Assembly: GCA_947627475.1 (NCBI GenBank) | Contig: CANQWE010000004.1 | Span: 7 to 64,006, forward strand | Source of the DNA: an uncultured Clostridia bacterium | GTDB lineage: Bacteria; Bacillota; Clostridia; Oscillospirales; CAG-272 | DNA: 64,000 nt | Direction of reading: 5' to 3' | Shown here: positions 1-64,000 of the stretch, one piece after another | How the letters are laid out: each line of letters opens with the position of its first letter | Numbering within the stretch: the stretch's first letter is position 1 | The notes under the pieces: generated by a model | Databases searched by the model: none | What the model was told of the DNA's origin: nothing | Seen by the model: the letters and a program-made list of their open reading frames with translations, nothing else | Translations under genes and position numbers: made by a program

Positions 1-102
1 GCGGAAGAAGGGGACGTTTACAACATAGAAAAAGACAGCGCCCAGCGAGATGCCAGGCGCTGCCGTATGGACGTTAAAATGTGTCGCTTGTTTGAGAAGT
101 AA
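1..102 (+). CDS. 3' end of an unidentified ORF entering from the left edge (33 codons)
   Basis: Frame 1 is open from nt 1 to TAA at 100-102 and is followed at once by a strong terminator hairpin. Too short to assign a family. Confidence 0.3.
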   Translation, partial: AEEGDVYNIEKDSAQRDARRCRMDVKMCRLFEK

Positions 103-104
103 TA

Positions 105-135
105 AAAGCCTTTCCCTTTCGGGAAAGGCTTTTTT
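105..135. terminator. Bidirectional intrinsic terminator
   Basis: 12-bp stem aaagcctttccc / gggaaaggcttt with tttc loop, A-run upstream and T-run downstream. Lies between two convergent stop codons (102 and 138). Confidence 0.8.
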
Positions 136-137
136 AC

Positions 138-1106
138 TTATGCCCAAGAAATCGAAGTGGGCAGCGGTTCAGAGATAAGGGTATCCTTTAAAAATTCTAC
201 AGCCTTGGTCAGTCCCTCATCCACGCTCATGAGACTGTCCTCGTGTTCGATGGAAATCGCTCCATCATATCCCACAAGGCGCAGGTTGCTGATCACATCT
301 CTCCACCATTGGGCATCGTGACCATAGCCAACGGTTCTAAACGACCAGGAACGATCCTTTACATGGATATAATGCTTGGTATCCAGCACGCCGTTTCTGC
401 CTGTATTGATCGAATCTACCTTGGTATCCTTTGCATGGAAATGATAGATGGCGTCACCCAGATACCGAATTGCAGCCACAGGATCGACTCCCTGCCAGAT
501 CAGGTGTGAGGGGTCAAAGTTTGCACCGATCACCGGACCCACTGCTTCGCGAAGCTTCATCAGCGTTTCTGGGTTGTATACACAGAAGCCGGGATGCATT
601 TCGAAAGCAATCTTCGTCACGCCATGACCCTGCGCATAGGCGCTGGCCTCTTTCCAGTAGGGGATCAGCACTTCATTCCACTGAAACTCCAGCACGTCTA
701 AAAAATCTCCGGGCCAGGGACAAGTTACCCAGTTGGGCCGTTTGTCCTCCGGACTTCCGCCAGGGCAGCCAGAAAATGTTACTATGGTGTCGCATCCAAC
801 CTTTTCTGCCAAAAGAACAGCTTCCCGGAAGTCTCGGTCAAAGGCTGCAGCCGTTTCCTTGTCGGGATGTACAGGGTTGCCGTGACAGGCCAAGGCCGCC
901 AGTTCCATATCGTATTTTTTAAATGTATCTTTCCATTCCTGGAGCGCTTTCTCATCTGCCAAAAGCTTTGCAGGATTGCACTGGTTTTTTCCGGGGAATC
1001 CGCCGGCGCCGATCTCTACCGCCTGCACCCCCATGGGATTCAGCTTTGCCAGTGTTTCGTCCAGGGTGAGATCCCCAAACAGATTTGCCAAAACACATAA
1101 TTTCAT
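138..1106 (-). CDS. Sugar phosphate isomerase/epimerase (xylose-isomerase-like TIM barrel) family protein
   Basis: Family-typical sequence (MKLCVLANLFGD..., AVEIGAGG, FEMHPG, SIEHED). Start moved to the ATG at 1106, preceded by GGAG. Confidence 0.8.
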   Translation of the reverse strand: MKLCVLANLFGDLTLDETLAKLNPMGVQAVEIGAGGFPGKNQCNPAKLLADEKALQEWKDTFKKYDMELAALACHGNPVHPDKETAAAFDRDFREAVLLAEKVGCDTIVTFSGCPGGSPEDKRPNWVTCPWPGDFLDVLEFQWNEVLIPYWKEASAYAQGHGVTKIAFEMHPGFCVYNPETLMKLREAVGPVIGANFDPSHLIWQGVDPVAAIRYLGDAIYHFHAKDTKVDSINTGRNGVLDTKHYIHVKDRSWSFRTVGYGHDAQWWRDVISNLRLVGYDGAISIEHEDSLMSVDEGLTKAVEFLKDTLISEPLPTSISWA

Positions 1107-1270
1107 AGTAATCTCCATTCCGTCAGCAGATACCGTTAAAAGTCCTCTCACCGACACAAAATAGTATTAAAATGTAGCTGTGCAAATACAGATACATTTA
1201 TACATTTGGGTGTAAAAAAGCTGTAGGCTCAACTTTTTCCGCCCTTAGCATTCTTCTTTTTGTATCATTT

Positions 1271-1528
1271 TCAGCAATCATGAGGTCTGCTGCACATATC
1301 ATGCATTTTGCAGCAAGGACACTTGAAATTTGCCTTATTATATGTATAAACAGAAAATTGTCTAAAAATGAGCTGATACCACTTCACATAAAATCGATGG
1401 CCGCAGTTTGGACATACAAACGGTTTATCGGCAAGGGACGCTAAAATTGCAATCTTAGGAAATAATTTTAACCAGGCGAAAAGCACAAGTACCAATATAA
1501 CAACAATGACTGCAAGGATAGCTTCCAT
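1271..1528 (-). CDS. Small membrane-anchored zinc-ribbon protein (hypothetical)
   Basis: 85 aa with an N-terminal hydrophobic helix, then CPNC ... CPCC. Strong SD (caggagga) upstream of the ATG. Confidence 0.55.
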   Translation of the reverse strand: MEAILAVIVVILVLVLFAWLKLFPKIAILASLADKPFVCPNCGHRFYVKWYQLIFRQFSVYTYNKANFKCPCCKMHDMCSRPHDC

Positions 1529-1587
1529 AGTATCCTCCTGTGACTCTCATTGACAGAAAACCGACAAAGCAGAAGCGCAATATTTTA

Positions 1588-2688
1588 TTATTTATTCAAG
1601 AACACAATGTCGCCGGTCTTTGCAGATTCGTAGATACCCTCCAGAATCTGTGTAACGCAGTATGCCTGCTCCGGCAGAACGCAGGGATCCTTATCGTCGA
1701 TTATGGACTGGATCCACTGATATGCCTCCCGCTCTCCATCGGAACCGCCACTAAATCCGCTATAATATGCTACAGCGCCTGTACTCAAATCAATATTCTT
1801 GACAACCTGCCGATTGCCTTCAACTGAGTTAAAACGCAGGCCGTCCAGCATATCGGCACCGCCCTTGGTACCACAGATCAAAGTCTGTGCTTCCCGAACT
1901 TCCAAAGTATTCAGCGCCCATGCAGATTCCAGGCTGATGGTAGCGCCGTTTTCCATCACAATAAAGCCGAATGCAGAATCCTCTACCGTAAACTCATCAG
2001 GATTCCAGTCACCGCATGCGTTGCCGGTTTGTGTCTGATAACGGAACTTATGATAGGAGGTTCCCACACAGTATTTGGGCTTGTAGTTATCCATAGTCCA
2101 CAGAGTCAAGTCCAGCGCGTGGGTTCCGATATCGATCAGAGGACCGCCACCCTGCTCATACTCATTCAGGAAAACGCCCCAAGTAGGCACAAATCTGCGG
2201 CGAACCGCAAATGCTTTCGCAAAGTAAATATCGCCGAATTCTCCCCGTACAGCCGCTTCCTTCAAATACTGGGAATCGTTTCTCTGCCGGTTCTGATAGC
2301 CGATGGTGAGCTTTTTGCCAGTGCGCTTTGCAGCGTCGATCATCTTCATAGCTTCCGCAGAGTTGATCGCCATAGGCTTTTCACACATAACATGCTTGCC
2401 GGCTTCCAGCGCGTCTACCGTGATGAAGCTGTGAGAGCGGTTAGGGGTACACACGTGCACTACGTCAATGGAGGCGTCCTCCAACAGCTTTTTATAGTCT
2501 GTGTAAACCTTTGCGTCCTTGGTGCCGTATTTTGCTTTTGCAGCCTCAGCCCGGGACTCCTCCAAATCGCAGAAAGCAACCATTTCTGCCTGGGGAACAG
2601 ATTTGAGGCCGGGCATATGCTTTCCGTTTGCAATACCGCCGCAGCCGATGATCCCTACCCGTACTTTTTCATTTGCCATTGTTGCCAT
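1588..2688 (-). CDS. Gfo/Idh/MocA family NAD(P)-dependent oxidoreductase
   Basis: N-terminal Rossmann motif VGIIGCGGIANGKH, EKPMA motif, family-typical length. SD ggaggaag upstream. Confidence 0.9.
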   Translation of the reverse strand: MATMANEKVRVGIIGCGGIANGKHMPGLKSVPQAEMVAFCDLEESRAEAAKAKYGTKDAKVYTDYKKLLEDASIDVVHVCTPNRSHSFITVDALEAGKHVMCEKPMAINSAEAMKMIDAAKRTGKKLTIGYQNRQRNDSQYLKEAAVRGEFGDIYFAKAFAVRRRFVPTWGVFLNEYEQGGGPLIDIGTHALDLTLWTMDNYKPKYCVGTSYHKFRYQTQTGNACGDWNPDEFTVEDSAFGFIVMENGATISLESAWALNTLEVREAQTLICGTKGGADMLDGLRFNSVEGNRQVVKNIDLSTGAVAYYSGFSGGSDGEREAYQWIQSIIDDKDPCVLPEQAYCVTQILEGIYESAKTGDIVFLNK

Positions 2689-2740
2689 TCGTTCTTCCTC
2701 CGAACTCTTGTTAGTTTATGTACTTATTTCATTTTAATGA

Positions 2741-2769
2741 AATCATTTTGGGATTGCAAGGGCTATCAA
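2741..2769 (-). promoter_or_regulatory. Candidate sigma-A promoter for the oxidoreductase gene
   Basis: Minus strand reads TTGCAA, 17 nt, TAAAAT, about 50 nt upstream of the start at 2688. Confidence 0.4.
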
Positions 2770-2889
2770 ATAAATTGTGCGGGCATTTTTGAATATCGTG
2801 TTTTTGCACATAATATGCAAATCATTTTGTGCATTTTTGCTATACAATACTACAGGCGGGAACTTGCCCAAACAAGATCCCGCCTTATA

Positions 2890-4032
2890 TTATTTACCAT
2901 TCAGTCTCCATTTTGTATATAAAACACTGGTATGCCAATCACCAGGCCAGCACTGATAATATACCGTCATGATAGAACCGTCGGACAGTTCTACAGAAGC
3001 AGGGTATCCCATATCCAACTGCCCGTCTACTTCATCATTGATACAATAATCTTCTGTCCAGGTTTCCCCATTGTCATAGCTGACACAAGCCCTCTCACTT
3101 CTATCCTCAGGATCGCGGTCTTTCTTGAAGCCGGAGCCTCGACGGCGGCCGTAAGAACAAATAACAGCGCCGCTGGAATGCACCATCAGATGCGGAGGAG
3201 CGCCATCTACACCTATACAGACCGGTGCAGACCAAGTTTTTCCATTATCATCTGAATACGTTGTATATACGGTAAAATCCGGCTGTGTTTTTCTCTCGTG
3301 AACACGGATGGCGCCAAGAAGCCGTCCGCTGGGCAGTTCTACCACATGGGGCTCATGCATATTGTCCACTACGATGTCCTCTCCCACCGGAACGGTACCC
3401 GTATGGGTCCATGTATAACCACCATCCCCACTTGTATAAACCACAATAGGATTTGGTGCCTCATAATCCGGATCCATCTGCTTGCCCATATATACCAGAG
3501 TGCCATCCTTGCATACAGACGGGCCATGGGGAGCGGTGAGCGGAACGCGGATAGGATCGCTCCAGGTCACGCCGTAGTCCTCAGACACTTTTACAAACGC
3601 GCCGACTGCATTTTTTCGATCCTCTTCGGAAAGCAGCTTCCAGCATTCAGTAAAGCCTTTTGAAATCGCCTTGTCGTTTTTTGGAAACCAGTCGTAAGAC
3701 TGAATGCCCTCACAGTAGTCCTCATAGCAAAGAGTAAACCAACTCATGAGCATTTTCCCGCCGCCTATGTAGGTGATCCCGGCGTCCCGATCGTCAAAAT
3801 AAGAATCATTGACCACAATGGGAGGACACCAGGTTTTTCCCTCGTCCCTACTGATCCACATACAGTTTTTACCGGTAGGATCCACATGGGACATACGCAT
3901 AGACGATGCGGCTGTATACAGCACACCATTTTCATCCTTGCAAACAGTTGGCCAGCCGTTGTACTTGAAGCATGTGGTCGGTTTTTGCCGGAACACAATG
4001 CCATGCTCTACCTCTGGTCTGAACGATTTCAT
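2890..4032 (-). CDS. BNR/Asp-box repeat, sialidase-fold (beta-propeller) protein without signal peptide
   Basis: Five Asp-box repeats SxDxGxTW (SRDEGKTW, SEDYGVTW, SGDGGYTW, SDDNGKTW, SYDNGETW). No N-terminal hydrophobic leader. SD aaaaggag. Confidence 0.8.
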   Translation of the reverse strand: MKSFRPEVEHGIVFRQKPTTCFKYNGWPTVCKDENGVLYTAASSMRMSHVDPTGKNCMWISRDEGKTWCPPIVVNDSYFDDRDAGITYIGGGKMLMSWFTLCYEDYCEGIQSYDWFPKNDKAISKGFTECWKLLSEEDRKNAVGAFVKVSEDYGVTWSDPIRVPLTAPHGPSVCKDGTLVYMGKQMDPDYEAPNPIVVYTSGDGGYTWTHTGTVPVGEDIVVDNMHEPHVVELPSGRLLGAIRVHERKTQPDFTVYTTYSDDNGKTWSAPVCIGVDGAPPHLMVHSSGAVICSYGRRRGSGFKKDRDPEDRSERACVSYDNGETWTEDYCINDEVDGQLDMGYPASVELSDGSIMTVYYQCWPGDWHTSVLYTKWRLNGK

Positions 4033-4047
4033 ATATAACTGCTCCTT

Positions 4048-5172
4048 TTATGCAAGGGGCCCTGCCCCTTTTTTGTGAAAATAAACAGATACTGCAATCT
4101 GCCTCATCTGTTCCAGCTTCTGCTCCATATCTGCAGCCAATTTCAGCTGATTGCGGGCGCGATCCCGATTGTGAGCAGGATAGCGGGTCTGATAATATGC
4201 ATCTCCCACCAGATAATCCGTTAGGAATCGAATTCCCGTTTCCAAGGTCATCAAATAGGCGCCCATCGGAAGAGAGGCGGCTTCTTCCTTTGTTATCACA
4301 TCCCGCAATTCTCCCATAAATCCCCGTACAATTACCTCATACTTAGATAGACTCAGCTCTACCCCATCCAGGCTTACCGCATCTTCCTTTGCCGTAGACG
4401 CGCCAAACCGTACAGTCTCTCCAAAATCGTACAGAAGAGAGCCGGGCATAACCGTATCCAAGTCAATGACACAAATGCCTTCCCCGGTATCTTTATCCAT
4501 TAGGACATTGCTGAGTTTGGCATCATTATGCGTTACACGCAGCAAAAGCCTGCCATCGGCTATACCATCTGTAATATATGACAAATCCCCAGCCCGTTTT
4601 AGGACAAAATCGATTTCCCTCTGCATTTCTGCTGCACGGCTCATTTTGTCTCGGCGTACTGCCTCCTTTAATACGGCCAATCGACCTCTGGTATCATGAA
4701 AGTTCGCAATCGTCTCATAAAGAGCGTCTGCCGGATAATCGGATAACTGCTTCAAAAAGCGGCCAAAGGCAGCTGCGCTTTGATACAGTATCTGGGGATC
4801 ATCGGTAAAATCATAGGAAACCACATTTTCAATTTCCAAAAAAGCACGCCAACATCCGCCGTCCGGGTCCACATAAAAATCACCGCCATAATTGGTGGCG
4901 ATCACCGTCCTGGACCGTCTGGACGGATCTCCTCCTTCGTCTGCCACTTTACGGGCGATATGCAGACTGATCTCCTTAATATTGAACATCAGCTGCCCCG
5001 GATTTTGAAAAATACCTGTGTTTATTCGCTGCAGTATATATTGGGGATTACCCTCGCCGCAGTCAACAAAAAAAGTATTATTGATGTGTCCCGAAGAAAA
5101 GGGAATAAAACGAACCGGCTTTGCGGCAAAGCAAAAAGCCTGGGCTACCCTTTCAAGATATTTGGGGGACAT
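4048..5172 (-). CDS. N-acetylhexosamine 1-kinase-like (NahK/APH-fold) kinase, copy 1
   Basis: GHINNTF, YILQRINT, VTHNDAKLSNVLMD, IDLDTVMPGS, YDFGE..RFGAST match my recollection of Bifidobacterium NahK along the full length. Confidence 0.8.
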   Translation of the reverse strand: MSPKYLERVAQAFCFAAKPVRFIPFSSGHINNTFFVDCGEGNPQYILQRINTGIFQNPGQLMFNIKEISLHIARKVADEGGDPSRRSRTVIATNYGGDFYVDPDGGCWRAFLEIENVVSYDFTDDPQILYQSAAAFGRFLKQLSDYPADALYETIANFHDTRGRLAVLKEAVRRDKMSRAAEMQREIDFVLKRAGDLSYITDGIADGRLLLRVTHNDAKLSNVLMDKDTGEGICVIDLDTVMPGSLLYDFGETVRFGASTAKEDAVSLDGVELSLSKYEVIVRGFMGELRDVITKEEAASLPMGAYLMTLETGIRFLTDYLVGDAYYQTRYPAHNRDRARNQLKLAADMEQKLEQMRQIAVSVYFHKKGAGPLA

Positions 5173-5207
5173 ACGGCTCCCTCCGCAGCTTTTATATAAG
5201 ATTTATC

Positions 5208-6302
5208 TTACAGATACTTTCTTACAATGGCGTTCATCTGATCCATCTTTTTATCCATATCCGCCACAAGCTTGAGCTGATTGCGGGCACGGTCCCGGTT
5301 CTGCTCAGGATAGTGAATCTGGAAGTAAACATCACCATTCAAATAGTCGCCAAGGAAACGGATGCCCACTTCCAGCGTCATAAGATATGCGCCCATGGGA
5401 AGGCCAAGAATTTCTTCTTCCGTCATGGCATCCCGCAGCTCCCCTACAAAGCCCCGGACAAATGTCTCAAACATTTCCAGATCCAGTTCTACCTTATCCA
5501 GATCTGTTTCGTCCTCCCTTGCGGTAGATGCGCCAAAGCGGATTGCATCGCCAAAATCATATAAAATGGAGCCGGGCATAACCGTATCCAAATCGATAAT
5601 GCAGACGCCTTCACCGGTGACTGCGTCCATCAGTACATTATTCAGTTTTGTATCGTTGTGGGTCACGCACAGCTTGATTCTGCCGTCGGCGATCCGGTCA
5701 ATGATATAAGAGCATTTGTCCGCTTTAGACAGTGCAAATGCAATTTCACTACGCATTTCAGCTGCGCGGCCCATTTTATCTTCTGCTACTGCCTGTTTAA
5801 AGTCGTTCATACGGCTTACAGAATTGTGGAAGTTGGGAATAGTTTCAAACAAGGTATCTGCAGGGTAGTCCGACAGCTGCTTGAAAAAGCGGCCGAAAGC
5901 CACGGCACTTTTGTAGAACAGCTCGGGAGAATCGGGGGAGTCATAGGAAATCACATTGTCGATTTCCAAATAGGCGCGCCAGTATCGTCCGTCCGGATCG
6001 ATATAATAGTCGTTTCCGTCTTTGGTCTCGATAATTTTACGAGCCTCTCTGTCCGGATTTCCACCGGCTTCCATTACTTTTTTCGCAACATGGCGGGTGA
6101 CGCCTTTGATATTGGACATCAGCTCCAGAGGCTTTTTAAAAATATCTGTGTTGACCCGCTGCAGTATATACTGGGGATTGCCCTCGCCGCAGTCAACAAA
6201 AAATGTGTTGTTAATATGACCTGTGTCACACCGCTCAAAACGCACCGGTTTTGCTGCAAACTGAAAGGCATTTCCCGCCTCTTCAAGATATTTGATCGAC
6301 AT
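5208..6302 (-). CDS. N-acetylhexosamine 1-kinase-like (NahK/APH-fold) kinase, copy 2
   Basis: Paralogue of 4048-5172 (VTHNDTKLNNVLMD, IDLDTVMPGS). Start set to the ATG at 6302 (MSIKYLEE), preceded by acaggagga. The longer ORF to 6497 has no support. Confidence 0.8.
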   Translation of the reverse strand: MSIKYLEEAGNAFQFAAKPVRFERCDTGHINNTFFVDCGEGNPQYILQRVNTDIFKKPLELMSNIKGVTRHVAKKVMEAGGNPDREARKIIETKDGNDYYIDPDGRYWRAYLEIDNVISYDSPDSPELFYKSAVAFGRFFKQLSDYPADTLFETIPNFHNSVSRMNDFKQAVAEDKMGRAAEMRSEIAFALSKADKCSYIIDRIADGRIKLCVTHNDTKLNNVLMDAVTGEGVCIIDLDTVMPGSILYDFGDAIRFGASTAREDETDLDKVELDLEMFETFVRGFVGELRDAMTEEEILGLPMGAYLMTLEVGIRFLGDYLNGDVYFQIHYPEQNRDRARNQLKLVADMDKKMDQMNAIVRKYL

Positions 6303-6526
6303 AAGTCCTCCTGTAATAAACACGGCCTGGGGCCGATATCGTTTATACCGAAAATTCGGCATCTGCGCACGCGCAAAGGAAAAACGTGTCCGTTCTTTTG
6401 ACACATTTTTCTGAGTTGCAGTCCTTTCATTATACCTTTCCAAATTGTACCTGTCAAGATATTTGCTAAAAAATACGGATGTGCGATTCCTTCCCACAGA
6501 AATTGCAAAGATAAGGCCGCTGCTAC

Positions 6527-6555
6527 TTGACTAAAGTTTGGTATTGGTTTATAAT
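6527..6555 (+). promoter_or_regulatory. Candidate sigma-A promoter for serC-serA
   Basis: TTGACT, 17 nt, TATAAT, 55 nt upstream of the serC ATG. Confidence 0.6.
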
Positions 6556-6610
6556 GATGAGTAATAATAAATTTTGCCAATTTGGCATGACATAGGAAAG
6601 GACTTCTATT

Positions 6611-7696
6611 ATGAACAGAGTATTCAACTTCTCAGCCGGTCCCTCCATGCTTCCGCTGCCTGTTCTTGAAACAGCCGCAGCTGAACTGGTTTGCTACAAA
6701 GACAGTGGGATGTCTGTGATGGAGATGAGTCATCGTTCCCCAGCTTATGAAGAAATCATCACTGCCGCCGGAACCTGCCTGCGGTCCCTGATGCAAATTC
6801 CCGACAACTATCAGGTACTTTTCATGCAGGGCGGCGCATCCACCCAGTTTGCCTGCGTTCCCCTGAATCTTATGAAAACCGGGAAGGCAGACTACGTTCT
6901 TTCCGGACAGTTTTCCACAAAAGCATACAAAGAAGCCTTGAAATTTGGCGACGCACAGGCAGTTGCTTCTTCCAAGGATGATAATTTCTCCAAAATACCC
7001 GCGCTCACCAGAGATACTTTCCGTCCGGACGCCGACTATGTGCATATCTGCTTCAACAACACCATTTACGGCACAAAATACAATGCAATTCCTGATACAG
7101 GCAATATCCCACTGGTAGCAGATATGTCCTCCTGTATTCTTTCTGAACCCATTGACGTATCCCGTTTCGGCGTAATTTATGCCGGCGCTCAGAAGAATAT
7201 GGCTCCTGCAGGTGTTACAGTAGTTATTGTGCGCGAAGATCTGCTTGGCAATGCACGCCCCGAGACACCTGCAATGCTGGATTGGAAGCTGATGGCAGAC
7301 AACGACTCCATGTACAATACGCCTCCCTGCTATTCCATTTATATGCTGAAACTGGTTTGCGAGTGGGTACAGTCTATCGGTGGACTTTCCGAAATGAAAA
7401 AACGCAACGAAAAGAAAGCCGCTCTTTTGTATGATTATCTGGATAGCCAGAACTATTACATCGCTCCGGTAGATCCGGCATACCGCTCTATGATGAACGT
7501 AACTTTCATTACAGGAGATGCGGATCTGGATAAAAAATTTGCTGCCGAAGCTGGTGCTGCGGGACTGAAAAACCTGAAAGGCCACCGATCTGTAGGCGGT
7601 ATGCGCGCTTCTATCTATAATGCAATGCCCATAGAAGGCGTGGAAGCACTGGTTGCCTTTATGAAAAAATTTGCTGCTGAGAATCCCAAGCAGTAA
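6611..7696 (+). CDS. serC: Phosphoserine aminotransferase
   Basis: FNFSAGPSMLP N-terminus, GAQKN PLP-lysine motif, 361 aa. Confidence 0.93.
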   Translation: MNRVFNFSAGPSMLPLPVLETAAAELVCYKDSGMSVMEMSHRSPAYEEIITAAGTCLRSLMQIPDNYQVLFMQGGASTQFACVPLNLMKTGKADYVLSGQFSTKAYKEALKFGDAQAVASSKDDNFSKIPALTRDTFRPDADYVHICFNNTIYGTKYNAIPDTGNIPLVADMSSCILSEPIDVSRFGVIYAGAQKNMAPAGVTVVIVREDLLGNARPETPAMLDWKLMADNDSMYNTPPCYSIYMLKLVCEWVQSIGGLSEMKKRNEKKAALLYDYLDSQNYYIAPVDPAYRSMMNVTFITGDADLDKKFAAEAGAAGLKNLKGHRSVGGMRASIYNAMPIEGVEALVAFMKKFAAENPKQ

Positions 7697-7737
7697 GTAA
7701 ATCCTTCAATATATCATTATATGAAAGGTTCTGTAAA

Positions 7738-8892
7738 ATGAAAAACATTAAACTTTTAAATAAAATCGCCGCCTGCGGCACAGAAGAATTTGACCCGGCA
7801 GCATATACCGTAGGGGAAGATATTTCCGCTCCCCAGGCTATCATGGTCCGCAGTGCCGCCATGCATGATATGGAATTCGGCAGCGAATTGGAGGCCATCG
7901 CCAGAGCTGGCGCAGGCGTAAACAATATTCCCGTGGATACATGTGCCGACAAGGGAATTGTTGTGTTCAACACTCCGGGAGCCAACGCGAACGGCGTAAA
8001 AGAACTTGCCATTGCCGCGCTGCTTCTGGCATCCAGAAAGATTGTAGACGGTATCAACTGGGCCGGCACACTGGAAACAGATGTTGCCAAATCTGTAGAA
8101 AAAGGCAAGAGCAAATTTGCCGGCTGTGAAATCAAAGGGAAAACCCTTGGCGTTATTGGTCTTGGCGCCATCGGTGGTCTTGTTGCAAACGCTGCCAGAG
8201 AAATGGGCATGAACGTGATTGGCTGCGATCCTTTCATGACGGTCAATGCCGCCTGGAAGCTGAGCCGTGGTGTAAAAAGCGCCGCTACATATGAAGATAT
8301 TTATAAATCTGCCGACTATATTACACTGCATGTTCCTGCAACTCCCCAAACAAAGAATATGATCTCGGCCCAAACTCTGGCTATGATGAAGGACGGCGTA
8401 AAGATTATCAATCTTTCCCGTGCAGACCTGGTATGCGCCGACGATGTTAAAGCTGCCATTGCCAGCGGCAAGGTTGCAAAATATGTAACAGACTTCCCTA
8501 CGGAGGATTTGATCAACCAGCCCGGCATCATCACCATTCCCCATCTGGGTGCATCTACCGTAGAATCGGAGGATAACTGTGCCGTGATGGCCGCACATGA
8601 GCTGATCGACTATCTGGAAAACGGGAATATTACCAACAGTGTAAATTATCCTGCGATCTCTATGCCCCGGTCCGGTTTGGCACGACTCGTGGTGCTTCAT
8701 AAAAACCAGCCAGAAATGCTCACAAGCATCACTGCCGTTTTGGCGTCTGACGGCGTCAACATCGATAATATGACCAGCCGGTCCAAAGGCGATTATGCCT
8801 GCGCCCTGCTGGACTGCGTGGGGGAAGTCACACCGGCACATGCGGCTGATATTGCTGCAATCAACGGTGTTATTCGTGTATTGATTAAGTAG
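7738..8892 (+). CDS. serA: D-3-phosphoglycerate dehydrogenase (short form with C-terminal ACT domain)
   Basis: 2-hydroxyacid dehydrogenase NAD motif GVIGLGAIGG, HxP catalytic region, C-terminal ACT-like segment. Adjacent to serC. Confidence 0.9.
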   Translation: MKNIKLLNKIAACGTEEFDPAAYTVGEDISAPQAIMVRSAAMHDMEFGSELEAIARAGAGVNNIPVDTCADKGIVVFNTPGANANGVKELAIAALLLASRKIVDGINWAGTLETDVAKSVEKGKSKFAGCEIKGKTLGVIGLGAIGGLVANAAREMGMNVIGCDPFMTVNAAWKLSRGVKSAATYEDIYKSADYITLHVPATPQTKNMISAQTLAMMKDGVKIINLSRADLVCADDVKAAIASGKVAKYVTDFPTEDLINQPGIITIPHLGASTVESEDNCAVMAAHELIDYLENGNITNSVNYPAISMPRSGLARLVVLHKNQPEMLTSITAVLASDGVNIDNMTSRSKGDYACALLDCVGEVTPAHAADIAAINGVIRVLIK

Positions 8893-9014
8893 AATAAAGA
8901 ACCAGGAAACTTTCTTAGATACTTCCCTGAAAGCCTCCTAAGGCGAAAAACATTTGTTACCTTGGCGGGCCACACACAAGGCTACACTTCCATCACACGG
9001 TTCTGCCATGACAC

Positions 9015-9139
9015 CTCCCCGGTGTTTCAAGGGATGAAACACCGGGGAGACTATATAACTATGCTTCATCGATATCCCCTTGGAGTTTTCTGTACTCCCC
9101 CCTCTGACGAGGGGGAGTGAAGTTGCTGAAGGGAGATAT
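9015..9139 (+). other. Cluster of very stable stem-loops in a non-coding gap (function unknown)
   Basis: Perfect 15-bp hairpin at 9015-9049 (ctccccggtgtttca / tgaaacaccggggag). Nested structure at 9072-9139 with an outer 10-bp stem and an inner C/G-rich hairpin at 9094-9118. No T-tracts follow. Confidence 0.5.
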
Positions 9140-9236
9140 ATTACTATCCCGTTAAAACAGCTTTAAAAGTGTTTGTTTTGAAGCTGTTTGGTTTATCTTC
9201 CTGTCCCTTTTCGAGCGAATCAGCAAACAGAACTCT

Positions 9237-9264
9237 GCAGGATGCGCATAGCGCATCCTGCTTT
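9237..9264 (+). terminator. Stem-loop, weak terminator candidate upstream of the pseudouridine synthase gene
   Basis: 11-bp stem gcaggatgcgc / gcgcatcctgc with a 3-nt loop, followed by only TTT. Confidence 0.35.
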
Positions 9265-9304
9265 CATATAATGTGACCGCATAAGCGGCAGAAATGGAGC
9301 TTCT

Positions 9305-9961
9305 ATGGAAATTCTGTATGAAGACGCAAGATTGATTCTTGTAATCAAGCCCCCTGGCGTCCCTTCCCAGGACGATCCCACCGGGCGGCCCAGCATGGTC
9401 GGTCTTCTCTCTGACGAAAGGGCCTCGCAGGTTTATTGTATACATCGGTTGGACACAGCGGTAGGAGGTGTTATGGTATATGCCAAAACAAAACAAGCAG
9501 CCGGCGCCTTGTCTGTACTATTTCAAAACAGTCAAGTGACAAAGCAATACTGTGCGATTGTCCATGGCGGGGGAAAAGGAGGCATTATGGAAGATCTATT
9601 ATATCACGATAAAAGAATCAACAAATCCTTTGTCGTGCAAACGCAGCGAAAGGGAGTAAAACATGCGGTGCTGGAATACAAAACAGTGAATACCCGTGGA
9701 GAACTGTCTCTTGTAAATATCCAGCTAAAAACCGGACGCCCACATCAAATTCGTGCCCAGTTTTCCTCCAGAGGCATGCCACTCCTGGGCGATCGAAAAT
9801 ATGGATCCCCCCAGCGCTGCCCAATCGCTCTGTGGTGTCATCATCTTTCTTTTGTACACCCCTTCACCGAAAAACAAATAATCGGTACTGTCCCTCCGCC
9901 ACAGGCAGAGCCGTGGATGCGATTTAAAGATTCTTTAGAAAATGGAGTTTCCAACTCATAA
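9305..9961 (+). CDS. RluA-family pseudouridine synthase (no S4 domain)
   Basis: HRLDTAVGGVMVYAKT catalytic-Asp motif and TGRPHQIR motif. Confidence 0.88.
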   Translation: MEILYEDARLILVIKPPGVPSQDDPTGRPSMVGLLSDERASQVYCIHRLDTAVGGVMVYAKTKQAAGALSVLFQNSQVTKQYCAIVHGGGKGGIMEDLLYHDKRINKSFVVQTQRKGVKHAVLEYKTVNTRGELSLVNIQLKTGRPHQIRAQFSSRGMPLLGDRKYGSPQRCPIALWCHHLSFVHPFTEKQIIGTVPPPQAEPWMRFKDSLENGVSNS

Positions 9962-9980
9962 TGAATATAAAAGTAAATAT

Positions 9981-10014
9981 AAAAAGGCTCCTCTCTGATG
10001 GGGAGCCCTTTTAT
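9981..10014. terminator. Bidirectional terminator between convergent genes
   Basis: GC-rich stem ggctcc / ggagcc flanked by an A-run and a T-run, between the stops at 9961 and 10017. Confidence 0.5.
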
Positions 10015-10016
10015 AT

Positions 10017-11180
10017 TTAAAAATACCGCTTTAATCCAGTCGGTGCTTCCGGCTTGCGTTCCTTGCCTTGCAGCATGCCCAGGAGTTCATCCAATTCATC
10101 GTCAGATATATCTTCACTGTCATCTTCTGCTGCAGTGCTCGTCTGCTCTGCCTCTTTTTTCTCTGCAGGCGCAGCGTCAACATTCATTTTTTCGTTTAAA
10201 TTCTTGGCGGATTCTGCCTCGTTTTCATTTTCAAAACCGGTAGCAATGATAGTGATTTTCATAGAGTCTTCCATGTTGGGATCAAACGCAACACCCCATA
10301 TCACGGTAGCATCCTCATGGGCCTCATCGGCAATCATAGTACATGCAGTATCGATCTCTTCCATACTGATATCCGGGGAAGCAGTAATATTGCCCAATAT
10401 ACCTCTTGCACCACTGATAGAGGTCTCCAGGAGCGGGCTGGAAATCGCCGCTTTTGCAGCCAACTCCGCCTTTTCCTTACCAGAGGCTTCACCCACGCCC
10501 ATGTGTGCAAAACCTGCGTCCTGCATAACAGATGTAACGTCCGCAAAATCCAGGTTAATATATCCAGGTACATTGATTAATTCGGAAATACTCTGCACAC
10601 CATGGCTGAGTACATCGTCAGCAATTTCAAAAGCATTGATCATGGTGATGGGCTTGTCCGATACCTGCTTGAGCCGCTCATTGGGAATAATTACAAGAGA
10701 ATCCACAAACTTGCTCAACTCTGCAATTCCAATATCTGCCTGTGTCTTTCTTTTTTTTCCTTCAAAAGCAAAGGGCTTCGTGACAATCCCGACAGTGAGC
10801 ATACCCATTTCTTTTGCGATCCGCGCAACAATAGGCGCCGCACCTGTTCCTGTACCGCCTCCCATACCAGTAGTAATAAACACCATGTCAGCACCGGTTA
10901 TGGCAGTTTTGATTTCTTCGATGCTCTCTTCTGCAGATTTTGCACCAATCTCCGGATTGGAGCCGGCGCCGTGTCCTTTGGTGATTTTCTCACCAATGGG
11001 AATTTTATGGGTTGCAGTAGAATGTTGCAGCGCCTGTTTATCTGTATTGATGGCGATAAAATCTACGCCGCGCACATTGGTTGTAATCATCCTGTTTACC
11101 GCATTGTTTCCGCCGCCGCCAACACCTACAACTTTTATATTTACGCCGCTTTCAAATTCTTCATCCAGTTCAAAAGGCAT
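10017..11180 (-). CDS. ftsZ: Cell division protein FtsZ
   Basis: [13 protein letters not shown] and tubulin signature [10 protein letters not shown]. Acidic C-terminal tail. SD ggagga. Confidence 0.97.
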
Positions 11181-11264
11181 ATTTCCTATCCTCCGTAATT
11201 GATTGGGGCACTGACCTGCACTTTCTTTTATATGTACACATGCAGGCAGAATTACATATATACT

Positions 11265-11293
11265 ATAATATACTGACTTGGCGAATTTTGCAA
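11265..11293 (-). promoter_or_regulatory. Candidate sigma-A promoter for ftsZ
   Basis: Minus strand reads TTGCAA, 17 nt, TATTAT in the AT-rich 250-nt gap upstream of ftsZ. Confidence 0.45.
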
Positions 11294-11432
11294 GATGTTT
11301 TGCAATATTTTTTTGTTTTTATTTTATTTTTTTGCAAAAAATCCAGTTTTTCAAGGGAAATAACCACATTTTTCCTATTGTTTACAATTGCAAAATATTG
11401 TGAATTCTGCAATTGCATACAAATAAATGCTT

Positions 11433-12593
11433 CTAATTCAGATCCAATTGGTTGTCGATAATTACGCTGGTGGCATTTAAGTCCGTCAGATCAACGCTGG
11501 CTTTGTTGTCTCCCGAAAAGAGCTCGTCTTCCAGCACGGCAACAGCCAAGCGAAGCTTCGTTTCGATCACATCCGTATTTCCAAAGAGAAGCTTGTATTT
11601 TTCATCACAGACCATAGCGATGTTGTGTGGACTTCGCAGATCTACCACACTGATGCGCCCTGCCAAATCTGACGCTGCAAGAGCATCCAAAACCGTTTGC
11701 ATATATGTCCCGCTGCGTTCATTGGAAAACACGATTTTTTTACCGGATATCGCTTCCTGAATCTGCGGGAGCTTTAATTTCATGAGGCCCTGCTCTTTTG
11801 CATCTGTTTTGGAAATTGGATCGAGCATTCTGAGCGAAGGAGAAATTTCCCAGAATTCTCCGTAAAATTCTGCATAATACATAGGGGCTTCTTCCTCAAT
11901 AGAAAAAGCAATGGATCCGGGCGGCGTACGTTCCACATCTACTGCAGACACATATGGACATTGCAACATGATTTTTTCCTGCACGACACGAGAGCTAAAG
12001 GAATATAAATGATCGCCCAGGTCAACGCCGCAGGAGGCAAGAATTTCTTCTGCAGTATATTGGCTGTTGCCGGTAGCATCCAAATTGCGTATTACAAATA
12101 AAAGCTGATAGGTAACAACGCACAGGACCACAAATACACCAAAGACCAATGCAACGGATATTAGGGCTTCCCGCAGTTTACGCCGCCTTCTTCCTTGAGA
12201 CGCCCGCTGATATGCTTCTACGCGTTTTTTTTCTTCCTGAGGGCCCCGATCCCAACGCTCTTGCTGATTTCTTGAAGTACCCTTCGACGTGGTCCTGTTT
12301 CCTTGGGACGTAGCGGGACGCTGCTGCCGATCCGACGCCGATGCACGTGCTGCGCTTTGGTGACCGGGGCGGGAACCCGGTTTAGAATCATGGGGGGTGG
12401 GCTGCATGCGGGAACGGAATCCGTCATAATACGCTCTGCCTGTGTTTGTATGAGACTTGTCCGCTCCTATAGAAGGTCTGCCTGGGGGGCGTGTTCTGGG
12501 AGGAGTCAACTGGGGACTGCGGCGCTGTGCCGCCTGCAGTTCTAAAAGCTGCTGCAATTTTTCTGCATAGTAAGCCTCTGCAGATTTACCCAT
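11433..12593 (-). CDS. ftsQ: FtsQ/DivIB-type cell division protein with a long basic low-complexity N-terminal tail
   Basis: Single TM helix followed by a POTRA-like extracellular domain. Position between murG and ftsZ. Start set to the ATG at 12593 (SD aaggggg); alternative start at 12611. Confidence 0.75.
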   Translation of the reverse strand: MGKSAEAYYAEKLQQLLELQAAQRRSPQLTPPRTRPPGRPSIGADKSHTNTGRAYYDGFRSRMQPTPHDSKPGSRPGHQSAARASASDRQQRPATSQGNRTTSKGTSRNQQERWDRGPQEEKKRVEAYQRASQGRRRRKLREALISVALVFGVFVVLCVVTYQLLFVIRNLDATGNSQYTAEEILASCGVDLGDHLYSFSSRVVQEKIMLQCPYVSAVDVERTPPGSIAFSIEEEAPMYYAEFYGEFWEISPSLRMLDPISKTDAKEQGLMKLKLPQIQEAISGKKIVFSNERSGTYMQTVLDALAASDLAGRISVVDLRSPHNIAMVCDEKYKLLFGNTDVIETKLRLAVAVLEDELFSGDNKASVDLTDLNATSVIIDNQLDLN

Positions 12594-12618
12594 TCGCTCG
12601 CCCCCTTTCAAAATCCAT

Positions 12619-13740
12619 TTATTTTTTGTTTCGAATCAGCTTCTGTATGTCCCGGAAAATACGCTTGTTGGTGTCTGGTACTGCAAAGCTGCTGATTTTT
12701 TCGCTTTGCTTTCGCCGCATTTCTGCACTTTCTGTAAGTTTGCAGACCACATCCCGCAGACTGTCGCTCAGCTGTTCGTTTTCCGGCAGCAAAGTCGCCG
12801 CCCCCTTGTCCGCCAAAACCTTTGCGTTTTTGTACTGCTGATTGTTGGTCACGTTGGGAGACGGGATCAGTACCGCACATTTTCCTGCAGCTGCAAGCTC
12901 CGAAATTGTCATGGCGCCGGCGCGGCATATTACAATGTCCGCCGCCGCCATCCGGCGCGGCATATCGAAAATATATTCTGTCAGGAACAAATTGTCAAAC
13001 CGGTCCAGTTTCTTATCCCGGAACCATCCTGCGGCAATATCCTTTTCAATGGATCCGGTGGCATGATAATGCAGGACATTTTCTCTCCCTCCGGTATACC
13101 GTTCCATTAGATCCAGCACTGCCGCATTGACCTTTTCGGCCCCCAAACTGCCGCCGTAGGACAAAATATACACAGTCCCCTCGGGGATCTCCAATTCTCT
13201 GCGCGCCGCTTCTCGGGAAATCCCCGTCCCCGCAAAACCTCCCCGCAAAGGGCAGCCTACATGGAGCAGTTTCTCGGGACAATGGAGTCCTTCCCCTGCC
13301 TCTGTAAAGTTTAAATAGATCCGGTCTACCACACCGGACAGCATTTTTACCGCCATCCCCGGAACTGCGTTGGACTCATGTAGGGCCGTAGGAATACCCA
13401 TACCTGCAGCCGCCTTTACCACCGGCCAGCTGACATATCCGCCGGTACCGATAACAATATCCGGCTTCCACTCCCGGATAATCCGGCGCGCTTTTCCAGG
13501 AGAAGTCACCGCCAGATAGGCCGCCTTTATATTTCGGGGCGATAGGCTGCGGCGCAGCCCCATCACATTGACGTGATACAGCGGATATCCGGCATCCGGT
13601 ACAAGCTTGTTTTCAATTCCTCTGTCCGTACCAACAAAAGCAATCTGCGCATCCGGTACATTTTCCCGGATCGTATCCGCGATTGCAATTGCCGGGTTCA
13701 CATGTCCTCCGGTACCGCCGCCTGTCATCAATACACGCAT
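12619..13740 (-). CDS. murG: UDP-N-acetylglucosamine--N-acetylmuramyl-(pentapeptide) pyrophosphoryl-undecaprenol GlcNAc transferase
   Basis: MRVLMTGGGTGGHVNPAIAIA N-terminus, GT28 family layout, dcw context. Confidence 0.95.
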   Translation of the reverse strand: MRVLMTGGGTGGHVNPAIAIADTIRENVPDAQIAFVGTDRGIENKLVPDAGYPLYHVNVMGLRRSLSPRNIKAAYLAVTSPGKARRIIREWKPDIVIGTGGYVSWPVVKAAAGMGIPTALHESNAVPGMAVKMLSGVVDRIYLNFTEAGEGLHCPEKLLHVGCPLRGGFAGTGISREAARRELEIPEGTVYILSYGGSLGAEKVNAAVLDLMERYTGGRENVLHYHATGSIEKDIAAGWFRDKKLDRFDNLFLTEYIFDMPRRMAAADIVICRAGAMTISELAAAGKCAVLIPSPNVTNNQQYKNAKVLADKGAATLLPENEQLSDSLRDVVCKLTESAEMRRKQSEKISSFAVPDTNKRIFRDIQKLIRNKK

Positions 13741-13762
13741 AAATGTTTCGCCTTTCCCTCTT

Positions 13763-15124
13763 CTATTTTTTCTGGTAGGAATGCTTTGAAATAGACAGCA
13801 GCATCCCCATTTCTCCCATCAGCATGATCAGTGCCGATCCGCCATAGGAAAAAAACGGAAGGGATATCCCTGTGTTGGGAATTAGCGCCGTCACCACCAT
13901 GATATTTAAAAACGCCTGTATGCCTACCTGACAGGTGATGCCGAAGGCCACCAGGGAAGAATATGTATCCGGCGCCTTTTTCGCGATGGTGATGCCTCTC
14001 CAAATAAAGGCTATATACAGCGCCACCAGTAAAACAGCGCCTACAAATCCCATTTCCTCACACCAGATAGTAAAAATAAAGTCATTCTGCGCTTCGGATA
14101 CATAGTTGTATTTTAAGCGGCTTTCTCCAAGTCCAACCCCTAAAAGGCCGCCGCTGCCTATTGCAAACAGCCCTTGAGTACTCTGCCACGCTTCGTTCAG
14201 TACGTCTGCTCCCTCGTTGCTGTGAGTAATAATCCGTTGCAGCGCGTAGTCGTTGGTCAAAAGATATCCAACACCGGCGAGCACTGCCGGGACCCCATAG
14301 CAAAGCGCCATTTTCCCAATATTGGCGCCGCTGAGAAATATGACGCAAATACCGATCATACCCAGAATGATCGTACCGGACAGATGCTTTTCCAGCAGCA
14401 CCAGACCACATACCAGCGCCAAAATTAAACCGGGAACGACGATCCCTTTCCAAAGGGACGCCTTTTTATTCAGCGGATTGGAGATTTCTTCAAAATGCCG
14501 GTCAATATACCAGGCAAGCATCATAATCAACGATATTTTTGCGACTTCGGACGGCTGAATGGAAAAGCCTCCGATAAAAATCCATCGCTGGGCGACGCCG
14601 CGGGCCGTTCCCATTACCAAAACCAGCGCTAAAAGCCCTAGGGAAACCAGAAAAAACGGCGGTGTCAGCTTTTTATAAACATTGTACGGAACAAAAACCA
14701 GCACGCTCATTACAATGCCCCCAAGGACCAGCCAGAGCAACTGATGGCGTATGTAATACAAACTGTCATTTTTGGATGCCAGTGCGTTGGGGTAGCTGGC
14801 GCTGAACACCATAATTGTTCCAAGACAAAGGAGCACCAATATGATAATCAGCATAGGGCGGTCCACACCATGTCTTACCCGCTGCACGCCCTCTTCCCAC
14901 GCCTGTTCTTTCTTTATCCGTTTAATCAGGGATCGCTCCCGTGTAGGAACAACTGCATTTTCTCCCCCTCCGGATGGGACACGACGCTGACGTACGCGCC
15001 CGTAAGGCTGCACACCGGGTGCAGAAGTGTTCCCGGAGGGTGCACGTCCTGCAGAATGCCGTCCCTGTTCCCCTCTGGGATTTTTGCTGCGTCCATATTG
15101 ATAAGACCGGTTCTCATTGCTCAT
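13763..15124 (-). CDS. ftsW: SEDS-family peptidoglycan polymerase (FtsW/SpoVE-type) with N-terminal extension
   Basis: Ten hydrophobic segments, PSEVAKI motif, dcw position. About 90 residues of R/G/P-rich sequence precede TM1. Start codon uncertain. Confidence 0.88.
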   Translation of the reverse strand: MSNENRSYQYGRSKNPRGEQGRHSAGRAPSGNTSAPGVQPYGRVRQRRVPSGGGENAVVPTRERSLIKRIKKEQAWEEGVQRVRHGVDRPMLIIILVLLCLGTIMVFSASYPNALASKNDSLYYIRHQLLWLVLGGIVMSVLVFVPYNVYKKLTPPFFLVSLGLLALVLVMGTARGVAQRWIFIGGFSIQPSEVAKISLIMMLAWYIDRHFEEISNPLNKKASLWKGIVVPGLILALVCGLVLLEKHLSGTIILGMIGICVIFLSGANIGKMALCYGVPAVLAGVGYLLTNDYALQRIITHSNEGADVLNEAWQSTQGLFAIGSGGLLGVGLGESRLKYNYVSEAQNDFIFTIWCEEMGFVGAVLLVALYIAFIWRGITIAKKAPDTYSSLVAFGITCQVGIQAFLNIMVVTALIPNTGISLPFFSYGGSALIMLMGEMGMLLSISKHSYQKK

Positions 15125-15152
15125 GTGATCTTATATCATCCTTCCTGTGCAA

Positions 15153-16151
15153 TCACAGCCCAAACCAGGCACAAACACAAAGACACGCTGTCAAAAGACT
15201 GAACACTGCTACAATTTTTATTTCGCTCCAGCCGCATTTTTCCAGATGATGGTGAAAAGGCGCCATTTTAAACAGACGCTTTCCTCCAGTCAATTTAAAA
15301 TACATAACCTGAAGCATAGTAGATGCAGTTTCAAATATATAAACCAGACCGCATACAACCACGATCAGAGGATTATCCATCATAAAGGCTGCCCCTACAA
15401 CGAGGCCGCCGAAAAAGAGAGAGCCGGTATCCCCCATAAACACTCTAGCAGGATAAAAGTTATAAATAAGAAATCCAGCTGCTGCGCCTGCCATGATGGC
15501 GGCCACCGTCGCAAGGCCCGGCGCAGGGACTGCCGCATGAAACAGGGCTGCTGCTCCATAAAACAAGCCAACAATCAGCGTCATAGAGCTGGCAAGCCCG
15601 TCGATCCCGTCTGTAAGATTGACACTGTTCATCATACCGCACAAAAGCAGCAGTGCGACAATATAGTAAGCGATGCCAAAATCGATGGCGATATCCAGGT
15701 AGGGAATGTACAGCTCTGTAGTAATTTGTCCAAATCGGCTCATACCAAACAGGTATACGCCAGAGCATATTAGCTGCAGCAAAAACTTCTGGGGGGCTGT
15801 AAGTCCCTCGTTTTGCTTTTTACGAAGCTTCGCCATATCGTCGATCATACCAATCAGTCCGCTAGCCACAGCCATAGCCAAGGTAAGCACCAGCGCAGGG
15901 AGCTCCTTTGCCCCCTCCCGCAAAAAAATGATTACGCAGGCAGAAGTACCGGTGATCAAAGCTGCAATAATAAAGGCAAGACCGCCCATAGTGGGGGTGC
16001 CCTCTTTGTTTTTATGCCATCGGGGACCGATTTCCAGAATTTTTTGTCCCATTTTATGACTGGCAAGAACCGGAATCAAAAAATGAGAAATCCCCGCTGT
16101 TAGCAAAAAGGTAACGGCAAATATGCCGATAAAGAATACGGGATAAAACAT
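15153..16151 (-). CDS. mraY: Phospho-N-acetylmuramoyl-pentapeptide transferase
   Basis: GTPTMGG and IDDMAKL motifs, polytopic membrane protein. Start is either the ATG at 16151 (GGAGGG 3-4 nt upstream) or the ATG at 16175. Confidence 0.93.
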   Translation of the reverse strand: MFYPVFFIGIFAVTFLLTAGISHFLIPVLASHKMGQKILEIGPRWHKNKEGTPTMGGLAFIIAALITGTSACVIIFLREGAKELPALVLTLAMAVASGLIGMIDDMAKLRKKQNEGLTAPQKFLLQLICSGVYLFGMSRFGQITTELYIPYLDIAIDFGIAYYIVALLLLCGMMNSVNLTDGIDGLASSMTLIVGLFYGAAALFHAAVPAPGLATVAAIMAGAAAGFLIYNFYPARVFMGDTGSLFFGGLVVGAAFMMDNPLIVVVCGLVYIFETASTMLQVMYFKLTGGKRLFKMAPFHHHLEKCGWSEIKIVAVFSLLTACLCVCAWFGL

Positions 16152-16220
16152 ACACCCTCCGCATTTTGTTTGCATTCACCATGTTAGTCAAATGTAAAAT
16201 TATACAAATCTATTAAAATA

Positions 16221-16249
16221 AGTATACCATATTTCCCCGCTTCGGTCAA
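16221..16249 (-). promoter_or_regulatory. Candidate internal dcw promoter upstream of mraY
   Basis: Minus strand reads TTGACC, 17 nt, TATACT with TGg extended -10, in the 100-nt AT-rich gap between murE and mraY. Confidence 0.55.
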
Positions 16250-16278
16250 CCTGTAACGGGATATTTCCTACGCCCATA

Positions 16279-17727
16279 TCAGCCCTTTTTCAATCGTTTT
16301 ACCGTTTCAAAAACAATATCCCGCTCAGAAAATGGCGATTTACCTTCCGGTCCCGTTTCATAATTTTCATGGCCCTTTCCCGCAAGAAGGATGGCATCTC
16401 CCGGCATAGCAGTCTCAACGGCATAAATAATCGCCTCTCGTCGGTCAGGGATGACAGCATCCGGCTGTGTCCGCATGCCCCCAAGAATATCTTGAATAAT
16501 GGCGTCTTTATTTTCTGTCCGCGCATTGTCCGACGTAATGATGACCCGATCGGATAACTCCTCTGCCAAGCGGCCCATAACAGGACGCTTGCCCTTATCC
16601 CGATCGCCTCCGCATCCGAAAACCACTGTGAGCCGCCCGCTGCGCGGTACTGCTTGGCGGAGTCCTTCCAAAGCAGCGCGCAAGGCATCCGGCGTATGCG
16701 CATAATCGATATACACATCAAATCCAACGTCTGCAGATCGAACGATCCGCTCCATTCTGCCGCTGATCCCGCTCACCCCGGCAATCCCCCTGATCACATC
16801 TCCGGTAGAGATTCCCATTTCAAGAGCGGCAATTGCCGATAACATTGTATTATATATGGTAAAGGCCCCTGCCACCCTGGATCGAATTGGCAAAGACTTG
16901 CCTCTGTACTGAAGTTGATACGCTACACCTTCCGGACGTATCCTCCGATTTTTTGCCATATACAAACCAGCATGAATTCCCCGGATTCTCCGTCCGTAGG
17001 GATCATCTCCATTGACGACTGACGTTTTGCAATTGTCAAACAAAGATGCTTTTGCCTGAAAATAGGATTCCATATCTTTGTGATAATCCAAGTGCTCCGC
17101 AGATAAGTTGGTAAAAATTCCCGTTTCAAAATAAAGGGGGTCTGTTTTTCGCTGAGCCAAGGAGTGGCTGGATACCTCCATGACCACCGCCTGCGCCCCG
17201 TTTTGTTTCATATACGCCAGCATTCCGTATAAGTACCGCGGATCTGGGGTGGTCATGGCTGCGGGTATATCGGGATTCTCCGCCCCTTCCCAGGTGATCT
17301 GCTGCCCACCCAGCCGATACCCCAAGGTTCCGATTGTACCCGTTTGCATTCCGGCAGCAGATAGAATCCCCGACAAGAATGACAATGTAGATGTTTTTCC
17401 ATTGGTTCCTGTAATCCCCACAAGACGCAGGGACCTGCCAGGATTCCCGTAAAAATTATTCCAGACAACTGCGGCAGCCTGCCGCGTATCTTCGACCAAA
17501 ATACAAGGTATACCGGAAAGATAGGTATCACAAATGCAGGCGGCTGCACCTCGCAGCACCGCTTCACTTGCGTACCGATGTCCGTCTCTTGTTGTGCCCC
17601 GCAGGCAGATAAAAAGCCCTCCTGGACGCACACTTCTGGAGTCTGTTGCCGGGAAAGATATATCGGCATCCATAGGAGCCCCGCAAACCCTATAGTCCAG
17701 TCCTATTAATAAATTCGTCAGTTGCAT
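16279..17727 (-). CDS. murE: UDP-N-acetylmuramoyl-L-alanyl-D-glutamate--diamino-acid ligase
   Basis: GITGTNGKTS P-loop and Mur ligase middle and C-terminal domains. DNAR in place of the DNPR motif, so probably meso-DAP type. Confidence 0.93.
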   Translation of the reverse strand: MQLTNLLIGLDYRVCGAPMDADISFPATDSRSVRPGGLFICLRGTTRDGHRYASEAVLRGAAACICDTYLSGIPCILVEDTRQAAAVVWNNFYGNPGRSLRLVGITGTNGKTSTLSFLSGILSAAGMQTGTIGTLGYRLGGQQITWEGAENPDIPAAMTTPDPRYLYGMLAYMKQNGAQAVVMEVSSHSLAQRKTDPLYFETGIFTNLSAEHLDYHKDMESYFQAKASLFDNCKTSVVNGDDPYGRRIRGIHAGLYMAKNRRIRPEGVAYQLQYRGKSLPIRSRVAGAFTIYNTMLSAIAALEMGISTGDVIRGIAGVSGISGRMERIVRSADVGFDVYIDYAHTPDALRAALEGLRQAVPRSGRLTVVFGCGGDRDKGKRPVMGRLAEELSDRVIITSDNARTENKDAIIQDILGGMRTQPDAVIPDRREAIIYAVETAMPGDAILLAGKGHENYETGPEGKSPFSERDIVFETVKRLKKG

Positions 17728-17766
17728 AAAAAACCTCCGGAAGATTTATTCTTTCAACTTCCGGAG
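17728..17766 (-). promoter_or_regulatory. Stem-loop plus T6 that sequesters the murE Shine-Dalgarno (attenuator or terminator candidate)
   Basis: Minus strand reads ctccggaag-13 nt-cttccggagG TTTTTT ATG. 9-bp stem, and the GGAGG lies in the 3' arm directly before the murE ATG. Confidence 0.55.
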
Positions 17767-17785
17767 ATTTTTCGCTTCTGTTTTT

Positions 17786-20236
17786 TTAGTCCGTTACGCT
17801 CAAGTCACGCAGAGAAATTTCCACAACGGTTCCTGCAGGCACCATTGTCTTTTCGGCAATGGACTGTACAGCTACCGTGGACTCACTGCTGTTGGAGGCA
17901 CCTTTCACGCTGACGTTGAGCCCTGCATTGATCAGGATACGGTTTGCTGCCTCTGCGGATTTGCCCACAACATTTGGTACTTCTACTGTGTTTTTTGCTT
18001 CTTCCCCATCTGTATAGAGAATCACGCGCCCACTGTCTTTGGACAATGTACTGCCGGCTGCCGGCACCTGTCCGGTAACTGTAGTTCCAGTTCCAACGAC
18101 TTCACATTTCAGTCCTTTGGCTGCAATGTCGCTGCTGGCCTCCGCCGTAGTGGTACCAACATAATTTTTTACACTGATTTCTACAGATTTCAGTTCTTCC
18201 TCTGTATACTGAGGCTCATATCCCATATAAGGAAGAATCGTGGACAGGAAATTGGAAACATAAGGAGCCGCTACCACACTGCCATACACACTGCCACCCA
18301 TAGGCTCATCTACTACAATGATCACTGCAATTTCCGGATCGTACGCAGGAGCAAAAGCTACGCAGGAGCCGATACGTAAAAAAGTCTGCCCGCTTTCATC
18401 CTTCTGGTCAATTTTTTCAGATGTTCCTGTTTTGGCTGCCACCTTATATCCCTTTACGTAAGCGTTCTTGGCACCGCCATCTGTGGATACGCCTTCTTCC
18501 AGGATCCCTGCGATGGTATCGCACACCTCAGTGCTCACTACCTGTCGCTTTATGTCTGTTTCATAAGTGTCTTTCACCTTGCCTTCGCTGTCCACTACTT
18601 CCTTGAGCAAATGTGGCGTTACAAGATTTCCTCCGTTTGCTACAGCAGAAATTGCAGTCAGCTGCTGCAGCGGCGTTGTCTTATAGGTCTGACCAAAAGA
18701 ATAAACTGCAAGAGACACGGTGGTAAAATCGTTGAAATTATGGTAATATGTTGCCACTTCGTTGGGCAAATCAATACCGGTAACATCCCCATAACCAAAA
18801 TCCAGGAAATATTTATAAAAGGTTTCTCTTCCCAGACGCATTGCCACCGTCATCAGAGCCGGGTTGCAGGACTGCTGCAAGCTCTTGGCATAGGGCAGCG
18901 TTCCATGTCCCGTTCTCTTATGACAGCTGATAGGACGGGAATATCCTTCGATTTTCAGACTGCCGGTACAGGTGAAATTCTCTGTAGGATTGGTTACGCC
19001 TTCTTCAAAGGCCATTGCAGTGGTCATAATTTTGGAGGTAGATCCCGGCTCATACAGCTCTGTGATCGCTTTATTTTTCCACATTGTGTAAAGCAAATCG
19101 AAGTATTTGCTAGTCCTGGCCTGCTCATACAGATCCGCAAAGTTGGCATCGTAATACTGATCAGCTGCAGCGGTCAGCTCTTCGCTGCCGTCTTCCAGCT
19201 TTTTGTTTTCCTCCTTCACTTTCTGTACCGCCAGTTTATATGCATCATCGTTGCGCTCGTCGCTGCTTTCATATGCCGTCAGCTTTTCCTGGGACCAAGC
19301 ATCCAGCGTATATGGATCGTTGCAGTCAAAAGAAGGATAGGTAGCCATACCCAGTATGGCGCCAGTGTTCACATTCATGACAATGCCGGCTGCACGGTTG
19401 GCTGCTTGATTTTCGTTTACGGTAGCCTCCAGTTGGTTTTCCAATTCGTACTGGATATAGGTATCGATATTCGTCACGATATCGTACCCATCTTCTGCGG
19501 CAACATAGGTTTCGTACGCAAAACCCATATCATTGTTCAGTGCATCCTGGGCCGTTACATACCGGCCACTGGTTCCTTCCAGCAGGTTATTATAATATGC
19601 CTCCAGACCGTAGATTCCAATTCCATCGCTATTGGTAAAACCAAGGGTGTGGGCAGCAAGATCCCCGTAAGGGTAGTACCGGATTGCTCCGGCGCGCAGA
19701 TATATCTGAGAAGTCAAATCGTACTCTTCAATAAACTGGCGTACTTTTTCTGCGTCTTCTTCACTGATCTCGTTGGCAATCACCTCATACCGGCGGTTTT
19801 TTTTGCCGGTCTTTTCCAGCACTGTATCATAATCACATCCCAGTGTATCCGCAAAAAAGCGGGAGATCAGCTCATCCATTTTAATATCGTTGTACTCTGC
19901 ACCGGCGGATTTCCATGTATACACCGCCTCTTCACCGTCATCCTCTGCTTTTGCCATTGCGTCAATAATGTCCTGGGGAGATATAAAGCAAAGATATACT
20001 GTGGCGTTGGTAGCAAGAATATTGCCGTTGGTATCATAGATCGTGCCCCGTTCCGGGTTGACCTCTGTCTCCATGGTAATCTCGTTCATTACCTGTTCCT
20101 TATAGTAATCATAGCTATATACCTGCAGATATGCCAACCGTATAGCCACAAGAATCGCGAGCGCGCCAAACACCATTGCAAGGACTGTGGCGCGGGAAGT
20201 AGTGCGCCTGGTAATTCTCTTTCTGTTTTCCGCCAT
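17786..20236 (-). CDS. Class B penicillin-binding protein (FtsI/SpoVD/PBP2B type) with two C-terminal PASTA domains
   Basis: N-terminal TM anchor, SxxK (STSK), SxN (SCN), KTGT, and two PASTA-like repeats at the C-terminus. dcw position after ftsL. Confidence 0.93.
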   Translation of the reverse strand: MAENRKRITRRTTSRATVLAMVFGALAILVAIRLAYLQVYSYDYYKEQVMNEITMETEVNPERGTIYDTNGNILATNATVYLCFISPQDIIDAMAKAEDDGEEAVYTWKSAGAEYNDIKMDELISRFFADTLGCDYDTVLEKTGKKNRRYEVIANEISEEDAEKVRQFIEEYDLTSQIYLRAGAIRYYPYGDLAAHTLGFTNSDGIGIYGLEAYYNNLLEGTSGRYVTAQDALNNDMGFAYETYVAAEDGYDIVTNIDTYIQYELENQLEATVNENQAANRAAGIVMNVNTGAILGMATYPSFDCNDPYTLDAWSQEKLTAYESSDERNDDAYKLAVQKVKEENKKLEDGSEELTAAADQYYDANFADLYEQARTSKYFDLLYTMWKNKAITELYEPGSTSKIMTTAMAFEEGVTNPTENFTCTGSLKIEGYSRPISCHKRTGHGTLPYAKSLQQSCNPALMTVAMRLGRETFYKYFLDFGYGDVTGIDLPNEVATYYHNFNDFTTVSLAVYSFGQTYKTTPLQQLTAISAVANGGNLVTPHLLKEVVDSEGKVKDTYETDIKRQVVSTEVCDTIAGILEEGVSTDGGAKNAYVKGYKVAAKTGTSEKIDQKDESGQTFLRIGSCVAFAPAYDPEIAVIIVVDEPMGGSVYGSVVAAPYVSNFLSTILPYMGYEPQYTEEELKSVEISVKNYVGTTTAEASSDIAAKGLKCEVVGTGTTVTGQVPAAGSTLSKDSGRVILYTDGEEAKNTVEVPNVVGKSAEAANRILINAGLNVSVKGASNSSESTVAVQSIAEKTMVPAGTVVEISLRDLSVTD

Positions 20237-20362
20237 TCAGCTATCTTCCTTTCCCCGGCACTGCAACTTGTTCGTTTGATTCTATGTGCCGATGCAGCAA
20301 TTTATGTATCCCACATAATCTAAAGAAGGTGTGCGCGGCACACCTTCTTTAGGATGAAAAGA

Positions 20363-21232
20363 TCAGTCAATATATTCTAAGAGCTTATCCCAGCCGCTTC
20401 CAACAGAAGATAAAAGTGTGGTAAAAATCCCGAAATCTTCCGCTTTTTCTTCTGGATCCTCTATTACTTCAACCCGGTCTCCCTGAGCAATGTTAATATA
20501 TTTGGATTCAACCTGATTGCGGCGTACCATACCAATATCTTCTCTGGCAGTTTGTTCAATCACACGAACATCATTTTTTAAATCCAACTGGATCGCCAGC
20601 TGTTCCACTTCTGTACTCAATTCACTTCGTTTGGATTCCAGTCCGGAAATTTCCCGTTTAAACTCATTGATTTGCGCAAAACTAAAAATAATCATCATTA
20701 CTATAGCGGTAAACAAAACGATTGCGATCAAAATACTTTTGGGAACAGGAGCGCTTTTCACCTGCACTTCGTCTGCGCGGCCGCCGCGAATCAGCTGAAG
20801 CAGTCCACCTTTTGCGCGTTCTGGTTCTTTTGTCTTTGGGCGCGGCCTGCTCTGTATAGTCGCCGCTTGGGCGCGAATAGAAGCTGCCCGCGCATAGGCT
20901 GATGCATATGCACCGGAGGGAAACGGCGTAACTTTTGAAAAGGCACGGGTACGCTGCTGTGCTTCATAAGCTGCACGCTGCGATGCTGACGGGCCAGACT
21001 TTGCAGCTGCTGCAGCCTGGACATCTGCTCTTTTCCCAGCAGGAACAAATTCAGCTGTATCTTCAAAGGGATTGACAGTTTTGGCAATTTTCCCATTTGC
21101 CACCTTGGAACTTCTATGAGCCTGGTAAGATGCAGAAACTGCGGCCGCACCTCTGCCGCTGAATTTCTGCTGCAATCTGCCGCACAGCGGATTTTCTGCC
21201 GCGCCTGTTACATGCATTTGCACACTTGCCAT
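20363..21232 (-). CDS. ftsL: FtsL-like bitopic division protein with a long Ala/Gln/Arg-rich N-terminal tail
   Basis: Position between rsmH and the PBP. Single TM followed by a coiled-coil (INEFKREISGLESKRSEL...). Start set to the ATG at 21232 (SD aaggaaaggga); alternative at 21259. Confidence 0.6.
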   Translation of the reverse strand: MASVQMHVTGAAENPLCGRLQQKFSGRGAAAVSASYQAHRSSKVANGKIAKTVNPFEDTAEFVPAGKRADVQAAAAAKSGPSASQRAAYEAQQRTRAFSKVTPFPSGAYASAYARAASIRAQAATIQSRPRPKTKEPERAKGGLLQLIRGGRADEVQVKSAPVPKSILIAIVLFTAIVMMIIFSFAQINEFKREISGLESKRSELSTEVEQLAIQLDLKNDVRVIEQTAREDIGMVRRNQVESKYINIAQGDRVEVIEDPEEKAEDFGIFTTLLSSVGSGWDKLLEYID

Positions 21233-21282
21233 GTCTTTCCCTTTCCTTTCTTTTATCATTCCGCTATATGCGGCTCACTCTG

Positions 21283-22221
21283 TTAAATTTTTTCTACCAC
21301 CCGCAGTTTCGCACTTCTTGCCCTTGGATTCTCCAATATTTCTGCATCAGAAGGTACAATTGGCTTTTTTGTGATCCGTGTTACGATCGGTTTTTTTCCA
21401 CAGGTACATACCGGAAAATTCGGAGGGCATTCACAAGGCGAAGCCATCTTTCCAAACACCTGCTTTACAATTCGATCCTCTAAAGAGTGAAACGTGATCA
21501 CCGCGGCACGTCCGCCAGGACGCAGCCGCTCTACTGCCGCTTGCAACGATGGCTCGATCACCTGCAGTTCTCCATTTACTTCAATACGCAGCGCCTGAAA
21601 TGTCCGGCGTGCAGGATGTTGATTTTCTTTATGTCGGGATGCAGGCGGTATAACACTGGTAACCAACTCGGCAAGCTGCTGCGTTGTTTCAATTGGCCCA
21701 TCAGACCGTTTTTCCACGATGGCCGAAGCAATTCTTTTGGAAAACCATTCTTCTCCATAGTCCCGTATAATTCTGTATAGCTCCTCTTCGCTGTAGGTGT
21801 TGACGATGTCTGCTGCGGTTTTGCCGCTAGAGCGGTCCATACGCATATCCAAAGGAGCGTCCATCATGTAGGAAAAGCCCCGCTCTGCTTCATCCAGCTG
21901 AACAGATGAAACACCAAGATCCCACAAAATACCGTCTATTTTTTGTATACCTAAGCCGTCCAGCACATCGCCGACAGCTGCAAAATTTGCTTTTACAACA
22001 GTAGAAGCAGTCCCATACGCCGCAAGCCTCTGCCTGCAGCGCAGCACTGCGCGTTCGTCCTGATCTAAGCTGATAAGTCTTGCACCATGAGGAGTGTGCC
22101 GCAAAATTTCTTCAGAGTGACCGCCGCCACCGGCAGTACAGTCTACAAAAATGCCTCCACGCTGGGGTACAAGAGCTTCCACCGCTTCTTTCAGAAGAAC
22201 AGATACATGTGCATAGTTCAC
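21283..22221 (-). CDS. rsmH: 16S rRNA (cytosine1402-N4)-methyltransferase
   Basis: HVSVLLKE, DCTAGGGGHS and LGVSS motifs, dcw position 2. Confidence 0.95.
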   Translation of the reverse strand: MNYAHVSVLLKEAVEALVPQRGGIFVDCTAGGGGHSEEILRHTPHGARLISLDQDERAVLRCRQRLAAYGTASTVVKANFAAVGDVLDGLGIQKIDGILWDLGVSSVQLDEAERGFSYMMDAPLDMRMDRSSGKTAADIVNTYSEEELYRIIRDYGEEWFSKRIASAIVEKRSDGPIETTQQLAELVTSVIPPASRHKENQHPARRTFQALRIEVNGELQVIEPSLQAAVERLRPGGRAAVITFHSLEDRIVKQVFGKMASPCECPPNFPVCTCGKKPIVTRITKKPIVPSDAEILENPRARSAKLRVVEKI

Positions 22222-22247
22222 ATTATCTCTGCCTTTCTTATTATTTT

Positions 22248-22676
22248 TTACAAACCGTATTCCAGCATCAAATCCCGGATGCTGGCCACCTTTTCTGTAT
22301 CATACATATCCGGGATCTGTGCGCTCTCAGAAGCCCAAAGCTCCACTCTGTCCCCACATCCGATGAACGTGACCCCTTCCGTCAGGCCTGCATACTCCAC
22401 CAAATCCTTGGAAAGCATCACTCTGCCCTGCCCGTCAGGCACCGATTTTTGCGCGTTACCACATATAAATCGGGTAATATCCCGCACCTGGGTTTTCGGC
22501 AATTCCTTAAGTTTATCAGTATAGTTGGACCATTCTGCCATGGAATATGCTGACAGGCAACCGTCGACATTTACTGTGATTACAATCGGAGAGCCAAGGT
22601 CTTCACGAAATTTTGCTGGAAAGAACACACGATTCTTTGCATCCAGCGTGTGGGTGTATTTACCCAGCAAATCCAC
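22248..22676 (-). CDS. mraZ: Transcriptional regulator MraZ
   Basis: Two SpoVT/AbrB-like halves with DAKNR and DGQGR motifs. A GTG start at 22676 (SD aaggggga 6 nt upstream) gives a canonical N-terminus and a 142-aa length. The ORF extends to an ATG at 22706. Confidence 0.9.
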   Translation of the reverse strand: MDLLGKYTHTLDAKNRVFFPAKFREDLGSPIVITVNVDGCLSAYSMAEWSNYTDKLKELPKTQVRDITRFICGNAQKSVPDGQGRVMLSKDLVEYAGLTEGVTFIGCGDRVELWASESAQIPDMYDTEKVASIRDLMLEYGL

Positions 22677-22744
22677 TTTTGGCTCCCCCTTTTCCACCAT
22701 TTTCATGGAACAATTATGTACTATTGCTCCACCAGCATGTAAAT

Positions 22745-22773
22745 ATTATAATATGGACGTTGCAAATTTGCAA
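22745..22773 (-). promoter_or_regulatory. Candidate dcw (mraZ) sigma-A promoter
   Basis: Minus strand reads TTGCAA, 17 nt, TATAAT. The -35 lies inside a perfect 14-nt palindrome TTGCAAATTTGCAA (22760-22773). Confidence 0.6.
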
Positions 22774-22946
22774 TACATTTTTATAAGTTTTACAAGGTTT
22801 TTTTCATTATTTCGTACTATTTCTCACGTCTTTCCTCTGAATATTCCGTATCTTTTTACATTTTCTACCAATTTATTTATTTTTTGCCATTTCCATATAT
22901 AAACATTTGTTTTTTAACAGAGCAAAAAACAAATGCAGTCGTTTGT

Positions 22947-22983
22947 AAAAAAAGCAGCTGTCAAAAAGACAGCTGCTTTTTTT
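22947..22983. terminator. Bidirectional intrinsic terminator
   Basis: 10-bp stem agcagctgtc / gacagctgct with aaaaa loop, flanked by A6 and T6. Confidence 0.8.
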
Positions 22984-23066
22984 ACATTTGTTTGGTATAA
23001 GTACATTGTATTTCATGATTTACATACAACGTGTTTTCTGACATATGATTGAATGATACGACGTAT

Positions 23067-23095
23067 AAAAAAGAGAACCGATTGGTTCTCTTTTT
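23067..23095. terminator. Intrinsic terminator downstream of the tautomerase gene
   Basis: Stem gagaacc / ggttctc with gatt loop, flanked by an A-run and T5. Confidence 0.75.
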
Positions 23096-23109
23096 GTTCA
23101 ATTTTCTTT

Positions 23110-23346
23110 TTACGTAAAGGATACCGGATCGGTATATCCCGGCTTTACCAGTACGTTGTCCTTGTCTTTTACAAATTCATTGTATACGTCTTTCCATTGG
23201 GAATAGTCGTATTCCTCAACAGAAACCGAAATATATTTCTCTGGCTTTCCCATGGTTTGGTTTACCACGGCGGCAATTTTATCTGCAGCCTTTTTTAGCT
23301 GCTCCTGAGAAGGTCCGCTAATGGTTTTAATTACGATATGTGGCAT
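23110..23346 (-). CDS. Tautomerase-superfamily (4-oxalocrotonate tautomerase-like) protein
   Basis: Start MPHIVIKT gives Pro-1 after Met removal. About 78 aa. SD aaaaggagag upstream of the ATG at 23346. Confidence 0.7.
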   Translation of the reverse strand: MPHIVIKTISGPSQEQLKKAADKIAAVVNQTMGKPEKYISVSVEEYDYSQWKDVYNEFVKDKDNVLVKPGYTDPVSFT

Positions 23347-23375
23347 ATGCACGCTCTCCTTTTTTGCTTTTTATT

Positions 23376-23930
23376 TTATTGAATCCATAAAATTTTATCC
23401 ATATCCGGTGTATGGGGGACAGCGCCGGCTTTTTCTGCATACCCCAGCAAAACTGCAATTCCCAAATCATATCCAACCGGAAATCTGAGTTTCTCTTTGA
23501 AAGTCTCCCCCTGCTCCCCTGCAAAGGAAAACTGTGCAAGGCCGCAGATCAAAGAGTCTATCCCCAAGGATGCAGCAGAAAGAGCAATATTTTCTGTAAC
23601 GATGCCGCAGTCTAATAGTGCATTTTCAGCAACAGGGATCAGCATCATGCAAGGGGCATTGTAATATAGTTTCCCGCCTCTGGACAAAATGCGTTCATAA
23701 ATACTTCTGTCCGGCAAGGCCGCCAGATTCTTCATTCCTTCCCGTTCCAAGTCCTGCATCAGTTCCTGATTTTTCAGCACGATCACCCGCCAAGGTTGGC
23801 GATTCATCCCGCTGGGCGCACATACGCCTGCCTGCGCGATCGTCTGCAAATCAGAGTCGCCGGGAATTTTTTCTGTAAATGCCCGGCAGGAATACCGGGT
23901 GCGAATGGTTTCGATTGTGTCAAGTGGCAT
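23376..23930 (-). CDS. Nitroreductase family protein
   Basis: RYSCRAF ... APSGMNRQPWR motif, 184 aa. Confidence 0.88.
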   Translation of the reverse strand: MPLDTIETIRTRYSCRAFTEKIPGDSDLQTIAQAGVCAPSGMNRQPWRVIVLKNQELMQDLEREGMKNLAALPDRSIYERILSRGGKLYYNAPCMMLIPVAENALLDCGIVTENIALSAASLGIDSLICGLAQFSFAGEQGETFKEKLRFPVGYDLGIAVLLGYAEKAGAVPHTPDMDKILWIQ

Positions 23931-23957
23931 AATCCGTCGTCTTCCTTTTCCTTATAT

Positions 23958-24752
23958 TTATCCAAAAACCTCGGCAGCCCCTATGACCTGCAGCAAATCT
24001 TCCTCTACAGACGCACGTCCGTATCCGTCGATAAATCGCTGCCGATATTGATCTGTTTTTAAATTATATTGCAGCGTCCACAACGCCCAGAATAGATCGA
24101 CATGCCGATCTCCTACCCCGCCAGAGTCCAAATCCACAAAGCCGCTAAGCTTCCAGTCCCGCAGGATAATATTGGGCAGGCAGAAGTCTCCGTGCAAAAG
24201 CGTATCTGCGCATAATAGATGGCCTTTTTGTGAAAGGACATCGTAGGCTTTCCCCGCGCTGGCGTAGCCCCAGTTATCCGGAAAAAGCGTGTTGTCATAT
24301 TTCCCTTTTCGGTAATTGAATGCAGCCCGCTCCAGATACAGCTCCGTGTGATTTCCTACAGGGCAGCCGGTATAATCCATATGATGCAGTGACCACAAAA
24401 GCTGGGAAAGCACGTCACACAGGCGTGCCGGATCCGATAAATACTTGTCCGATACGCAGTCGTTCCCCGGCAGTTTTTCTGTAAGCATCCAATCCTTATC
24501 ACAGGAAATATAGGCGATCACATCTGCGGCAAGTCCTTTTTTGTGAAACCAAGCAGTCAGCGCTGCCTCCTGCTGCAATGTGCCCTTTAAGGCAGACTTT
24601 AGAAAATATCCGCTGTCCTTCTGGATATAGATCACACGGGCGTTTGAGGAACTGCTGCTGTCATACAGCTGTGCACCGGATAAAAACGGCAGCAGACTTT
24701 CCGGATAGCGCTCCGGACGGCAAGGAATCGGTTTCAAAGTCATAAGAGGCAC
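23958..24752 (-). CDS. Aminoglycoside 3'-phosphotransferase-like kinase (APH(3') family)
   Basis: HGDFCLPNIIL ... GFVDLDSGGVGDRHVDL matches the APH(3') catalytic and Mg-binding loops. 264 aa. Confidence 0.8.
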   Translation of the reverse strand: MPLMTLKPIPCRPERYPESLLPFLSGAQLYDSSSSSNARVIYIQKDSGYFLKSALKGTLQQEAALTAWFHKKGLAADVIAYISCDKDWMLTEKLPGNDCVSDKYLSDPARLCDVLSQLLWSLHHMDYTGCPVGNHTELYLERAAFNYRKGKYDNTLFPDNWGYASAGKAYDVLSQKGHLLCADTLLHGDFCLPNIILRDWKLSGFVDLDSGGVGDRHVDLFWALWTLQYNLKTDQYRQRFIDGYGRASVEEDLLQVIGAAEVFG

Positions 24753-24954
24753 CCCGTTTTAGTATAGCAGTCTGCCGGCAGAAATGCAAGTAAAAAACAG
24801 CCAGAAAGGGAAAACAATATGAAGCTCCCTCTCTTCCGGGTAAGTGACAGATCTGACTGTGGGAGATATTTTGCAGTTTTCCTATCATTCTTTTGTTTGA
24901 GCGAATCTATTATTTATAGATTCGCATTCTTTAGACGATATATCCAATTATATT

Positions 24955-25349
24955 TCATATCCATACAACTGATTCGGATCCGGCACGGGGACATATATAC
25001 CATATCTGAAAAAAGGTTCCACCCTTATGCTGCAGAAAATTAAGCAACGTACGTATGTCCCCCATATCCTCATCATTAAAACCAATCGTCATTTCCCATA
25101 TACGTTCGGTTTGTGTTTTCATAGAAGCTGCAGAATATCCATCGGCCCAAAGTGTATCTGCAAACCGGTCAATCAATATATTCGGGTGGACCCAGATCCC
25201 CCCATATGCCCTTTAACTCGTATGATTTCCTCTTGGGTGATTTCTTCTAACTGCTTCCCTTTGAAATACGATAGCGATAAGCCGATTCCCCCCAACCTGC
25301 CCCCAACGCTGTTGCCGTATCGAAAGGTATAATTCCTGATCTTCCCCAT
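24955..25349 (-). pseudogene. Possible frameshifted small ORF (two adjoining frames split at a G6 run)
   Basis: Protein-like frame MGKIRNY...IIRVKGHMGG stops at 25173. A second frame continues GGIWVHPNILIDRFADTLW... to 24955. One extra G in the run at 25198-25203 (minus strand) would join them. Confidence 0.3.
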
Positions 25350-25600
25350 ACGTAAATTTCTGCTGTGTACTATTTTGTTCCACTGGATTTCACTATACGG
25401 CGACGGAGCGGACAAGTCACAGTCTTTGATTTCTACAAAAAGTTTCCCCCCTACTGGTACCGGAGCGTGGAATCGGAGTAAGCTTTTTACAGGCGGTAAA
25501 CGCTGCAAAAAGCCCGGCCAAGTCTGTTTTTGACTGATTCGATTCTGCAGGAATAGCGCGGCATAAATCGGGGACACTATGGACCAGTTGAGGTGAGTAT

Positions 25601-25840
25601 ATGGCACGTAAGGTTTTTGTTGAGGTAATAGCAAAATTTGACACTGAAGGGAAAATAACGCCGTTGTCCCTGTTCTGGGAGGATGGAACACGGTACGAAA
25701 TCGATCGTGTCCTGGATATGCGCCGGGCCGCTTCCCTAAAAGCAGGCGGCATGGGTATTCGATATACGATTCGTATAGGCGGGAGAGACAGCTATCTATT
25801 TTTTGAGCAGCCGCGCTGGTTTGTAGAAGCAAAAAAATAA
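25601..25840 (+). CDS. Small conserved-looking hypothetical protein (79 aa)
   Basis: SD gaggtga 5 nt upstream of the ATG, balanced composition, followed by a terminator-like hairpin. Confidence 0.55.
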   Translation: MARKVFVEVIAKFDTEGKITPLSLFWEDGTRYEIDRVLDMRRAASLKAGGMGIRYTIRIGGRDSYLFFEQPRWFVEAKK

Positions 25841-25860
25841 TGTAACTGGAAATGCAAAAC

Positions 25861-25917
25861 GAGATAACACAGATAAACTGCCCTTTGCGGGACTTCTATA
25901 TGTGTTATCTCATTTTT
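25861..25917. terminator. Long stem-loop between convergent genes
   Basis: 11-bp stem gagataacaca / tgtgttatctc enclosing a second small hairpin. T-rich on both flanks. Confidence 0.5.
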
Positions 25918-25950
25918 AAGTCTATTTGGAGCTACACTTTTGAGAGGATA

Positions 25951-26619
25951 TTACTGAAAAGAAGGGGCTTCAACTTTTGTTTCGGTAAACCTGCTATCCT
26001 CGGGAGACGGCTCAGACATACTAAAATACATTTTTGCCGCCTTCGTTGTACCAAAATCCCGGTTAGATCCGGTATTCTGCACTTTATTAAAAGCCTCTCT
26101 GAACATAGCATTATGGGCTTCCTCACGATTCAGCAGGAAGTCAATGGTTTCCTTTACCTTTTTGTCGTTAATTTGTCGATACAAATACTCATAAACCACT
26201 TTTGCGCGCTGTTCAGATGCAATATTAGAAAGCAAATCAGCACAAAGGTCCCCAGTAACCGTCACATAATCTCCTGTCCAGGAATATCCGGAAGCATTGA
26301 TTAACCCGGGATTTAAGCCTAACAACACGTGAGACTGAATTTCACCTGCGGGAACAGCCGATGCTTCCACATCATGACCATTAAGCATATGGATAGTTTG
26401 TGCAACCATTTCCATGTGCCCTAGCTCCTCTGCCGCAATGTCAAGAAAAAGGTCTTTTATTTCAGGATCTTTGATCCGAAAGCTTTGCGACATATATTGC
26501 ATGGCAGCTTTTAATTCACCGTTGGCTCCGCCAAGCTGCTCCTGCAGAAGTGCTGCATATTGCGGATTGGGTTTTTCAATTTCAACTGGATGAAACAACA
26601 TTTTTTCATGTTTAAACAT
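25951..26619 (-). CDS. Manganese catalase family protein
   Basis: LQEQLGGANGELKAAMQY and EELGHMEMV di-Mn ligand motifs. Start set to the ATG at 26619 (SD aaaggaagg). Confidence 0.9.
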   Translation of the reverse strand: MFKHEKMLFHPVEIEKPNPQYAALLQEQLGGANGELKAAMQYMSQSFRIKDPEIKDLFLDIAAEELGHMEMVAQTIHMLNGHDVEASAVPAGEIQSHVLLGLNPGLINASGYSWTGDYVTVTGDLCADLLSNIASEQRAKVVYEYLYRQINDKKVKETIDFLLNREEAHNAMFREAFNKVQNTGSNRDFGTTKAAKMYFSMSEPSPEDSRFTETKVEAPSFQ

Positions 26620-26711
26620 AAATGTATACCTTCCTTTCACAAATAGTATTCTGTGTTTTGGATATTTTATACATTATAAATGTTCAAAAATACAGGGACA
26701 ATACTAAATAG

Positions 26712-26745
26712 AAAAAGTCCCGGTACACATTCTGTGTGCCGGGAC
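26712..26745 (-). terminator. Intrinsic terminator about 250 nt downstream of marR
   Basis: 12-bp stem (gtcccggcacac / gtgtaccgggac on the minus strand) followed by TTTTT. Confidence 0.7.
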
Positions 26746-26992
26746 CGTAAACTGGCATCCCCGTCGAGAATCCAACGCACAACTAACCCTCAGGAGATAC
26801 CGAAGAAAACGTATGAGAAGTTGCTTCCAGTCCCTGATAATCCCCTATTTTCCTTTTTTACTTTGAATGCTACCCTGTGTTAGGGAATAATCATCGCTAA
26901 TTATACCCTGTTTTTGAATATCCAATTAAATAGGAATTAGCAGGGGCGTTAAATTTAGGGAAATGGTTATAGTCCCACAAAAATACCTTAAT

Positions 26993-27454
26993 TTAATCGC
27001 CTTTCATTCGAGCTGATATACAGTGCTGAGTTTTTGCATTTGAATAGCCTTGATAACATCGTTCCATCATTTCCAACATCATTTTTCGCTCTTCATCAGA
27101 GAGAACTGTTAATGCTTTTTTCTCAAGATTCCATAAAGGTTCTAAAACTGTTTGTGCGTAATTTTGTCCCACATCAGTAAATAAAACATATTTATTCCGT
27201 CTGTCCTCGGAAACTTCTACAAATTTTATGTACCCTTTGTTTGAAAAGCCTTTAACAATCATATTTACTACTTGTTTGTTGTAGTGGCATAACGCACATA
27301 TGTCTTTCTGTGTTTGAGGTGCTTCTGCATAATAGACAATTTCGAGGACTGTAAGGCTCATATATGTCAGTCCCACAGTCTTTGCATAGTCGTCATAGAT
27401 TTTCTCTATACCCTGCATCAACTGATTAAACTTTGCAAGTTGTTTTCTCAGCAT
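26993..27454 (-). CDS. MarR family transcriptional regulator
   Basis: Winged-helix pattern (LTYMSLTVLEIVYY..., DRRNKYV). Start set to the ATG at 27454 with SD taaggag. Low-GC gene. Confidence 0.85.
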   Translation of the reverse strand: MLRKQLAKFNQLMQGIEKIYDDYAKTVGLTYMSLTVLEIVYYAEAPQTQKDICALCHYNKQVVNMIVKGFSNKGYIKFVEVSEDRRNKYVLFTDVGQNYAQTVLEPLWNLEKKALTVLSDEERKMMLEMMERCYQGYSNAKTQHCISARMKGD

Positions 27455-27464
27455 ATACGACTCC

Positions 27465-28364
27465 TTATCTGAATTTGTAATCAATAGTTATATTTTCATA
27501 CTTTGACTTGACCTCGTGAAATATTTTCTGCCTTTTCTCAATGAGGTATTGGTATAACTCGGAATTTAGCGGTTCTTCAATAATGATGGACAGTTTAATA
27601 AACATTCCTTTTTTGTAGATATAGTATGAGTGCTTTGCTCCCACTAAGTACTTACTGATCACATTGCCAATAAACCCGTTAATACTCTTGTCCTTTGATA
27701 CTCCACCAGCGATTTCTCTGAACGCTTCAATTATTTCTGAAATCGGCTGCTTAATTGTAACAATAACAAGTATAGTCGTCACAAAAAAGTCTCCCGTATA
27801 ATACAAAAAGCCGAAAGGACCATTTATGTTAGTGAGTAAAAGAAGAAAAGTTGCGAAACCAATGATAAGGGATTGCAAACCGTCAATAAAATTTATTTTT
27901 GCTTCCGTGCGTAGCATTGTGCTTACATTGCTGATACGTTTATTCTGTATTGTGTTGTTGATACTAATTGTTGAGCACAGAATAAACATGGCTATTGTAT
28001 AGGGCAACACCGGAGTTAAATTTAACGGAGTTCCATTTCCGGTTAAAAAATACTGATAGGTAGATATAGCTGTTTTCACAACTGAAAATATGAGCAGTGT
28101 AACGATAAGCATTGCTTTGAATACAGAATAAAGTGGTTCTAAAAATTGTAGTCCTTCCGGAAAACTCCTTGTTTTTTTATTGCTAATTTTTGAAATTATG
28201 ATTGCTGCGAATGTGGAAACTAATGCAATAAAAGAAAAGAAGAAGTCAAGAAACAACGCCTGTATACCGGTTGTCAGATAAACCCATAGACCTGCACAAG
28301 TCAGTAAACCGTTCATAAACGTTGTGAATATCAAAGCCCTTTTTTCAATATCTTTTTGTGTCAT
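27465..28364 (-). CDS. Cation-efflux (CDF)-like six-TM membrane protein
   Basis: Six hydrophobic segments plus a C-terminal cytoplasmic domain in CDF-like order. Start set to the ATG at 28364 (MTQKDIEKR; SD gaagg). Family call by eye only. Confidence 0.55.
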   Translation of the reverse strand: MTQKDIEKRALIFTTFMNGLLTCAGLWVYLTTGIQALFLDFFFSFIALVSTFAAIIISKISNKKTRSFPEGLQFLEPLYSVFKAMLIVTLLIFSVVKTAISTYQYFLTGNGTPLNLTPVLPYTIAMFILCSTISINNTIQNKRISNVSTMLRTEAKINFIDGLQSLIIGFATFLLLLTNINGPFGFLYYTGDFFVTTILVIVTIKQPISEIIEAFREIAGGVSKDKSINGFIGNVISKYLVGAKHSYYIYKKGMFIKLSIIIEEPLNSELYQYLIEKRQKIFHEVKSKYENITIDYKFR

Positions 28365-29314
28365 ACGCACTGCCTTCGAAATTAGTAATAAATTTGGACT
28401 AATTATACATCTTGATTTTGAATAAGTCAATATAACGAAAAGAAAACAGGCAACCAATTGATCTCTATGCAAGCCGCCTGCCTGATTTTCATTTTCCGCC
28501 AACTAATAAAGCCATATATCGTTTATGAAAAATACAACAAAGGAAATATAATGGGGTGTCTGATATGCTTACAAGAACCCCTAACACAATAAGCACAATA
28601 TCATTTGTTGCGTAAGCCTAAGTAAAACAAGGACTTCTGCTAAAAGTGAGATATACTGCCAAGAAACAAGAGCAACCCTGCCATTGCCATGGTCATTCCA
28701 AGATAGGTAATTATCTCCCCGTAATAAGCATAAGAATACGTTATCATCCCATACAGGATACTGAATATTTCCCCCAAAGGATTCTTTTCGCATTGAAAAT
28801 GCGTGAAGTGACACCAACTAACGATGCGCATAAGGTTAGATACATTTATTTGTCAGAAAGGAAAGTAAGATAAATGCGACAGAGATAATCCATAATAATC
28901 TTTCTGCCTTTGAAAAACATTGAAACATTTTGGGGGTTTCAACAGAATGACCTCAAACAAATAAGCATACGCATACACCTCTTAAAAGACCTAATGATGT
29001 GTAAACAAATGCGTTTGCATTACACTACCCGGTGACGATTTTGTTGTATTTAGTTGCTTCTAATTTACTATCGTTTCTGCAGTATATCACAAAGATTATT
29101 ATTTTGAAACACGATAAAGTAAAATGGAATGGAATGAATATTGTGGTTGTACTAATCTGAAAAATAATAAAAGTCTATAGATGGAACATACGCCTGTGCA
29201 ATTTAGCTGTTTTTGCTAAAATTCCGATTAGCAAGAATCAGAGTGGTGTTTGTATATAGTCTGAGTTTGTTTTGCTACCATAAAAACAAAAACTCACTCA
29301 AAAAAATAAGTGAG

Positions 29315-29353
29315 TAATAAAAAATAAAAGCGCCGAAAACATTGCGTTTCGGC
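29315..29353 (-). terminator. Terminator downstream of tRNA-Arg
   Basis: Minus strand has stem gccgaaa / tttcggc followed by gcttttatttttt. Confidence 0.65.
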
Positions 29354-29359
29354 ACTTTT

Positions 29360-29436
29360 TGGCGCGCTTGCCCGGATTCGAACCGGGGGCGTTCCGCTTA
29401 GGAGGCGGACCCTCTATCCTGCTGAGGTACAAGCGC
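29360..29436 (-). tRNA. tRNA-Arg (anticodon CCT), CCA encoded
   Basis: Hand-folded cloverleaf: GCGCTTG-TA-CCTC-AGCAGGATA-GAGG-G-TCCGC-CTCCTAA-GCGGA-ACGCC-CCCGG-TTCGAAT-CCGGG-CAAGCGC-G-CCA (77 nt). Confidence 0.92.
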
Positions 29437-29570
29437 ATACACTATACAATTCAAAACAATGAGCATTTTCCTTTTAGGGGCAGGCGAGCGTTAAAGCATA
29501 CGCTTAGGAAAGGCTTGTTAGATCCATTTAACTACGGAGGCATTATGAAAACTTTTTGCTCATGGAGTAT

Positions 29571-29599
29571 AGTATACCATAAATTTCTTTTCAAAGCAA
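29571..29599 (-). promoter_or_regulatory. Candidate promoter upstream of tRNA-Arg
   Basis: Minus strand reads TTGCTT, 17 nt, TATACT with TGg extended -10. It would give a leader of about 125 nt. Confidence 0.45.
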
Positions 29600-29609
29600 G
29601 CTTCTTTTC

Positions 29610-29647
29610 AAAAAAGCAGCGGGCCATTAACCCGCTGCCCTTTTTTT
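29610..29647. terminator. Bidirectional intrinsic terminator after the lipoprotein gene
   Basis: Stem gcagcggg / cccgctgc flanked by A6 and T7. Confidence 0.8.
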
Positions 29648-31055
29648 ACGCTTGCAATGATTGTGCAACTTCTTCGTAAACCGCTGTTTCATGGACTTCA
29701 CTGAGTGCTTCCATATCCGCAATATACTTCTCTTCCTCCAATGCCTGCTTTGCCTGATTTTTCCACTGAATTTGTCCGTCTCCTTCAAAATACACAACAA
29801 AGTATGCTTCGTTTCCTCGAAGCACCTCTACATCTCCCACCTGTCTGTCCGGATTATAAAGCCACTCAATTACAGAATCCGGAAACTTACTGGGGGCCTG
29901 ACCTAAGTTTTCCTGAAGCCCGCCCACATAGGAGGTGGCCCCATCTTCACTGTAATTGTAGGCAAGTTCCCCAAAGCTGTGGGCATCCGCATCCCCTGTC
30001 CTCCACGTTTCCAAGAGCTCGTCTGCCCGCGTCCGTGCTTTTTCATATGTGCCATAGGTATCCAGCGTTATATAAATGTACCGAAAATTTTTCGTAACAT
30101 AGTCCTGTAGGTACGGCGCCCTTGTCAGCAGATAGACTGTATAAATTCCATCTACCTCATTTTTATCCACATAGGTTGTACCGGCTGCCGCTCCATGAAA
30201 GGCCCATTCACTGAAAGCATTGTCCGCCTCTTTACGTACATATGTGTTCGAAAGAGTAGAGAGATCAACTTCATCTTCACCTTTTTCCAATGTTTCCATC
30301 TCGTAAGTACGCACGTAGGTTTCAAAGGAAGCACTGTCTGTTACCGCCGCCACTTCCCCTGCCCTGGCAGCAGCATTTGGATCGGTATCCTCATCAAACG
30401 TATAGGAAAGGTAATCGATAAAATAAAATGCATCTGTATTAGCTTCCAAATATCCAATAAGTTCGTCTTCAGAAAGATCGTACTCGGCAATCATAGCATC
30501 CCGATATTTGTAGGCCAGTCTATCCTTTTCCATATAGGAACGCATCACATCCAGTGTTACATCCTTGCCAAACAAGCCAGAAAGAAGTTCCACCAAGTCA
30601 TACTGATAATCTGCCGCGTACTGCTCATAGCTCTCCAGCGAAATATCGATTTCCTTTTGATCCTGCTCGTCCAGTTCTATACCAGCTGCTTTAGCGCCTT
30701 CACACAGGACAAGGATCTGACGCATATATTCCAAAGAAGGTTCAGCAAAATAGTCAAACCAAGACTGCTCTTCAGAATAAGACTGTTCTTTTAAAGAGGC
30801 ACTGGTATCAAATCCAAAATGCTGCATATAGCTTTGATTGTACTGAAGAAAATCCTGGTAATTCAAATAAAACTGATAGGAAAATTCTCCTCTGGTAAAC
30901 TGAAAGTTCTCACTTTCCATGACAATATCCGCAGCCGTATACTGTTTCTCTTCTTTGTTTTCATCCTCCCCTTCTTTTCCGTTTCCCTTACTACAGGAAA
31001 CAAGGCCCAAAAGAAGTATCATCGCGAGAAATGCGGCAAGCAATTTTTTAAGCAT
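29646..31055 (-). CDS. PrsA-like lipoprotein with a degenerate parvulin (PpiC) domain
   Basis: Lipobox LGLVSC after a signal peptide. C-terminal segment FGELAYNYSEDGATSYVGG ... resembles a PpiC-type PPIase. Confidence 0.6.
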   Translation of the reverse strand: MLKKLLAAFLAMILLLGLVSCSKGNGKEGEDENKEEKQYTAADIVMESENFQFTRGEFSYQFYLNYQDFLQYNQSYMQHFGFDTSASLKEQSYSEEQSWFDYFAEPSLEYMRQILVLCEGAKAAGIELDEQDQKEIDISLESYEQYAADYQYDLVELLSGLFGKDVTLDVMRSYMEKDRLAYKYRDAMIAEYDLSEDELIGYLEANTDAFYFIDYLSYTFDEDTDPNAAARAGEVAAVTDSASFETYVRTYEMETLEKGEDEVDLSTLSNTYVRKEADNAFSEWAFHGAAAGTTYVDKNEVDGIYTVYLLTRAPYLQDYVTKNFRYIYITLDTYGTYEKARTRADELLETWRTGDADAHSFGELAYNYSEDGATSYVGGLQENLGQAPSKFPDSVIEWLYNPDRQVGDVEVLRGNEAYFVVYFEGDGQIQWKNQAKQALEEEKYIADMEALSEVHETAVYEEVAQSLQA

Positions 31056-31175
31056 GGCAGGTACCGTGCCTTTCCTTTAAATCTTTTAATATTCTACCAT
31101 AGAGACGTGCAAATTGCAAGGTGGTTCTTTATGGCAACGCAAACCATGCTGACATATTCCCTCTTGCAAAAGCAG

Positions 31176-31207
31176 AAAAACCGTCGCCCTATAGGGTGAC
31201 GGTTTTC
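31176..31207. terminator. Intrinsic terminator after hydA
   Basis: Stem aaccgtcgccc / gggtgacggtt (one G-U pair) flanked by A5 and T4. Confidence 0.8.
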
Positions 31208-31216
31208 TTATAAAGC

Positions 31217-32965
31217 TCACAGAGACCGTTTTACATAATGTGTGTGCAAAAGCTCATGTGCCTTATGGCTGTTTGGCTCACCTAGGAACTCATCATATAC
31301 AAGTTTGACGATGGGGTTTTCATGAGATTTACGATAAGGCAGATTTTTGTCTGCATCGTAAAGAATCTTTGCACGGACAGCACGCAAATCAATAGAATTA
31401 CGCACGCTTGCAGGCTGGATCGGCTGTCCTCCACCGTTTACACAGCCGCCGGGACATGCCATAATCTCGATAAAGTCTGCTTTATATTCTCCACTCTGGA
31501 TACCACGCAGCAGTTTGCCTGCATTTGCGGTGCCGCTGGCCACTGCCACACGAACAGTCATATCGCCCAGCTTATATTCAGCAAATTTGATCCCCTCTGT
31601 ACCACGTACATCTTCAAATTCTACCTTTTCCAAAGTAGTTCCCAGAATCACCTCTGCTGCAGTACGAAGCGCCGCTTCCATAACGCCGCCGGTAGCGCCG
31701 AAGATTGCGCCTGCACCGGAACCGATGTCGATCGGTGTATCGAATTTTTCCTCCGGCAGCATTTTGAAGTTGATGCCGGCAGACTCGATCATACGGCCAA
31801 GTTCTCTGGTGGTAACGGCGATATCCACATTCTGCAGGTCGTCATTGGACTGGCCCTCTCTCCCGACTTCAAATTTCTTAGCCGTACAGGGAATCGCAGA
31901 TACAAATACGACATCCTCCGGATCTACGCCCATCTTTTTGCAGAAGAACGCCTTATAGATAGCGCCAAACATCTGCTGGGGAGATTTACAGGTAGACAGG
32001 TTGTCGATCATTTCCGGGAAGTAGTGCTCACAGTATTTGATCCATCCGGGAGAACAGGATGTGATCATAGGAAGGGTACCGCCGTTTTGGATACGGCCCA
32101 AAAGCTCAGTAGCCTCTTCCATAATCGTCAGGTCCGCTGTAAAGTTCATGTCGTATACGCCGTCAAAGCCCAGGCGCTTCAGAGCAGCAACCATTTTTCC
32201 TTCACAGTCGGTACCAGGCTCATAGCCAAAGCATTCACCAATCTGCGCACGTACAGAAGGAGCACAGCAGATCGCCACATGCTTGGTGGGATCGTTCAGT
32301 GCCTCACGGATTCTGTCTGTATCATCCTTTTCATACAGCGCTCCTACAGGACATGCCACGATACACTGTCCGCAATTGATACAGGTGGTATCTGCAAGAT
32401 CGGCCTCAAAGGCGCAGCCTACAACTGTATCATAGCCGCGGTTCTGCATGCCGATGGCACCGATTCCCTGCACCCGGTTGCACGCACCTACACAGCGGCG
32501 GCAAAGGATACATTTATTGGGATCCCGCACAATAGAAGGGCCTGTAGTTTCCAGCGGCATCGGCTCAGTTTTCACCGGCTTGAAGTAGTCCTCCTCCACG
32601 CCGTAATCCAGAGCATATTTCTGCAGTTCGCAGGTCTTGGAACGGATACAGGAAAGACATTTTTTCTCGTGGGCAGAAAGTACCAACTGTATATTCATTT
32701 TCCGGGCAGCCTGCACCTTGGCCGTATTGGTAAGAATTTCTGTACCGTCCCGCTCAATGGGATACACACAGGAGGTCACCAGACCTCTCGCGCCTACTAC
32801 CTCTACCAAGCACAGACGGCAAGCGCCGATCTCGTTTACATCTTTCAAATAGCACAGTGTAGGGATTTCAATGCCCGCCTGTCTGCACGCCTCCAGAACG
32901 GTAGTTCCGTAGGGCACAGAATACTCTGCGCCATTGATTTTTATATTGACCATTTTGGTTTCCAT
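31217..32965 (-). CDS. hydA: [FeFe]-hydrogenase catalytic subunit, NuoEF-associated (bifurcating/Hnd type)
   Basis: N-terminal 2Fe-2S and multiple 4Fe-4S Cys motifs. H-cluster motifs TSCSPGW, IPCTAKKFE, EIMACPGGCVNGGG. 582 aa. Confidence 0.93.
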   Translation of the reverse strand: METKMVNIKINGAEYSVPYGTTVLEACRQAGIEIPTLCYLKDVNEIGACRLCLVEVVGARGLVTSCVYPIERDGTEILTNTAKVQAARKMNIQLVLSAHEKKCLSCIRSKTCELQKYALDYGVEEDYFKPVKTEPMPLETTGPSIVRDPNKCILCRRCVGACNRVQGIGAIGMQNRGYDTVVGCAFEADLADTTCINCGQCIVACPVGALYEKDDTDRIREALNDPTKHVAICCAPSVRAQIGECFGYEPGTDCEGKMVAALKRLGFDGVYDMNFTADLTIMEEATELLGRIQNGGTLPMITSCSPGWIKYCEHYFPEMIDNLSTCKSPQQMFGAIYKAFFCKKMGVDPEDVVFVSAIPCTAKKFEVGREGQSNDDLQNVDIAVTTRELGRMIESAGINFKMLPEEKFDTPIDIGSGAGAIFGATGGVMEAALRTAAEVILGTTLEKVEFEDVRGTEGIKFAEYKLGDMTVRVAVASGTANAGKLLRGIQSGEYKADFIEIMACPGGCVNGGGQPIQPASVRNSIDLRAVRAKILYDADKNLPYRKSHENPIVKLVYDEFLGEPNSHKAHELLHTHYVKRSL

Positions 32966-32985
32966 TTATTGCATGTACTCCTTCC

Positions 32986-34785
32986 TTACTTCTTGTAAAT
33001 CGCGCCGAATTTACATTTTTCAATACAAGCGCCGCACTTCAGACATTTCTCCGGATCGATGACATGCGGATTCTTGACCGTACCGGAAATTGCGTCTGCA
33101 GGACATACCCGGGCGCAAAGGGTACAGCCTTTACACTTGTCAGGATCGATGTTGTAAGAAAGAAGTTTTTTGCACACACCGGCAGGACATCTTTTTTCTT
33201 TGATATGGGCTTCATATTCATCCCGGAAATACCGAAGCGTGGACAGAACCGGGTTAGGGGCTGTTTGTCCCAGACCGCAAAGGGATGCAGACTTAATATA
33301 ATTTGCCAGTTCCTCCAGCTTATCAAGATCTTCCATCTCCCCGTTGCCCTCGGTGATTCTATTCAGAATCTCCAGCATACGAACAGTGCCGATCCGGCAG
33401 GGAGCACATTTACCGCAGGACTCATCTACAGTAAACTCTAAGAAGAACTTAGCAAGGTCTACCATACAGGTATCCTCATCCATGACGATCAGACCACCGG
33501 AACCCATCATAGAACCGATTTCCAGCAAATTGTCATAGTCGATAGGCGTATCGATCAGAGATGCGGGAATACATCCGCCGGAAGGACCGCCGGTCTGGGC
33601 CGCTTTAAATTTTTTGCCGCCCGGGATACCGCCGCCGATTTCTTCTACGATTTCCCGCAGTGTGGTCCCCATAGGCACTTCCACCAGGCCTGTGTTGGTA
33701 ATCTTACCGCCCAGGGCAAATACTTTTGTACCCTTGGACTTTTCTGTACCCATAGAGGCAAACCATTCCGGCCCGTTCAAAATGATCTGGGGAATGTTTG
33801 CATAGGTCTCTACGTTGTTCAGAATCGTAGGACGCTCAAAAAGGCCCTTCACAGCCGGGAACGGAGGACGCGGACGGGGCTCACCGCGCTTGCCTTCTAT
33901 GGAGGTCATCAGCGCTGTCTCTTCACCACATACGAAGGCGCCGGCGCCAAGGCGCAGCTGAATATCAAAATTGAATCCGGTATCCAGAATATTGTTGCCA
34001 AGCAGGCCGTATTCTCTTGCCTGCTGCAAAGCGATCTCCAAGCGGTTTACGGCAATGGGATACTCTGCACGCACATAGATATAACCCTGGTCGGCACCGA
34101 TAGCATAACCTGCAATGGCCATTGCCTCCAGTACGGCATGCGGGTCGCCTTCCAAAACGGAACGGTCCATAAATGCACCCGGGTCGCCTTCGTCTGCGTT
34201 ACAGCAAACATACTTCTTCCCTTCGCTGCCCATAGCAAACTTCCATTTCAGACCAGTGGGGAATCCTGCTCCGCCGCGCCCCCGCAGGCCGGAATCCAGC
34301 AGTGTCTGCACAACATCCTCTCTGCTCATTTCCGTCAGCACCTTTGCCAGGGCAAAGTACCCGTCCATTGCTATGTATTCATCAATTTTTTCCGGGTTGA
34401 TTACACCGCAGTTGCGCAGTGCAACACGCTTTTGCTTTTTATAGAAATCCGTATCGGAAAGAGAGGTGTGCAGTGCATGTGCCTCTCCTTCTGCGTCATC
34501 GTTTTTATTATAAACCAGACGATCTACGATGCGCCCTTTCAGCAGATGTTCAGACACGATTTCCGGGATATCCTCTTCGGTAACTCTGGAATAAAATGTT
34601 CCCTCCGGATACACGATCATAATTGGTCCCAGCGCGCACAAACCAAAGCATCCGGTCTGGACGATTTTTATTTCTTCGCTCAGGTCATTGGCTGCCAGTT
34701 CCTTTGCAAGCGCCTCCCGCAGCGCAGTACTGCCGGAGGATGTACAGCCTGTACCTCCGCAAATCAAAACATGTGAACGTACCAT
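32986..34785 (-). CDS. hydB: NuoF-like flavin/NAD(P)H-binding hydrogenase subunit
   Basis: N-terminal thioredoxin-like 2Fe-2S, GLRGRGGAGFPTGLKW FMN motif, C-terminal 2x[4Fe-4S]. Start set to the ATG at 34785 (SD ggaggg). Confidence 0.93.
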   Translation of the reverse strand: MVRSHVLICGGTGCTSSGSTALREALAKELAANDLSEEIKIVQTGCFGLCALGPIMIVYPEGTFYSRVTEEDIPEIVSEHLLKGRIVDRLVYNKNDDAEGEAHALHTSLSDTDFYKKQKRVALRNCGVINPEKIDEYIAMDGYFALAKVLTEMSREDVVQTLLDSGLRGRGGAGFPTGLKWKFAMGSEGKKYVCCNADEGDPGAFMDRSVLEGDPHAVLEAMAIAGYAIGADQGYIYVRAEYPIAVNRLEIALQQAREYGLLGNNILDTGFNFDIQLRLGAGAFVCGEETALMTSIEGKRGEPRPRPPFPAVKGLFERPTILNNVETYANIPQIILNGPEWFASMGTEKSKGTKVFALGGKITNTGLVEVPMGTTLREIVEEIGGGIPGGKKFKAAQTGGPSGGCIPASLIDTPIDYDNLLEIGSMMGSGGLIVMDEDTCMVDLAKFFLEFTVDESCGKCAPCRIGTVRMLEILNRITEGNGEMEDLDKLEELANYIKSASLCGLGQTAPNPVLSTLRYFRDEYEAHIKEKRCPAGVCKKLLSYNIDPDKCKGCTLCARVCPADAISGTVKNPHVIDPEKCLKCGACIEKCKFGAIYKK

Positions 34786-34804
34786 TCTTTTTTGTCCCTC
34801 CAGA

Positions 34805-35176
34805 TCAAAGCTTTGTATTGCCAATCAAATATTCCATAACAGGTTTCCCACCCTTCAGGTGCTCTTCTACAACCCGTTTGGCTTTTTCAGGCGTCATTTT
34901 TACATATGTAGTCTTTTCTTTTCCGTCCTCAAAGATCTCAACTACCGGTTCATACTGGCAGATGCCGATGCACCCGGTCTGGGTTACCATCACCTTGTCG
35001 GTGAGATTGGCTGCAGCCACTTCCTCCACAAAGGTATTGAGCACCGGTCTAGCGCCTGCTGATATTCCGCAGGTAGCCATACCCACTACGACACGGACGT
35101 CTCCGGATCCTGTCCGAATGGCGACTTTGTCTTTCATTTGCTCTCTGATCGCTGCAAGTTCTGATAACGATTTCAT
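34805..35176 (-). CDS. Thioredoxin-like [2Fe-2S] ferredoxin (HndB/HydD-like small subunit)
   Basis: ATCGISAGA ... TGCIGICQYEP pattern. Start set to the ATG at 35176 (SD ggaaaggaag). Confidence 0.8.
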   Translation of the reverse strand: MKSLSELAAIREQMKDKVAIRTGSGDVRVVVGMATCGISAGARPVLNTFVEEVAAANLTDKVMVTQTGCIGICQYEPVVEIFEDGKEKTTYVKMTPEKAKRVVEEHLKGGKPVMEYLIGNTKL

Positions 35177-35210
35177 ACGATGCTTCCTTTCCCATATTTC
35201 TTTATATAAA

Positions 35211-35759
35211 TTATAATTGTTGATATTGTTCTTGTAAATACGATCTGATAAAGCCAAGCACTTCATAGCTGTCCAGAGGAATATCCTCCCCCAGTATACT
35301 GCGCATTTCAGCCGTATTCATTGCAACACTGCCGGAAGGTTTACAGTGGCAGTAAACAAAATCTACGTCCGGGCTTCCCTGAACCAGGGTCACGATCGTT
35401 TCTGTAAGATCCCCAAGCGGGATAAAATCAATATGATCTGTGTGAAACACAGCAGTTACCACCGTACCGTGATCTGCATACTCCGCTGCACTTTTGGAAG
35501 CAACCGTAACGTCGCCCCCAGTCTGCCGGGCAAGCATCTGCAGAAAAGGAACGCCCAGTCCGACGCTTCGGGTCTTTCTGGTAGTGTAAAACGGATCAAA
35601 CAGGCGTCTGACCTGCTCCGGGGTCATACCGCAGCCGTCGTCCTGAACGGTCAGCGTCAGTACCGCATCCCGCTCCTCCAGTCGGATTTCAATATGCTTA
35701 GCTCCCGCCCGTACAGAATTCATGGCAATATCCAATATATAGAGAGATAAATCTTTCAT
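35211..35759 (-). CDS. GHKL (histidine-kinase-like) ATPase domain protein
   Basis: DDGCGM, DPFYTTRK, GLGVPF boxes (N, G1, G2-like). Its ATG at 35759 overlaps the stop of the PHP gene (ATGA). Confidence 0.8.
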   Translation of the reverse strand: MKDLSLYILDIAMNSVRAGAKHIEIRLEERDAVLTLTVQDDGCGMTPEQVRRLFDPFYTTRKTRSVGLGVPFLQMLARQTGGDVTVASKSAAEYADHGTVVTAVFHTDHIDFIPLGDLTETIVTLVQGSPDVDFVYCHCKPSGSVAMNTAEMRSILGEDIPLDSYEVLGFIRSYLQEQYQQL

Positions 35760-36490
35760 TTGCCCTCCAAAATTGCCAGAAGATTTTCCCGCACCAAGGC
35801 ACTGCTGTACGGCTCGTCCTGGATTTCTATACTGTGCTGCGCACCGGATATATCCCACAAGTAATGTGCGTCGGAGCTGGTAACACAGCGTAAATTCTCT
35901 AACACAGGATAGGCAGACGCAAGCTCCAGCCGATTTCCTGTGGGACTCAGCTCGAAGCTGGTATACCTGGGCTCTGTAGGAAACGTGCCCAATACAGAAA
36001 TCACGCCGCCGGATTCCCGGTCAATGTGCGCAGGCATACACATGCCCCCAAAGGAGCGGCACAACCGGGTCCCCTCTTCCAAGGAAAGGGACGTGGCGCT
36101 GATCAGCAGGGTTTCTTCCTCCCGCAGCACCCGGTCTGCAGCATCCATCACAAGCTGGTGTCCGAAAATATCCGGCCGGTTCTTCACAGGCATTCTTGCC
36201 GCCGCCACATGCTCTCCAAAAGCCATCGCTCCGTCCAAATCCCGAAACAGGCACAGCAGATGGATCTCCTCCGCAGTAGTGAGTTCCATACCAGGCACAG
36301 GAATAATACCATATGTCCTGCACGTCTGCCAAAAAGCAGGGCAGTTATCTGTTGTGTTATGATCGGTAAGGGCCGCGATCTGCAGCCCTGCCACGGCCGC
36401 CATGCCGGCGATGTTCGCAGGCGTCATATCCGTATCCCCGCAAGGGGACAGGCAGGAATGGATATGCAGATCGTAATAATATTTACTCAT
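35756..36490 (-). CDS. PHP-domain metal-dependent phosphoesterase
   Basis: YYDLHIHS ... LTDHNT PHP motifs. Start at 36490 overlaps the upstream gene by 8 nt. Confidence 0.85.
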   Translation of the reverse strand: MSKYYYDLHIHSCLSPCGDTDMTPANIAGMAAVAGLQIAALTDHNTTDNCPAFWQTCRTYGIIPVPGMELTTAEEIHLLCLFRDLDGAMAFGEHVAAARMPVKNRPDIFGHQLVMDAADRVLREEETLLISATSLSLEEGTRLCRSFGGMCMPAHIDRESGGVISVLGTFPTEPRYTSFELSPTGNRLELASAYPVLENLRCVTSSDAHYLWDISGAQHSIEIQDEPYSSALVRENLLAILEGK

Positions 36491-36815
36491 TGGACAAAGC
36501 AGAGCCAAGGGAGCAGCACAGTTGATACACAGACCGGGTATCGGAAAAAAAGGTCACATCCTTTTCCGCGGCAGCCTGCAGCGTCTCCGCATCCGGCTGC
36601 ACGCCTTCTGCTAAAATCACACACGCCGCTTCTGTAAGGCTGGCTACCGCCGCCACATTTATATTGGACATGATCGTAACCCAAATATCCCCCGCCTGGG
36701 CATGGCTCATCACCCAGCTAAGCAGGTCTCCCGCATAAACGCCGGCAGCTTCCTTATCCAGGCTGCCGCAAATATGGGAGAGGGAAAGTCTGTCCACCAG
36801 TACATGCAATTTCAT
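36483..36815 (-). CDS. DRTGG-domain protein (copy 2 in transcription order)
   Basis: About 110 aa, similar in architecture to 38615-38983. ATG at 36815 lies immediately after the stop of the upstream gene. Confidence 0.6.
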   Translation of the reverse strand: MKLHVLVDRLSLSHICGSLDKEAAGVYAGDLLSWVMSHAQAGDIWVTIMSNINVAAVASLTEAACVILAEGVQPDAETLQAAAEKDVTFFSDTRSVYQLCCSLGSALSNE

Positions 36816-36821
36816 AAGCAA

Positions 36822-38162
36822 TTATCCGTTCTCAGGCTTTGGATGCGTATCCTCTCCGCAGGGCTGTGTACGCAGTACTTCCTTCACCTGTGCGGCATCC
36901 TTTCTCTTTTCAATATAGTCGTGAAAAACCATCCGCATGAATACCACGCATTCGTCTGCACACGCCTCTCCCCGGACAATATCCTCAGCAAACGCTGCGC
37001 AGGTCGGGGCGCCGCAGGATCCGCAGTCCAAATCAGGAAGGTCTTTTCGAATATCCTGAATATCTGCCATCATCCGCATGGCTTCTTTCCTGTCCTGGGA
37101 CAGCGGGGACGCCGGCGCATATTCCACAGGCGGCATAACCGCTTCCTCCGGCACATCCCCTTCTCCTGGATGGAGATTGGGCGATACAGGCAAATACCGC
37201 TTCAAGGACTGGATCCGCGCCTTTGCTATGTATGGATTCGCCACAGTCATCACCCCGCCCACGCAGCCGCCGTCACAGGCATTGAGCTCTACAAACTCCA
37301 GTTCGGGGAAATCGGCGTTTTCAATCTGATCCAGCACACGGATGACATTTTCAATTCCATCGGCTGCAAGATACCGGTCGTTAAACACCGCGGTAGATTC
37401 CCCGCCGGCAACTGCCCAGCTGACGCCCACCATCCCAGAATCTGTTGAAGTCTGCGGAACGATGATTTTATTCATATGGGATACCAGTGGAAAGTATACG
37501 TCGGATATAGATAGAACCAAATCAATGTTGCTCTTTTGTCCTGCAAAGGAATTTTTCACATAACTGACTTTTGCCGGGCAAGGAGAAATAAAGCAAATGC
37601 CGATTTCCTCCGCTGTAAGCTCAGGATGCTCCCTAAGCACTTTTTCTCTGGCCAGTTTTCCTGCGATTTCAACGGGAGGCAGAATCGGCAGCACATTCTC
37701 ACATAAGTATGGAAAACGCATACTGATCAGCCGAACGATCACTGGGCAGGCTGAACTGATCACCGGTTTTTTGAGTCCCTCCCTGCGCAGATACTGTCTG
37801 GTATAGCCAGACACCAGTTCCGCTGCTTTAGAGACCTCATACACCTCGTCAAAGCCCATATCTAAAAGGCCCTGCAATACAAAGTCTATATCAGAAAGAT
37901 GATCAAACTGTCCATACAAAGAAGGAGCAGGAAGTGCAACCTTATACCGAAACTGCCCCATCGCCTCTAAGGAATCATGGGTCGCTTTTTTTGCCTTATA
38001 TGGACAAACACGAATGCACTCGCCACAGTCAATACACCGCTGGGAACGAATTCTCGCCTTCCCTTCCCGGATGCGGATCGCCTCCGTCGGGCAACGCTTC
38101 AGGCAGTGTGTACACCCCTTACATTTATCCACATCAAGGGACACTGAATGCTTATATTCCAT
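36822..38162 (-). CDS. Putative sensory [FeFe]-hydrogenase-like protein (HydS-type, no PAS domain)
   Basis: N-terminal 2x[4Fe-4S] ferredoxin motifs. Variant H-cluster motifs SSACP, SPCPAK, ELNACDGGCVGG. C-terminal CGSCGAPTC-x16-C. Confidence 0.8.
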   Translation of the reverse strand: MEYKHSVSLDVDKCKGCTHCLKRCPTEAIRIREGKARIRSQRCIDCGECIRVCPYKAKKATHDSLEAMGQFRYKVALPAPSLYGQFDHLSDIDFVLQGLLDMGFDEVYEVSKAAELVSGYTRQYLRREGLKKPVISSACPVIVRLISMRFPYLCENVLPILPPVEIAGKLAREKVLREHPELTAEEIGICFISPCPAKVSYVKNSFAGQKSNIDLVLSISDVYFPLVSHMNKIIVPQTSTDSGMVGVSWAVAGGESTAVFNDRYLAADGIENVIRVLDQIENADFPELEFVELNACDGGCVGGVMTVANPYIAKARIQSLKRYLPVSPNLHPGEGDVPEEAVMPPVEYAPASPLSQDRKEAMRMMADIQDIRKDLPDLDCGSCGAPTCAAFAEDIVRGEACADECVVFMRMVFHDYIEKRKDAAQVKEVLRTQPCGEDTHPKPENG

Positions 38163-38192
38163 TCTATCAGCTCCACAACCGATGAAGCGGCG

Positions 38193-38618
38193 TTACACCT
38201 TTACCTTCATCACAATTTTTGTACCCTTGCCTAGCTCTGTCTCAATTTCCATGGAATCCGTATATTTTTTCATATTCGGCAGTCCCATACCGGCTCCAAA
38301 TCCAAGAGAGCGGATGTTGTCCCTGGCTGTAGAAAAGCCCTCCTGCATGGCAAGAGACACGTCCGCAATACCCGGTCCCTGGTCCCGCAGCACCATGATT
38401 ATTTCATCGGGAAGCACAAATACATCTGCAGTACCCCCATTTGCATGGATTACCATATTGATTTCACCCTCATACATAGCAATTGCCACCTTGCGGATGA
38501 TGTCCGGCGGGAAACCCAACTGGCGAAGGTTCTTTTTTACCTCCACTGACGCAGCGCCGGCAGAAGAAAAATCCTCTCCGTCTACGTCAAAATGAAAATT
38601 GATTCCTGCGTCTGTCAT
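38193..38618 (-). CDS. RsbW/SpoIIAB-like anti-sigma-type serine kinase (GHKL ATPase)
   Basis: 141 aa with EGEINMVIHA, DQGPGI and GFGAGMGLPN boxes. Overlaps the upstream gene by 4 nt. Confidence 0.8.
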   Translation of the reverse strand: MTDAGINFHFDVDGEDFSSAGAASVEVKKNLRQLGFPPDIIRKVAIAMYEGEINMVIHANGGTADVFVLPDEIIMVLRDQGPGIADVSLAMQEGFSTARDNIRSLGFGAGMGLPNMKKYTDSMEIETELGKGTKIVMKVKV

Positions 38619-38983
38619 TCTGCCGCCACTTTCGTTCCATTAAGGCCGGCGCTGTACAGAGTGCCGCAGGCTTCATACATGCGAAGCGCAGAGTGCATCA
38701 CCACGATGCCGCTGCCCCGAGCAAGCTCCACCATCTCCGGCGTTGGATTTTTCCCGCGCACAAAGACGACGCAGTGCATATCCATCATTTCCGCAGTACG
38801 CATCACCTGAGGATTGACAAGACCCGTGAGCAAAACGGCCTGGTCCTTTACAAAGGCAAGCACGTCGCTCATCATATCGCTGCTGCAGGCTGAGTACACT
38901 TCTCTGTCCAGTTGGTCTTCTCCGCACAGGAGCTCAGCGTCCAGAAGCTCTCTGATTTTTCTGATTTTCAAATTTCTGCCCAT
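38615..38983 (-). CDS. DRTGG-domain protein (copy 1)
   Basis: 122 aa, with AVLLTGL ... VVFVRG pattern typical of DRTGG domains. Confidence 0.65.
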   Translation of the reverse strand: MGRNLKIRKIRELLDAELLCGEDQLDREVYSACSSDMMSDVLAFVKDQAVLLTGLVNPQVMRTAEMMDMHCVVFVRGKNPTPEMVELARGSGIVVMHSALRMYEACGTLYSAGLNGTKVAAE

Positions 38984-39034
38984 GCCTTTCCGATTTCATA
39001 TCAAATAGATATTTTCTGCAGGAAGGTTTTTGTC

Positions 39035-39532
39035 TCAGCCTTGATATTTTGCGATAATTCCTTTAATGTCGTCCGGCACAAGTCTTCCGTAAACGTCTTC
39101 TCCCACGGTAAGCACGGGAGCCAGTCCGCACGCACCGATACAGCGGGTAGCTTCCAGGCTGAATTTTCCATCGTCTGTCACACCGCCGCTTTCGATTCCA
39201 AGCTCTTTTTCCAGTCTCTCCATCAGAAGGCCGCTGCCCTTCACATAGCAAGCGGTTCCAAGACAGACGCTTACCGGATACTGCCCCTTCGGATTGAGCA
39301 AAAACTGGGAATAGAACGTGGCGACGCCAAACACTTCAGAAACAGGGATTCCCATTTTCACTGCAATATGCTTTTGTACCTCGGGGGGGAGGTAGCCATA
39401 AATCTCCTGGGCCTTCTGCATGATCGGCATTAAGGCGCCATCTTCGTCCTTGTGCTGCTCGATGACCGCATCAAGCTGCGCATGCAGCTGGGGATTGTCA
39501 GTAAATTCTACTGACGTCAGTTTCTTTTTCAT
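39035..39532 (-). CDS. hydC: NuoE-like [2Fe-2S] hydrogenase subunit
   Basis: CLGTACYVKG ... CIGACGLAP NuoE cysteine pattern. Start set to the ATG at 39532 (SD caggagga). Confidence 0.92.
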   Translation of the reverse strand: MKKKLTSVEFTDNPQLHAQLDAVIEQHKDEDGALMPIMQKAQEIYGYLPPEVQKHIAVKMGIPVSEVFGVATFYSQFLLNPKGQYPVSVCLGTACYVKGSGLLMERLEKELGIESGGVTDDGKFSLEATRCIGACGLAPVLTVGEDVYGRLVPDDIKGIIAKYQG

Positions 39533-39694
39533 AGATCTTCCTGTCCTCCTGAACAAGTATGTTATCTACAGTATTATACAATAAAATATTATCGATTTCC
39601 ATAGTTTATAGCAATTTTATTGATTTTTTTCGTGCTATTTTCTATTGTTTTATCCACTTTGTATTATTTATGGTTAAAATATCCACAACAGCAA

Positions 39695-39724
39695 TAAAAA
39701 GAGGGACTTGCCGTCCCTCATTTT
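39695..39724 (-). terminator. Intrinsic terminator overlapping the stop codon of the upstream gene
   Basis: Minus strand has stem gagggac / gtccctc followed by TTTTTA. Confidence 0.75.
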
Positions 39725-40956
39725 GTACCTGTATTTTCTTTCGGAGCTACCAAAAACGCGTTCGGCAAAATACGTCCAAGGGAAGGATTCGCCGAACAGT
39801 TTTTTGTAATCACTTCTCCCTTGTAAGCCAATACACTGGAAGCACCCCCGTCACAGCTGGATGCATTGATCACATTATAGGACATAAGAATATCTGCCAT
39901 ATCCCCCACTGTACATCCGATGGAGTGCGAGACGTCCCGTCCATCGATGATCAGCATTGCGATGACGCCATCCTCCCGCTGGCCAATTGCAGTACGGGGC
40001 TGGAGTCCGTATCCCGCAGAGCCAGATACCTGTTTCACACCGTCTGCGATCAGTACTGGGCTGAATTGGATTCCATCCCGTATGTTGGTATATGTACTCC
40101 AAAGGGAGATATTGCCTACCACCAATTTGTTGTCTGTGGTCAGAACAATACTGCCGTAGTAATTTACAAAGTCTCCCCAGTATTCGCCCTGGGAACAGCT
40201 GATGCCCACAACAACTCCGCCGTTTCCTTCTCCTCCCGGGTCCCGGAATCCGCTTGCATTGATTCCAGCGATAGCGCCATACTGTTCCATCATGTCCAAA
40301 ATACGCATGCCTGTTTGGTTTTTATAGGCGGTGGATCCCAGATACACTCTGGAAGGATCGTCCACCAGCATGATTTTTCCTTTGTATCCGGACCCTATGA
40401 TTTCTGATACCACCAGCCCCTGTTCAATGTCGTTGATAAGCACGGTATTTCCGGCATAATCTTTGCCGCCCACCACCAGATTTTTCTGATTCAGTATATC
40501 CTTTTGAACCGGCGGCTTCTCTACCGGCTTATCCACCGGGTCTCCGGTGGATAAGCTGTCTCCCCCGCCAAGTACATCATCATCCGTGGCCAGATTTGCC
40601 ATGACCTCGTCTATGATATCCTGGGGGAAAAAGCTTTCTGCCAGCCAATGATGCCGTCCGGTCGTCATTGCTGTCTCGATCCAGATCCCTCTCCAATGGG
40701 CAATAAAAGGATTAGAGGAATAGACAAATATCACATAGCACACAGTAAGGAGCAGAATCAGTCCTACAGGAATACCGATGCCGATATAAAACCGCTTGCG
40801 TTTTTTACGCTCTGCCGCAGCATCTCTCTTTCTGTGCAGACTCGTCAGATTCAGCTGTTTATCCTGTTTCGGCACCCGTTTCTTAGGTTTCGGCAGGAAA
40901 GCGACTGAAACGCTTTCCTGCCGTTTTTGCTCTTTTGTCATGTTTCTGTTTCCCAT
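39718..40956 (-). CDS. Membrane-anchored phosphodiester glycosidase (DUF2233/NAGPA-like) family protein
   Basis: Basic N-terminal tail, one TM, and a C-terminal AIGQREDG ... IIDGRD ... CDGGASS pattern. Confidence 0.7.
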   Translation of the reverse strand: MGNRNMTKEQKRQESVSVAFLPKPKKRVPKQDKQLNLTSLHRKRDAAAERKKRKRFYIGIGIPVGLILLLTVCYVIFVYSSNPFIAHWRGIWIETAMTTGRHHWLAESFFPQDIIDEVMANLATDDDVLGGGDSLSTGDPVDKPVEKPPVQKDILNQKNLVVGGKDYAGNTVLINDIEQGLVVSEIIGSGYKGKIMLVDDPSRVYLGSTAYKNQTGMRILDMMEQYGAIAGINASGFRDPGGEGNGGVVVGISCSQGEYWGDFVNYYGSIVLTTDNKLVVGNISLWSTYTNIRDGIQFSPVLIADGVKQVSGSAGYGLQPRTAIGQREDGVIAMLIIDGRDVSHSIGCTVGDMADILMSYNVINASSCDGGASSVLAYKGEVITKNCSANPSLGRILPNAFLVAPKENTGTK

Positions 40957-40982
40957 ATTTTATCAGCATCTTGCCAAAGCAA

Positions 40983-41858
40983 TTACAGACCTTCTACAGC
41001 ATCCGCTGCAGGTACGATATATTCGTTTTCCATCAGTTCGATCACACCTTTGTCTACCAGTGCTGTCAGCTTTGTATCCAGAGGAATTCTTGCAAGAAGA
41101 GGAATGCCATATTCTCCCGCGACCGTCTCAGCCCTGCTTTCGCCAAACAACGGGATTTCCTTGCCGCAGTCCGGACATACCGCATAGGACATGTTTTCCA
41201 CCATCCCCAGAATGGGAATGTTCATAAGCTTCGCCATATTCACCGCTTTTTCCACAATCATAGAAACCAGTTCCTGGGGCGTTGTCACAATAATGATTCC
41301 GTCCAGGGGCAGAGACTGGAATACGGTAAGGGGTACGTCACCTGTTCCGGGAGGCATATCTACAAACATGTAGTCTACATCTGTCCAGATCACATCTGTC
41401 CAAAACTGCTTTACAGCGCCTGCAATCACAGGTCCCCGCCAAACTACCGGGCTGCGGGCATCCTCCAAGAGCAGGTTGACGCTCATCAGCTGAATGCCTG
41501 TTTTGGTATATGCGGGAAGCATCGTTTCTCCACTGACTTCCACGCCTCCGGATACACCAAAGGCCTTCGGCACAGAAGGGCCGGTTATATCTGCGTCCAA
41601 TACGGCAACACCCCAGGAACGCCGACGCATCTCTGTGGCCAGCATGGAAGTGACTAGGGATTTACCAACACCGCCTTTTCCCGAGACAACGCCAACAACG
41701 TGCCGCACAGAGGAGGCAGGGTTTAAAGGTTCCTTCTGAATTTCGGGCCCCCTGGAAGCGCAGTCCGCACTGCAGCTGGAGCAATCATGGGTACATGTAT
41801 TTTGTTCGTCCATTATATCAAACTCCGATCTACTTATTATAGGATATTGATCATCCAT
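40983..41858 (-). CDS. Mrp/NBP35/ApbC-family Fe-S cluster carrier ATPase
   Basis: Deviant Walker A SGKGGVGKS, CPxC (CPDC), N-terminal Cys-rich stretch. Confidence 0.9.
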   Translation of the reverse strand: MDDQYPIISRSEFDIMDEQNTCTHDCSSCSADCASRGPEIQKEPLNPASSVRHVVGVVSGKGGVGKSLVTSMLATEMRRRSWGVAVLDADITGPSVPKAFGVSGGVEVSGETMLPAYTKTGIQLMSVNLLLEDARSPVVWRGPVIAGAVKQFWTDVIWTDVDYMFVDMPPGTGDVPLTVFQSLPLDGIIIVTTPQELVSMIVEKAVNMAKLMNIPILGMVENMSYAVCPDCGKEIPLFGESRAETVAGEYGIPLLARIPLDTKLTALVDKGVIELMENEYIVPAADAVEGL

Positions 41859-41916
41859 ACCGTTTATTTTATAACAAAATCATCGATAATACAACACCTT
41901 TGCATGGATTATATAA

Positions 41917-44706
41917 TTATTTACATTTATCCGTCTTTTGCCGCACAGTCAAAGCGCGCACAATAGACACCGCCGCCACAGACACAAGCACTGGCAGCAG
42001 AGCAAAGATAAACAAAAGCCAACCCGGCGCCAGCGTATGCAGCGTAACATTTTGCGCCGCGGTGAGTCCTCCTGCAGCGATTGTCCATACGGTTCCCAAA
42101 ATTGCAGCTGCATAGGGGATCCAGAAAAACCGCCCATAACGAGAGTCCTTATGAAACAATCCATTGCCTCCGCAAAATTCCGAGGCGATGAAAGGCATCG
42201 CGCATATGCAGGATAAAAACATGCAGCTTTGCTGTATGCGTCCGTTCAGATCACAGGACGGCCCCAGCAAATCGATCAAAGCGCGGCCTAAATAGGGGGA
42301 AAGCACTGCCAGCACCGCCAATAAGGTTCCATAAAGGGCCAGCACCAGTGTACTGCCTGCCTCTGTTTGCAAAAAACCTTTTTGGGGCAGAGGGGATTTT
42401 AAAATTTTTTTATCATCGATATCCTCGGTCTTTGCCTCCTCCTTGGAAACAGGAGGCACATATTTTCCGGCTGGAATCAATGCGGCAGCGAAAGATACAG
42501 AAAAGTCCATAAGCATTCCCCAAAACACCACCTGAGAAGCCGAAAGAAGCGGCAGCCCTGCGGCGGCGCAGATCAGAAGCAGCACCACACGGGTCATATG
42601 GGATACAACCAGATAGGAAAAAATATTGTGGATGTTGCGAACTGCGCTACGGCAGCGCATCATCAAGCCCATTACCGGAGAAAACCCGTCTTCTCCAGAG
42701 CCAACTATGCCATTGGCTGTAACGCGAAGCGCCTGGGGAATATCTGCTCCATATTTGCCCGGTACCGGAGCCGCAAACGCAATGTCCGCCTGCTGCATGA
42801 TCCACATATCCTCCACACCCCAGCCAAGATATCCCCGGCAAAGGCCGCTTTTCTTGCTCAAACGCATGAATCGTACCCTTTCCCGGATGCCCTCCATTCC
42901 CCCGGGAGTACTGATCATTAATAGCTTTCCAGGCTCCAGTGGCAAGCTGCGTGCAGCCATGCCTTCCTGCTGGGACATGTAAATGTCGTCCTGCTCTAAA
43001 ATTCCCTGGGCCCGGGCAAAACAGTGATCCTCCTTCGAACCGTCGGAGAACAGCACAACGCGCCCCCCTTCTTTTCGAAAGTTTTCCAGAGCAGCCAAAG
43101 TATTCGCCTGGGGGCGCTGGGATACTGCAAAAAAACCCTCAAAGCACAAATTTGACTGGAGCACAGAGATCCGACGCAGGCTGTTGTAATGGGAGTTTCG
43201 AAATCCCACTGCTGCCACTGCGATCCCCTGCATGGTAAGAGAAGCTGCAAGAGATAAAATTTTGTCCCGCTCCTGAGATGTAAGGGGAAGCGTTTCCTCA
43301 CCGATTCGCTGGGTAGTACATTGGGACAAAACATTCTCTACTCGGCCAAGGCAAGTAAAATAATAAGCGTTTTCCTTTGCCAGGAGCGCACAGTCCATGC
43401 CGCCTGCCTCTGTCTGCTCGCAGGACACATGCTGCACAACCATATAGCGATCCTGTTCCGGCATTTTCTCAATTTGTTGCTCTTTCCACAAAGAACGGAC
43501 AACAGAATACGCAAGAAAGCCCTCCTGCCCTTGACTTTGCCCAATCTGCCCAGCAGCCGGCGCGCCGTCAGGAGCAATTCCTGTGGCACAATGTGCCAAA
43601 TACAGTAGTCTTTGGGGCACATGTCCCGTTTTCTCCGTAACGGTTTCATAGGTATTTCCTTCATAATAGGCGTGGAAAGAAAATTTTTCACTTTTTAAAG
43701 CCGCAGAGGAACGCAGAAACAACACCTGTATTTCAGCTGCTCGCTCAGCAGAGGTAGCATTGTGGTACACCGCCTCGCCCTTCTTCTTTTGATATAAGGA
43801 AGCAGCCCATGCTGCAGCACCAGCCGCGCTTATGTATTCGTTGAGGCAGGCTGCCGCCATTGCAATAGAAGGAAGAAAAACGGTAAACAGATCCAATTTG
43901 CCGATTGCCGTGCCTACCAGACAGATCACCAGGGCAATCAGAATGAGTCCCAGGCTGCACTGGCGGCCCAAATCCGATAATCTGCTCAGTACCGGCAGAT
44001 CTTCCCCACCGGACAGTTCGATCTGCCCTTCTCTGGCGTAGATCAGTGTATTTTCTCCAGTAGCCACTGCCATGCCCATACAAAAGCCGCGAATAACCGC
44101 AGAAGAAGCATACAGCATATTGGTACGCATGGAGATCGGTGTGGGCTCCACCCCCTGAGGAATATCCTGGGCATTTTTGGAGACGATTCCCTCGTGTCCC
44201 GTAACCATTCCCTCAGACACCAAAACATTGTCCGCAGCGGTCAGCCGCACATCACAGGGAACTGTATCCCCCGTATCCAAAACAATGACATCTCCAGGGA
44301 CCACCTGGTCCGCAGGGATCGTTTTGACCGTACCGGCCCGGACGACTCTCGCCCTGGGGAGCGCGGAAGCGGCGTTTTTTTCAAAAACCCGCTGGGCGAA
44401 CACATAGGTAAGAATCCGTGCGCACCGAACTGCCGCGAGCATGACGCAAACAGCGGCGGTTTCGGCCGCATTACCGAAAACCGCCGCAAGAAGCGCCGTG
44501 ATTACAAGAAGCACTGTGGAAAAGTCAGCCAGAGACCTGCCGGCATATCGCTGTAGCGATATGCTCCGAACCGTCCATATTTTATTGGCCCCCCTGCGCA
44601 GCCGTCTGGTGGCTTCCCGGTCTGTAAGCCCTGTCACGCTGTCTGTTTTAAAAACAGCTGAGAGTCTGTCGACCGTCAGGTGATGCCAATTTTTATCCTG
44701 TTTCAT
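41917..44706 (-). CDS. P-type ATPase homologue lacking all catalytic signature motifs
   Basis: Collinear with P2-type ATPases (N-terminal LTDREATRRL, A-domain PGDVIVLDTGDTVPCD, 10 TM). However TGES->TGHE, PEGL->NEYI, DKTGT->RSSAA, TGD->SDG, GDGVND->GWGVED. Confidence 0.8.
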   Translation of the reverse strand: MKQDKNWHHLTVDRLSAVFKTDSVTGLTDREATRRLRRGANKIWTVRSISLQRYAGRSLADFSTVLLVITALLAAVFGNAAETAAVCVMLAAVRCARILTYVFAQRVFEKNAASALPRARVVRAGTVKTIPADQVVPGDVIVLDTGDTVPCDVRLTAADNVLVSEGMVTGHEGIVSKNAQDIPQGVEPTPISMRTNMLYASSAVIRGFCMGMAVATGENTLIYAREGQIELSGGEDLPVLSRLSDLGRQCSLGLILIALVICLVGTAIGKLDLFTVFLPSIAMAAACLNEYISAAGAAAWAASLYQKKKGEAVYHNATSAERAAEIQVLFLRSSAALKSEKFSFHAYYEGNTYETVTEKTGHVPQRLLYLAHCATGIAPDGAPAAGQIGQSQGQEGFLAYSVVRSLWKEQQIEKMPEQDRYMVVQHVSCEQTEAGGMDCALLAKENAYYFTCLGRVENVLSQCTTQRIGEETLPLTSQERDKILSLAASLTMQGIAVAAVGFRNSHYNSLRRISVLQSNLCFEGFFAVSQRPQANTLAALENFRKEGGRVVLFSDGSKEDHCFARAQGILEQDDIYMSQQEGMAARSLPLEPGKLLMISTPGGMEGIRERVRFMRLSKKSGLCRGYLGWGVEDMWIMQQADIAFAAPVPGKYGADIPQALRVTANGIVGSGEDGFSPVMGLMMRCRSAVRNIHNIFSYLVVSHMTRVVLLLICAAAGLPLLSASQVVFWGMLMDFSVSFAAALIPAGKYVPPVSKEEAKTEDIDDKKILKSPLPQKGFLQTEAGSTLVLALYGTLLAVLAVLSPYLGRALIDLLGPSCDLNGRIQQSCMFLSCICAMPFIASEFCGGNGLFHKDSRYGRFFWIPYAAAILGTVWTIAAGGLTAAQNVTLHTLAPGWLLFIFALLPVLVSVAAVSIVRALTVRQKTDKCK

Positions 44707-44736
44707 ATATGCTCCAAATTTTTACTTTCTTGCAAG

Positions 44737-47079
44737 TTAAATTGCTGTAACAGAAAGGCTGTCCCTATCCACCCCTACATCCAGGCTGATCCCGGAAAGC
44801 TGTCCCCGCATGGCAACGATCTTTTCTGCCACCCGGTCTTCCACTGCCGTCTGGATATACCGGCGCATGTTTCTGGCGCCATACTTCACAGAAAAGGACT
44901 CTTTTGCAATATATGCTGCGGCAGCGTCCGTATAATAGAACTGGATATATTTTTCTGCCAGAGCTTTTTTCAGATCTTCCAACATAATGGAAGCGATTCG
45001 TTTAAAGTCGTCTTTATCCAGGGAACGGAAGGTAATTACTTCATCCACACGGTTGAGGAATTCAGGACGCAGAAAATCGGAAAGTGCCTTTTGGGTCTTT
45101 TCCTTGGTACGCATATCTCCCTGATCGGTAAAGCCTGCCAGCGCCATGCCGCCGGTGCTTCCGGCATTGGTGGTCATCACGATCACAGTATTTTCAAAAC
45201 TGACTGTCTTACCGTGGGCGTCGGTGATACGTCCGTCGTCCAAAATCTGCAGCAGAATATTCATCACATCGGGATGGGCCTTTTCAATCTCGTCAAACAG
45301 CACTACAGAATACGGCCGGCGCCGAATTTTTTCTGTCAGCTGTCCGCCGTCGTCATATCCCACATATCCGGGAGGAGCGCCTACAATTCTGGAAACAGAG
45401 AATTTGTCCATAAATTCACTCATATCCAGCCGAATCAGCGTCTCTGGGGAGGAAAACAAATCTGCCGCCAAAACCTTTACCAGTTCTGTTTTACCCACGC
45501 CGGTGGGGCCTGCAAAAATAAAGGATACCGGTTTACGCTTCGGAGACACCCCGGTCCTGGACCGCCGGACGGCACGGACGACCGCGTCTACCGCCTCGTC
45601 CTGTCCTACGATCCGTTCCCTCAGACGATCTCCCAGGCCTTCCAATCGAGCATATTCATCTTCTGTTATGGAAGACGCAGGAATCCCCGTCCATATTTCA
45701 ATTACATCTGCCAGATCAGACTCCTTCATTTCTACTGCATCACAGATTGTTTTTAATTCTTCAATCCGGTTTTGTATGCGCAGCTGTTCTACTTTAATAT
45801 CTGCCAGACGACGATAGGTGTTCTCATCTGCATCCTCGCCTGACTCTGCGGCAGCTTCCAGTGCAGCCTGCTCTTTTTCAATGGCCAAAAGCCGGTCTCC
45901 CAACTCATACCGTTCGTTGATAGCAGGACTAGACAGGGAAATATGGGCCGCTGCTTCGTCAATGAGATCGATAGCTTTATCCGGCAGATACCGGTCTGTA
46001 ATATAGCGTTCACTCATTACCACGGCAGACCGAAGCACGTTCTCGGGGATACGGATTCCATGATACGCTTCGTAATAGTGCTTGATTCCCCGCAGAACAT
46101 TTTCACTATCCGCGAGGCCCGGTTCCTCCACAGTAACAGGTTGAAAGCGCCGCTCCAATGCAGAATCCTTTTCGATATATTTCCGATACTCGGTCATCGT
46201 TGTGGCGCCTACGACCTGAATTTCTCCCCTGGACAGGGCTGGTTTCATAATGTTGGCGGCATTCATAGACCCTTCTGCATCACCTGCGCCTACGATATTG
46301 TGGACCTCGTCGATCACAAGAATAATATTGCCCGCGGCCTTTACTTCGTTGAGCAGGCCGAGAACCCTGGACTCAAACTGTCCCCGGAACTGGGTCCCGG
46401 CAACGAGAGCCGTCAGATCCATCAAAAACAGCTCTTTCCCCCGCAGCTTATAGGGTACGTCCCCTGCAACGATCTTTTGGGCAAGCGCTTCCGCGATTGC
46501 CGTCTTACCCACGCCGGGCTCACCGATTAGGCAGGGATTGTTTTTTTGCCGCCGGCACAGGATTTGGATTACCCGATCCAGCTCCCGCTCCCTTCCGATT
46601 ACCTTATCCAGTCCGCCCATAGCAGCTTTTTCTGTAATATTCTGACAATAAGTAGTGAGAAACTTGCGCTCCTTTTTTTTGCGCGCTTCTCCTTTCTCAC
46701 CAGTACGTCCTTTTTCCTTTGCAGGTTTATTCTCCTGGGGAAGTCCAGCAGCAGCCAGGCCTTCCCGCATTAGTTTGCCGAAATCAACCGCCGGGGCCCG
46801 GGATTCATCCTCTCCGCTTGGCACAAGACCTTCTCCCCCGCCGACCCCCAAAGGATCTTCTCCGTTTGCAATACCGTCCATAATATCCTGCATCTCCTCG
46901 GACATGCGGTCTACATCCTCGTCGCTGAGTCCCATTTTCGATATAATATCGTTCACCGGTTTAATGCCCAGCTCTTTTGCACACTTTATACAAATGCCTT
47001 CCTGCTTCGACTCGCCATCGTCCACTCTTGTTATGAACACGACTGCCATCCGTTTATGGCATCTTGCACACATTACCAT
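44737..47079 (-). CDS. ClpC/ClpA-type double AAA+ unfoldase with an N-terminal 4-Cys zinc ribbon instead of Clp_N repeats
   Basis: Two Walker A sites ([16 protein letters not shown]), short coiled-coil middle domain, N-terminal CARC ... CIKC. Confidence 0.9.
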
Positions 47080-47644
47080 CCGTTGTCGCCTTTCTATGCT
47101 TCTTCATTTTGTTCTTTAAATAACTGATATAATACAGAATGAGTACACCAAACGCGATCACCGCCGTAAAGATGCACAGGGCATAAGTCGCCCACATATT
47201 TGCACCCAGCCAGTCCTGGAACAGCAAAAACAGCATGATTACAGCATAAAATATCACTGTGTACGCTTTACCAAAATATTTTGCCACACCGATTTCCCGA
47301 CTCTTCTTAAAGAGAACAATCGCCCCGCAGCCCATAAGCAGTTCTTTGAGCACAATCAAAATCAGAATCCACCAGGGAACGATTTCCCGAAACACCAGGC
47401 AGAGCAGCGCGGTACACTGCATCAGCTTGTCAGCCAAAGGATCCAGGATTTTTCCCGCATTGGTCACCCAGCCGAATTTTCTGGCAAGTATTCCATCAAC
47501 CACGTCTGTCACGCCGGACAGAATAAAGATAATTGCAGCCAGCATTACATAATCCGGATATCCCCAGATAAAGATCGCTGCAAATGCAAAAGACATAAAG
47601 AGCCGGATAATCGACAAAATGTTTGGGATATACTTTGCCTTCAT
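47054..47644 (-). CDS. pgsA: CDP-diacylglycerol--glycerol-3-phosphate 3-phosphatidyltransferase
   Basis: CDP-alcohol phosphatidyltransferase motif DGILARKFGWVTNAGKILDPLADKL. Confidence 0.9.
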   Translation of the reverse strand: MKAKYIPNILSIIRLFMSFAFAAIFIWGYPDYVMLAAIIFILSGVTDVVDGILARKFGWVTNAGKILDPLADKLMQCTALLCLVFREIVPWWILILIVLKELLMGCGAIVLFKKSREIGVAKYFGKAYTVIFYAVIMLFLLFQDWLGANMWATYALCIFTAVIAFGVLILYYISYLKNKMKKHRKATTDGNVCKMP

Positions 47645-47689
47645 AAAAATGAAACCTTTCTAAAAATGTTTGCGCATATTACCGCAAAT

Positions 47690-48430
47690 CTAATGGCCGG
47701 CAATTGCGTTTGAAATGGCCTCTACAGGGTTATATTTAGAAAAAAACTTAAGCAAAATGGAATCATCCAAAATTTTCGGGTCTACGGTTCCCGGTGCAAC
47801 AGAGGCAATCGCATCCAGTGCCGCAGCCGCAACCATTGCAAAGATCCACACAAAAAGTAGCGCGCTGACCACGCCGAATACCAGTCCCAATGTTTTATCC
47901 ACCCCGCGCAGTACCGGCAAAGTAAATACAGCGCCGATCGCCCAGGTGATCAGCCGCAGCACAAGAATTGCAGCCAAAAACAGTCCGATAAATACAAGGA
48001 TGTTTGCAAGAGTCCCCGCAATGGGATCTGACACTGCATACGCCACCTGCTCTACCGCCGCGTGGCTACCGTCGTTTGCGCTGTTTATCAGCTCCGTTAC
48101 AGCCTGTGAATCTGCTCCGTACTGATCTAAAATAGAAAGAAATTGGGAATTTTCCAAAAGCTTCGACAAGTCATATACTACGGTTTGTGCCCCCTCGGCC
48201 CCTGCCTTCGCCATGGAAGCCAGCGTATCTGTCACACCGCCCGCGATTTTATCCAACAGGAATTTTTCTTTCACAATCAAGGCCAGCTTCGGTGTAAAAG
48301 TATATGCGATAAGAAGCGCGCCGATCCCGGAGCATAGGCTCATCACCGACTTAAAAAATCCCCGCTTGTAGCTCACAAAAATCGTCAGGGCGCACAGCGC
48401 CAAGATCACAATATCCAATATAAAATGCAT
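47690..48430 (-). CDS. cvpA: CvpA family membrane protein
   Basis: N-terminus MHFILDIVILAL...YKRGFFKS and a four-TM layout typical of CvpA. Confidence 0.8.
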   Translation of the reverse strand: MHFILDIVILALCALTIFVSYKRGFFKSVMSLCSGIGALLIAYTFTPKLALIVKEKFLLDKIAGGVTDTLASMAKAGAEGAQTVVYDLSKLLENSQFLSILDQYGADSQAVTELINSANDGSHAAVEQVAYAVSDPIAGTLANILVFIGLFLAAILVLRLITWAIGAVFTLPVLRGVDKTLGLVFGVVSALLFVWIFAMVAAAALDAIASVAPGTVDPKILDDSILLKFFSKYNPVEAISNAIAGH

Positions 48431-48495
48431 TTTACAACCCTGCCTTTCTTTGCAGTGGGCACGTTTCTATATATTGTATTGCATGTTTTTCCTGC

Positions 48496-49824
48496 TCATT
48501 CACCGAAAAAGAGAGAATATGTTCCGCTGTCCTCACAGATAACGGCTCCACCACCGGCAGGCAAAATATCCAGTGCCTCCCCCAAAAGCTTTTCTTCTAC
48601 CGGATCTCCGCCGGTCAGGGAAAGCTTCAAGGCCTTGTCCTCACAAAGGATATATATGGCCCGGTCCCCATCTGTCGCGACCATCCGGATTTTTTCATTG
48701 ATTATATTATTATATATGATATTCCCGTCGGTGTCAAATAGAATTATTTCATTTTCTGATCCAACTGCGTTTTTTGCTACCGAAAGAGCCAAAAAATCTC
48801 CGTCCAAGTCAAAGGCGACTGGCACAGCGCCTGCTATATCGTAACTGCCGCACTGCTTTTCTCCGTCGTAAAATAAAATTTTATTGTCACAAACAACCAC
48901 CAGCCTGCCGTCGTCTGCATAGCGAACTGCAAGGGGCATCGTGCCCTCCAGTTCTACAGAAGTCGTCTCCTTGCTGCCGATTCTGCAAAACATGATTTCA
49001 CAATATGCACCGGCTCCGGCAGCGCCTGCAGAAGCCACCGCCATATGCTCCCCTTCGGGGTCTATAGCCATATCCACCACATATTTGTCCTTATAATACT
49101 TGGCAAGCGGTTTGAAGTCCGAGCTGTAAACAGTGATCAGATATTTCGATTCATCCGATCCGGTGAGCAGTGCATGGGTGCCGTCATCCGCAACGGCTGC
49201 GTCTTCAATGACCGTCTCGGCCTGACTATTAAGCACCCGGGCGATCGTAGTATAAATAGAGTAGGATTTTCCCGCCGCATCATAAAACAAAGCATATTTA
49301 TTCCCCACAACCAGACGGGGATCACTATAGGCGCTTTCATAGTCCAATTCTTTGGAACCGGAAGCGTTATACAGACGAAACCCTGCCGCACCTGCCACTG
49401 CGATCCGATCCCGGAACAGGGCAAAGGAAGGGGCATACTGCCGCTCATAGCTGATGTCGGCATATTTCCCTACGGTGGACACCACGCCGGTGTCCAGATC
49501 CCGTATCAAATACATCAGATTGTTGTAGGTGATATTTTCCCGATAGAAAAGAAGCATGATCAGCAAAAAAGCCACCAAAAGAATCACAGAAAGCAGGCGT
49601 GCCCACCGATACCGGTTTGCAATGGCGATGTAATAGCCGTTTACCTCCGGTTCCCCTGCATCCAGCTCTATGGAAACACGGGGAGGACGTCTCTTTTTTC
49701 GCACAGCCGGGTCATCCGGCGCTCTTCTCCTGCTGGTCCGTGCGGCGTTTGCCTTCTTTCTGCGTCTTCCCGTACGGATCAGCTCGTCCTGTTCCCATTC
49801 GTCTCTTTTGCCAGCCATTTGCAT
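48496..49824 (-). CDS. Membrane-anchored hypothetical protein with a repeat-rich extracellular domain
   Basis: Basic N-terminus, one TM, then about 330 aa of beta-rich sequence. Start set to the ATG at 49824 (SD ggaggaaaggagg). Confidence 0.6.
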   Translation of the reverse strand: MQMAGKRDEWEQDELIRTGRRRKKANAARTSRRRAPDDPAVRKKRRPPRVSIELDAGEPEVNGYYIAIANRYRWARLLSVILLVAFLLIMLLFYRENITYNNLMYLIRDLDTGVVSTVGKYADISYERQYAPSFALFRDRIAVAGAAGFRLYNASGSKELDYESAYSDPRLVVGNKYALFYDAAGKSYSIYTTIARVLNSQAETVIEDAAVADDGTHALLTGSDESKYLITVYSSDFKPLAKYYKDKYVVDMAIDPEGEHMAVASAGAAGAGAYCEIMFCRIGSKETTSVELEGTMPLAVRYADDGRLVVVCDNKILFYDGEKQCGSYDIAGAVPVAFDLDGDFLALSVAKNAVGSENEIILFDTDGNIIYNNIINEKIRMVATDGDRAIYILCEDKALKLSLTGGDPVEEKLLGEALDILPAGGGAVICEDSGTYSLFFGE

Positions 49825-49847
49825 GCCTCCTTTCCTCCAAAAATCGT

Positions 49848-50639
49848 TCATTCACATTGCCATGAAATTTTTGACGGATACCACACTTGCCGCAGATACA
49901 ATCCATCAGGCGGGGCAGTAAAGCCGGCCCGGCTTCTGTCCCCACAGGATAGAATTTCCGAAATATCCTGCGGTAAAATCCTGCCGGCAGCCACATCCAG
50001 CAGGGTACCTGTCATAATGCGCACCATGTTATACAGAAATCCATCGGCAGCCACAGAAAACTGAATCATGCCGTCTGTCTGTCGCTCCACCCAAGCACGC
50101 ATTACCGTGCGCACTGTATCCTTATCCGCCGTCCCCCCCGCCATAAAAGCGCGAAAATCCTGTTTTCCTATATAAGCTGCCGCCGCAGTTTGCATACAGT
50201 CCAGCCCCTCTGGTGTAATCCGGCGAATACTGTGATAGCTTCTGTCCTTTAGGAAGGGAGTTGCATAGGGAGCATCCCAGATCCGATAGACATATTCCTT
50301 TTCCACAGCGTCATACCTGGGATGGAATGTGTCCTCCGCCTCTGCCGCGGCGCATACAGATATATCCGGCGGCAGGAAGAGGGCAAATGCCCGATGGATT
50401 TTGGGAACGGGGATCCTGCACCAGTCGACCGTCTCCCCGATGGCGGGGGATACAGCGCACACATATCCCAGCGCATGCACCCCCGCGTCTGTCCGGCTGC
50501 AGCCGGTGACACTGCAAGGCCGGCCAAATACACGCTCTGCAGCCTGGGTGAGCACTTCCTGAATACTGGATCCGTTTTTCTGGCACTGAAAACCACAGTA
50601 TGCCGTGCCGATATATTGCACCTTCAATAGTATTTTCAT
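49848..50639 (-). CDS. truA: tRNA pseudouridine(38-40) synthase
   Basis: YIGTAYCGFQ and RTDAGVHA motifs. Start set to the ATG at 50639 (MKILLKVQY). Confidence 0.92.
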   Translation of the reverse strand: MKILLKVQYIGTAYCGFQCQKNGSSIQEVLTQAAERVFGRPCSVTGCSRTDAGVHALGYVCAVSPAIGETVDWCRIPVPKIHRAFALFLPPDISVCAAAEAEDTFHPRYDAVEKEYVYRIWDAPYATPFLKDRSYHSIRRITPEGLDCMQTAAAAYIGKQDFRAFMAGGTADKDTVRTVMRAWVERQTDGMIQFSVAADGFLYNMVRIMTGTLLDVAAGRILPQDISEILSCGDRSRAGFTAPPDGLYLRQVWYPSKISWQCE

Positions 50640-50646
50640 AAGCGCA

Positions 50647-51474
50647 TTATAAGGCCAGCGCATATCCCGGCGCAAAAATGTTGAGCAGTACCACGCCGGC
50701 GCACAAGGCGCACAAAGCAAGCAGCGCAGCGACGTCCCGCCAGCTGGAATGAAGAATATTCATACGTGTTCGTCCCTTTCCACCGGTATAGCAGCGGCAC
50801 TCCATGGCGGTGGCCAGTTCCTCCGCCCGTCGGAATGCAGATATAAACAGGGGAATCAAAATGGGGATCAGAGCTTTTGCCCGGCGCACCAGCGATCCGG
50901 TAGAAAAATCTGCGCCCCTGGCCTTCTGCGCGTTCATAATTTTCTCTGTTTCCTCCACCAAGGTGGGAATAAACCGCAACGCAATGGTCATCATCATGGA
51001 AAATTCGTGGACAGGCAAATGGATTTTCGCCAGAGGAGACAGCAGCCGTTCCAGTCCGTCTGTCAGGGCAATCGGCGTAGTTGTATACGTAAGCAGGATG
51101 CTGGTACCTGCCACTAAAATCACCACCCGTACAACGATGAGCAGCGCGTTTATGAGCCCCTCCAGATAAATATGGATGATCCACCAGTCTACCAGGACCG
51201 TATCTCCCTTAAGCCAGAAAATATTGATGATGGCAGTAAAGAAAATAATGAAGACAAGGGGCCGCAGTCCCCGTAAAATCGTACGCAGCGGGATCCTGCT
51301 GATCAAAGTCAGGAAAATCGCAGATAAAATGAGCAGGGCAAAAGAAAAAATATTTTTTGCAAGGAAAATGATTACAATATAAAAAATGACAAACAGAATT
51401 TTCCACCGGGGATCCAGCCTATGCAAAAAGGAATTTCCCTCGTAATACTGTCCGAATGCAATATCAGCCTTCAT
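50647..51474 (-). CDS. ecfT: Energy-coupling factor transporter transmembrane subunit
   Basis: CbiQ/EcfT layout with the ARG ... coupling-helix motif (AQKARGADF). Start overlaps the ecfA2 stop. Confidence 0.9.
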   Translation of the reverse strand: MKADIAFGQYYEGNSFLHRLDPRWKILFVIFYIVIIFLAKNIFSFALLILSAIFLTLISRIPLRTILRGLRPLVFIIFFTAIINIFWLKGDTVLVDWWIIHIYLEGLINALLIVVRVVILVAGTSILLTYTTTPIALTDGLERLLSPLAKIHLPVHEFSMMMTIALRFIPTLVEETEKIMNAQKARGADFSTGSLVRRAKALIPILIPLFISAFRRAEELATAMECRCYTGGKGRTRMNILHSSWRDVAALLALCALCAGVVLLNIFAPGYALAL

Positions 51475-52324
51475 GCGCTTCCCTCCCGGACAGCAGCCGA
51501 TGGGCTGCAAATTTTACCGTATAGATATCCAGCCCGATATCCACCCCCGCGTCCCGCAGGGCCCGGGCAACCCGTGTGATTTGCGGCACGTCCAGTCCTA
51601 CGGCGATCAGTTCCTCCGCCCGGCTGAAAACCTGAGCAGGGGTACCGCTCATGACAAGCCGTCCGTTTTCCATCACCAATACCCGGTCACAGTACAGGGC
51701 CATGTCCTCCATGCTGTGGGAGACGATGATCACATTGGCGCCGCTTTTCTGCTGGTATTCCCGGATTCGGCCAAGTATCTCTCGGCGGCCCCCCGGATCC
51801 AGCCCCGCTGCCGGCTCATCCAGCACAAGCACCGCAGGCTCCATAGCCATAACGCCGGCAAGAGCTGCGCGCCGTTTTTGTCCGCCGGACAAATCGAAGG
51901 GAGATTTTTTGAGAAGCTCCGGACGCAGTCCTGTAAACTGCGCCGCACGCTTTACCGCCTCCCTAATTTTCTCCGGATCCATACCCATATTTTTCGGGCC
52001 AAAGGCGATATCCGCCTCCACCGTCTCGTCAAACAGCTGATACTCGGGATACTGCATCACCAGCCCTACTTGGAACCGGATCTGCTGAATCTGTTTGGGA
52101 TCCTCCCAAATATCCTTTCCATCCAACAGCACCCGGCCGCTGTCCGGTTTCAAAAGTCCATTGAGCATTTGTACAAGGGTGGACTTGCCGCTGCCAGTGT
52201 GGCCGATCAGACCGGTAATTTCCCCGGCCCGAAAGGTAAGGCTTACATCGTCCAGAGCGCGCATCTCATATGGCGCCCCTTTCCCGTATACATACGTTAC
52301 ATTTTCAAGTGTTATCTCTGCCAT
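51464..52324 (-). CDS. ecfA2: Energy-coupling factor transporter ATPase (second ABC subunit)
   Basis: Walker A GHTGSGKST, signature LSGGQKRR, Walker B VLVLDEP. Confidence 0.92.
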   Translation of the reverse strand: MAEITLENVTYVYGKGAPYEMRALDDVSLTFRAGEITGLIGHTGSGKSTLVQMLNGLLKPDSGRVLLDGKDIWEDPKQIQQIRFQVGLVMQYPEYQLFDETVEADIAFGPKNMGMDPEKIREAVKRAAQFTGLRPELLKKSPFDLSGGQKRRAALAGVMAMEPAVLVLDEPAAGLDPGGRREILGRIREYQQKSGANVIIVSHSMEDMALYCDRVLVMENGRLVMSGTPAQVFSRAEELIAVGLDVPQITRVARALRDAGVDIGLDIYTVKFAAHRLLSGREAHEG

Positions 52325-53189
52325 GCGCTGTCCCTTTCAAGACTCTTGCAATTTCGGCTGCACACGCTGCCGGGTCAAAAATATCCAAGGCCACATCGTA
52401 CCCGGCCTGACGGACATACCAGAGCAGCTCTGTCGTCTGGGGCACGTCCAGTCCCGCGTCCCACAGCTCCTGCGCCCTGCTGAAGACCTCTGTGGGCTTA
52501 CCCTCCATAATAATGCCGCCGCCCTGCATGACCAAAACCCGGTCTGCCATCGTCGCCTCGTTCATGTAGTGGGTGATGTGAATCACAGTGATCCCCTCTT
52601 CCCGGTTCAGCCGAGAAATGGTGTCCATTACTTCTTTTCTGCCGTGGGGATCCAGCATCGCGGTGCTTTCGTCAAATATGATGCATTTGCGGCGCATGGC
52701 GATAGCGCCTGCAATGGCCACCCGCTGTTTCTGTCCGCCGGACAGACGATGGGTGGCATGACGTGCATATTTGGTCATACCCACTGTCTCAAGTGCCCAA
52801 TCTACCCGACGGCGGATTTTTTCCGGAGCAAGGCCCAGATTCTCCGGTCCAAAAGCCACGTCCTCTTCTACGATAGTGGCCACCAGCTGGTTGTCCGGGT
52901 TCTGAAACACCATGCCCACCTTGCGGCGACCTTTGTTGATGTCCTCTTCCGTAATATCGTCTCTGGTCATATCTTCGCCGTCGATATAAAGCTTTCCCTC
53001 TCCCGGCTGGAGAATCATGCAAAGGATCTTGGCCAGGGTGGACTTGCCGCAGCCGTTGTGGCCGAGAATCGCCACAAATTCCCCTTCTTCAACGGAAAAG
53101 CTTACATCCCGCAGGGCCTCTACCGGACGGTCTTCCTCATCTCCCGGATAAGAATAGGATATATGTTCCGCTTTCATTATCGTACTCAT
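52305..53189 (-). CDS. ecfA1: Energy-coupling factor transporter ATPase (first ABC subunit)
   Basis: Walker A GHNGCGKST, signature LSGGQKQR. ATG at 53189 overlaps the upstream stop (ATGA). Confidence 0.92.
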   Translation of the reverse strand: MSTIMKAEHISYSYPGDEEDRPVEALRDVSFSVEEGEFVAILGHNGCGKSTLAKILCMILQPGEGKLYIDGEDMTRDDITEEDINKGRRKVGMVFQNPDNQLVATIVEEDVAFGPENLGLAPEKIRRRVDWALETVGMTKYARHATHRLSGGQKQRVAIAGAIAMRRKCIIFDESTAMLDPHGRKEVMDTISRLNREEGITVIHITHYMNEATMADRVLVMQGGGIIMEGKPTEVFSRAQELWDAGLDVPQTTELLWYVRQAGYDVALDIFDPAACAAEIARVLKGTAHGRDNT

Positions 53190-54097
53190 CTGCTTTTCCG
53201 ATTCCTTTGCTGTATTGTTCCCGGTGTCCACCGGGCGCTGGCTCCTGCAGGAAGAAGCAGACCTGTATCCTCTACCCGCAGGCCAAGCTCTCCCGTGTCG
53301 ATCCGGCCCTGGTTTCCCATCGCCTGCATCACCATATATCCCATTGTAGCCGGTGACAGGCCGGTGGTATACGAATTTACTAGAAAAAACAGGGGATCGT
53401 CTGTCATTAGTGACGCCGCAAGAGCGATCAGCTCATGGGCGCAGTCCTCCAATTTCCAAATTTCTCCTCCTGGGCCCCGTCCGTAAGAAGGCGGATCCAT
53501 AATCACCGCATCATACTTTCTGCCCCGCCGTATCTCTCGCTCTACAAACTTCTTACAGTCGTCTACGATATACCGCACCGGCGCATCTCCAAGTCCGGAC
53601 AGACGCAGGTTTTCTTTTGCGGCCTGCACCATTCCCTTCGCCGCGTCCACATGACATACAGAGGCGCCGGCAGCCGCAGCTGCCGCTGTAGCGCCGCCGG
53701 TATATGCAAACAGATTCAGTACTGCCGGCTTGCAGCCCTGGGCCACAGCATCTCGAATGATAGAGGAAAACCAGTCCCAGTTCACCGCCTGCTCCGGAAA
53801 CAGCCCGGTATGTTTAAACCCCATAGGACGAAGCTGAAAAGTCAGGGGGCCGTAGGAAATATTCCAGCTTTCGGGAATATTGCACACCTTCCAGGATCCG
53901 CCCCCGGACCGGCTTCTTTTGTATACGGCGTCCGCCGCCCTCCAAAGAGGATTTTCTCGCTCTGTGTGCCAGATCACCTGAGGATCCGGACGGATGAGAA
54001 TATACTTTCCCCATCGTTCCAGCCGCTCGCCGGACGAAGCATCCAGCAGTGCGTAGTCTTTCCATGCATCGTTTGCCCACATTGTGTACTTCACCAA
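53186..54097 (-). CDS. Class I SAM-dependent rRNA methyltransferase (RlmI/RlmK-like)
   Basis: LNLFAYTGGAT SAM motif I and IMDPPSYG motif IV. Confidence 0.8.
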   Translation of the reverse strand: MVKYTMWANDAWKDYALLDASSGERLERWGKYILIRPDPQVIWHTERENPLWRAADAVYKRSRSGGGSWKVCNIPESWNISYGPLTFQLRPMGFKHTGLFPEQAVNWDWFSSIIRDAVAQGCKPAVLNLFAYTGGATAAAAAAGASVCHVDAAKGMVQAAKENLRLSGLGDAPVRYIVDDCKKFVEREIRRGRKYDAVIMDPPSYGRGPGGEIWKLEDCAHELIALAASLMTDDPLFFLVNSYTTGLSPATMGYMVMQAMGNQGRIDTGELGLRVEDTGLLLPAGASARWTPGTIQQRNRKSR

Positions 54098-54106
54098 ATT
54101 TCTATG

Positions 54107-54604
54107 TTATTGATTGTAAAACTGTCCGATCCGGGAAAAGGTGCTGTGTCCGTGACATATGGCAATTGCCAGCGCATCCGCCGTATCGTCCGGCTTAGGC
54201 GGCTGGCGCAGTCCCAGAAAAGACGTTACCATTGTAATTACCTGCTTTTTATCCGCGCGTCCATAGCCTACGACAGACTGCTTCACCTGCAGGGGCGTGT
54301 ACTCCGAAATCGGAACCCCACGCTGATGGGCCGTCATTAAAATCACGCCTCTGGCCTCGGATACGATGATGCCCGTCTTTTGGTTGGTATTCCAAAACAG
54401 TTCTTCCACGCACATGGCGTCCGGGCGGTACTTGTCCAAAATCTGACCAAGGGCCTCATGGATCTGCAGCAGCCGCTCTTCCGTTTTCTCCCCGGCTTTG
54501 GTTTGAATCGAACCGTAAGCCAGAGGGACAAAGCTTCTCCCATCGTATCGCAGCACGCCCCATCCTACAATGGCGATTCCGGGGTCTATCCCAAGTATGA
54601 TCAT
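54107..54604 (-). CDS. ruvC: Crossover junction endodeoxyribonuclease RuvC
   Basis: MIILGIDPG N-terminus, EELF and DAADALA-type motif (DTADALAIA). Start set to the ATG at 54604. Confidence 0.92.
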   Translation of the reverse strand: MIILGIDPGIAIVGWGVLRYDGRSFVPLAYGSIQTKAGEKTEERLLQIHEALGQILDKYRPDAMCVEELFWNTNQKTGIIVSEARGVILMTAHQRGVPISEYTPLQVKQSVVGYGRADKKQVITMVTSFLGLRQPPKPDDTADALAIAICHGHSTFSRIGQFYNQ

Positions 54605-54810
54605 TTTCCTGCCCCGCTTTCTCTGCGAATTTGCAACCCAGATCCGCAAAGCCACAATATGGCATTTTAAAGATTATGTTATTATACCATACTTTCCGCG
54701 TCCAGTCAAAGGAAGCGGCAGAAAAAAACGGGATTTTACAATTTTATTACATTTGTTGAGAGGCCCCGCCCCGACACAACGGATCCTGTGCAAAAATTCC
54801 CTTTTCTTCT

Positions 54811-54838
54811 TTACATTGAAAAGGGGTTGTGTTATACT
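54811..54838 (+). promoter_or_regulatory. Candidate promoter for the DUF951-YfhO-ruvAB unit
   Basis: TTACAT, 16 nt, TATACT with TGt extended -10, 58 nt upstream of the ATG at 54896. Confidence 0.45.
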
Positions 54839-54895
54839 AAAGTATCTATTGCTTTGCTGCAAATGTTTCAGAAACAAAAGGATATACTGTAAATC

Positions 54896-55126
54896 ATGTC
54901 GGAAATATTAAAATTTTGCATAGGGGATGTGCTGGAGCTGAAAAAACCGCACCCCTGCGGAGAAAAACGCTTCACTGTACTGCGGCTGGGCAGCGACGTG
55001 CGCATCGTCTGCAGCGGCTGCGGGCGGGATATGACACTACCCAGAGTAAAGCTGGAAAAGGCCGTAAAAAAGATTCACCCGGCGCATGCCGACACTTCCA
55101 AGAAAGGATCATGCAAACATGAATAA
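54896..55126 (+). CDS. DUF951 family small protein
   Basis: GDVLELKKPHPCG ... RIVCSGCGR pattern as I recall for DUF951. Confidence 0.75.
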   Translation: MSEILKFCIGDVLELKKPHPCGEKRFTVLRLGSDVRIVCSGCGRDMTLPRVKLEKAVKKIHPAHADTSKKGSCKHE

Positions 55127-58025
55127 TATACCTTCGGAGATCGTCCCTGTAGAAACGTCTGCGCAAAAGAAAACGGACAAGCCGCCTGTACTGCTAGCAC
55201 CTCGCCTGGGAAGGCAGTCCTTTTGGAAATCAGTATTTGGCCAGTGGCGGTATCTGGGCCTATGTTTTTTGGTCCCCGCACTGATTATGTGGCTAATTTA
55301 TATTTGCTTGCAAACGTTTCCCTTTGGAGAAGAATCTGTGCTTGTGCTGGATCTCAACGGACAATATGTATACTTTTTCGAAGGACTGCGTGACATTCTC
55401 TTGGGGGAGAGCAGCCCGATCTATTCCTTCAGCCGGGCCCTTGGCGGTGAGTTTTTTGGAATTTTTGCCTACTATCTCTCCAGCCCCTTCTCTTTTCTCG
55501 TACTCTTATTTCCCAAGTCTATGATTACAGAAGCCCTGCTGCTTATGTTCCTCTTGAAGGTAGGCAGCTGCGGTCTTACCTTTGGCATCTATATTGAAGC
55601 CACACGAAAGAGAAGCAAAACGGCAACGGTGATGTTCTCCTGCATGTACGCTCTGTGTGCCTATGCCGTGGTCATGCAGCACAACACCATGTGGATCGAC
55701 AATATGATTATGCTGCCCCTGGTGATGCTGGGGATCGAAAACCTGATCAAATACGGCAAATTCAAACTTTACGTAATCAGCCTTACCTTAGCGATCTTTA
55801 GCAACTTCTATATCGGCTACATGATGTGCATCTTCTCTGCCGTCTATTTCTTCTACGCGTATTTTTCCAGGGATCCAGAGGAACGCAATCCCCTTGGAAT
55901 GCGCCATCACTTTGCCAAAAGCGCTGGGCGTTTTGCTTTGTTTTCCATTATCGCGGCGGCGATCTGCGCTGCCCTGCTTCTGTGTACCTACTACTCGCTT
56001 AGTTTTGGGAAAACAGAGTTTTCCAACCCCAATTATGCCTTCAATCAGAAGTTTGACTGGATGGACCTGGTATCCAAACTGTTTATCGGTTCTTACGATA
56101 CGGTGCGTCCCGAGGGGCTTCCGTTTGTTTACTGCGGTACGCTGACATTGATTCTTCTGCCCCTGTACTTTTTTGCCCCGCATATCAAAACCAGAGAAAA
56201 GGTTGCTTCCAGTCTGCTGATCGCCTTTTTCCTGCTTTCCTTCAACATTACTACATTGGACCTGTTCTGGCACGGCATGCAGCGTCCCAACTGGCTGAAC
56301 TACCGCTACAGCTTCATGCTTTGCTTTGTCATGGTGCTGCTGGCTTATAAAGCCTTTGAACGGATTCGGGAAATCGGGTATCGCAAGGTATTGGCTGTCT
56401 GCGGCACCCTGGCGCTGATTTTGATCATCCTGCAAAAAATGGAATATGAACATGTAAACGATTTGGCCACCATCTGGCTGTCTCTGCTGATTGTCGGAGT
56501 TTATATGCTGATTCTGCGGGCTTCCACCCATCCAACGGCCTATATGCGCAGCACCGCCTCTCTGGTGCTGGCCATTTTAGTCGGCGTGGAGCTTTTCGGT
56601 GCAGGAATCGCCAACCTGATCGATTTGGATAACGACGTAGTCTACTCCAGCAGAACCTCCTACCGGTCCTTTATCGATCGCTTCCTTCCCGTAGTAGAAG
56701 AAGTGCAAAAACAGGATGAGAGTTTCTATCGTATGGAGAAAACCCTCCACAGAAAAACCAACGATCCCTATGCGCTGCATATGTACGGGTTGTCCAACTC
56801 CACCTCTACCCTGAATCAGGAAACCATCAAGCTTTTAAATAACCTGGGACTTTCCTCCAAATCCCACTGGAGCAAGTATTTGGGCTCCACCCCCGTAGTG
56901 GACGCTCTGCTCGGCATCAAATATTTGATTGCGGAAGCGGGAGACGATTCGGTACCGGACTTTTACGAGGCTGTATATACCAGTCAAAATGAAGATACGG
57001 GAAAAGACGATCTAACAGCCTTTGAAAACCCCTATGCGCTTTCTCTTGCATACGCCGTAAATAAAGACCTGGAAACCTTAAATATCAACGACGAATCTTA
57101 TGCCTCTCCTTTTGAACGTCTGAATGCGATTGTGGACAGTATGCTGGGCGATAATGCACAAGGCCCCATGTTCAAGGCCCAAAGCTTTACGGAGGAAATC
57201 TCTCCCTCCCTTACTGCATCTACTGTGTCCGGGCATACCAAGTACGCAAAAAACGGCAATTCCAGCGAAGCTACCGTCACGTATACGCTGCAAATCACCT
57301 CCTCTGACACCCTGTACTGCTATTTCCCCAGCAATTATGCAAGGGAAGCAGATCTTTATGTCAACGGAGTAAAACGGGGCACCTTTTTCGGCAACGAAAC
57401 GTTCCGTATCGTGGAGCTCGGCACCTTCGAGCCGGGAGATCAGGTGATGATATCGCTGACACTACTGGGGGATGAACTGTATATTAAGCAGGGCGAGCAT
57501 TACTTCTACTATATGGATACAAAAGCTTTGGAGGGGGCAATGCCGCTGCTGGCAGAAAACCAATACCAGATTTCTTCCTATCGGGAAGACTCCTTCACTG
57601 GTACCATCACGGTGACAGAAGATAAGAATTTGGTCTTTACCTCGATCCCCTACGATGAAGGCTGGAACATCTATGCCAATGGAGAAAAAGTCACACCTGT
57701 AAAACTGCTGGACGGCCTGATCGGATTCTATCTGGATCCGGGCGTATATACTTTGGAGCTGAAATATTGGCCCTCCTGCCTGACTATAGGACTGATCGGC
57801 TCCGCCATAGGCTTGTGTGCCTTTGCCGCTGCATGGATTCTCAGCGAGCGATACAGAAAAAGAAAGATTTTTGCAGGGTGTCCCGTATATGTACCCTGCA
57901 GCTTAAATGAAGAGATCTGCATCGAAGAAGCAGAAGCGCCCCAGGCTGAAACCTTCCAGCAGATCCAGTTGGAAATGGAAGAAAATACGCCGACGCCGAC
58001 GGAAGACAAGGAGGACCAGGTATGA
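55119..58025 (+). CDS. YfhO family polytopic membrane protein (glycosyltransferase-like)
   Basis: About 968 aa with many TM segments in the first 480 residues, then a large extracytoplasmic domain and a final TM. Start set to the ATG at 55119, overlapping the DUF951 stop. Confidence 0.8.
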   Translation: MNNIPSEIVPVETSAQKKTDKPPVLLAPRLGRQSFWKSVFGQWRYLGLCFLVPALIMWLIYICLQTFPFGEESVLVLDLNGQYVYFFEGLRDILLGESSPIYSFSRALGGEFFGIFAYYLSSPFSFLVLLFPKSMITEALLLMFLLKVGSCGLTFGIYIEATRKRSKTATVMFSCMYALCAYAVVMQHNTMWIDNMIMLPLVMLGIENLIKYGKFKLYVISLTLAIFSNFYIGYMMCIFSAVYFFYAYFSRDPEERNPLGMRHHFAKSAGRFALFSIIAAAICAALLLCTYYSLSFGKTEFSNPNYAFNQKFDWMDLVSKLFIGSYDTVRPEGLPFVYCGTLTLILLPLYFFAPHIKTREKVASSLLIAFFLLSFNITTLDLFWHGMQRPNWLNYRYSFMLCFVMVLLAYKAFERIREIGYRKVLAVCGTLALILIILQKMEYEHVNDLATIWLSLLIVGVYMLILRASTHPTAYMRSTASLVLAILVGVELFGAGIANLIDLDNDVVYSSRTSYRSFIDRFLPVVEEVQKQDESFYRMEKTLHRKTNDPYALHMYGLSNSTSTLNQETIKLLNNLGLSSKSHWSKYLGSTPVVDALLGIKYLIAEAGDDSVPDFYEAVYTSQNEDTGKDDLTAFENPYALSLAYAVNKDLETLNINDESYASPFERLNAIVDSMLGDNAQGPMFKAQSFTEEISPSLTASTVSGHTKYAKNGNSSEATVTYTLQITSSDTLYCYFPSNYAREADLYVNGVKRGTFFGNETFRIVELGTFEPGDQVMISLTLLGDELYIKQGEHYFYYMDTKALEGAMPLLAENQYQISSYREDSFTGTITVTEDKNLVFTSIPYDEGWNIYANGEKVTPVKLLDGLIGFYLDPGVYTLELKYWPSCLTIGLIGSAIGLCAFAAAWILSERYRKRKIFAGCPVYVPCSLNEEICIEEAEAPQAETFQQIQLEMEENTPTPTEDKEDQV

Positions 58026-58633
58026 TTTACTGTCTTACCGGAGAGCTGATCGATCTGGATGCCCTGGCTATGACTGCAGTCATCGACTGCTGCGGGGTGG
58101 GCTACAAGGTAGCCGTCACCGGCAACACGCTGACGAAGCTCAATCAGCCCACTGCCGCAAAGGATAAAACACGTCTGTACACCTTCATGGCCGTTCGGGA
58201 AGATGCAGTAGAGCTGTATGGCTTTTATACTACCGAAGAGCTGGATACCTTCCGTATGCTGATCAGCGTATCCGGGGTAGGTCCAAAAGCAGCTGTCGCC
58301 ATTTTGTCTATTATGACCCCTGCAGCTCTGTCGGCAGCAATTCAGGCGGAGGATGCAAAGGCTTTGTCCCGCGCTCAGGGTGTGGGTGCGAAAACTGCCG
58401 CACGTATCGTACTGGAATTAAAAGACAAATTTGCAAAAAAACTGTTTGCAGACGCTCCCTCGGCGCCGGCTGCACCTGCCGCGGCCGGGGGCGGCCATTT
58501 GTCCGACGCCAGAGACGCGCTGCTCGTACTGGGATATTCCAGAAACGAAATTACAGCAGCGCTGCAGGGACTGGATCCTGCCAAAGATACAGAAGAGATC
58601 ATCCGCATAGCTCTGTCCAAGCTGATGAAATAA
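58022..58633 (+). CDS. ruvA: Holliday junction DNA helicase subunit RuvA
   Basis: Typical N-terminus MIYCLTGEL, HhH motifs ([15 protein letters not shown]). ATG overlaps the yfhO stop (ATGA). Confidence 0.93.
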
Positions 58634-58643
58634 TGAGGCATAC

Positions 58644-59708
58644 ATGAACGAATACGAAAACGAAATGGATTTTGAAGACCGAATTCTGGAAACGTCTTAT
58701 ACTGCAGAAGATGCAGAAACGGAATTCAGCCTGCGCCCCCGCACTCTGGATGAATATATCGGTCAGGAAAAGGCCAAGGAAATTCTGAAAATCTATATTG
58801 ACGCTGTCAAGCTGCGGGGCGACACGTTGGATCACGTCCTGCTGTACGGTCCGCCGGGGCTTGGTAAAACTACCCTGTCCGCAATCATAGCGGCAGAGCT
58901 CGGCGTGAACTTTCGGGTCACCAGCGGGCCTGCCATTGAAAAGCAGGGGGATTTGGCTGCTCTGCTCACCAATCTTGGCGCGGGAGACGTGCTGTTTATC
59001 GATGAGATCCACCGACTGAATCGAAACGTGGAAGAAATACTCTACCCTGCTATGGAGGACTTTGCCCTGGATATTATCATCGGCAAGGGTCCTGCTGCCA
59101 GAAGCATCCGCCTGCCCCTTCAGCATTTTACGCTGATCGGCGCGACCACCCGCGCCGGGCAGCTGACCACGCCGCTGCGGGACCGGTTCGGCGTGCTGCT
59201 GCGGCTGGAGCTGTACTCCCCAAAGGAGCTTGCACAGATCGTTACCCGAAGCGCGGGCATTCTGGACATTCCCATCACAGAGGATGGGGCGCTGGAAATC
59301 GCCTCCCGCTCCAGGGGAACACCTCGAATCGCCAATCGGCTTCTCAAACGTGTGCGGGACTATGCCCAGGTAAAGGGAGACGGACGTATCACGCTGGAAA
59401 GTGCATCGGCTGCGCTGCGGATGCTGGAAATCGATGAGCTGGGCCTGGACAATACGGACCGAAGAATGCTGGAAACCATCATTCACTTTTATAACGGCGG
59501 ACCTGTAGGGTTGGAAACGCTTTCTGCTACCATCGGCGAAGAAGCCATCACCATTGAAGACGTGTATGAGCCCTATCTGATGCAGATCGGGTTCGTCTCC
59601 AGAACCCCCAGAGGACGCTGCGTAACCAAGCTGGCATATGAGCATTTGGGGATTCCATACCGGCCGGACAGTGATGCCGCTCCAGGTCAAATTCCTATAG
59701 AAGAATAA
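58644..59708 (+). CDS. ruvB: Holliday junction DNA helicase RuvB
   Basis: [11 protein letters not shown], Walker [16 protein letters not shown]. Confidence 0.97.
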
Positions 59709-59743
59709 ATCAATCATCTATTTACCATGGAGGTATACATATT

Positions 59744-61267
59744 ATGTTCCATTCACCAAAGCTTTCCCTTTCCGATATCCTGGGAAGGGACTACACCACT
59801 GCAGTTGCCCGGGCAAATGACGCCCTTGGGGTCATGTCCTACGATGATACGATGGCTGCAGCAGACGAGAAGATCGACTTTTATCCTCTGGAAAAGCAGC
59901 AAAAAAACGACCAGATGCTTACCAAGGTAGGCACACAGATCATGCCTGCCTACGACAGCGGTGAGCCCGGTGCCGGCACCAACGCCTTTATGAAAATGGC
60001 CCCTGTTACCGGATTTTGTAATTTCCGGGTTGGAGAAGACGGCAAGCTGTACCTGCTTGGCAAAAGCGAGCACTATCACACGCCTCTGGGACACCGGTTT
60101 GACGGCTACAAGCTGATCGACAACGCCCGCAGAATCGGCATACTCAACGCCACCCACAATAACACCCGCGGGTATATTACCCGTCTGATGGAACGGCGCA
60201 TCGTCCAGATGGCAAACGGCATTGCATGGGATGATGACGCAGCCACGGAAAAAGTGCTGGCTTCTAAGGAAGAACACGTGCTTAACCGTGTTATCAATCT
60301 GGAAACAGGATCCATCGCTTGCGAAGCAGGACTGAAGATGATGCTGACCCGGTTTTACAAATTAGACAACACCTTCGACACGCCCAAATACGCTGGAAAA
60401 ACCCCTGTATTCTTTATCATCGGTGACAAAAACGGCGGTGTGGAAGGCAACTATCACGGCACTTCTGTGATCGCTCAGACGCTGCGTGGGCTTTGGCCGG
60501 AAATTCGTGACGCCGCCGGGGACGCCGGCCTGTATAAAGTGGTTCCGGTAACCATCAACGATCTGGCCGATTTTGAGGCCAAAATCAAAAAATACAATAC
60601 CGGCAACTATAAAACTGCAGGCTTTGCCCATGAGATCATCCTGATGAACTACGGCGGCATCCGCCTGACCAAAGAATTTCTCCAAGGCGCATATGCCCTT
60701 TGTCAGGAATATGACACCCCTACCATGTGTGATGAAATTCAGTCCTGTATGTGGTATAAGGGCGCGTTTTTGTTCCGTCTGTACGGCCTGGAGCCGGATT
60801 TCTCCATTGTTGGCAAGGGCTTCCCCGGCGGCGAATATCCCGCATCCAAAATCATCACCACCGCACCCATGGATACTTTAAACCAGTTTGGCGCGCTGGT
60901 AACCAACGGCCAGGAAGAGCTTGCTTCCCTGGCATATCTCATCACCATGACCTTCATGCAGGCCAATGGAGATGTAATTGAGCAAATCGGCAGCCGGTTT
61001 GAAACCGGTCTGCGTCGAGTTATGGAAAAGCACAGCAATATTATCCTGGATGTGGAAGGCGAGGCCCATTTGGCCGCCCTGCACTTCCACACGGTAGAGG
61101 ACGCAGCTGCCTTTGCTGATAAGATGAAAGCTGCCTGTATCGATGCCTCCGCACAGATTTATAAAGCAAACTGCCTGCCGGCTATGCTTATGAAGCCGCC
61201 GATCATCGCCAGCGAAGCCACGGTGGATTATATCGTAAACACCATCGACACCCTGCTCTCCAAATAA
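59744..61267 (+). CDS. Class-III aminotransferase-like PLP enzyme with an N-terminal extension of about 130 aa
   Basis: ETGSIACEAGLKM, YHGTS, DEIQSCMWYKG, VGKGFPGG line up with class-III motifs (SGSEAxE, HGxT, DEVQTG, GKGLGGG). Specificity unknown. Confidence 0.65.
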   Translation: MFHSPKLSLSDILGRDYTTAVARANDALGVMSYDDTMAAADEKIDFYPLEKQQKNDQMLTKVGTQIMPAYDSGEPGAGTNAFMKMAPVTGFCNFRVGEDGKLYLLGKSEHYHTPLGHRFDGYKLIDNARRIGILNATHNNTRGYITRLMERRIVQMANGIAWDDDAATEKVLASKEEHVLNRVINLETGSIACEAGLKMMLTRFYKLDNTFDTPKYAGKTPVFFIIGDKNGGVEGNYHGTSVIAQTLRGLWPEIRDAAGDAGLYKVVPVTINDLADFEAKIKKYNTGNYKTAGFAHEIILMNYGGIRLTKEFLQGAYALCQEYDTPTMCDEIQSCMWYKGAFLFRLYGLEPDFSIVGKGFPGGEYPASKIITTAPMDTLNQFGALVTNGQEELASLAYLITMTFMQANGDVIEQIGSRFETGLRRVMEKHSNIILDVEGEAHLAALHFHTVEDAAAFADKMKAACIDASAQIYKANCLPAMLMKPPIIASEATVDYIVNTIDTLLSK

Positions 61268-61287
61268 AAAAGGCAGGACAAAATCAT

Positions 61288-62733
61288 ATGCTTGTAATCG
61301 GACTTGACGTAGGCACAACGGGAACCAAAGCCATTGTTGCAGATGAAAGAGGGACTGTTTTGTCCGCAGGGTATCAGGAATATACCCTGACCAGCCAGGG
61401 AGGCCTTGTGACGCAGAATGCAGAGGACTGGTGGAACGCAGCTGTGTACGCGATCCGTACTGCTTTGCAGTCTGTCAATGCATCAAATGTACGCGCCATC
61501 GGCATCTCAACCCAAGGCGCCAGTATGCTTGCAGCAAAAAAAGACGGCACCCCGCTGTCGCAGGTCATCACCTGGATGGACATTCGTGCAGAGAAAGAAG
61601 CCGCCATCCTTTCTGATACCCTCGGCAAAGAAGTCATTTACCGTAAGTGCGGATGGCTTCCTAATCCTTCTCTGGACGCAGCGAAAATTCTATGGATGAA
61701 GGAGCACGATCCAGAGACGTTTGCAAAGGCGGATACTTTTATCTCTACACTGGAATATATCAATATAAAGCTAACTGGACAAAACTGTATCGACCCAACA
61801 AACGCGGCCATTCGTCAGATGTTTGACATGGAAAGCGGAGCCTGGGACGAAGGCATTTTGCATCTGCTGGGTATCTCCCGGGATCGGCTGCCGCAGGTGC
61901 TCCCGGTGGGCAGCCCCGTAGGCACCCTTACGGAAGAAGCAGCGGCAGCCCTGGGTCTTTCCAGAGATGTGACTGTATACAACGGCGCCCACGATCAGTA
62001 CTGTGCTTCCATTGGATCCGGCGCGGTAGATACGGGGGATATGCTTCTGGCAACAGGTACCACCTGGGTGGTGCTGGGCGTAACAGACCGTCTCCTGTAT
62101 ACAGATAACCACATATGCCCCGGCATCCATCCTGTGCAGGGCAAATTCGGCGCTATGGCCTCTCTGGTCAGCGCAGGCAGCGCCCTCAACTGGTATAAGA
62201 ATATCATTGGCGCAGATTTTCGAACCATGGACAAGGAAGCAGCCGCCCGCGCAGAAGGAGCAAAGGATCTTTTTGTTCTTCCCTATGTGCTGGGAGCAGG
62301 CTTCCCGCACAATCGTACCGATCTGCGGGGCGCTATGTTTGGCCTGGACGCTGGTCACGATCGGTATCATATCGCCCGGGCTGTGATGGAAGGCGTCGCC
62401 TTTGAAACATCGATCGTCTTGGAGCAGTTTGCCGCCCAGGGTATGCAGATTGACAGGCTGATGATGACCGGCGGCGCTGCCCGCAGTGACGTTTGGAGTG
62501 AGATTGTGGGATACGTCACCGGCTGTCAGATTTACCGTCCAAGTGAGCCGGAAACCTGCTGCCTCGGTGCTGCCATGATCGCCTTTGTGGGGCTGGGCGT
62601 TTACCAAGATTTCCACGTCTGCCGCAGCGCTATGGTGAAAAGCCGCAGGCTGGAGATGCCGGATCAGGGAATGTACGATTTTTATCGGGAAAAAGGTGCG
62701 CGCTATCGTACTCTGGTGCAAAAGCTTCTGTAA
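61288..62733 (+). CDS. FGGY family carbohydrate kinase
   Basis: LVIGLDVGTTGTKA N-terminus and a C-terminal GGAARS motif. Confidence 0.9.
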   Translation: MLVIGLDVGTTGTKAIVADERGTVLSAGYQEYTLTSQGGLVTQNAEDWWNAAVYAIRTALQSVNASNVRAIGISTQGASMLAAKKDGTPLSQVITWMDIRAEKEAAILSDTLGKEVIYRKCGWLPNPSLDAAKILWMKEHDPETFAKADTFISTLEYINIKLTGQNCIDPTNAAIRQMFDMESGAWDEGILHLLGISRDRLPQVLPVGSPVGTLTEEAAAALGLSRDVTVYNGAHDQYCASIGSGAVDTGDMLLATGTTWVVLGVTDRLLYTDNHICPGIHPVQGKFGAMASLVSAGSALNWYKNIIGADFRTMDKEAAARAEGAKDLFVLPYVLGAGFPHNRTDLRGAMFGLDAGHDRYHIARAVMEGVAFETSIVLEQFAAQGMQIDRLMMTGGAARSDVWSEIVGYVTGCQIYRPSEPETCCLGAAMIAFVGLGVYQDFHVCRSAMVKSRRLEMPDQGMYDFYREKGARYRTLVQKLL

Positions 62734-62987
62734 TAGAGTATCCCTATGAGATTTTTGTCTTCTTTACCAATGTTCCAATAATACTCTACCTATGGATATG
62801 CAAAGTAAGCAAATACTCTTCCATGGATTTTATTGGGACCATCTTTGGCCACCAGTTGTGTTATTATTCAGAGTAAATAAAGTAAACCTACAGTTTACGA
62901 AACTCTACCTTTCTTCGGTTTACTCTTTTGGGATGGTGTATTATACTAAAACGAAATACAGCAAAGAATGCAAAGGAGACAAATCAA

Positions 62988-63383
62988 ATGTCAAACAAAT
63001 CTATGGGAGAGATTCTCAGCACACTCCGCAGAGAAAAAGGTATGACGCAAAGGGAACTGGCGGATATGCTGAATATTACCGACAAGGCAGTTTCAAAGTG
63101 GGAGCGAGATATTGCTTGTCCCGATACGCAAACAATACCCAAATTGGCTGAGATCTTCGGTGTATCAGTGGAGGAATTGATCCATGCGAAAGCAGCACCT
63201 ATCACCAGACAAAAAGGTACAGGATCCTTCGTCGATATTGTTTTGAAAGCCGTTCCCGTTGCAATGGGCGTTACGGTCATAGTAACATCCTTGCTTGGAG
63301 CGTTAAATGTGAAATCAGGATTTACTATGCTTGGTATAGGAATGGCGTGTGTAGGAATATACATGTTAGAACAGAAAGCGTAA
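62988..63383 (+). CDS. XRE-family HTH regulator with a C-terminal transmembrane segment
   Basis: LRREKGMTQRELADMLNITDKAVSKWE HTH, then two hydrophobic helices. Start set to the ATG at 62988 (SD aaaggaga). Confidence 0.85.
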   Translation: MSNKSMGEILSTLRREKGMTQRELADMLNITDKAVSKWERDIACPDTQTIPKLAEIFGVSVEELIHAKAAPITRQKGTGSFVDIVLKAVPVAMGVTVIVTSLLGALNVKSGFTMLGIGMACVGIYMLEQKA

Positions 63384-63388
63384 TGGCA

Positions 63389-63416
63389 AAGGCATCGCTG
63401 TGGCGGTGCCTTTTCT
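63389..63416 (+). terminator. Intrinsic terminator after the XRE gene
   Basis: 10-bp stem aaggcatcgc / gcggtgcctt (one G-U pair) followed by a T-run. Confidence 0.6.
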
Positions 63417-63616
63417 TATGAAAAGCAAATCCGGCCAATTAGTAATTTTCTGCTTCCAGCAGATTCTGACGCCGATCGTTAGCTATTTCGCTATGTGAAT
63501 AGCTGAATTTCAGCAAGAGATTCTGGAGCAGAAGAAAGGCAACCGTACCAAAGGAAATACACGCAGCCGCAGAGTTTCGCTTTTCATAATACCACTTTGA
63601 AATACTGACGCTGCCA

Positions 63617-63645
63617 TTGACAAAAAGCAGTGTCCACAGTATAAT
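63617..63645 (+). promoter_or_regulatory. Consensus sigma-A promoter for the nucleoside hydrolase gene
   Basis: TTGACA, 17 nt, TATAAT (both hexamers perfect), 31 nt upstream of the ATG. Confidence 0.7.
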
Positions 63646-63676
63646 TTATTTAAAAATATCTGCACGGAGAGTTGTT

Positions 63677-64000
63677 ATGACGATATACGAAATACTGGAT
63701 GATATAAAAAGCGAAAGAAAAAAGAAGGTCATCTTGGATACAGATGCCTTCAATGAAATAGACGACCAATTTGCCATAGCTTATACCTACCTTTCGGAGA
63801 AGATGGAGCTTTTGGCAGTGTGTGCTGAGCACTATAAGCATGACCGTCAGAGGGATCCCGCCGCCGGTATGGAAAAAAGCTACGATGAAATTATCAAGGT
63901 GCTTTCTCTTACCGATCCCGCATATAAAACCCCCGTATTCCACGGAAGTACCACATCAATAGACGCGGTGGGAGACGCGGTGGAAAGCGATGCTGCAGAA
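63677..64000 (+). CDS. Nucleoside hydrolase (IUNH family), 5' part, runs off the window
   Basis: Hand translation MTIYEILDDIKSERKKKVILDTDAFNEIDDQFAIAY ... contains the DTDxxxxxDD motif. SD ggaga. Open to nt 64000. Confidence 0.75.
   Translation, partial: MTIYEILDDIKSERKKKVILDTDAFNEIDDQFAIAYTYLSEKMELLAVCAEHYKHDRQRDPAAGMEKSYDEIIKVLSLTDPAYKTPVFHGSTTSIDAVGDAVESDAAE

Follow-up and report, generated by a model that had tools for sequence, protein, structure and literature searches.

A HydS-like putative sensory [FeFe]-hydrogenase and its conserved partner genes in a HydABC(D) hydrogenase operon of a gut Clostridia bacterium

Results

A ten-gene operon with a putative H2-sensing module

It is on balance probable that the HydS-like protein and its conserved partners, encoded in the HydABC(D) operon of an uncultured Clostridia bacterium, make up an H2-sensing phospho-circuit, whose output would most likely be post-translational and directed at HydABC. 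The gene cluster is widespread and has already been noticed; the window (the whole 64,000-nucleotide stretch of DNA that was analyzed) holds a gut Clostridia copy of it, from a mesophilic Oscillospirales-type metagenome-assembled genome. The link between an M2e hydrogenase, a kinase and a bifurcating hydrogenase, as well as the sensory hypothesis, was in print in 2012 (Carere 2012) and 2020 (Land 2020). Same-cluster pairs were listed for C. bescii (Athe_1292 with Athe_1297-1299), C. thermocellum (Cthe_0335 with Cthe_0340-0342) and Caldanaerobacter (TTE0887 with TTE0892-0894) (Carere 2012). The view that the signaling logic has not been worked out still holds, as the interaction partners are still called unknown in a 2026 study (Schumann 2026). 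No mention of the DRTGG or PHP genes of this cluster was found in the literature.

The ORF check of the window finds all ten of the predicted co-directional, tightly spaced minus-strand ORFs, running from 39532 to 31217 in the order hydC, DRTGG1, SpoIIAB-like kinase, hydS, DRTGG2, PHP, GHKL ATPase, hydD, hydB and hydA (Table 1). The likely starts of DRTGG2 (36815), PHP (36490), GHKL (35759), HydD (35176) and HydB (34785) lie slightly off those of the longest ORFs. Each of the earlier domain calls is borne out by the Pfam profile annotation, which gives the ten proteins no PAS, HisKA, receiver, HTH or sigma domain.

Table 1. Positions of the operon features in the window, with the spacing to the next gene downstream
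Feature	Position	Strand	Length (aa)	Spacing (nt)	Profile matches and remarks
Candidate operon control region	39573..39688	-			Rex-like box 39671-39688; promoter-like site 39601-39573
hydC, NuoE-like thioredoxin-like [2Fe-2S] subunit	39035..39532	-	165	51, gap	First gene of the operon; Pfam 2Fe-2S_thioredx, E 5.6e-50
DRTGG1, single-domain DRTGG protein	38615..38983	-	122	4, overlap	Pfam DRTGG, E 1.5e-5, at its cut-off
SpoIIAB/RsbW-like GHKL serine-kinase-type protein	38193..38618	-	141	30, gap	Pfam HATPase_c_2
HydS-like putative sensory [FeFe]-hydrogenase of group D (M2e)	36822..38162	-	446	6, gap	Pfam Fe_hyd_lg_C, two Fer4, FeS (PF04060)
HydS motif SSACP	residues 136-140
HydS motif SPCPAK	residues 193-198
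HydS motif ELNACDGGC	residues 292-300
HydS motif CGSCGAPTC-x16-C	residues 380-405				Cx2Cx4Cx16C; additional Cys at x12
DRTGG2, paralogue of DRTGG1	36483..36815	-	110	8, overlap	Pfam DRTGG weak, E 6e-4, under cut-off
PHP-family metal-dependent phosphoesterase	35756..36490	-	244	4, overlap	Pfam PHP
GHKL ATPase	35211..35759	-	182	34, gap	Pfam HATPase_c, E 2e-18
hydD, small thioredoxin-like protein	34805..35176	-	123	19, gap	Three Cys; Pfam 2Fe-2S_thioredx, E 9e-6
hydB, NuoF-like FMN/NADH subunit	32986..34785	-	599	20, gap	Length from conserved Met; Pfam Complex1_51K, NADH_4Fe-4S, SLBB, two Fer4, N-terminal 2Fe-2S_thioredx
hydA, group A catalytic [FeFe]-hydrogenase subunit	31217..32965	-	582		Pfam Fe_hyd_lg_C, E 7e-92; further Fe_hyd_SSU, Fer2_4, NADH-G_4Fe-4S_3

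The best PDB match of HydA is the bifurcating HydA1 of A. woodii (7q4v, E 4e-204). HydD, found in all related loci, resembles the N-terminal thioredoxin-like domains of HoxF, NfnB and HydB, as well as an Aquifex [2Fe-2S] ferredoxin. In front of hydC, there is an A/T-rich leader as well as an AGGAGG ribosome-binding site, and both follow a terminator (39719-39701). The Rex-like box of the control region, when taken alone, is not above chance; Rex-like boxes are enriched about six-fold upstream of hydC in the related loci, and a Rex site is listed for the five-gene hyd operon of C. bescii.

HydS is a putative sensory [FeFe]-hydrogenase from group D

When compared with characterized proteins, the 446-residue protein is a group D (M2e, TamHydS-type) putative sensory [FeFe]-hydrogenase, being 49% identical to TamHydS over 426 residues (E 7e-141). 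A HydS-type protein of the sensory class thus does lie beside a NuoEF-type bifurcating enzyme, as predicted. Every motif listed earlier is located in the sequence, and the H-cluster ligands are indeed kept: Cys139, Cys195, Cys296 and Cys300 do not vary among 13 homologues, and their conservation across 86 is at least 97%. The missing PAS domain, which had been singled out as remarkable, is the trait by which group D is defined in print (Land 2020; Carere 2012). TamHydS is reported to show low turnover and CO tolerance together with a high affinity for H2, resembling regulatory hydrogenases, and still converts H2/H+ reversibly (Land 2020). H2-induced changes of its secondary structure have been reported (cited by Schumann 2026). 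H2 leaves its C-terminal cluster unreduced (Schumann 2026), which counts against the simplest redox-relay signal.

The ten genes fall into three units

A synteny survey covered about 165 related loci from several bacterial classes. The same gene set recurs in 88 genome/assembly loci, and 49 of the 50 metagenome loci found via PHP that have enough upstream sequence carry HydS upstream; because of this recurrence, the arrangement is not due to chance. When considering gene order, the survey shows three units, DRTGG1-kinase-HydS, DRTGG2-PHP and hydC-GHKL-hydD-hydB-hydA. The kinase gene lies immediately upstream of HydS in 88 of 88 loci; of these, 83 have a detected DRTGG1, 85 a DRTGG2 and 82 a PHP gene. 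The DRTGG1-kinase-HydS trio is never seen separated in the survey, and DRTGG2-PHP nearly always follows it. The five-gene module formed by these two units is found upstream of hydC-GHKL-hydD-hydB-hydA (L081-L083 and L085-L088), divergent from the structural hyd operon (L156, L160 and L163) or by itself (L154). The trio is likewise seen on its own, with a PAS-GGDEF gene near it (L084), and the DRTGG2-PHP pair occurs without HydS (L168). The earlier description of a six-gene cassette between hydC and hydB-hydA is therefore replaced by that of a five-gene module, with the GHKL gene staying with the structural operon.

The five sensor genes precede hydC in Thermoanaerobacter, Caldicellulosiruptor, Coprothermobacter and others. 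In the related loci, hydC is the first gene in 66 and downstream of PHP in 11, including those of Thermoanaerobacter and C. bescii; among the loci surveyed, the hydC-first layout, a rearrangement, is confined to gut and rumen genomes of the Oscillospirales type. The layout in the window is most simply explained by a shift of hydC to the front of the operon. The predicted absence of DNA-binding, receiver and sigma domains extends to the related loci, whose conserved neighbors all lack HTH, receiver and sigma domains. In a mirror-tree comparison, the kinase co-varies with HydS (0.73) and HydD (0.76) when the divergence of HydA/HydB is controlled, and HydC does not; these are exploratory figures without significance values and may reflect shared phylogeny.

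The kinase, DRTGG, PHP and GHKL proteins

The small kinase was correctly predicted to be SpoIIAB/RsbW-like. Its best NCBIfam match is anti-sigma F factor (TIGR01925, E 2.5e-14, under its cut-off), and its PDB sequence matches, over residues 23-138, are SpoIIAB structures only (1til, 1l0o and 1th8). Across 86 homologues, the conservation of the Glu-x3-Asn, DxGxG and GxGxGxG motifs is at least 97%; the kinase, which keeps the SpoIIAB catalytic Glu/Asn and the glycines of the ATP lid, is likely to be catalytically competent.

The DRTGG1 stop codon overlaps the kinase start, and in every one of the 83 loci that show the two genes, they adjoin. In Foldseek searches with the AF2 model of DRTGG1 (pLDDT 84.8), the best match is the DRTGG protein AF1212 (2ioj, TM 0.74), followed by the DRTGG domain of CBS-pyrophosphatase and the N-terminal domain of HprK/P; there is no STAS domain among these matches. 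DRTGG2 matches DRTGG1 in profile-profile comparison (probability 99.2%, E 9e-20). The invariant motifs, SD[ML]MSDV (Ser39) in DRTGG1 and GDLLSxV (Ser33) in DRTGG2, share an invariant serine, which is a candidate acceptor site. The DRTGG2 gene overlaps the PHP start, with a median spacing of -4 nt in 82 loci, and the DRTGG1/kinase, DRTGG2/PHP and PHP/GHKL junctions of the related loci each have a median overlap of 4 nt.

The metal ligands of PHP (His9, His11, Asp43-His44, Glu69, His77, His155, Asp207 and His209) are invariant in 21 homologues, as is the family-specific CLSPC motif, and with all ligands present this protein is likely to be catalytically competent. Its nearest solved relatives are TM0559 (2anu), EndoQ, the pAp phosphatase Cv1693 (2yb1) and RNase AM; in the comparison with solved relatives, CpsB/YwqE protein-tyrosine phosphatases are not matched. 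The similarity to the nucleotide phosphoesterases is remote (E 1e-5 to 1e-7) and lies mostly in the N-terminal HxH region.

The GHKL ATPase consists of a histidine-kinase-type catalytic domain, without DHp/HisKA, and an uncharacterized C-terminal region of about 80 residues. Its profile matches the catalytic domains of KinB, ZraS and WalK over residues 8-103 only, and also MutL and Hsp90. The N, G1 and G2 boxes do not vary, and catalytic competence is likely for this protein too. When judged by gene order, it belongs to the structural hyd operon and not to the sensor module: the gene is always immediately upstream of hydD in the related loci, keeps its place between hydC and hydD whether the layout is tandem, divergent or of the ancestral type, and follows hydC after a median gap of 6 nt in the upstream-module layout. 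The C. bescii operon "5 genes; Hyd hydrogenase system", starting at Athe_1295, includes this gene.

Discussion

A partner-switch-like phospho-circuit is the most likely organization of these proteins, with the bifurcating HydABC(D) hydrogenase most likely being the target controlled by the HydS module; post-translational action on this hydrogenase is plausible. H2 at the H-cluster would shift the redox or conformational state of HydS, whose turnover, by analogy with TamHydS, would be slow because the proton-relay cysteine is lost. The SpoIIAB-like kinase, which sits where an anti-sigma kinase sits beside its sigma factor, would read this state and, with ATP, bind or phosphorylate a small DRTGG protein, probably at the invariant serine of the D[LM][LM]S motif. 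PHP, being translationally coupled to DRTGG2, would reset the circuit, and the output may pass via the operon-encoded GHKL ATPase and HydD onto the HydABC complex. The output is most likely post-translational since no DNA-binding protein accompanies the module and a Rex-type operator apparently runs the transcription. Partner switching, as proposed originally, can be kept as an analogy only, since DRTGG is not a STAS fold and PHP is not a PP2C phosphatase. It also counts against this phospho-circuit that the nearest solved relatives of PHP act on nucleotides or nucleic acids, not on phosphoproteins.

It is unlikely, but by no means far-fetched, that HydS and the kinase act instead on a transcription or sigma factor encoded elsewhere, as in the HoxBC-HoxJ-HoxA system or as proposed for the PAS-containing HydS/HfsB systems. 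Transcriptional output is assumed by the published proposals for both sensory groups, deletion of the group C sensor gene hfsB raises the adhE transcript in T. saccharolyticum, and sigma factors are the usual partners held by SpoIIAB-type kinases. The module is also found apart from hydABC (L084 and L154), so that the hydrogenase complex does not have to be what it acts on, and such a separate position would suit a diffusible target. However, transcription of hyd operons is already explained by Rex, and no conserved regulator gene lies beside the module in the approximately 165 loci. An AraC-family regulator is reported to flank TamHydS (Land 2020); in the Thermoanaerobacter locus L081, with a 96%-identical HydS, the Pfam matches of the gene directly upstream of DRTGG1 are confined to weak ones to SPOR and DUF6279, and it shows no DNA-binding domain.

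That HydS is no sensor at all, but a slow catalytic or accessory redox protein, with the ATPases, PHP and DRTGG proteins serving as assembly, maturation or protective factors, appears distinctly improbable. The reversible turnover of TamHydS, the embedding of the genes in the structural operon of the window with translational coupling, the presence of chaperones among GHKL ATPases, in line with the MutL and Hsp90 matches, and the lack of an obvious output domain would fit this. Nevertheless, the small kinase aligns over its full length, and specifically, with SpoIIAB and keeps the catalytic residues; the bifurcating enzymes of A. woodii, T. maritima, M. thermoacetica and R. albus are described as HydABC/HydABCD complexes, without module proteins as subunits; the module is seen without adjacent hydrogenase genes; and the lost proton relay with low activity fits sensing better than catalysis. 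It is more doubtful still that PHP hydrolyzes a small-nucleotide signal (pAp, a dinucleoside polyphosphate, a cyclic or linear dinucleotide, or nanoRNA) that is made or sensed by the kinase-like ATPases, with the DRTGG proteins as binding or adaptor subunits. This would agree with the solved relatives of PHP, which include a 3',5'-nucleoside bisphosphate phosphatase, with the DRTGG2-PHP pair lacking HydS and with the PAS-GGDEF gene near the lone trio. Among characterized multidomain relatives, the regulatory region of CBS-pyrophosphatase comes nearest to the DRTGG domain, and this region responds to adenine nucleotides; however, these bind to the CBS domains and not to the DRTGG domain. The remoteness of the PHP similarity and the lack of a cyclase or synthetase conserved in the cluster also argue against a nucleotide signal.

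Comparison with known systems

The HoxBC-HoxJ-HoxA system of Cupriavidus necator likewise uses a slow, inhibitor-tolerant, kinase-coupled hydrogenase as H2 sensor, but this is a [NiFe] enzyme and its metal site and proteins are unrelated. HoxJ, a classical histidine kinase with a described PAS-like sequence, phosphorylates the transcriptional activator HoxA, a response regulator; the corresponding PAS, HisKA and receiver domains are absent from the ten proteins of the window (Pfam).

The Firmicutes modules for partner switching, SpoIIAA-SpoIIAB-sigma F with SpoIIE and RsbV-RsbW-sigma B with RsbU/RsbX, share the GHKL kinase of about 140 residues, for which SpoIIAB proteins are the sole solved sequence relatives. 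The order of spoIIAA-spoIIAB-sigF is also matched, with a translationally coupled alpha/beta protein of about 120 residues, the kinase and a putative binding target, and a phosphatase gene near. They differ in having STAS instead of DRTGG folds, PP2C instead of PHP and a sigma factor instead of a hydrogenase as the third gene.

The group C (M2f) HydS/HfsB systems, being T. maritima TmHydS, R. albus HydS and the T. saccharolyticum hfsABCD operon, also have a sensor-type [FeFe]-hydrogenase without the proton-relay cysteine and with the same C-terminal four-cysteine motif, beside a catalytic hydrogenase and a Ser/Thr kinase and/or phosphatase. In these systems, there is a fused PAS domain and the serine phosphatase HfsC, of the PP2C type, whereas the window has no PAS domain, a PHP protein instead and two DRTGG proteins. 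Regulation is backed by genetics for hfsB, whereas the role of group D is putative.

The closest likeness is with TamHydS, which has the same two N-terminal [4Fe-4S] motifs, Cys299 to Ala and Met353 to Ser replacements and C-terminal Cx2Cx4Cx16C motif, and equally no PAS domain; at the Met497 position, the HydS of the window has Asn and TamHydS has Leu. The same nine genes accompany HydS in the TamHydS-type loci of Thermoanaerobacter, C. bescii, C. thermocellum and Caldanaerobacter. In these thermophilic hosts, the five sensor genes stand apart as an upstream unit, and a gap of 108-338 nt lies before hydC, whereas in the mesophilic gut genome hydC comes first and the ten genes are contiguous.

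The ten-gene operon and the class of the putative sensory hydrogenase

Ten ORFs follow one another on the minus strand, with overlaps of 4 to 8 nt or gaps no longer than 51 nt, in the order hydC, DRTGG1, kinase, HydS, DRTGG2, PHP, GHKL, hydD, hydB and hydA; all are present as described in the original prediction, and Pfam backs each assignment. HydC (2Fe-2S_thioredx, E 6e-50) is NuoE-like, HydD is a small thioredoxin-like protein, HydB is of the NuoF type, and HydA is a group A subunit with a Fer2_4 domain and a NuoG-like N-terminus, which matches the HydA1 proteins of A. woodii (E 4e-204) and T. kivui (E 9e-172); these co-encoded subunits are those of an electron-bifurcating HydABC(D) operon. 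DRTGG1 matches the Pfam family DRTGG (PF07085) with 25.2 bits, which is exactly the cut-off, and DRTGG2 has a weaker match of 20 bits, under the cut-off. The 141-residue kinase is a HATPase_c_2 protein, the 182-residue GHKL ATPase is a HATPase_c protein, and PHP belongs to the PHP family. HydS contains Fe_hyd_lg_C (E 5e-26), two ferredoxin-type 4Fe-4S motifs and the PF04060 'FeS' domain. No PAS, HisKA, receiver (Response_reg), helix-turn-helix or sigma domain is detected by Pfam in any of the ten proteins, in agreement with the predicted lack of DNA-binding, receiver and sigma-factor domains.

The four motifs quoted for HydS in the original prediction are all located in its sequence (see the table). 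The H-cluster ligands C139, C195, C296 and C300 (C300, C355, C499 and C503 in the numbering of CpI) are kept in HydS and are invariant in its homologues, as the sensory reading demands. The position of the proton-relay Cys299 is occupied by Ala (SSACP), and that of Met353 by Ser (SPCPAK). HydS aligns end to end with TamHydS, the characterised Thermoanaerobacter enzyme of group D (M2e), with 49% identity over 426 residues (E 7e-141); the TamHydS protein was rebuilt from the codon-optimised gene that Schumann et al. 2026 give in their supplement and checked against a 99%-identical database protein. Common to both proteins are ISSACP, ISPC..K (ISPCAAK in TamHydS), the N-terminal cluster motifs and Cx2Cx4Cx16C. 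According to Land et al. 2020, M2e/group D is marked by the lack of PAS, the loss of Cys299, a hydroxyl residue at Met353 and a C-terminal four-Cys motif, and the group D gene is frequently found in one operon with a group A hydrogenase. Since all of these sequence-level features are found in HydS, it is, as far as sequence defines the class, a member of this characterised group, as had been predicted more broadly for the sensory groups C and D. The absence of PAS, which had been regarded as an anomaly, is real (there is no Pfam or NCBIfam match in HydS, and the C-terminus lies about 40 residues past the four-Cys motif), but it is a defining property of group D. Low turnover, high H2 affinity and CO tolerance are the biochemical traits expected of this group. 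The PDB sequence search found no solved group D structure.

The position of CpI Met497 is Asn in HydS, invariant in a 13-sequence alignment of its clade; it is Leu in TamHydS and, per Land et al. 2020, Ser in TmHydS, the group C enzyme of T. maritima. Given this difference from TamHydS, the sole characterised group D enzyme, the second-sphere tuning of the H-cluster may differ in the clade of the window. The public name of the homologue cluster P0002, which is 95% identical to HydS, is only '4Fe-4S dicluster domain-containing protein', and one JGI record says 'RnfB'; neither name conveys the sensory hydrogenase class.

The L1 motif of HydA has Ser at the position of the second Cys of CpI (Cys300), the cubane ligand, and the L2 motif has Ile at the position of Met353. 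TSCSPGW, the L1 sequence, recurs unchanged in the A. woodii HydA1 structure (7q4v), and its conservation across 50 HydA homologues from the related loci is 97% or higher; T. kivui HydA1 and CpI carry TSCCP. HydD has three cysteines only (ATCG...GCIGIC), in a strongly conserved motif, and possibly lacks a standard [2Fe-2S] cluster; in A. woodii, HydD has been described as predicted cofactor-free.

Coordinates of features in the window and in related loci (residue numbers refer to the named protein)
Feature	Nucleotide positions	Residues	Remark
Operon, ten ORFs (-)	39532 to 31217		hydC ATG at 39532
Terminator-like hairpin of upstream gene	39719-39701
Rex-like inverted repeat	39671-39688		TTGTGGATATTTTAACCA on coding strand; operon leader, 138 nt upstream of hydC ATG
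Promoter-like match (-)	35238-35210		TTTACA-17-TATAAT, 11/12; GHKL/hydD junction
HydS, N-terminal cluster motif CKGCTHCLKRCP		14-25	Pfam Fer4 families
HydS, N-terminal cluster motif CIDCGECIRVCP		43-54	Pfam Fer4 families
HydS, SSACP		136-140	H-cluster Cys C139
HydS, SPCPAK		193-198	H-cluster Cys C195
HydS, ELNACDGGC	37263-37289	292-300	H-cluster Cys C296, C300
HydS, CGSCGAPTC-x16-C		380-405	Cx2Cx4Cx16C
HydD	34805-35176
HydA, L1 motif TSCSPGW	32042-32062	302-308
HydA, L2 motif IPCTAKK	31874-31894
NUBPL/ParA-type ATPase gene (-)	40983-41858		two genes upstream of hydC
ORF, 929 aa	41917-44706		further upstream
Five-gene module, locus L154	4550-10073
DRTGG1-kinase-HydS trio, locus L084	6496-12025		Peptococcaceae
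DRTGG2-PHP pair, locus L168	4508-5588
DUF6062 gene, locus L085	5404-6159
DUF6062 gene, locus L087	4909-5691
DUF6062 gene, locus L088	6391-7173

Synteny of the sensor module

Scanning a single genome for each GTDB species gave 80 loci in which HydS is 57-77% identical to that of the window, mostly from Oscillospiraceae, Acutalibacteraceae and Christensenellaceae MAGs of guts and rumens; as judged from these genomes, uncultured Oscillospirales of gut and rumen commonly carry the putative sensor system. Eight distant group D loci were added through a search with TamHydS (88 genome loci), and 80 further loci came from metagenomes scanned with the PHP protein as seed, such that about 165 loci were compared overall, the gene order being mapped by tblastn with the ten window proteins. 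The SpoIIAB-like kinase is directly upstream of HydS in all 88 genome loci. DRTGG1, DRTGG2 and PHP are found in 83, 85 and 82 of the 88, respectively, the shortfalls being mostly contig ends, and HydS is present in 49 of the 50 PHP-seeded metagenome loci that have enough upstream sequence.

The hydC-first order of the window is found in 66 loci, all within the Oscillospirales-type set. In the other main arrangement, DRTGG1-kinase-HydS-DRTGG2-PHP is followed, after a gap of 108-338 nt, by hydC-GHKL-hydD-hydB-hydA; this upstream-module order is seen in four Oscillospirales genomes and in Thermoanaerobacter (L081, with a HydS 96% identical to TamHydS), C. bescii (L082), Coprothermobacter (L083), Caldicoprobacter (L085), T. 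thermosaccharolyticum (L086) and loci L087 and L088. The sensor module and the hyd operon are divergent in three loci (L156, L160 and L163). In L154 the five-gene module has no hydABC nearby and is convergent with a gene for a 772-aa eukaryotic-type Ser/Thr kinase; in L084 only the DRTGG1-kinase-HydS trio is found, beside a CheW and a PAS-GGDEF gene, with neither PHP nor hydABC; and in L168 the DRTGG2-PHP pair occurs without HydS, in a region with many overlapping ORFs on the two strands. Because the placement of the module varies in this way, gene order marks the trio DRTGG1-kinase-HydS, the pair DRTGG2-PHP, which is a second, separable unit, and the five-gene structural operon including GHKL as separate evolutionary units.

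The synteny therefore does not bear out a six-gene cassette inserted between hydC and hydB-hydA: the module has five genes, and GHKL is part of the structural operon. The window layout is better described as a shift of hydC to the front of the five-gene sensor module, by which two transcription units would have been fused into one. The upstream-module layout is probably ancestral, because it is more widely spread across taxa, a polarity that we infer from its distribution. In none of the compared loci do the kinase and DRTGG1 occur apart from HydS, which makes the two its prime candidate partners. GHKL belongs with HydC and HydD and is a candidate connection to the enzyme. The median overlap across loci is 4 nt at the DRTGG1/kinase, DRTGG2/PHP and PHP/GHKL junctions, which suggests co-translation of interacting pairs. 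In an exploratory, phylogeny-confounded mirror-tree comparison of 60 complete loci, residual co-variation is 0.5-0.76 among the kinase, HydS, HydD, GHKL, PHP and DRTGG1, and HydC shows none with the other proteins.

The kinase, DRTGG, PHP and GHKL proteins

The only PDB sequence matches of the kinase are SpoIIAB (anti-sigma F) structures, over residues 23-138, and its best NCBIfam match is TIGR01925 spIIAB (E 2.5e-14, under the curated cut-off). Conservation among 86 homologues is 97% or more for the catalytic Glu-x3-Asn, the DxGxG motif and the G-rich lid; the G1/G2 boxes are conserved as well. No other module protein is as well conserved as the kinase, whose mean p-distance is 0.31 (HydS, 0.41). 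These features are those predicted for the anti-sigma-type GHKL serine kinase of a partner-switching module.

The two DRTGG proteins are paralogues (hhalign probability 99.2%) and share a D[LM][LM]S motif with an invariant Ser, which is Ser39 in DRTGG1 and Ser33 in DRTGG2. The DRTGG profile matches the DRTGG domain of CBS-PPase (E 3e-4). When the AlphaFold2 model of DRTGG1 (pLDDT 84.8) is compared with the PDB using Foldseek, AF1212 is matched with a TM score of 0.74, and further matches are the CBS-pyrophosphatase DRTGG domain and the N-terminal domains of HPr kinase (HprK/P), MurE and LpxD. Sequence and predicted fold are consistent with the DRTGG family, and the residues that we take to be the canonical DR and TGG of the Pfam consensus are not kept in the window proteins. 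A STAS-like fold was rejected, as there is no STAS among the Foldseek PDB matches listed and no STAS match in Pfam. In PHP every metal-ligand motif is kept, together with a family-specific CLSPC motif, and the nearest solved relatives in the profile search are TM0559, EndoQ, pAp phosphatase and RNase AM; these matches do not support a protein-tyrosine phosphatase of the CpsB/YwqE type.

GHKL has an intact histidine-kinase-type catalytic ATP-binding domain, the profile match being confined to residues 8-103. For its C-terminal region of about 80 residues no relative is detectable, and the single-sequence AF2 model of this region has a pLDDT of 39.4. GHKL is not a true histidine kinase, since it has no DHp/HisKA domain, and a two-component system was likewise rejected, with no HisKA or Response_reg match in the ten proteins.

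The control region and the flanking genes

After the terminator-like hairpin come an A/T-rich leader, a promoter-like site, an AGGAGG ribosome-binding site and the hydC start codon. The Rex-like repeat of this leader differs from TTGTTAAnnnnTTAACAA by three mismatches, and at this stringency four matches are found in the window against 3.5 expected, so that the site alone is at chance level. Upstream of hydC, Rex-like boxes with at most three mismatches are found in 33 of 82 loci (5.7 expected in shuffles) and with at most two in 13 of 82 (0.65 in shuffles). The Rex signal is meaningful only as this enrichment across loci, not as the weak candidate site of the window itself. A Rex site is listed by Sander et al. 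2018 for the '5 genes; Hyd hydrogenase system' operon, which starts at Athe_1295. It appears that Rex handles the transcription of hyd. The promoter-like match at the GHKL/hydD junction, the strongest of the operon, is a consensus-only match that could drive a hydD-hydB-hydA transcript apart from the sensor genes.

Directly upstream of hydC is a gene for an NAGPA phosphodiester glycosidase, then one for an NUBPL/ParA-type Fe-S cluster carrier ATPase (Pfam ParA, E 6.5e-87), and the 929-aa ORF beyond appears P-type ATPase-like; none of these genes is a regulator. The gene upstream of the Thermoanaerobacter module has weak SPOR and DUF6279 matches only. A Cys-rich DUF6062 protein of about 255 aa is encoded near or beside the module in four distant loci, L052, L085, L087 and L088, and its gene is absent from the window.

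Proposed mechanism and its relation to known systems

The catalytic motifs of the kinase, PHP and GHKL are conserved, and the module is co-inherited. The sensory reading of such clusters is a published hypothesis, as yet unproven. Athe_1292, Csac_1857, TTE0887, Cthe_0335, Cphy_3798 and Teth39_1463 were listed by Carere et al. 2012 as hydrogenases of type 'D M2e', with 'A1 TR(M3)' bifurcating enzymes five genes downstream; Rydzak et al. 2012 mentioned upstream phosphatases and kinases; and Land et al. 2020 noted a flanking histidine-kinase-like ATPase and proposed a sensory role. Schumann et al. 2026 called the identification of the interaction partners of the sensor critical and still needed. 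For hfsB, a PAS-containing group C relative, T. saccharolyticum genetics backs a regulatory role. No paper mentioning DRTGG with these hydrogenases was found in the part of the literature that was searched. The cluster itself and the sensory hypothesis are thus already known, and the present comparison of about 165 loci adds a sharper parts list.

We lean, by a little, towards a sensor and phospho-circuit that controls the adjacent hydrogenase. In such a circuit the H2 status of HydS would be read by the SpoIIAB-like kinase, which would bind or phosphorylate the DRTGG proteins at the invariant Ser; the PHP enzyme would undo this phosphorylation or binding, and the output would reach the HydABC complex, possibly via the GHKL ATPase and HydD. 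The output may instead be transcriptional, through an unlinked regulator, which we regard as unlikely; no conserved DNA-binding or regulator neighbour of the module was found in the related loci. It is quite improbable that the module is non-sensory, with an accessory or assembly role. A nucleotide-signal circuit is suggested by the solved relatives of PHP, and we consider it very improbable.

Returning to the phospho-circuit, the sensory class of HydS and the type of the kinase stand from the original interpretation, and the six-gene insertion, the PAS anomaly and partner switching in its canonical form do not. A canonical partner switch has a STAS antagonist, and the DRTGG1 model matches DRTGG and HprK/P folds instead; it also has a PP2C phosphatase and a sigma output, and here the enzyme is of the PHP family, and neither the window region nor the related loci encode a sigma factor. 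It is possible, though doubtful, that the module is a non-canonical partner switch, with DRTGG for STAS, PHP for PP2C and an H2-sensing hydrogenase for the sigma factor, through which the H2 partial pressure, via GHKL/HydD, would set the on/off state or direction of the bifurcating hydrogenase at the protein level. If true, stand-alone DRTGG proteins would gain their first defined function, and group D hydrogenases their first signalling pathway. Electron-bifurcating hydrogenases govern how H2, NADH and ferredoxin are balanced in fermenting Clostridia, be it in guts, rumens and digesters or in biofuel strains. Ser39 of DRTGG1 and Ser33 of DRTGG2 are precise targets, testable in relatives open to genetics, among them C. 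bescii, C. thermocellum and Thermoanaerobacterium. The cluster of the window is a rearranged form of a known, widespread kind, and the remaining interest is in its signalling pathway. Its gene order DRTGG1-kinase-HydS parallels spoIIAA-spoIIAB-sigF of the partner-switching system.
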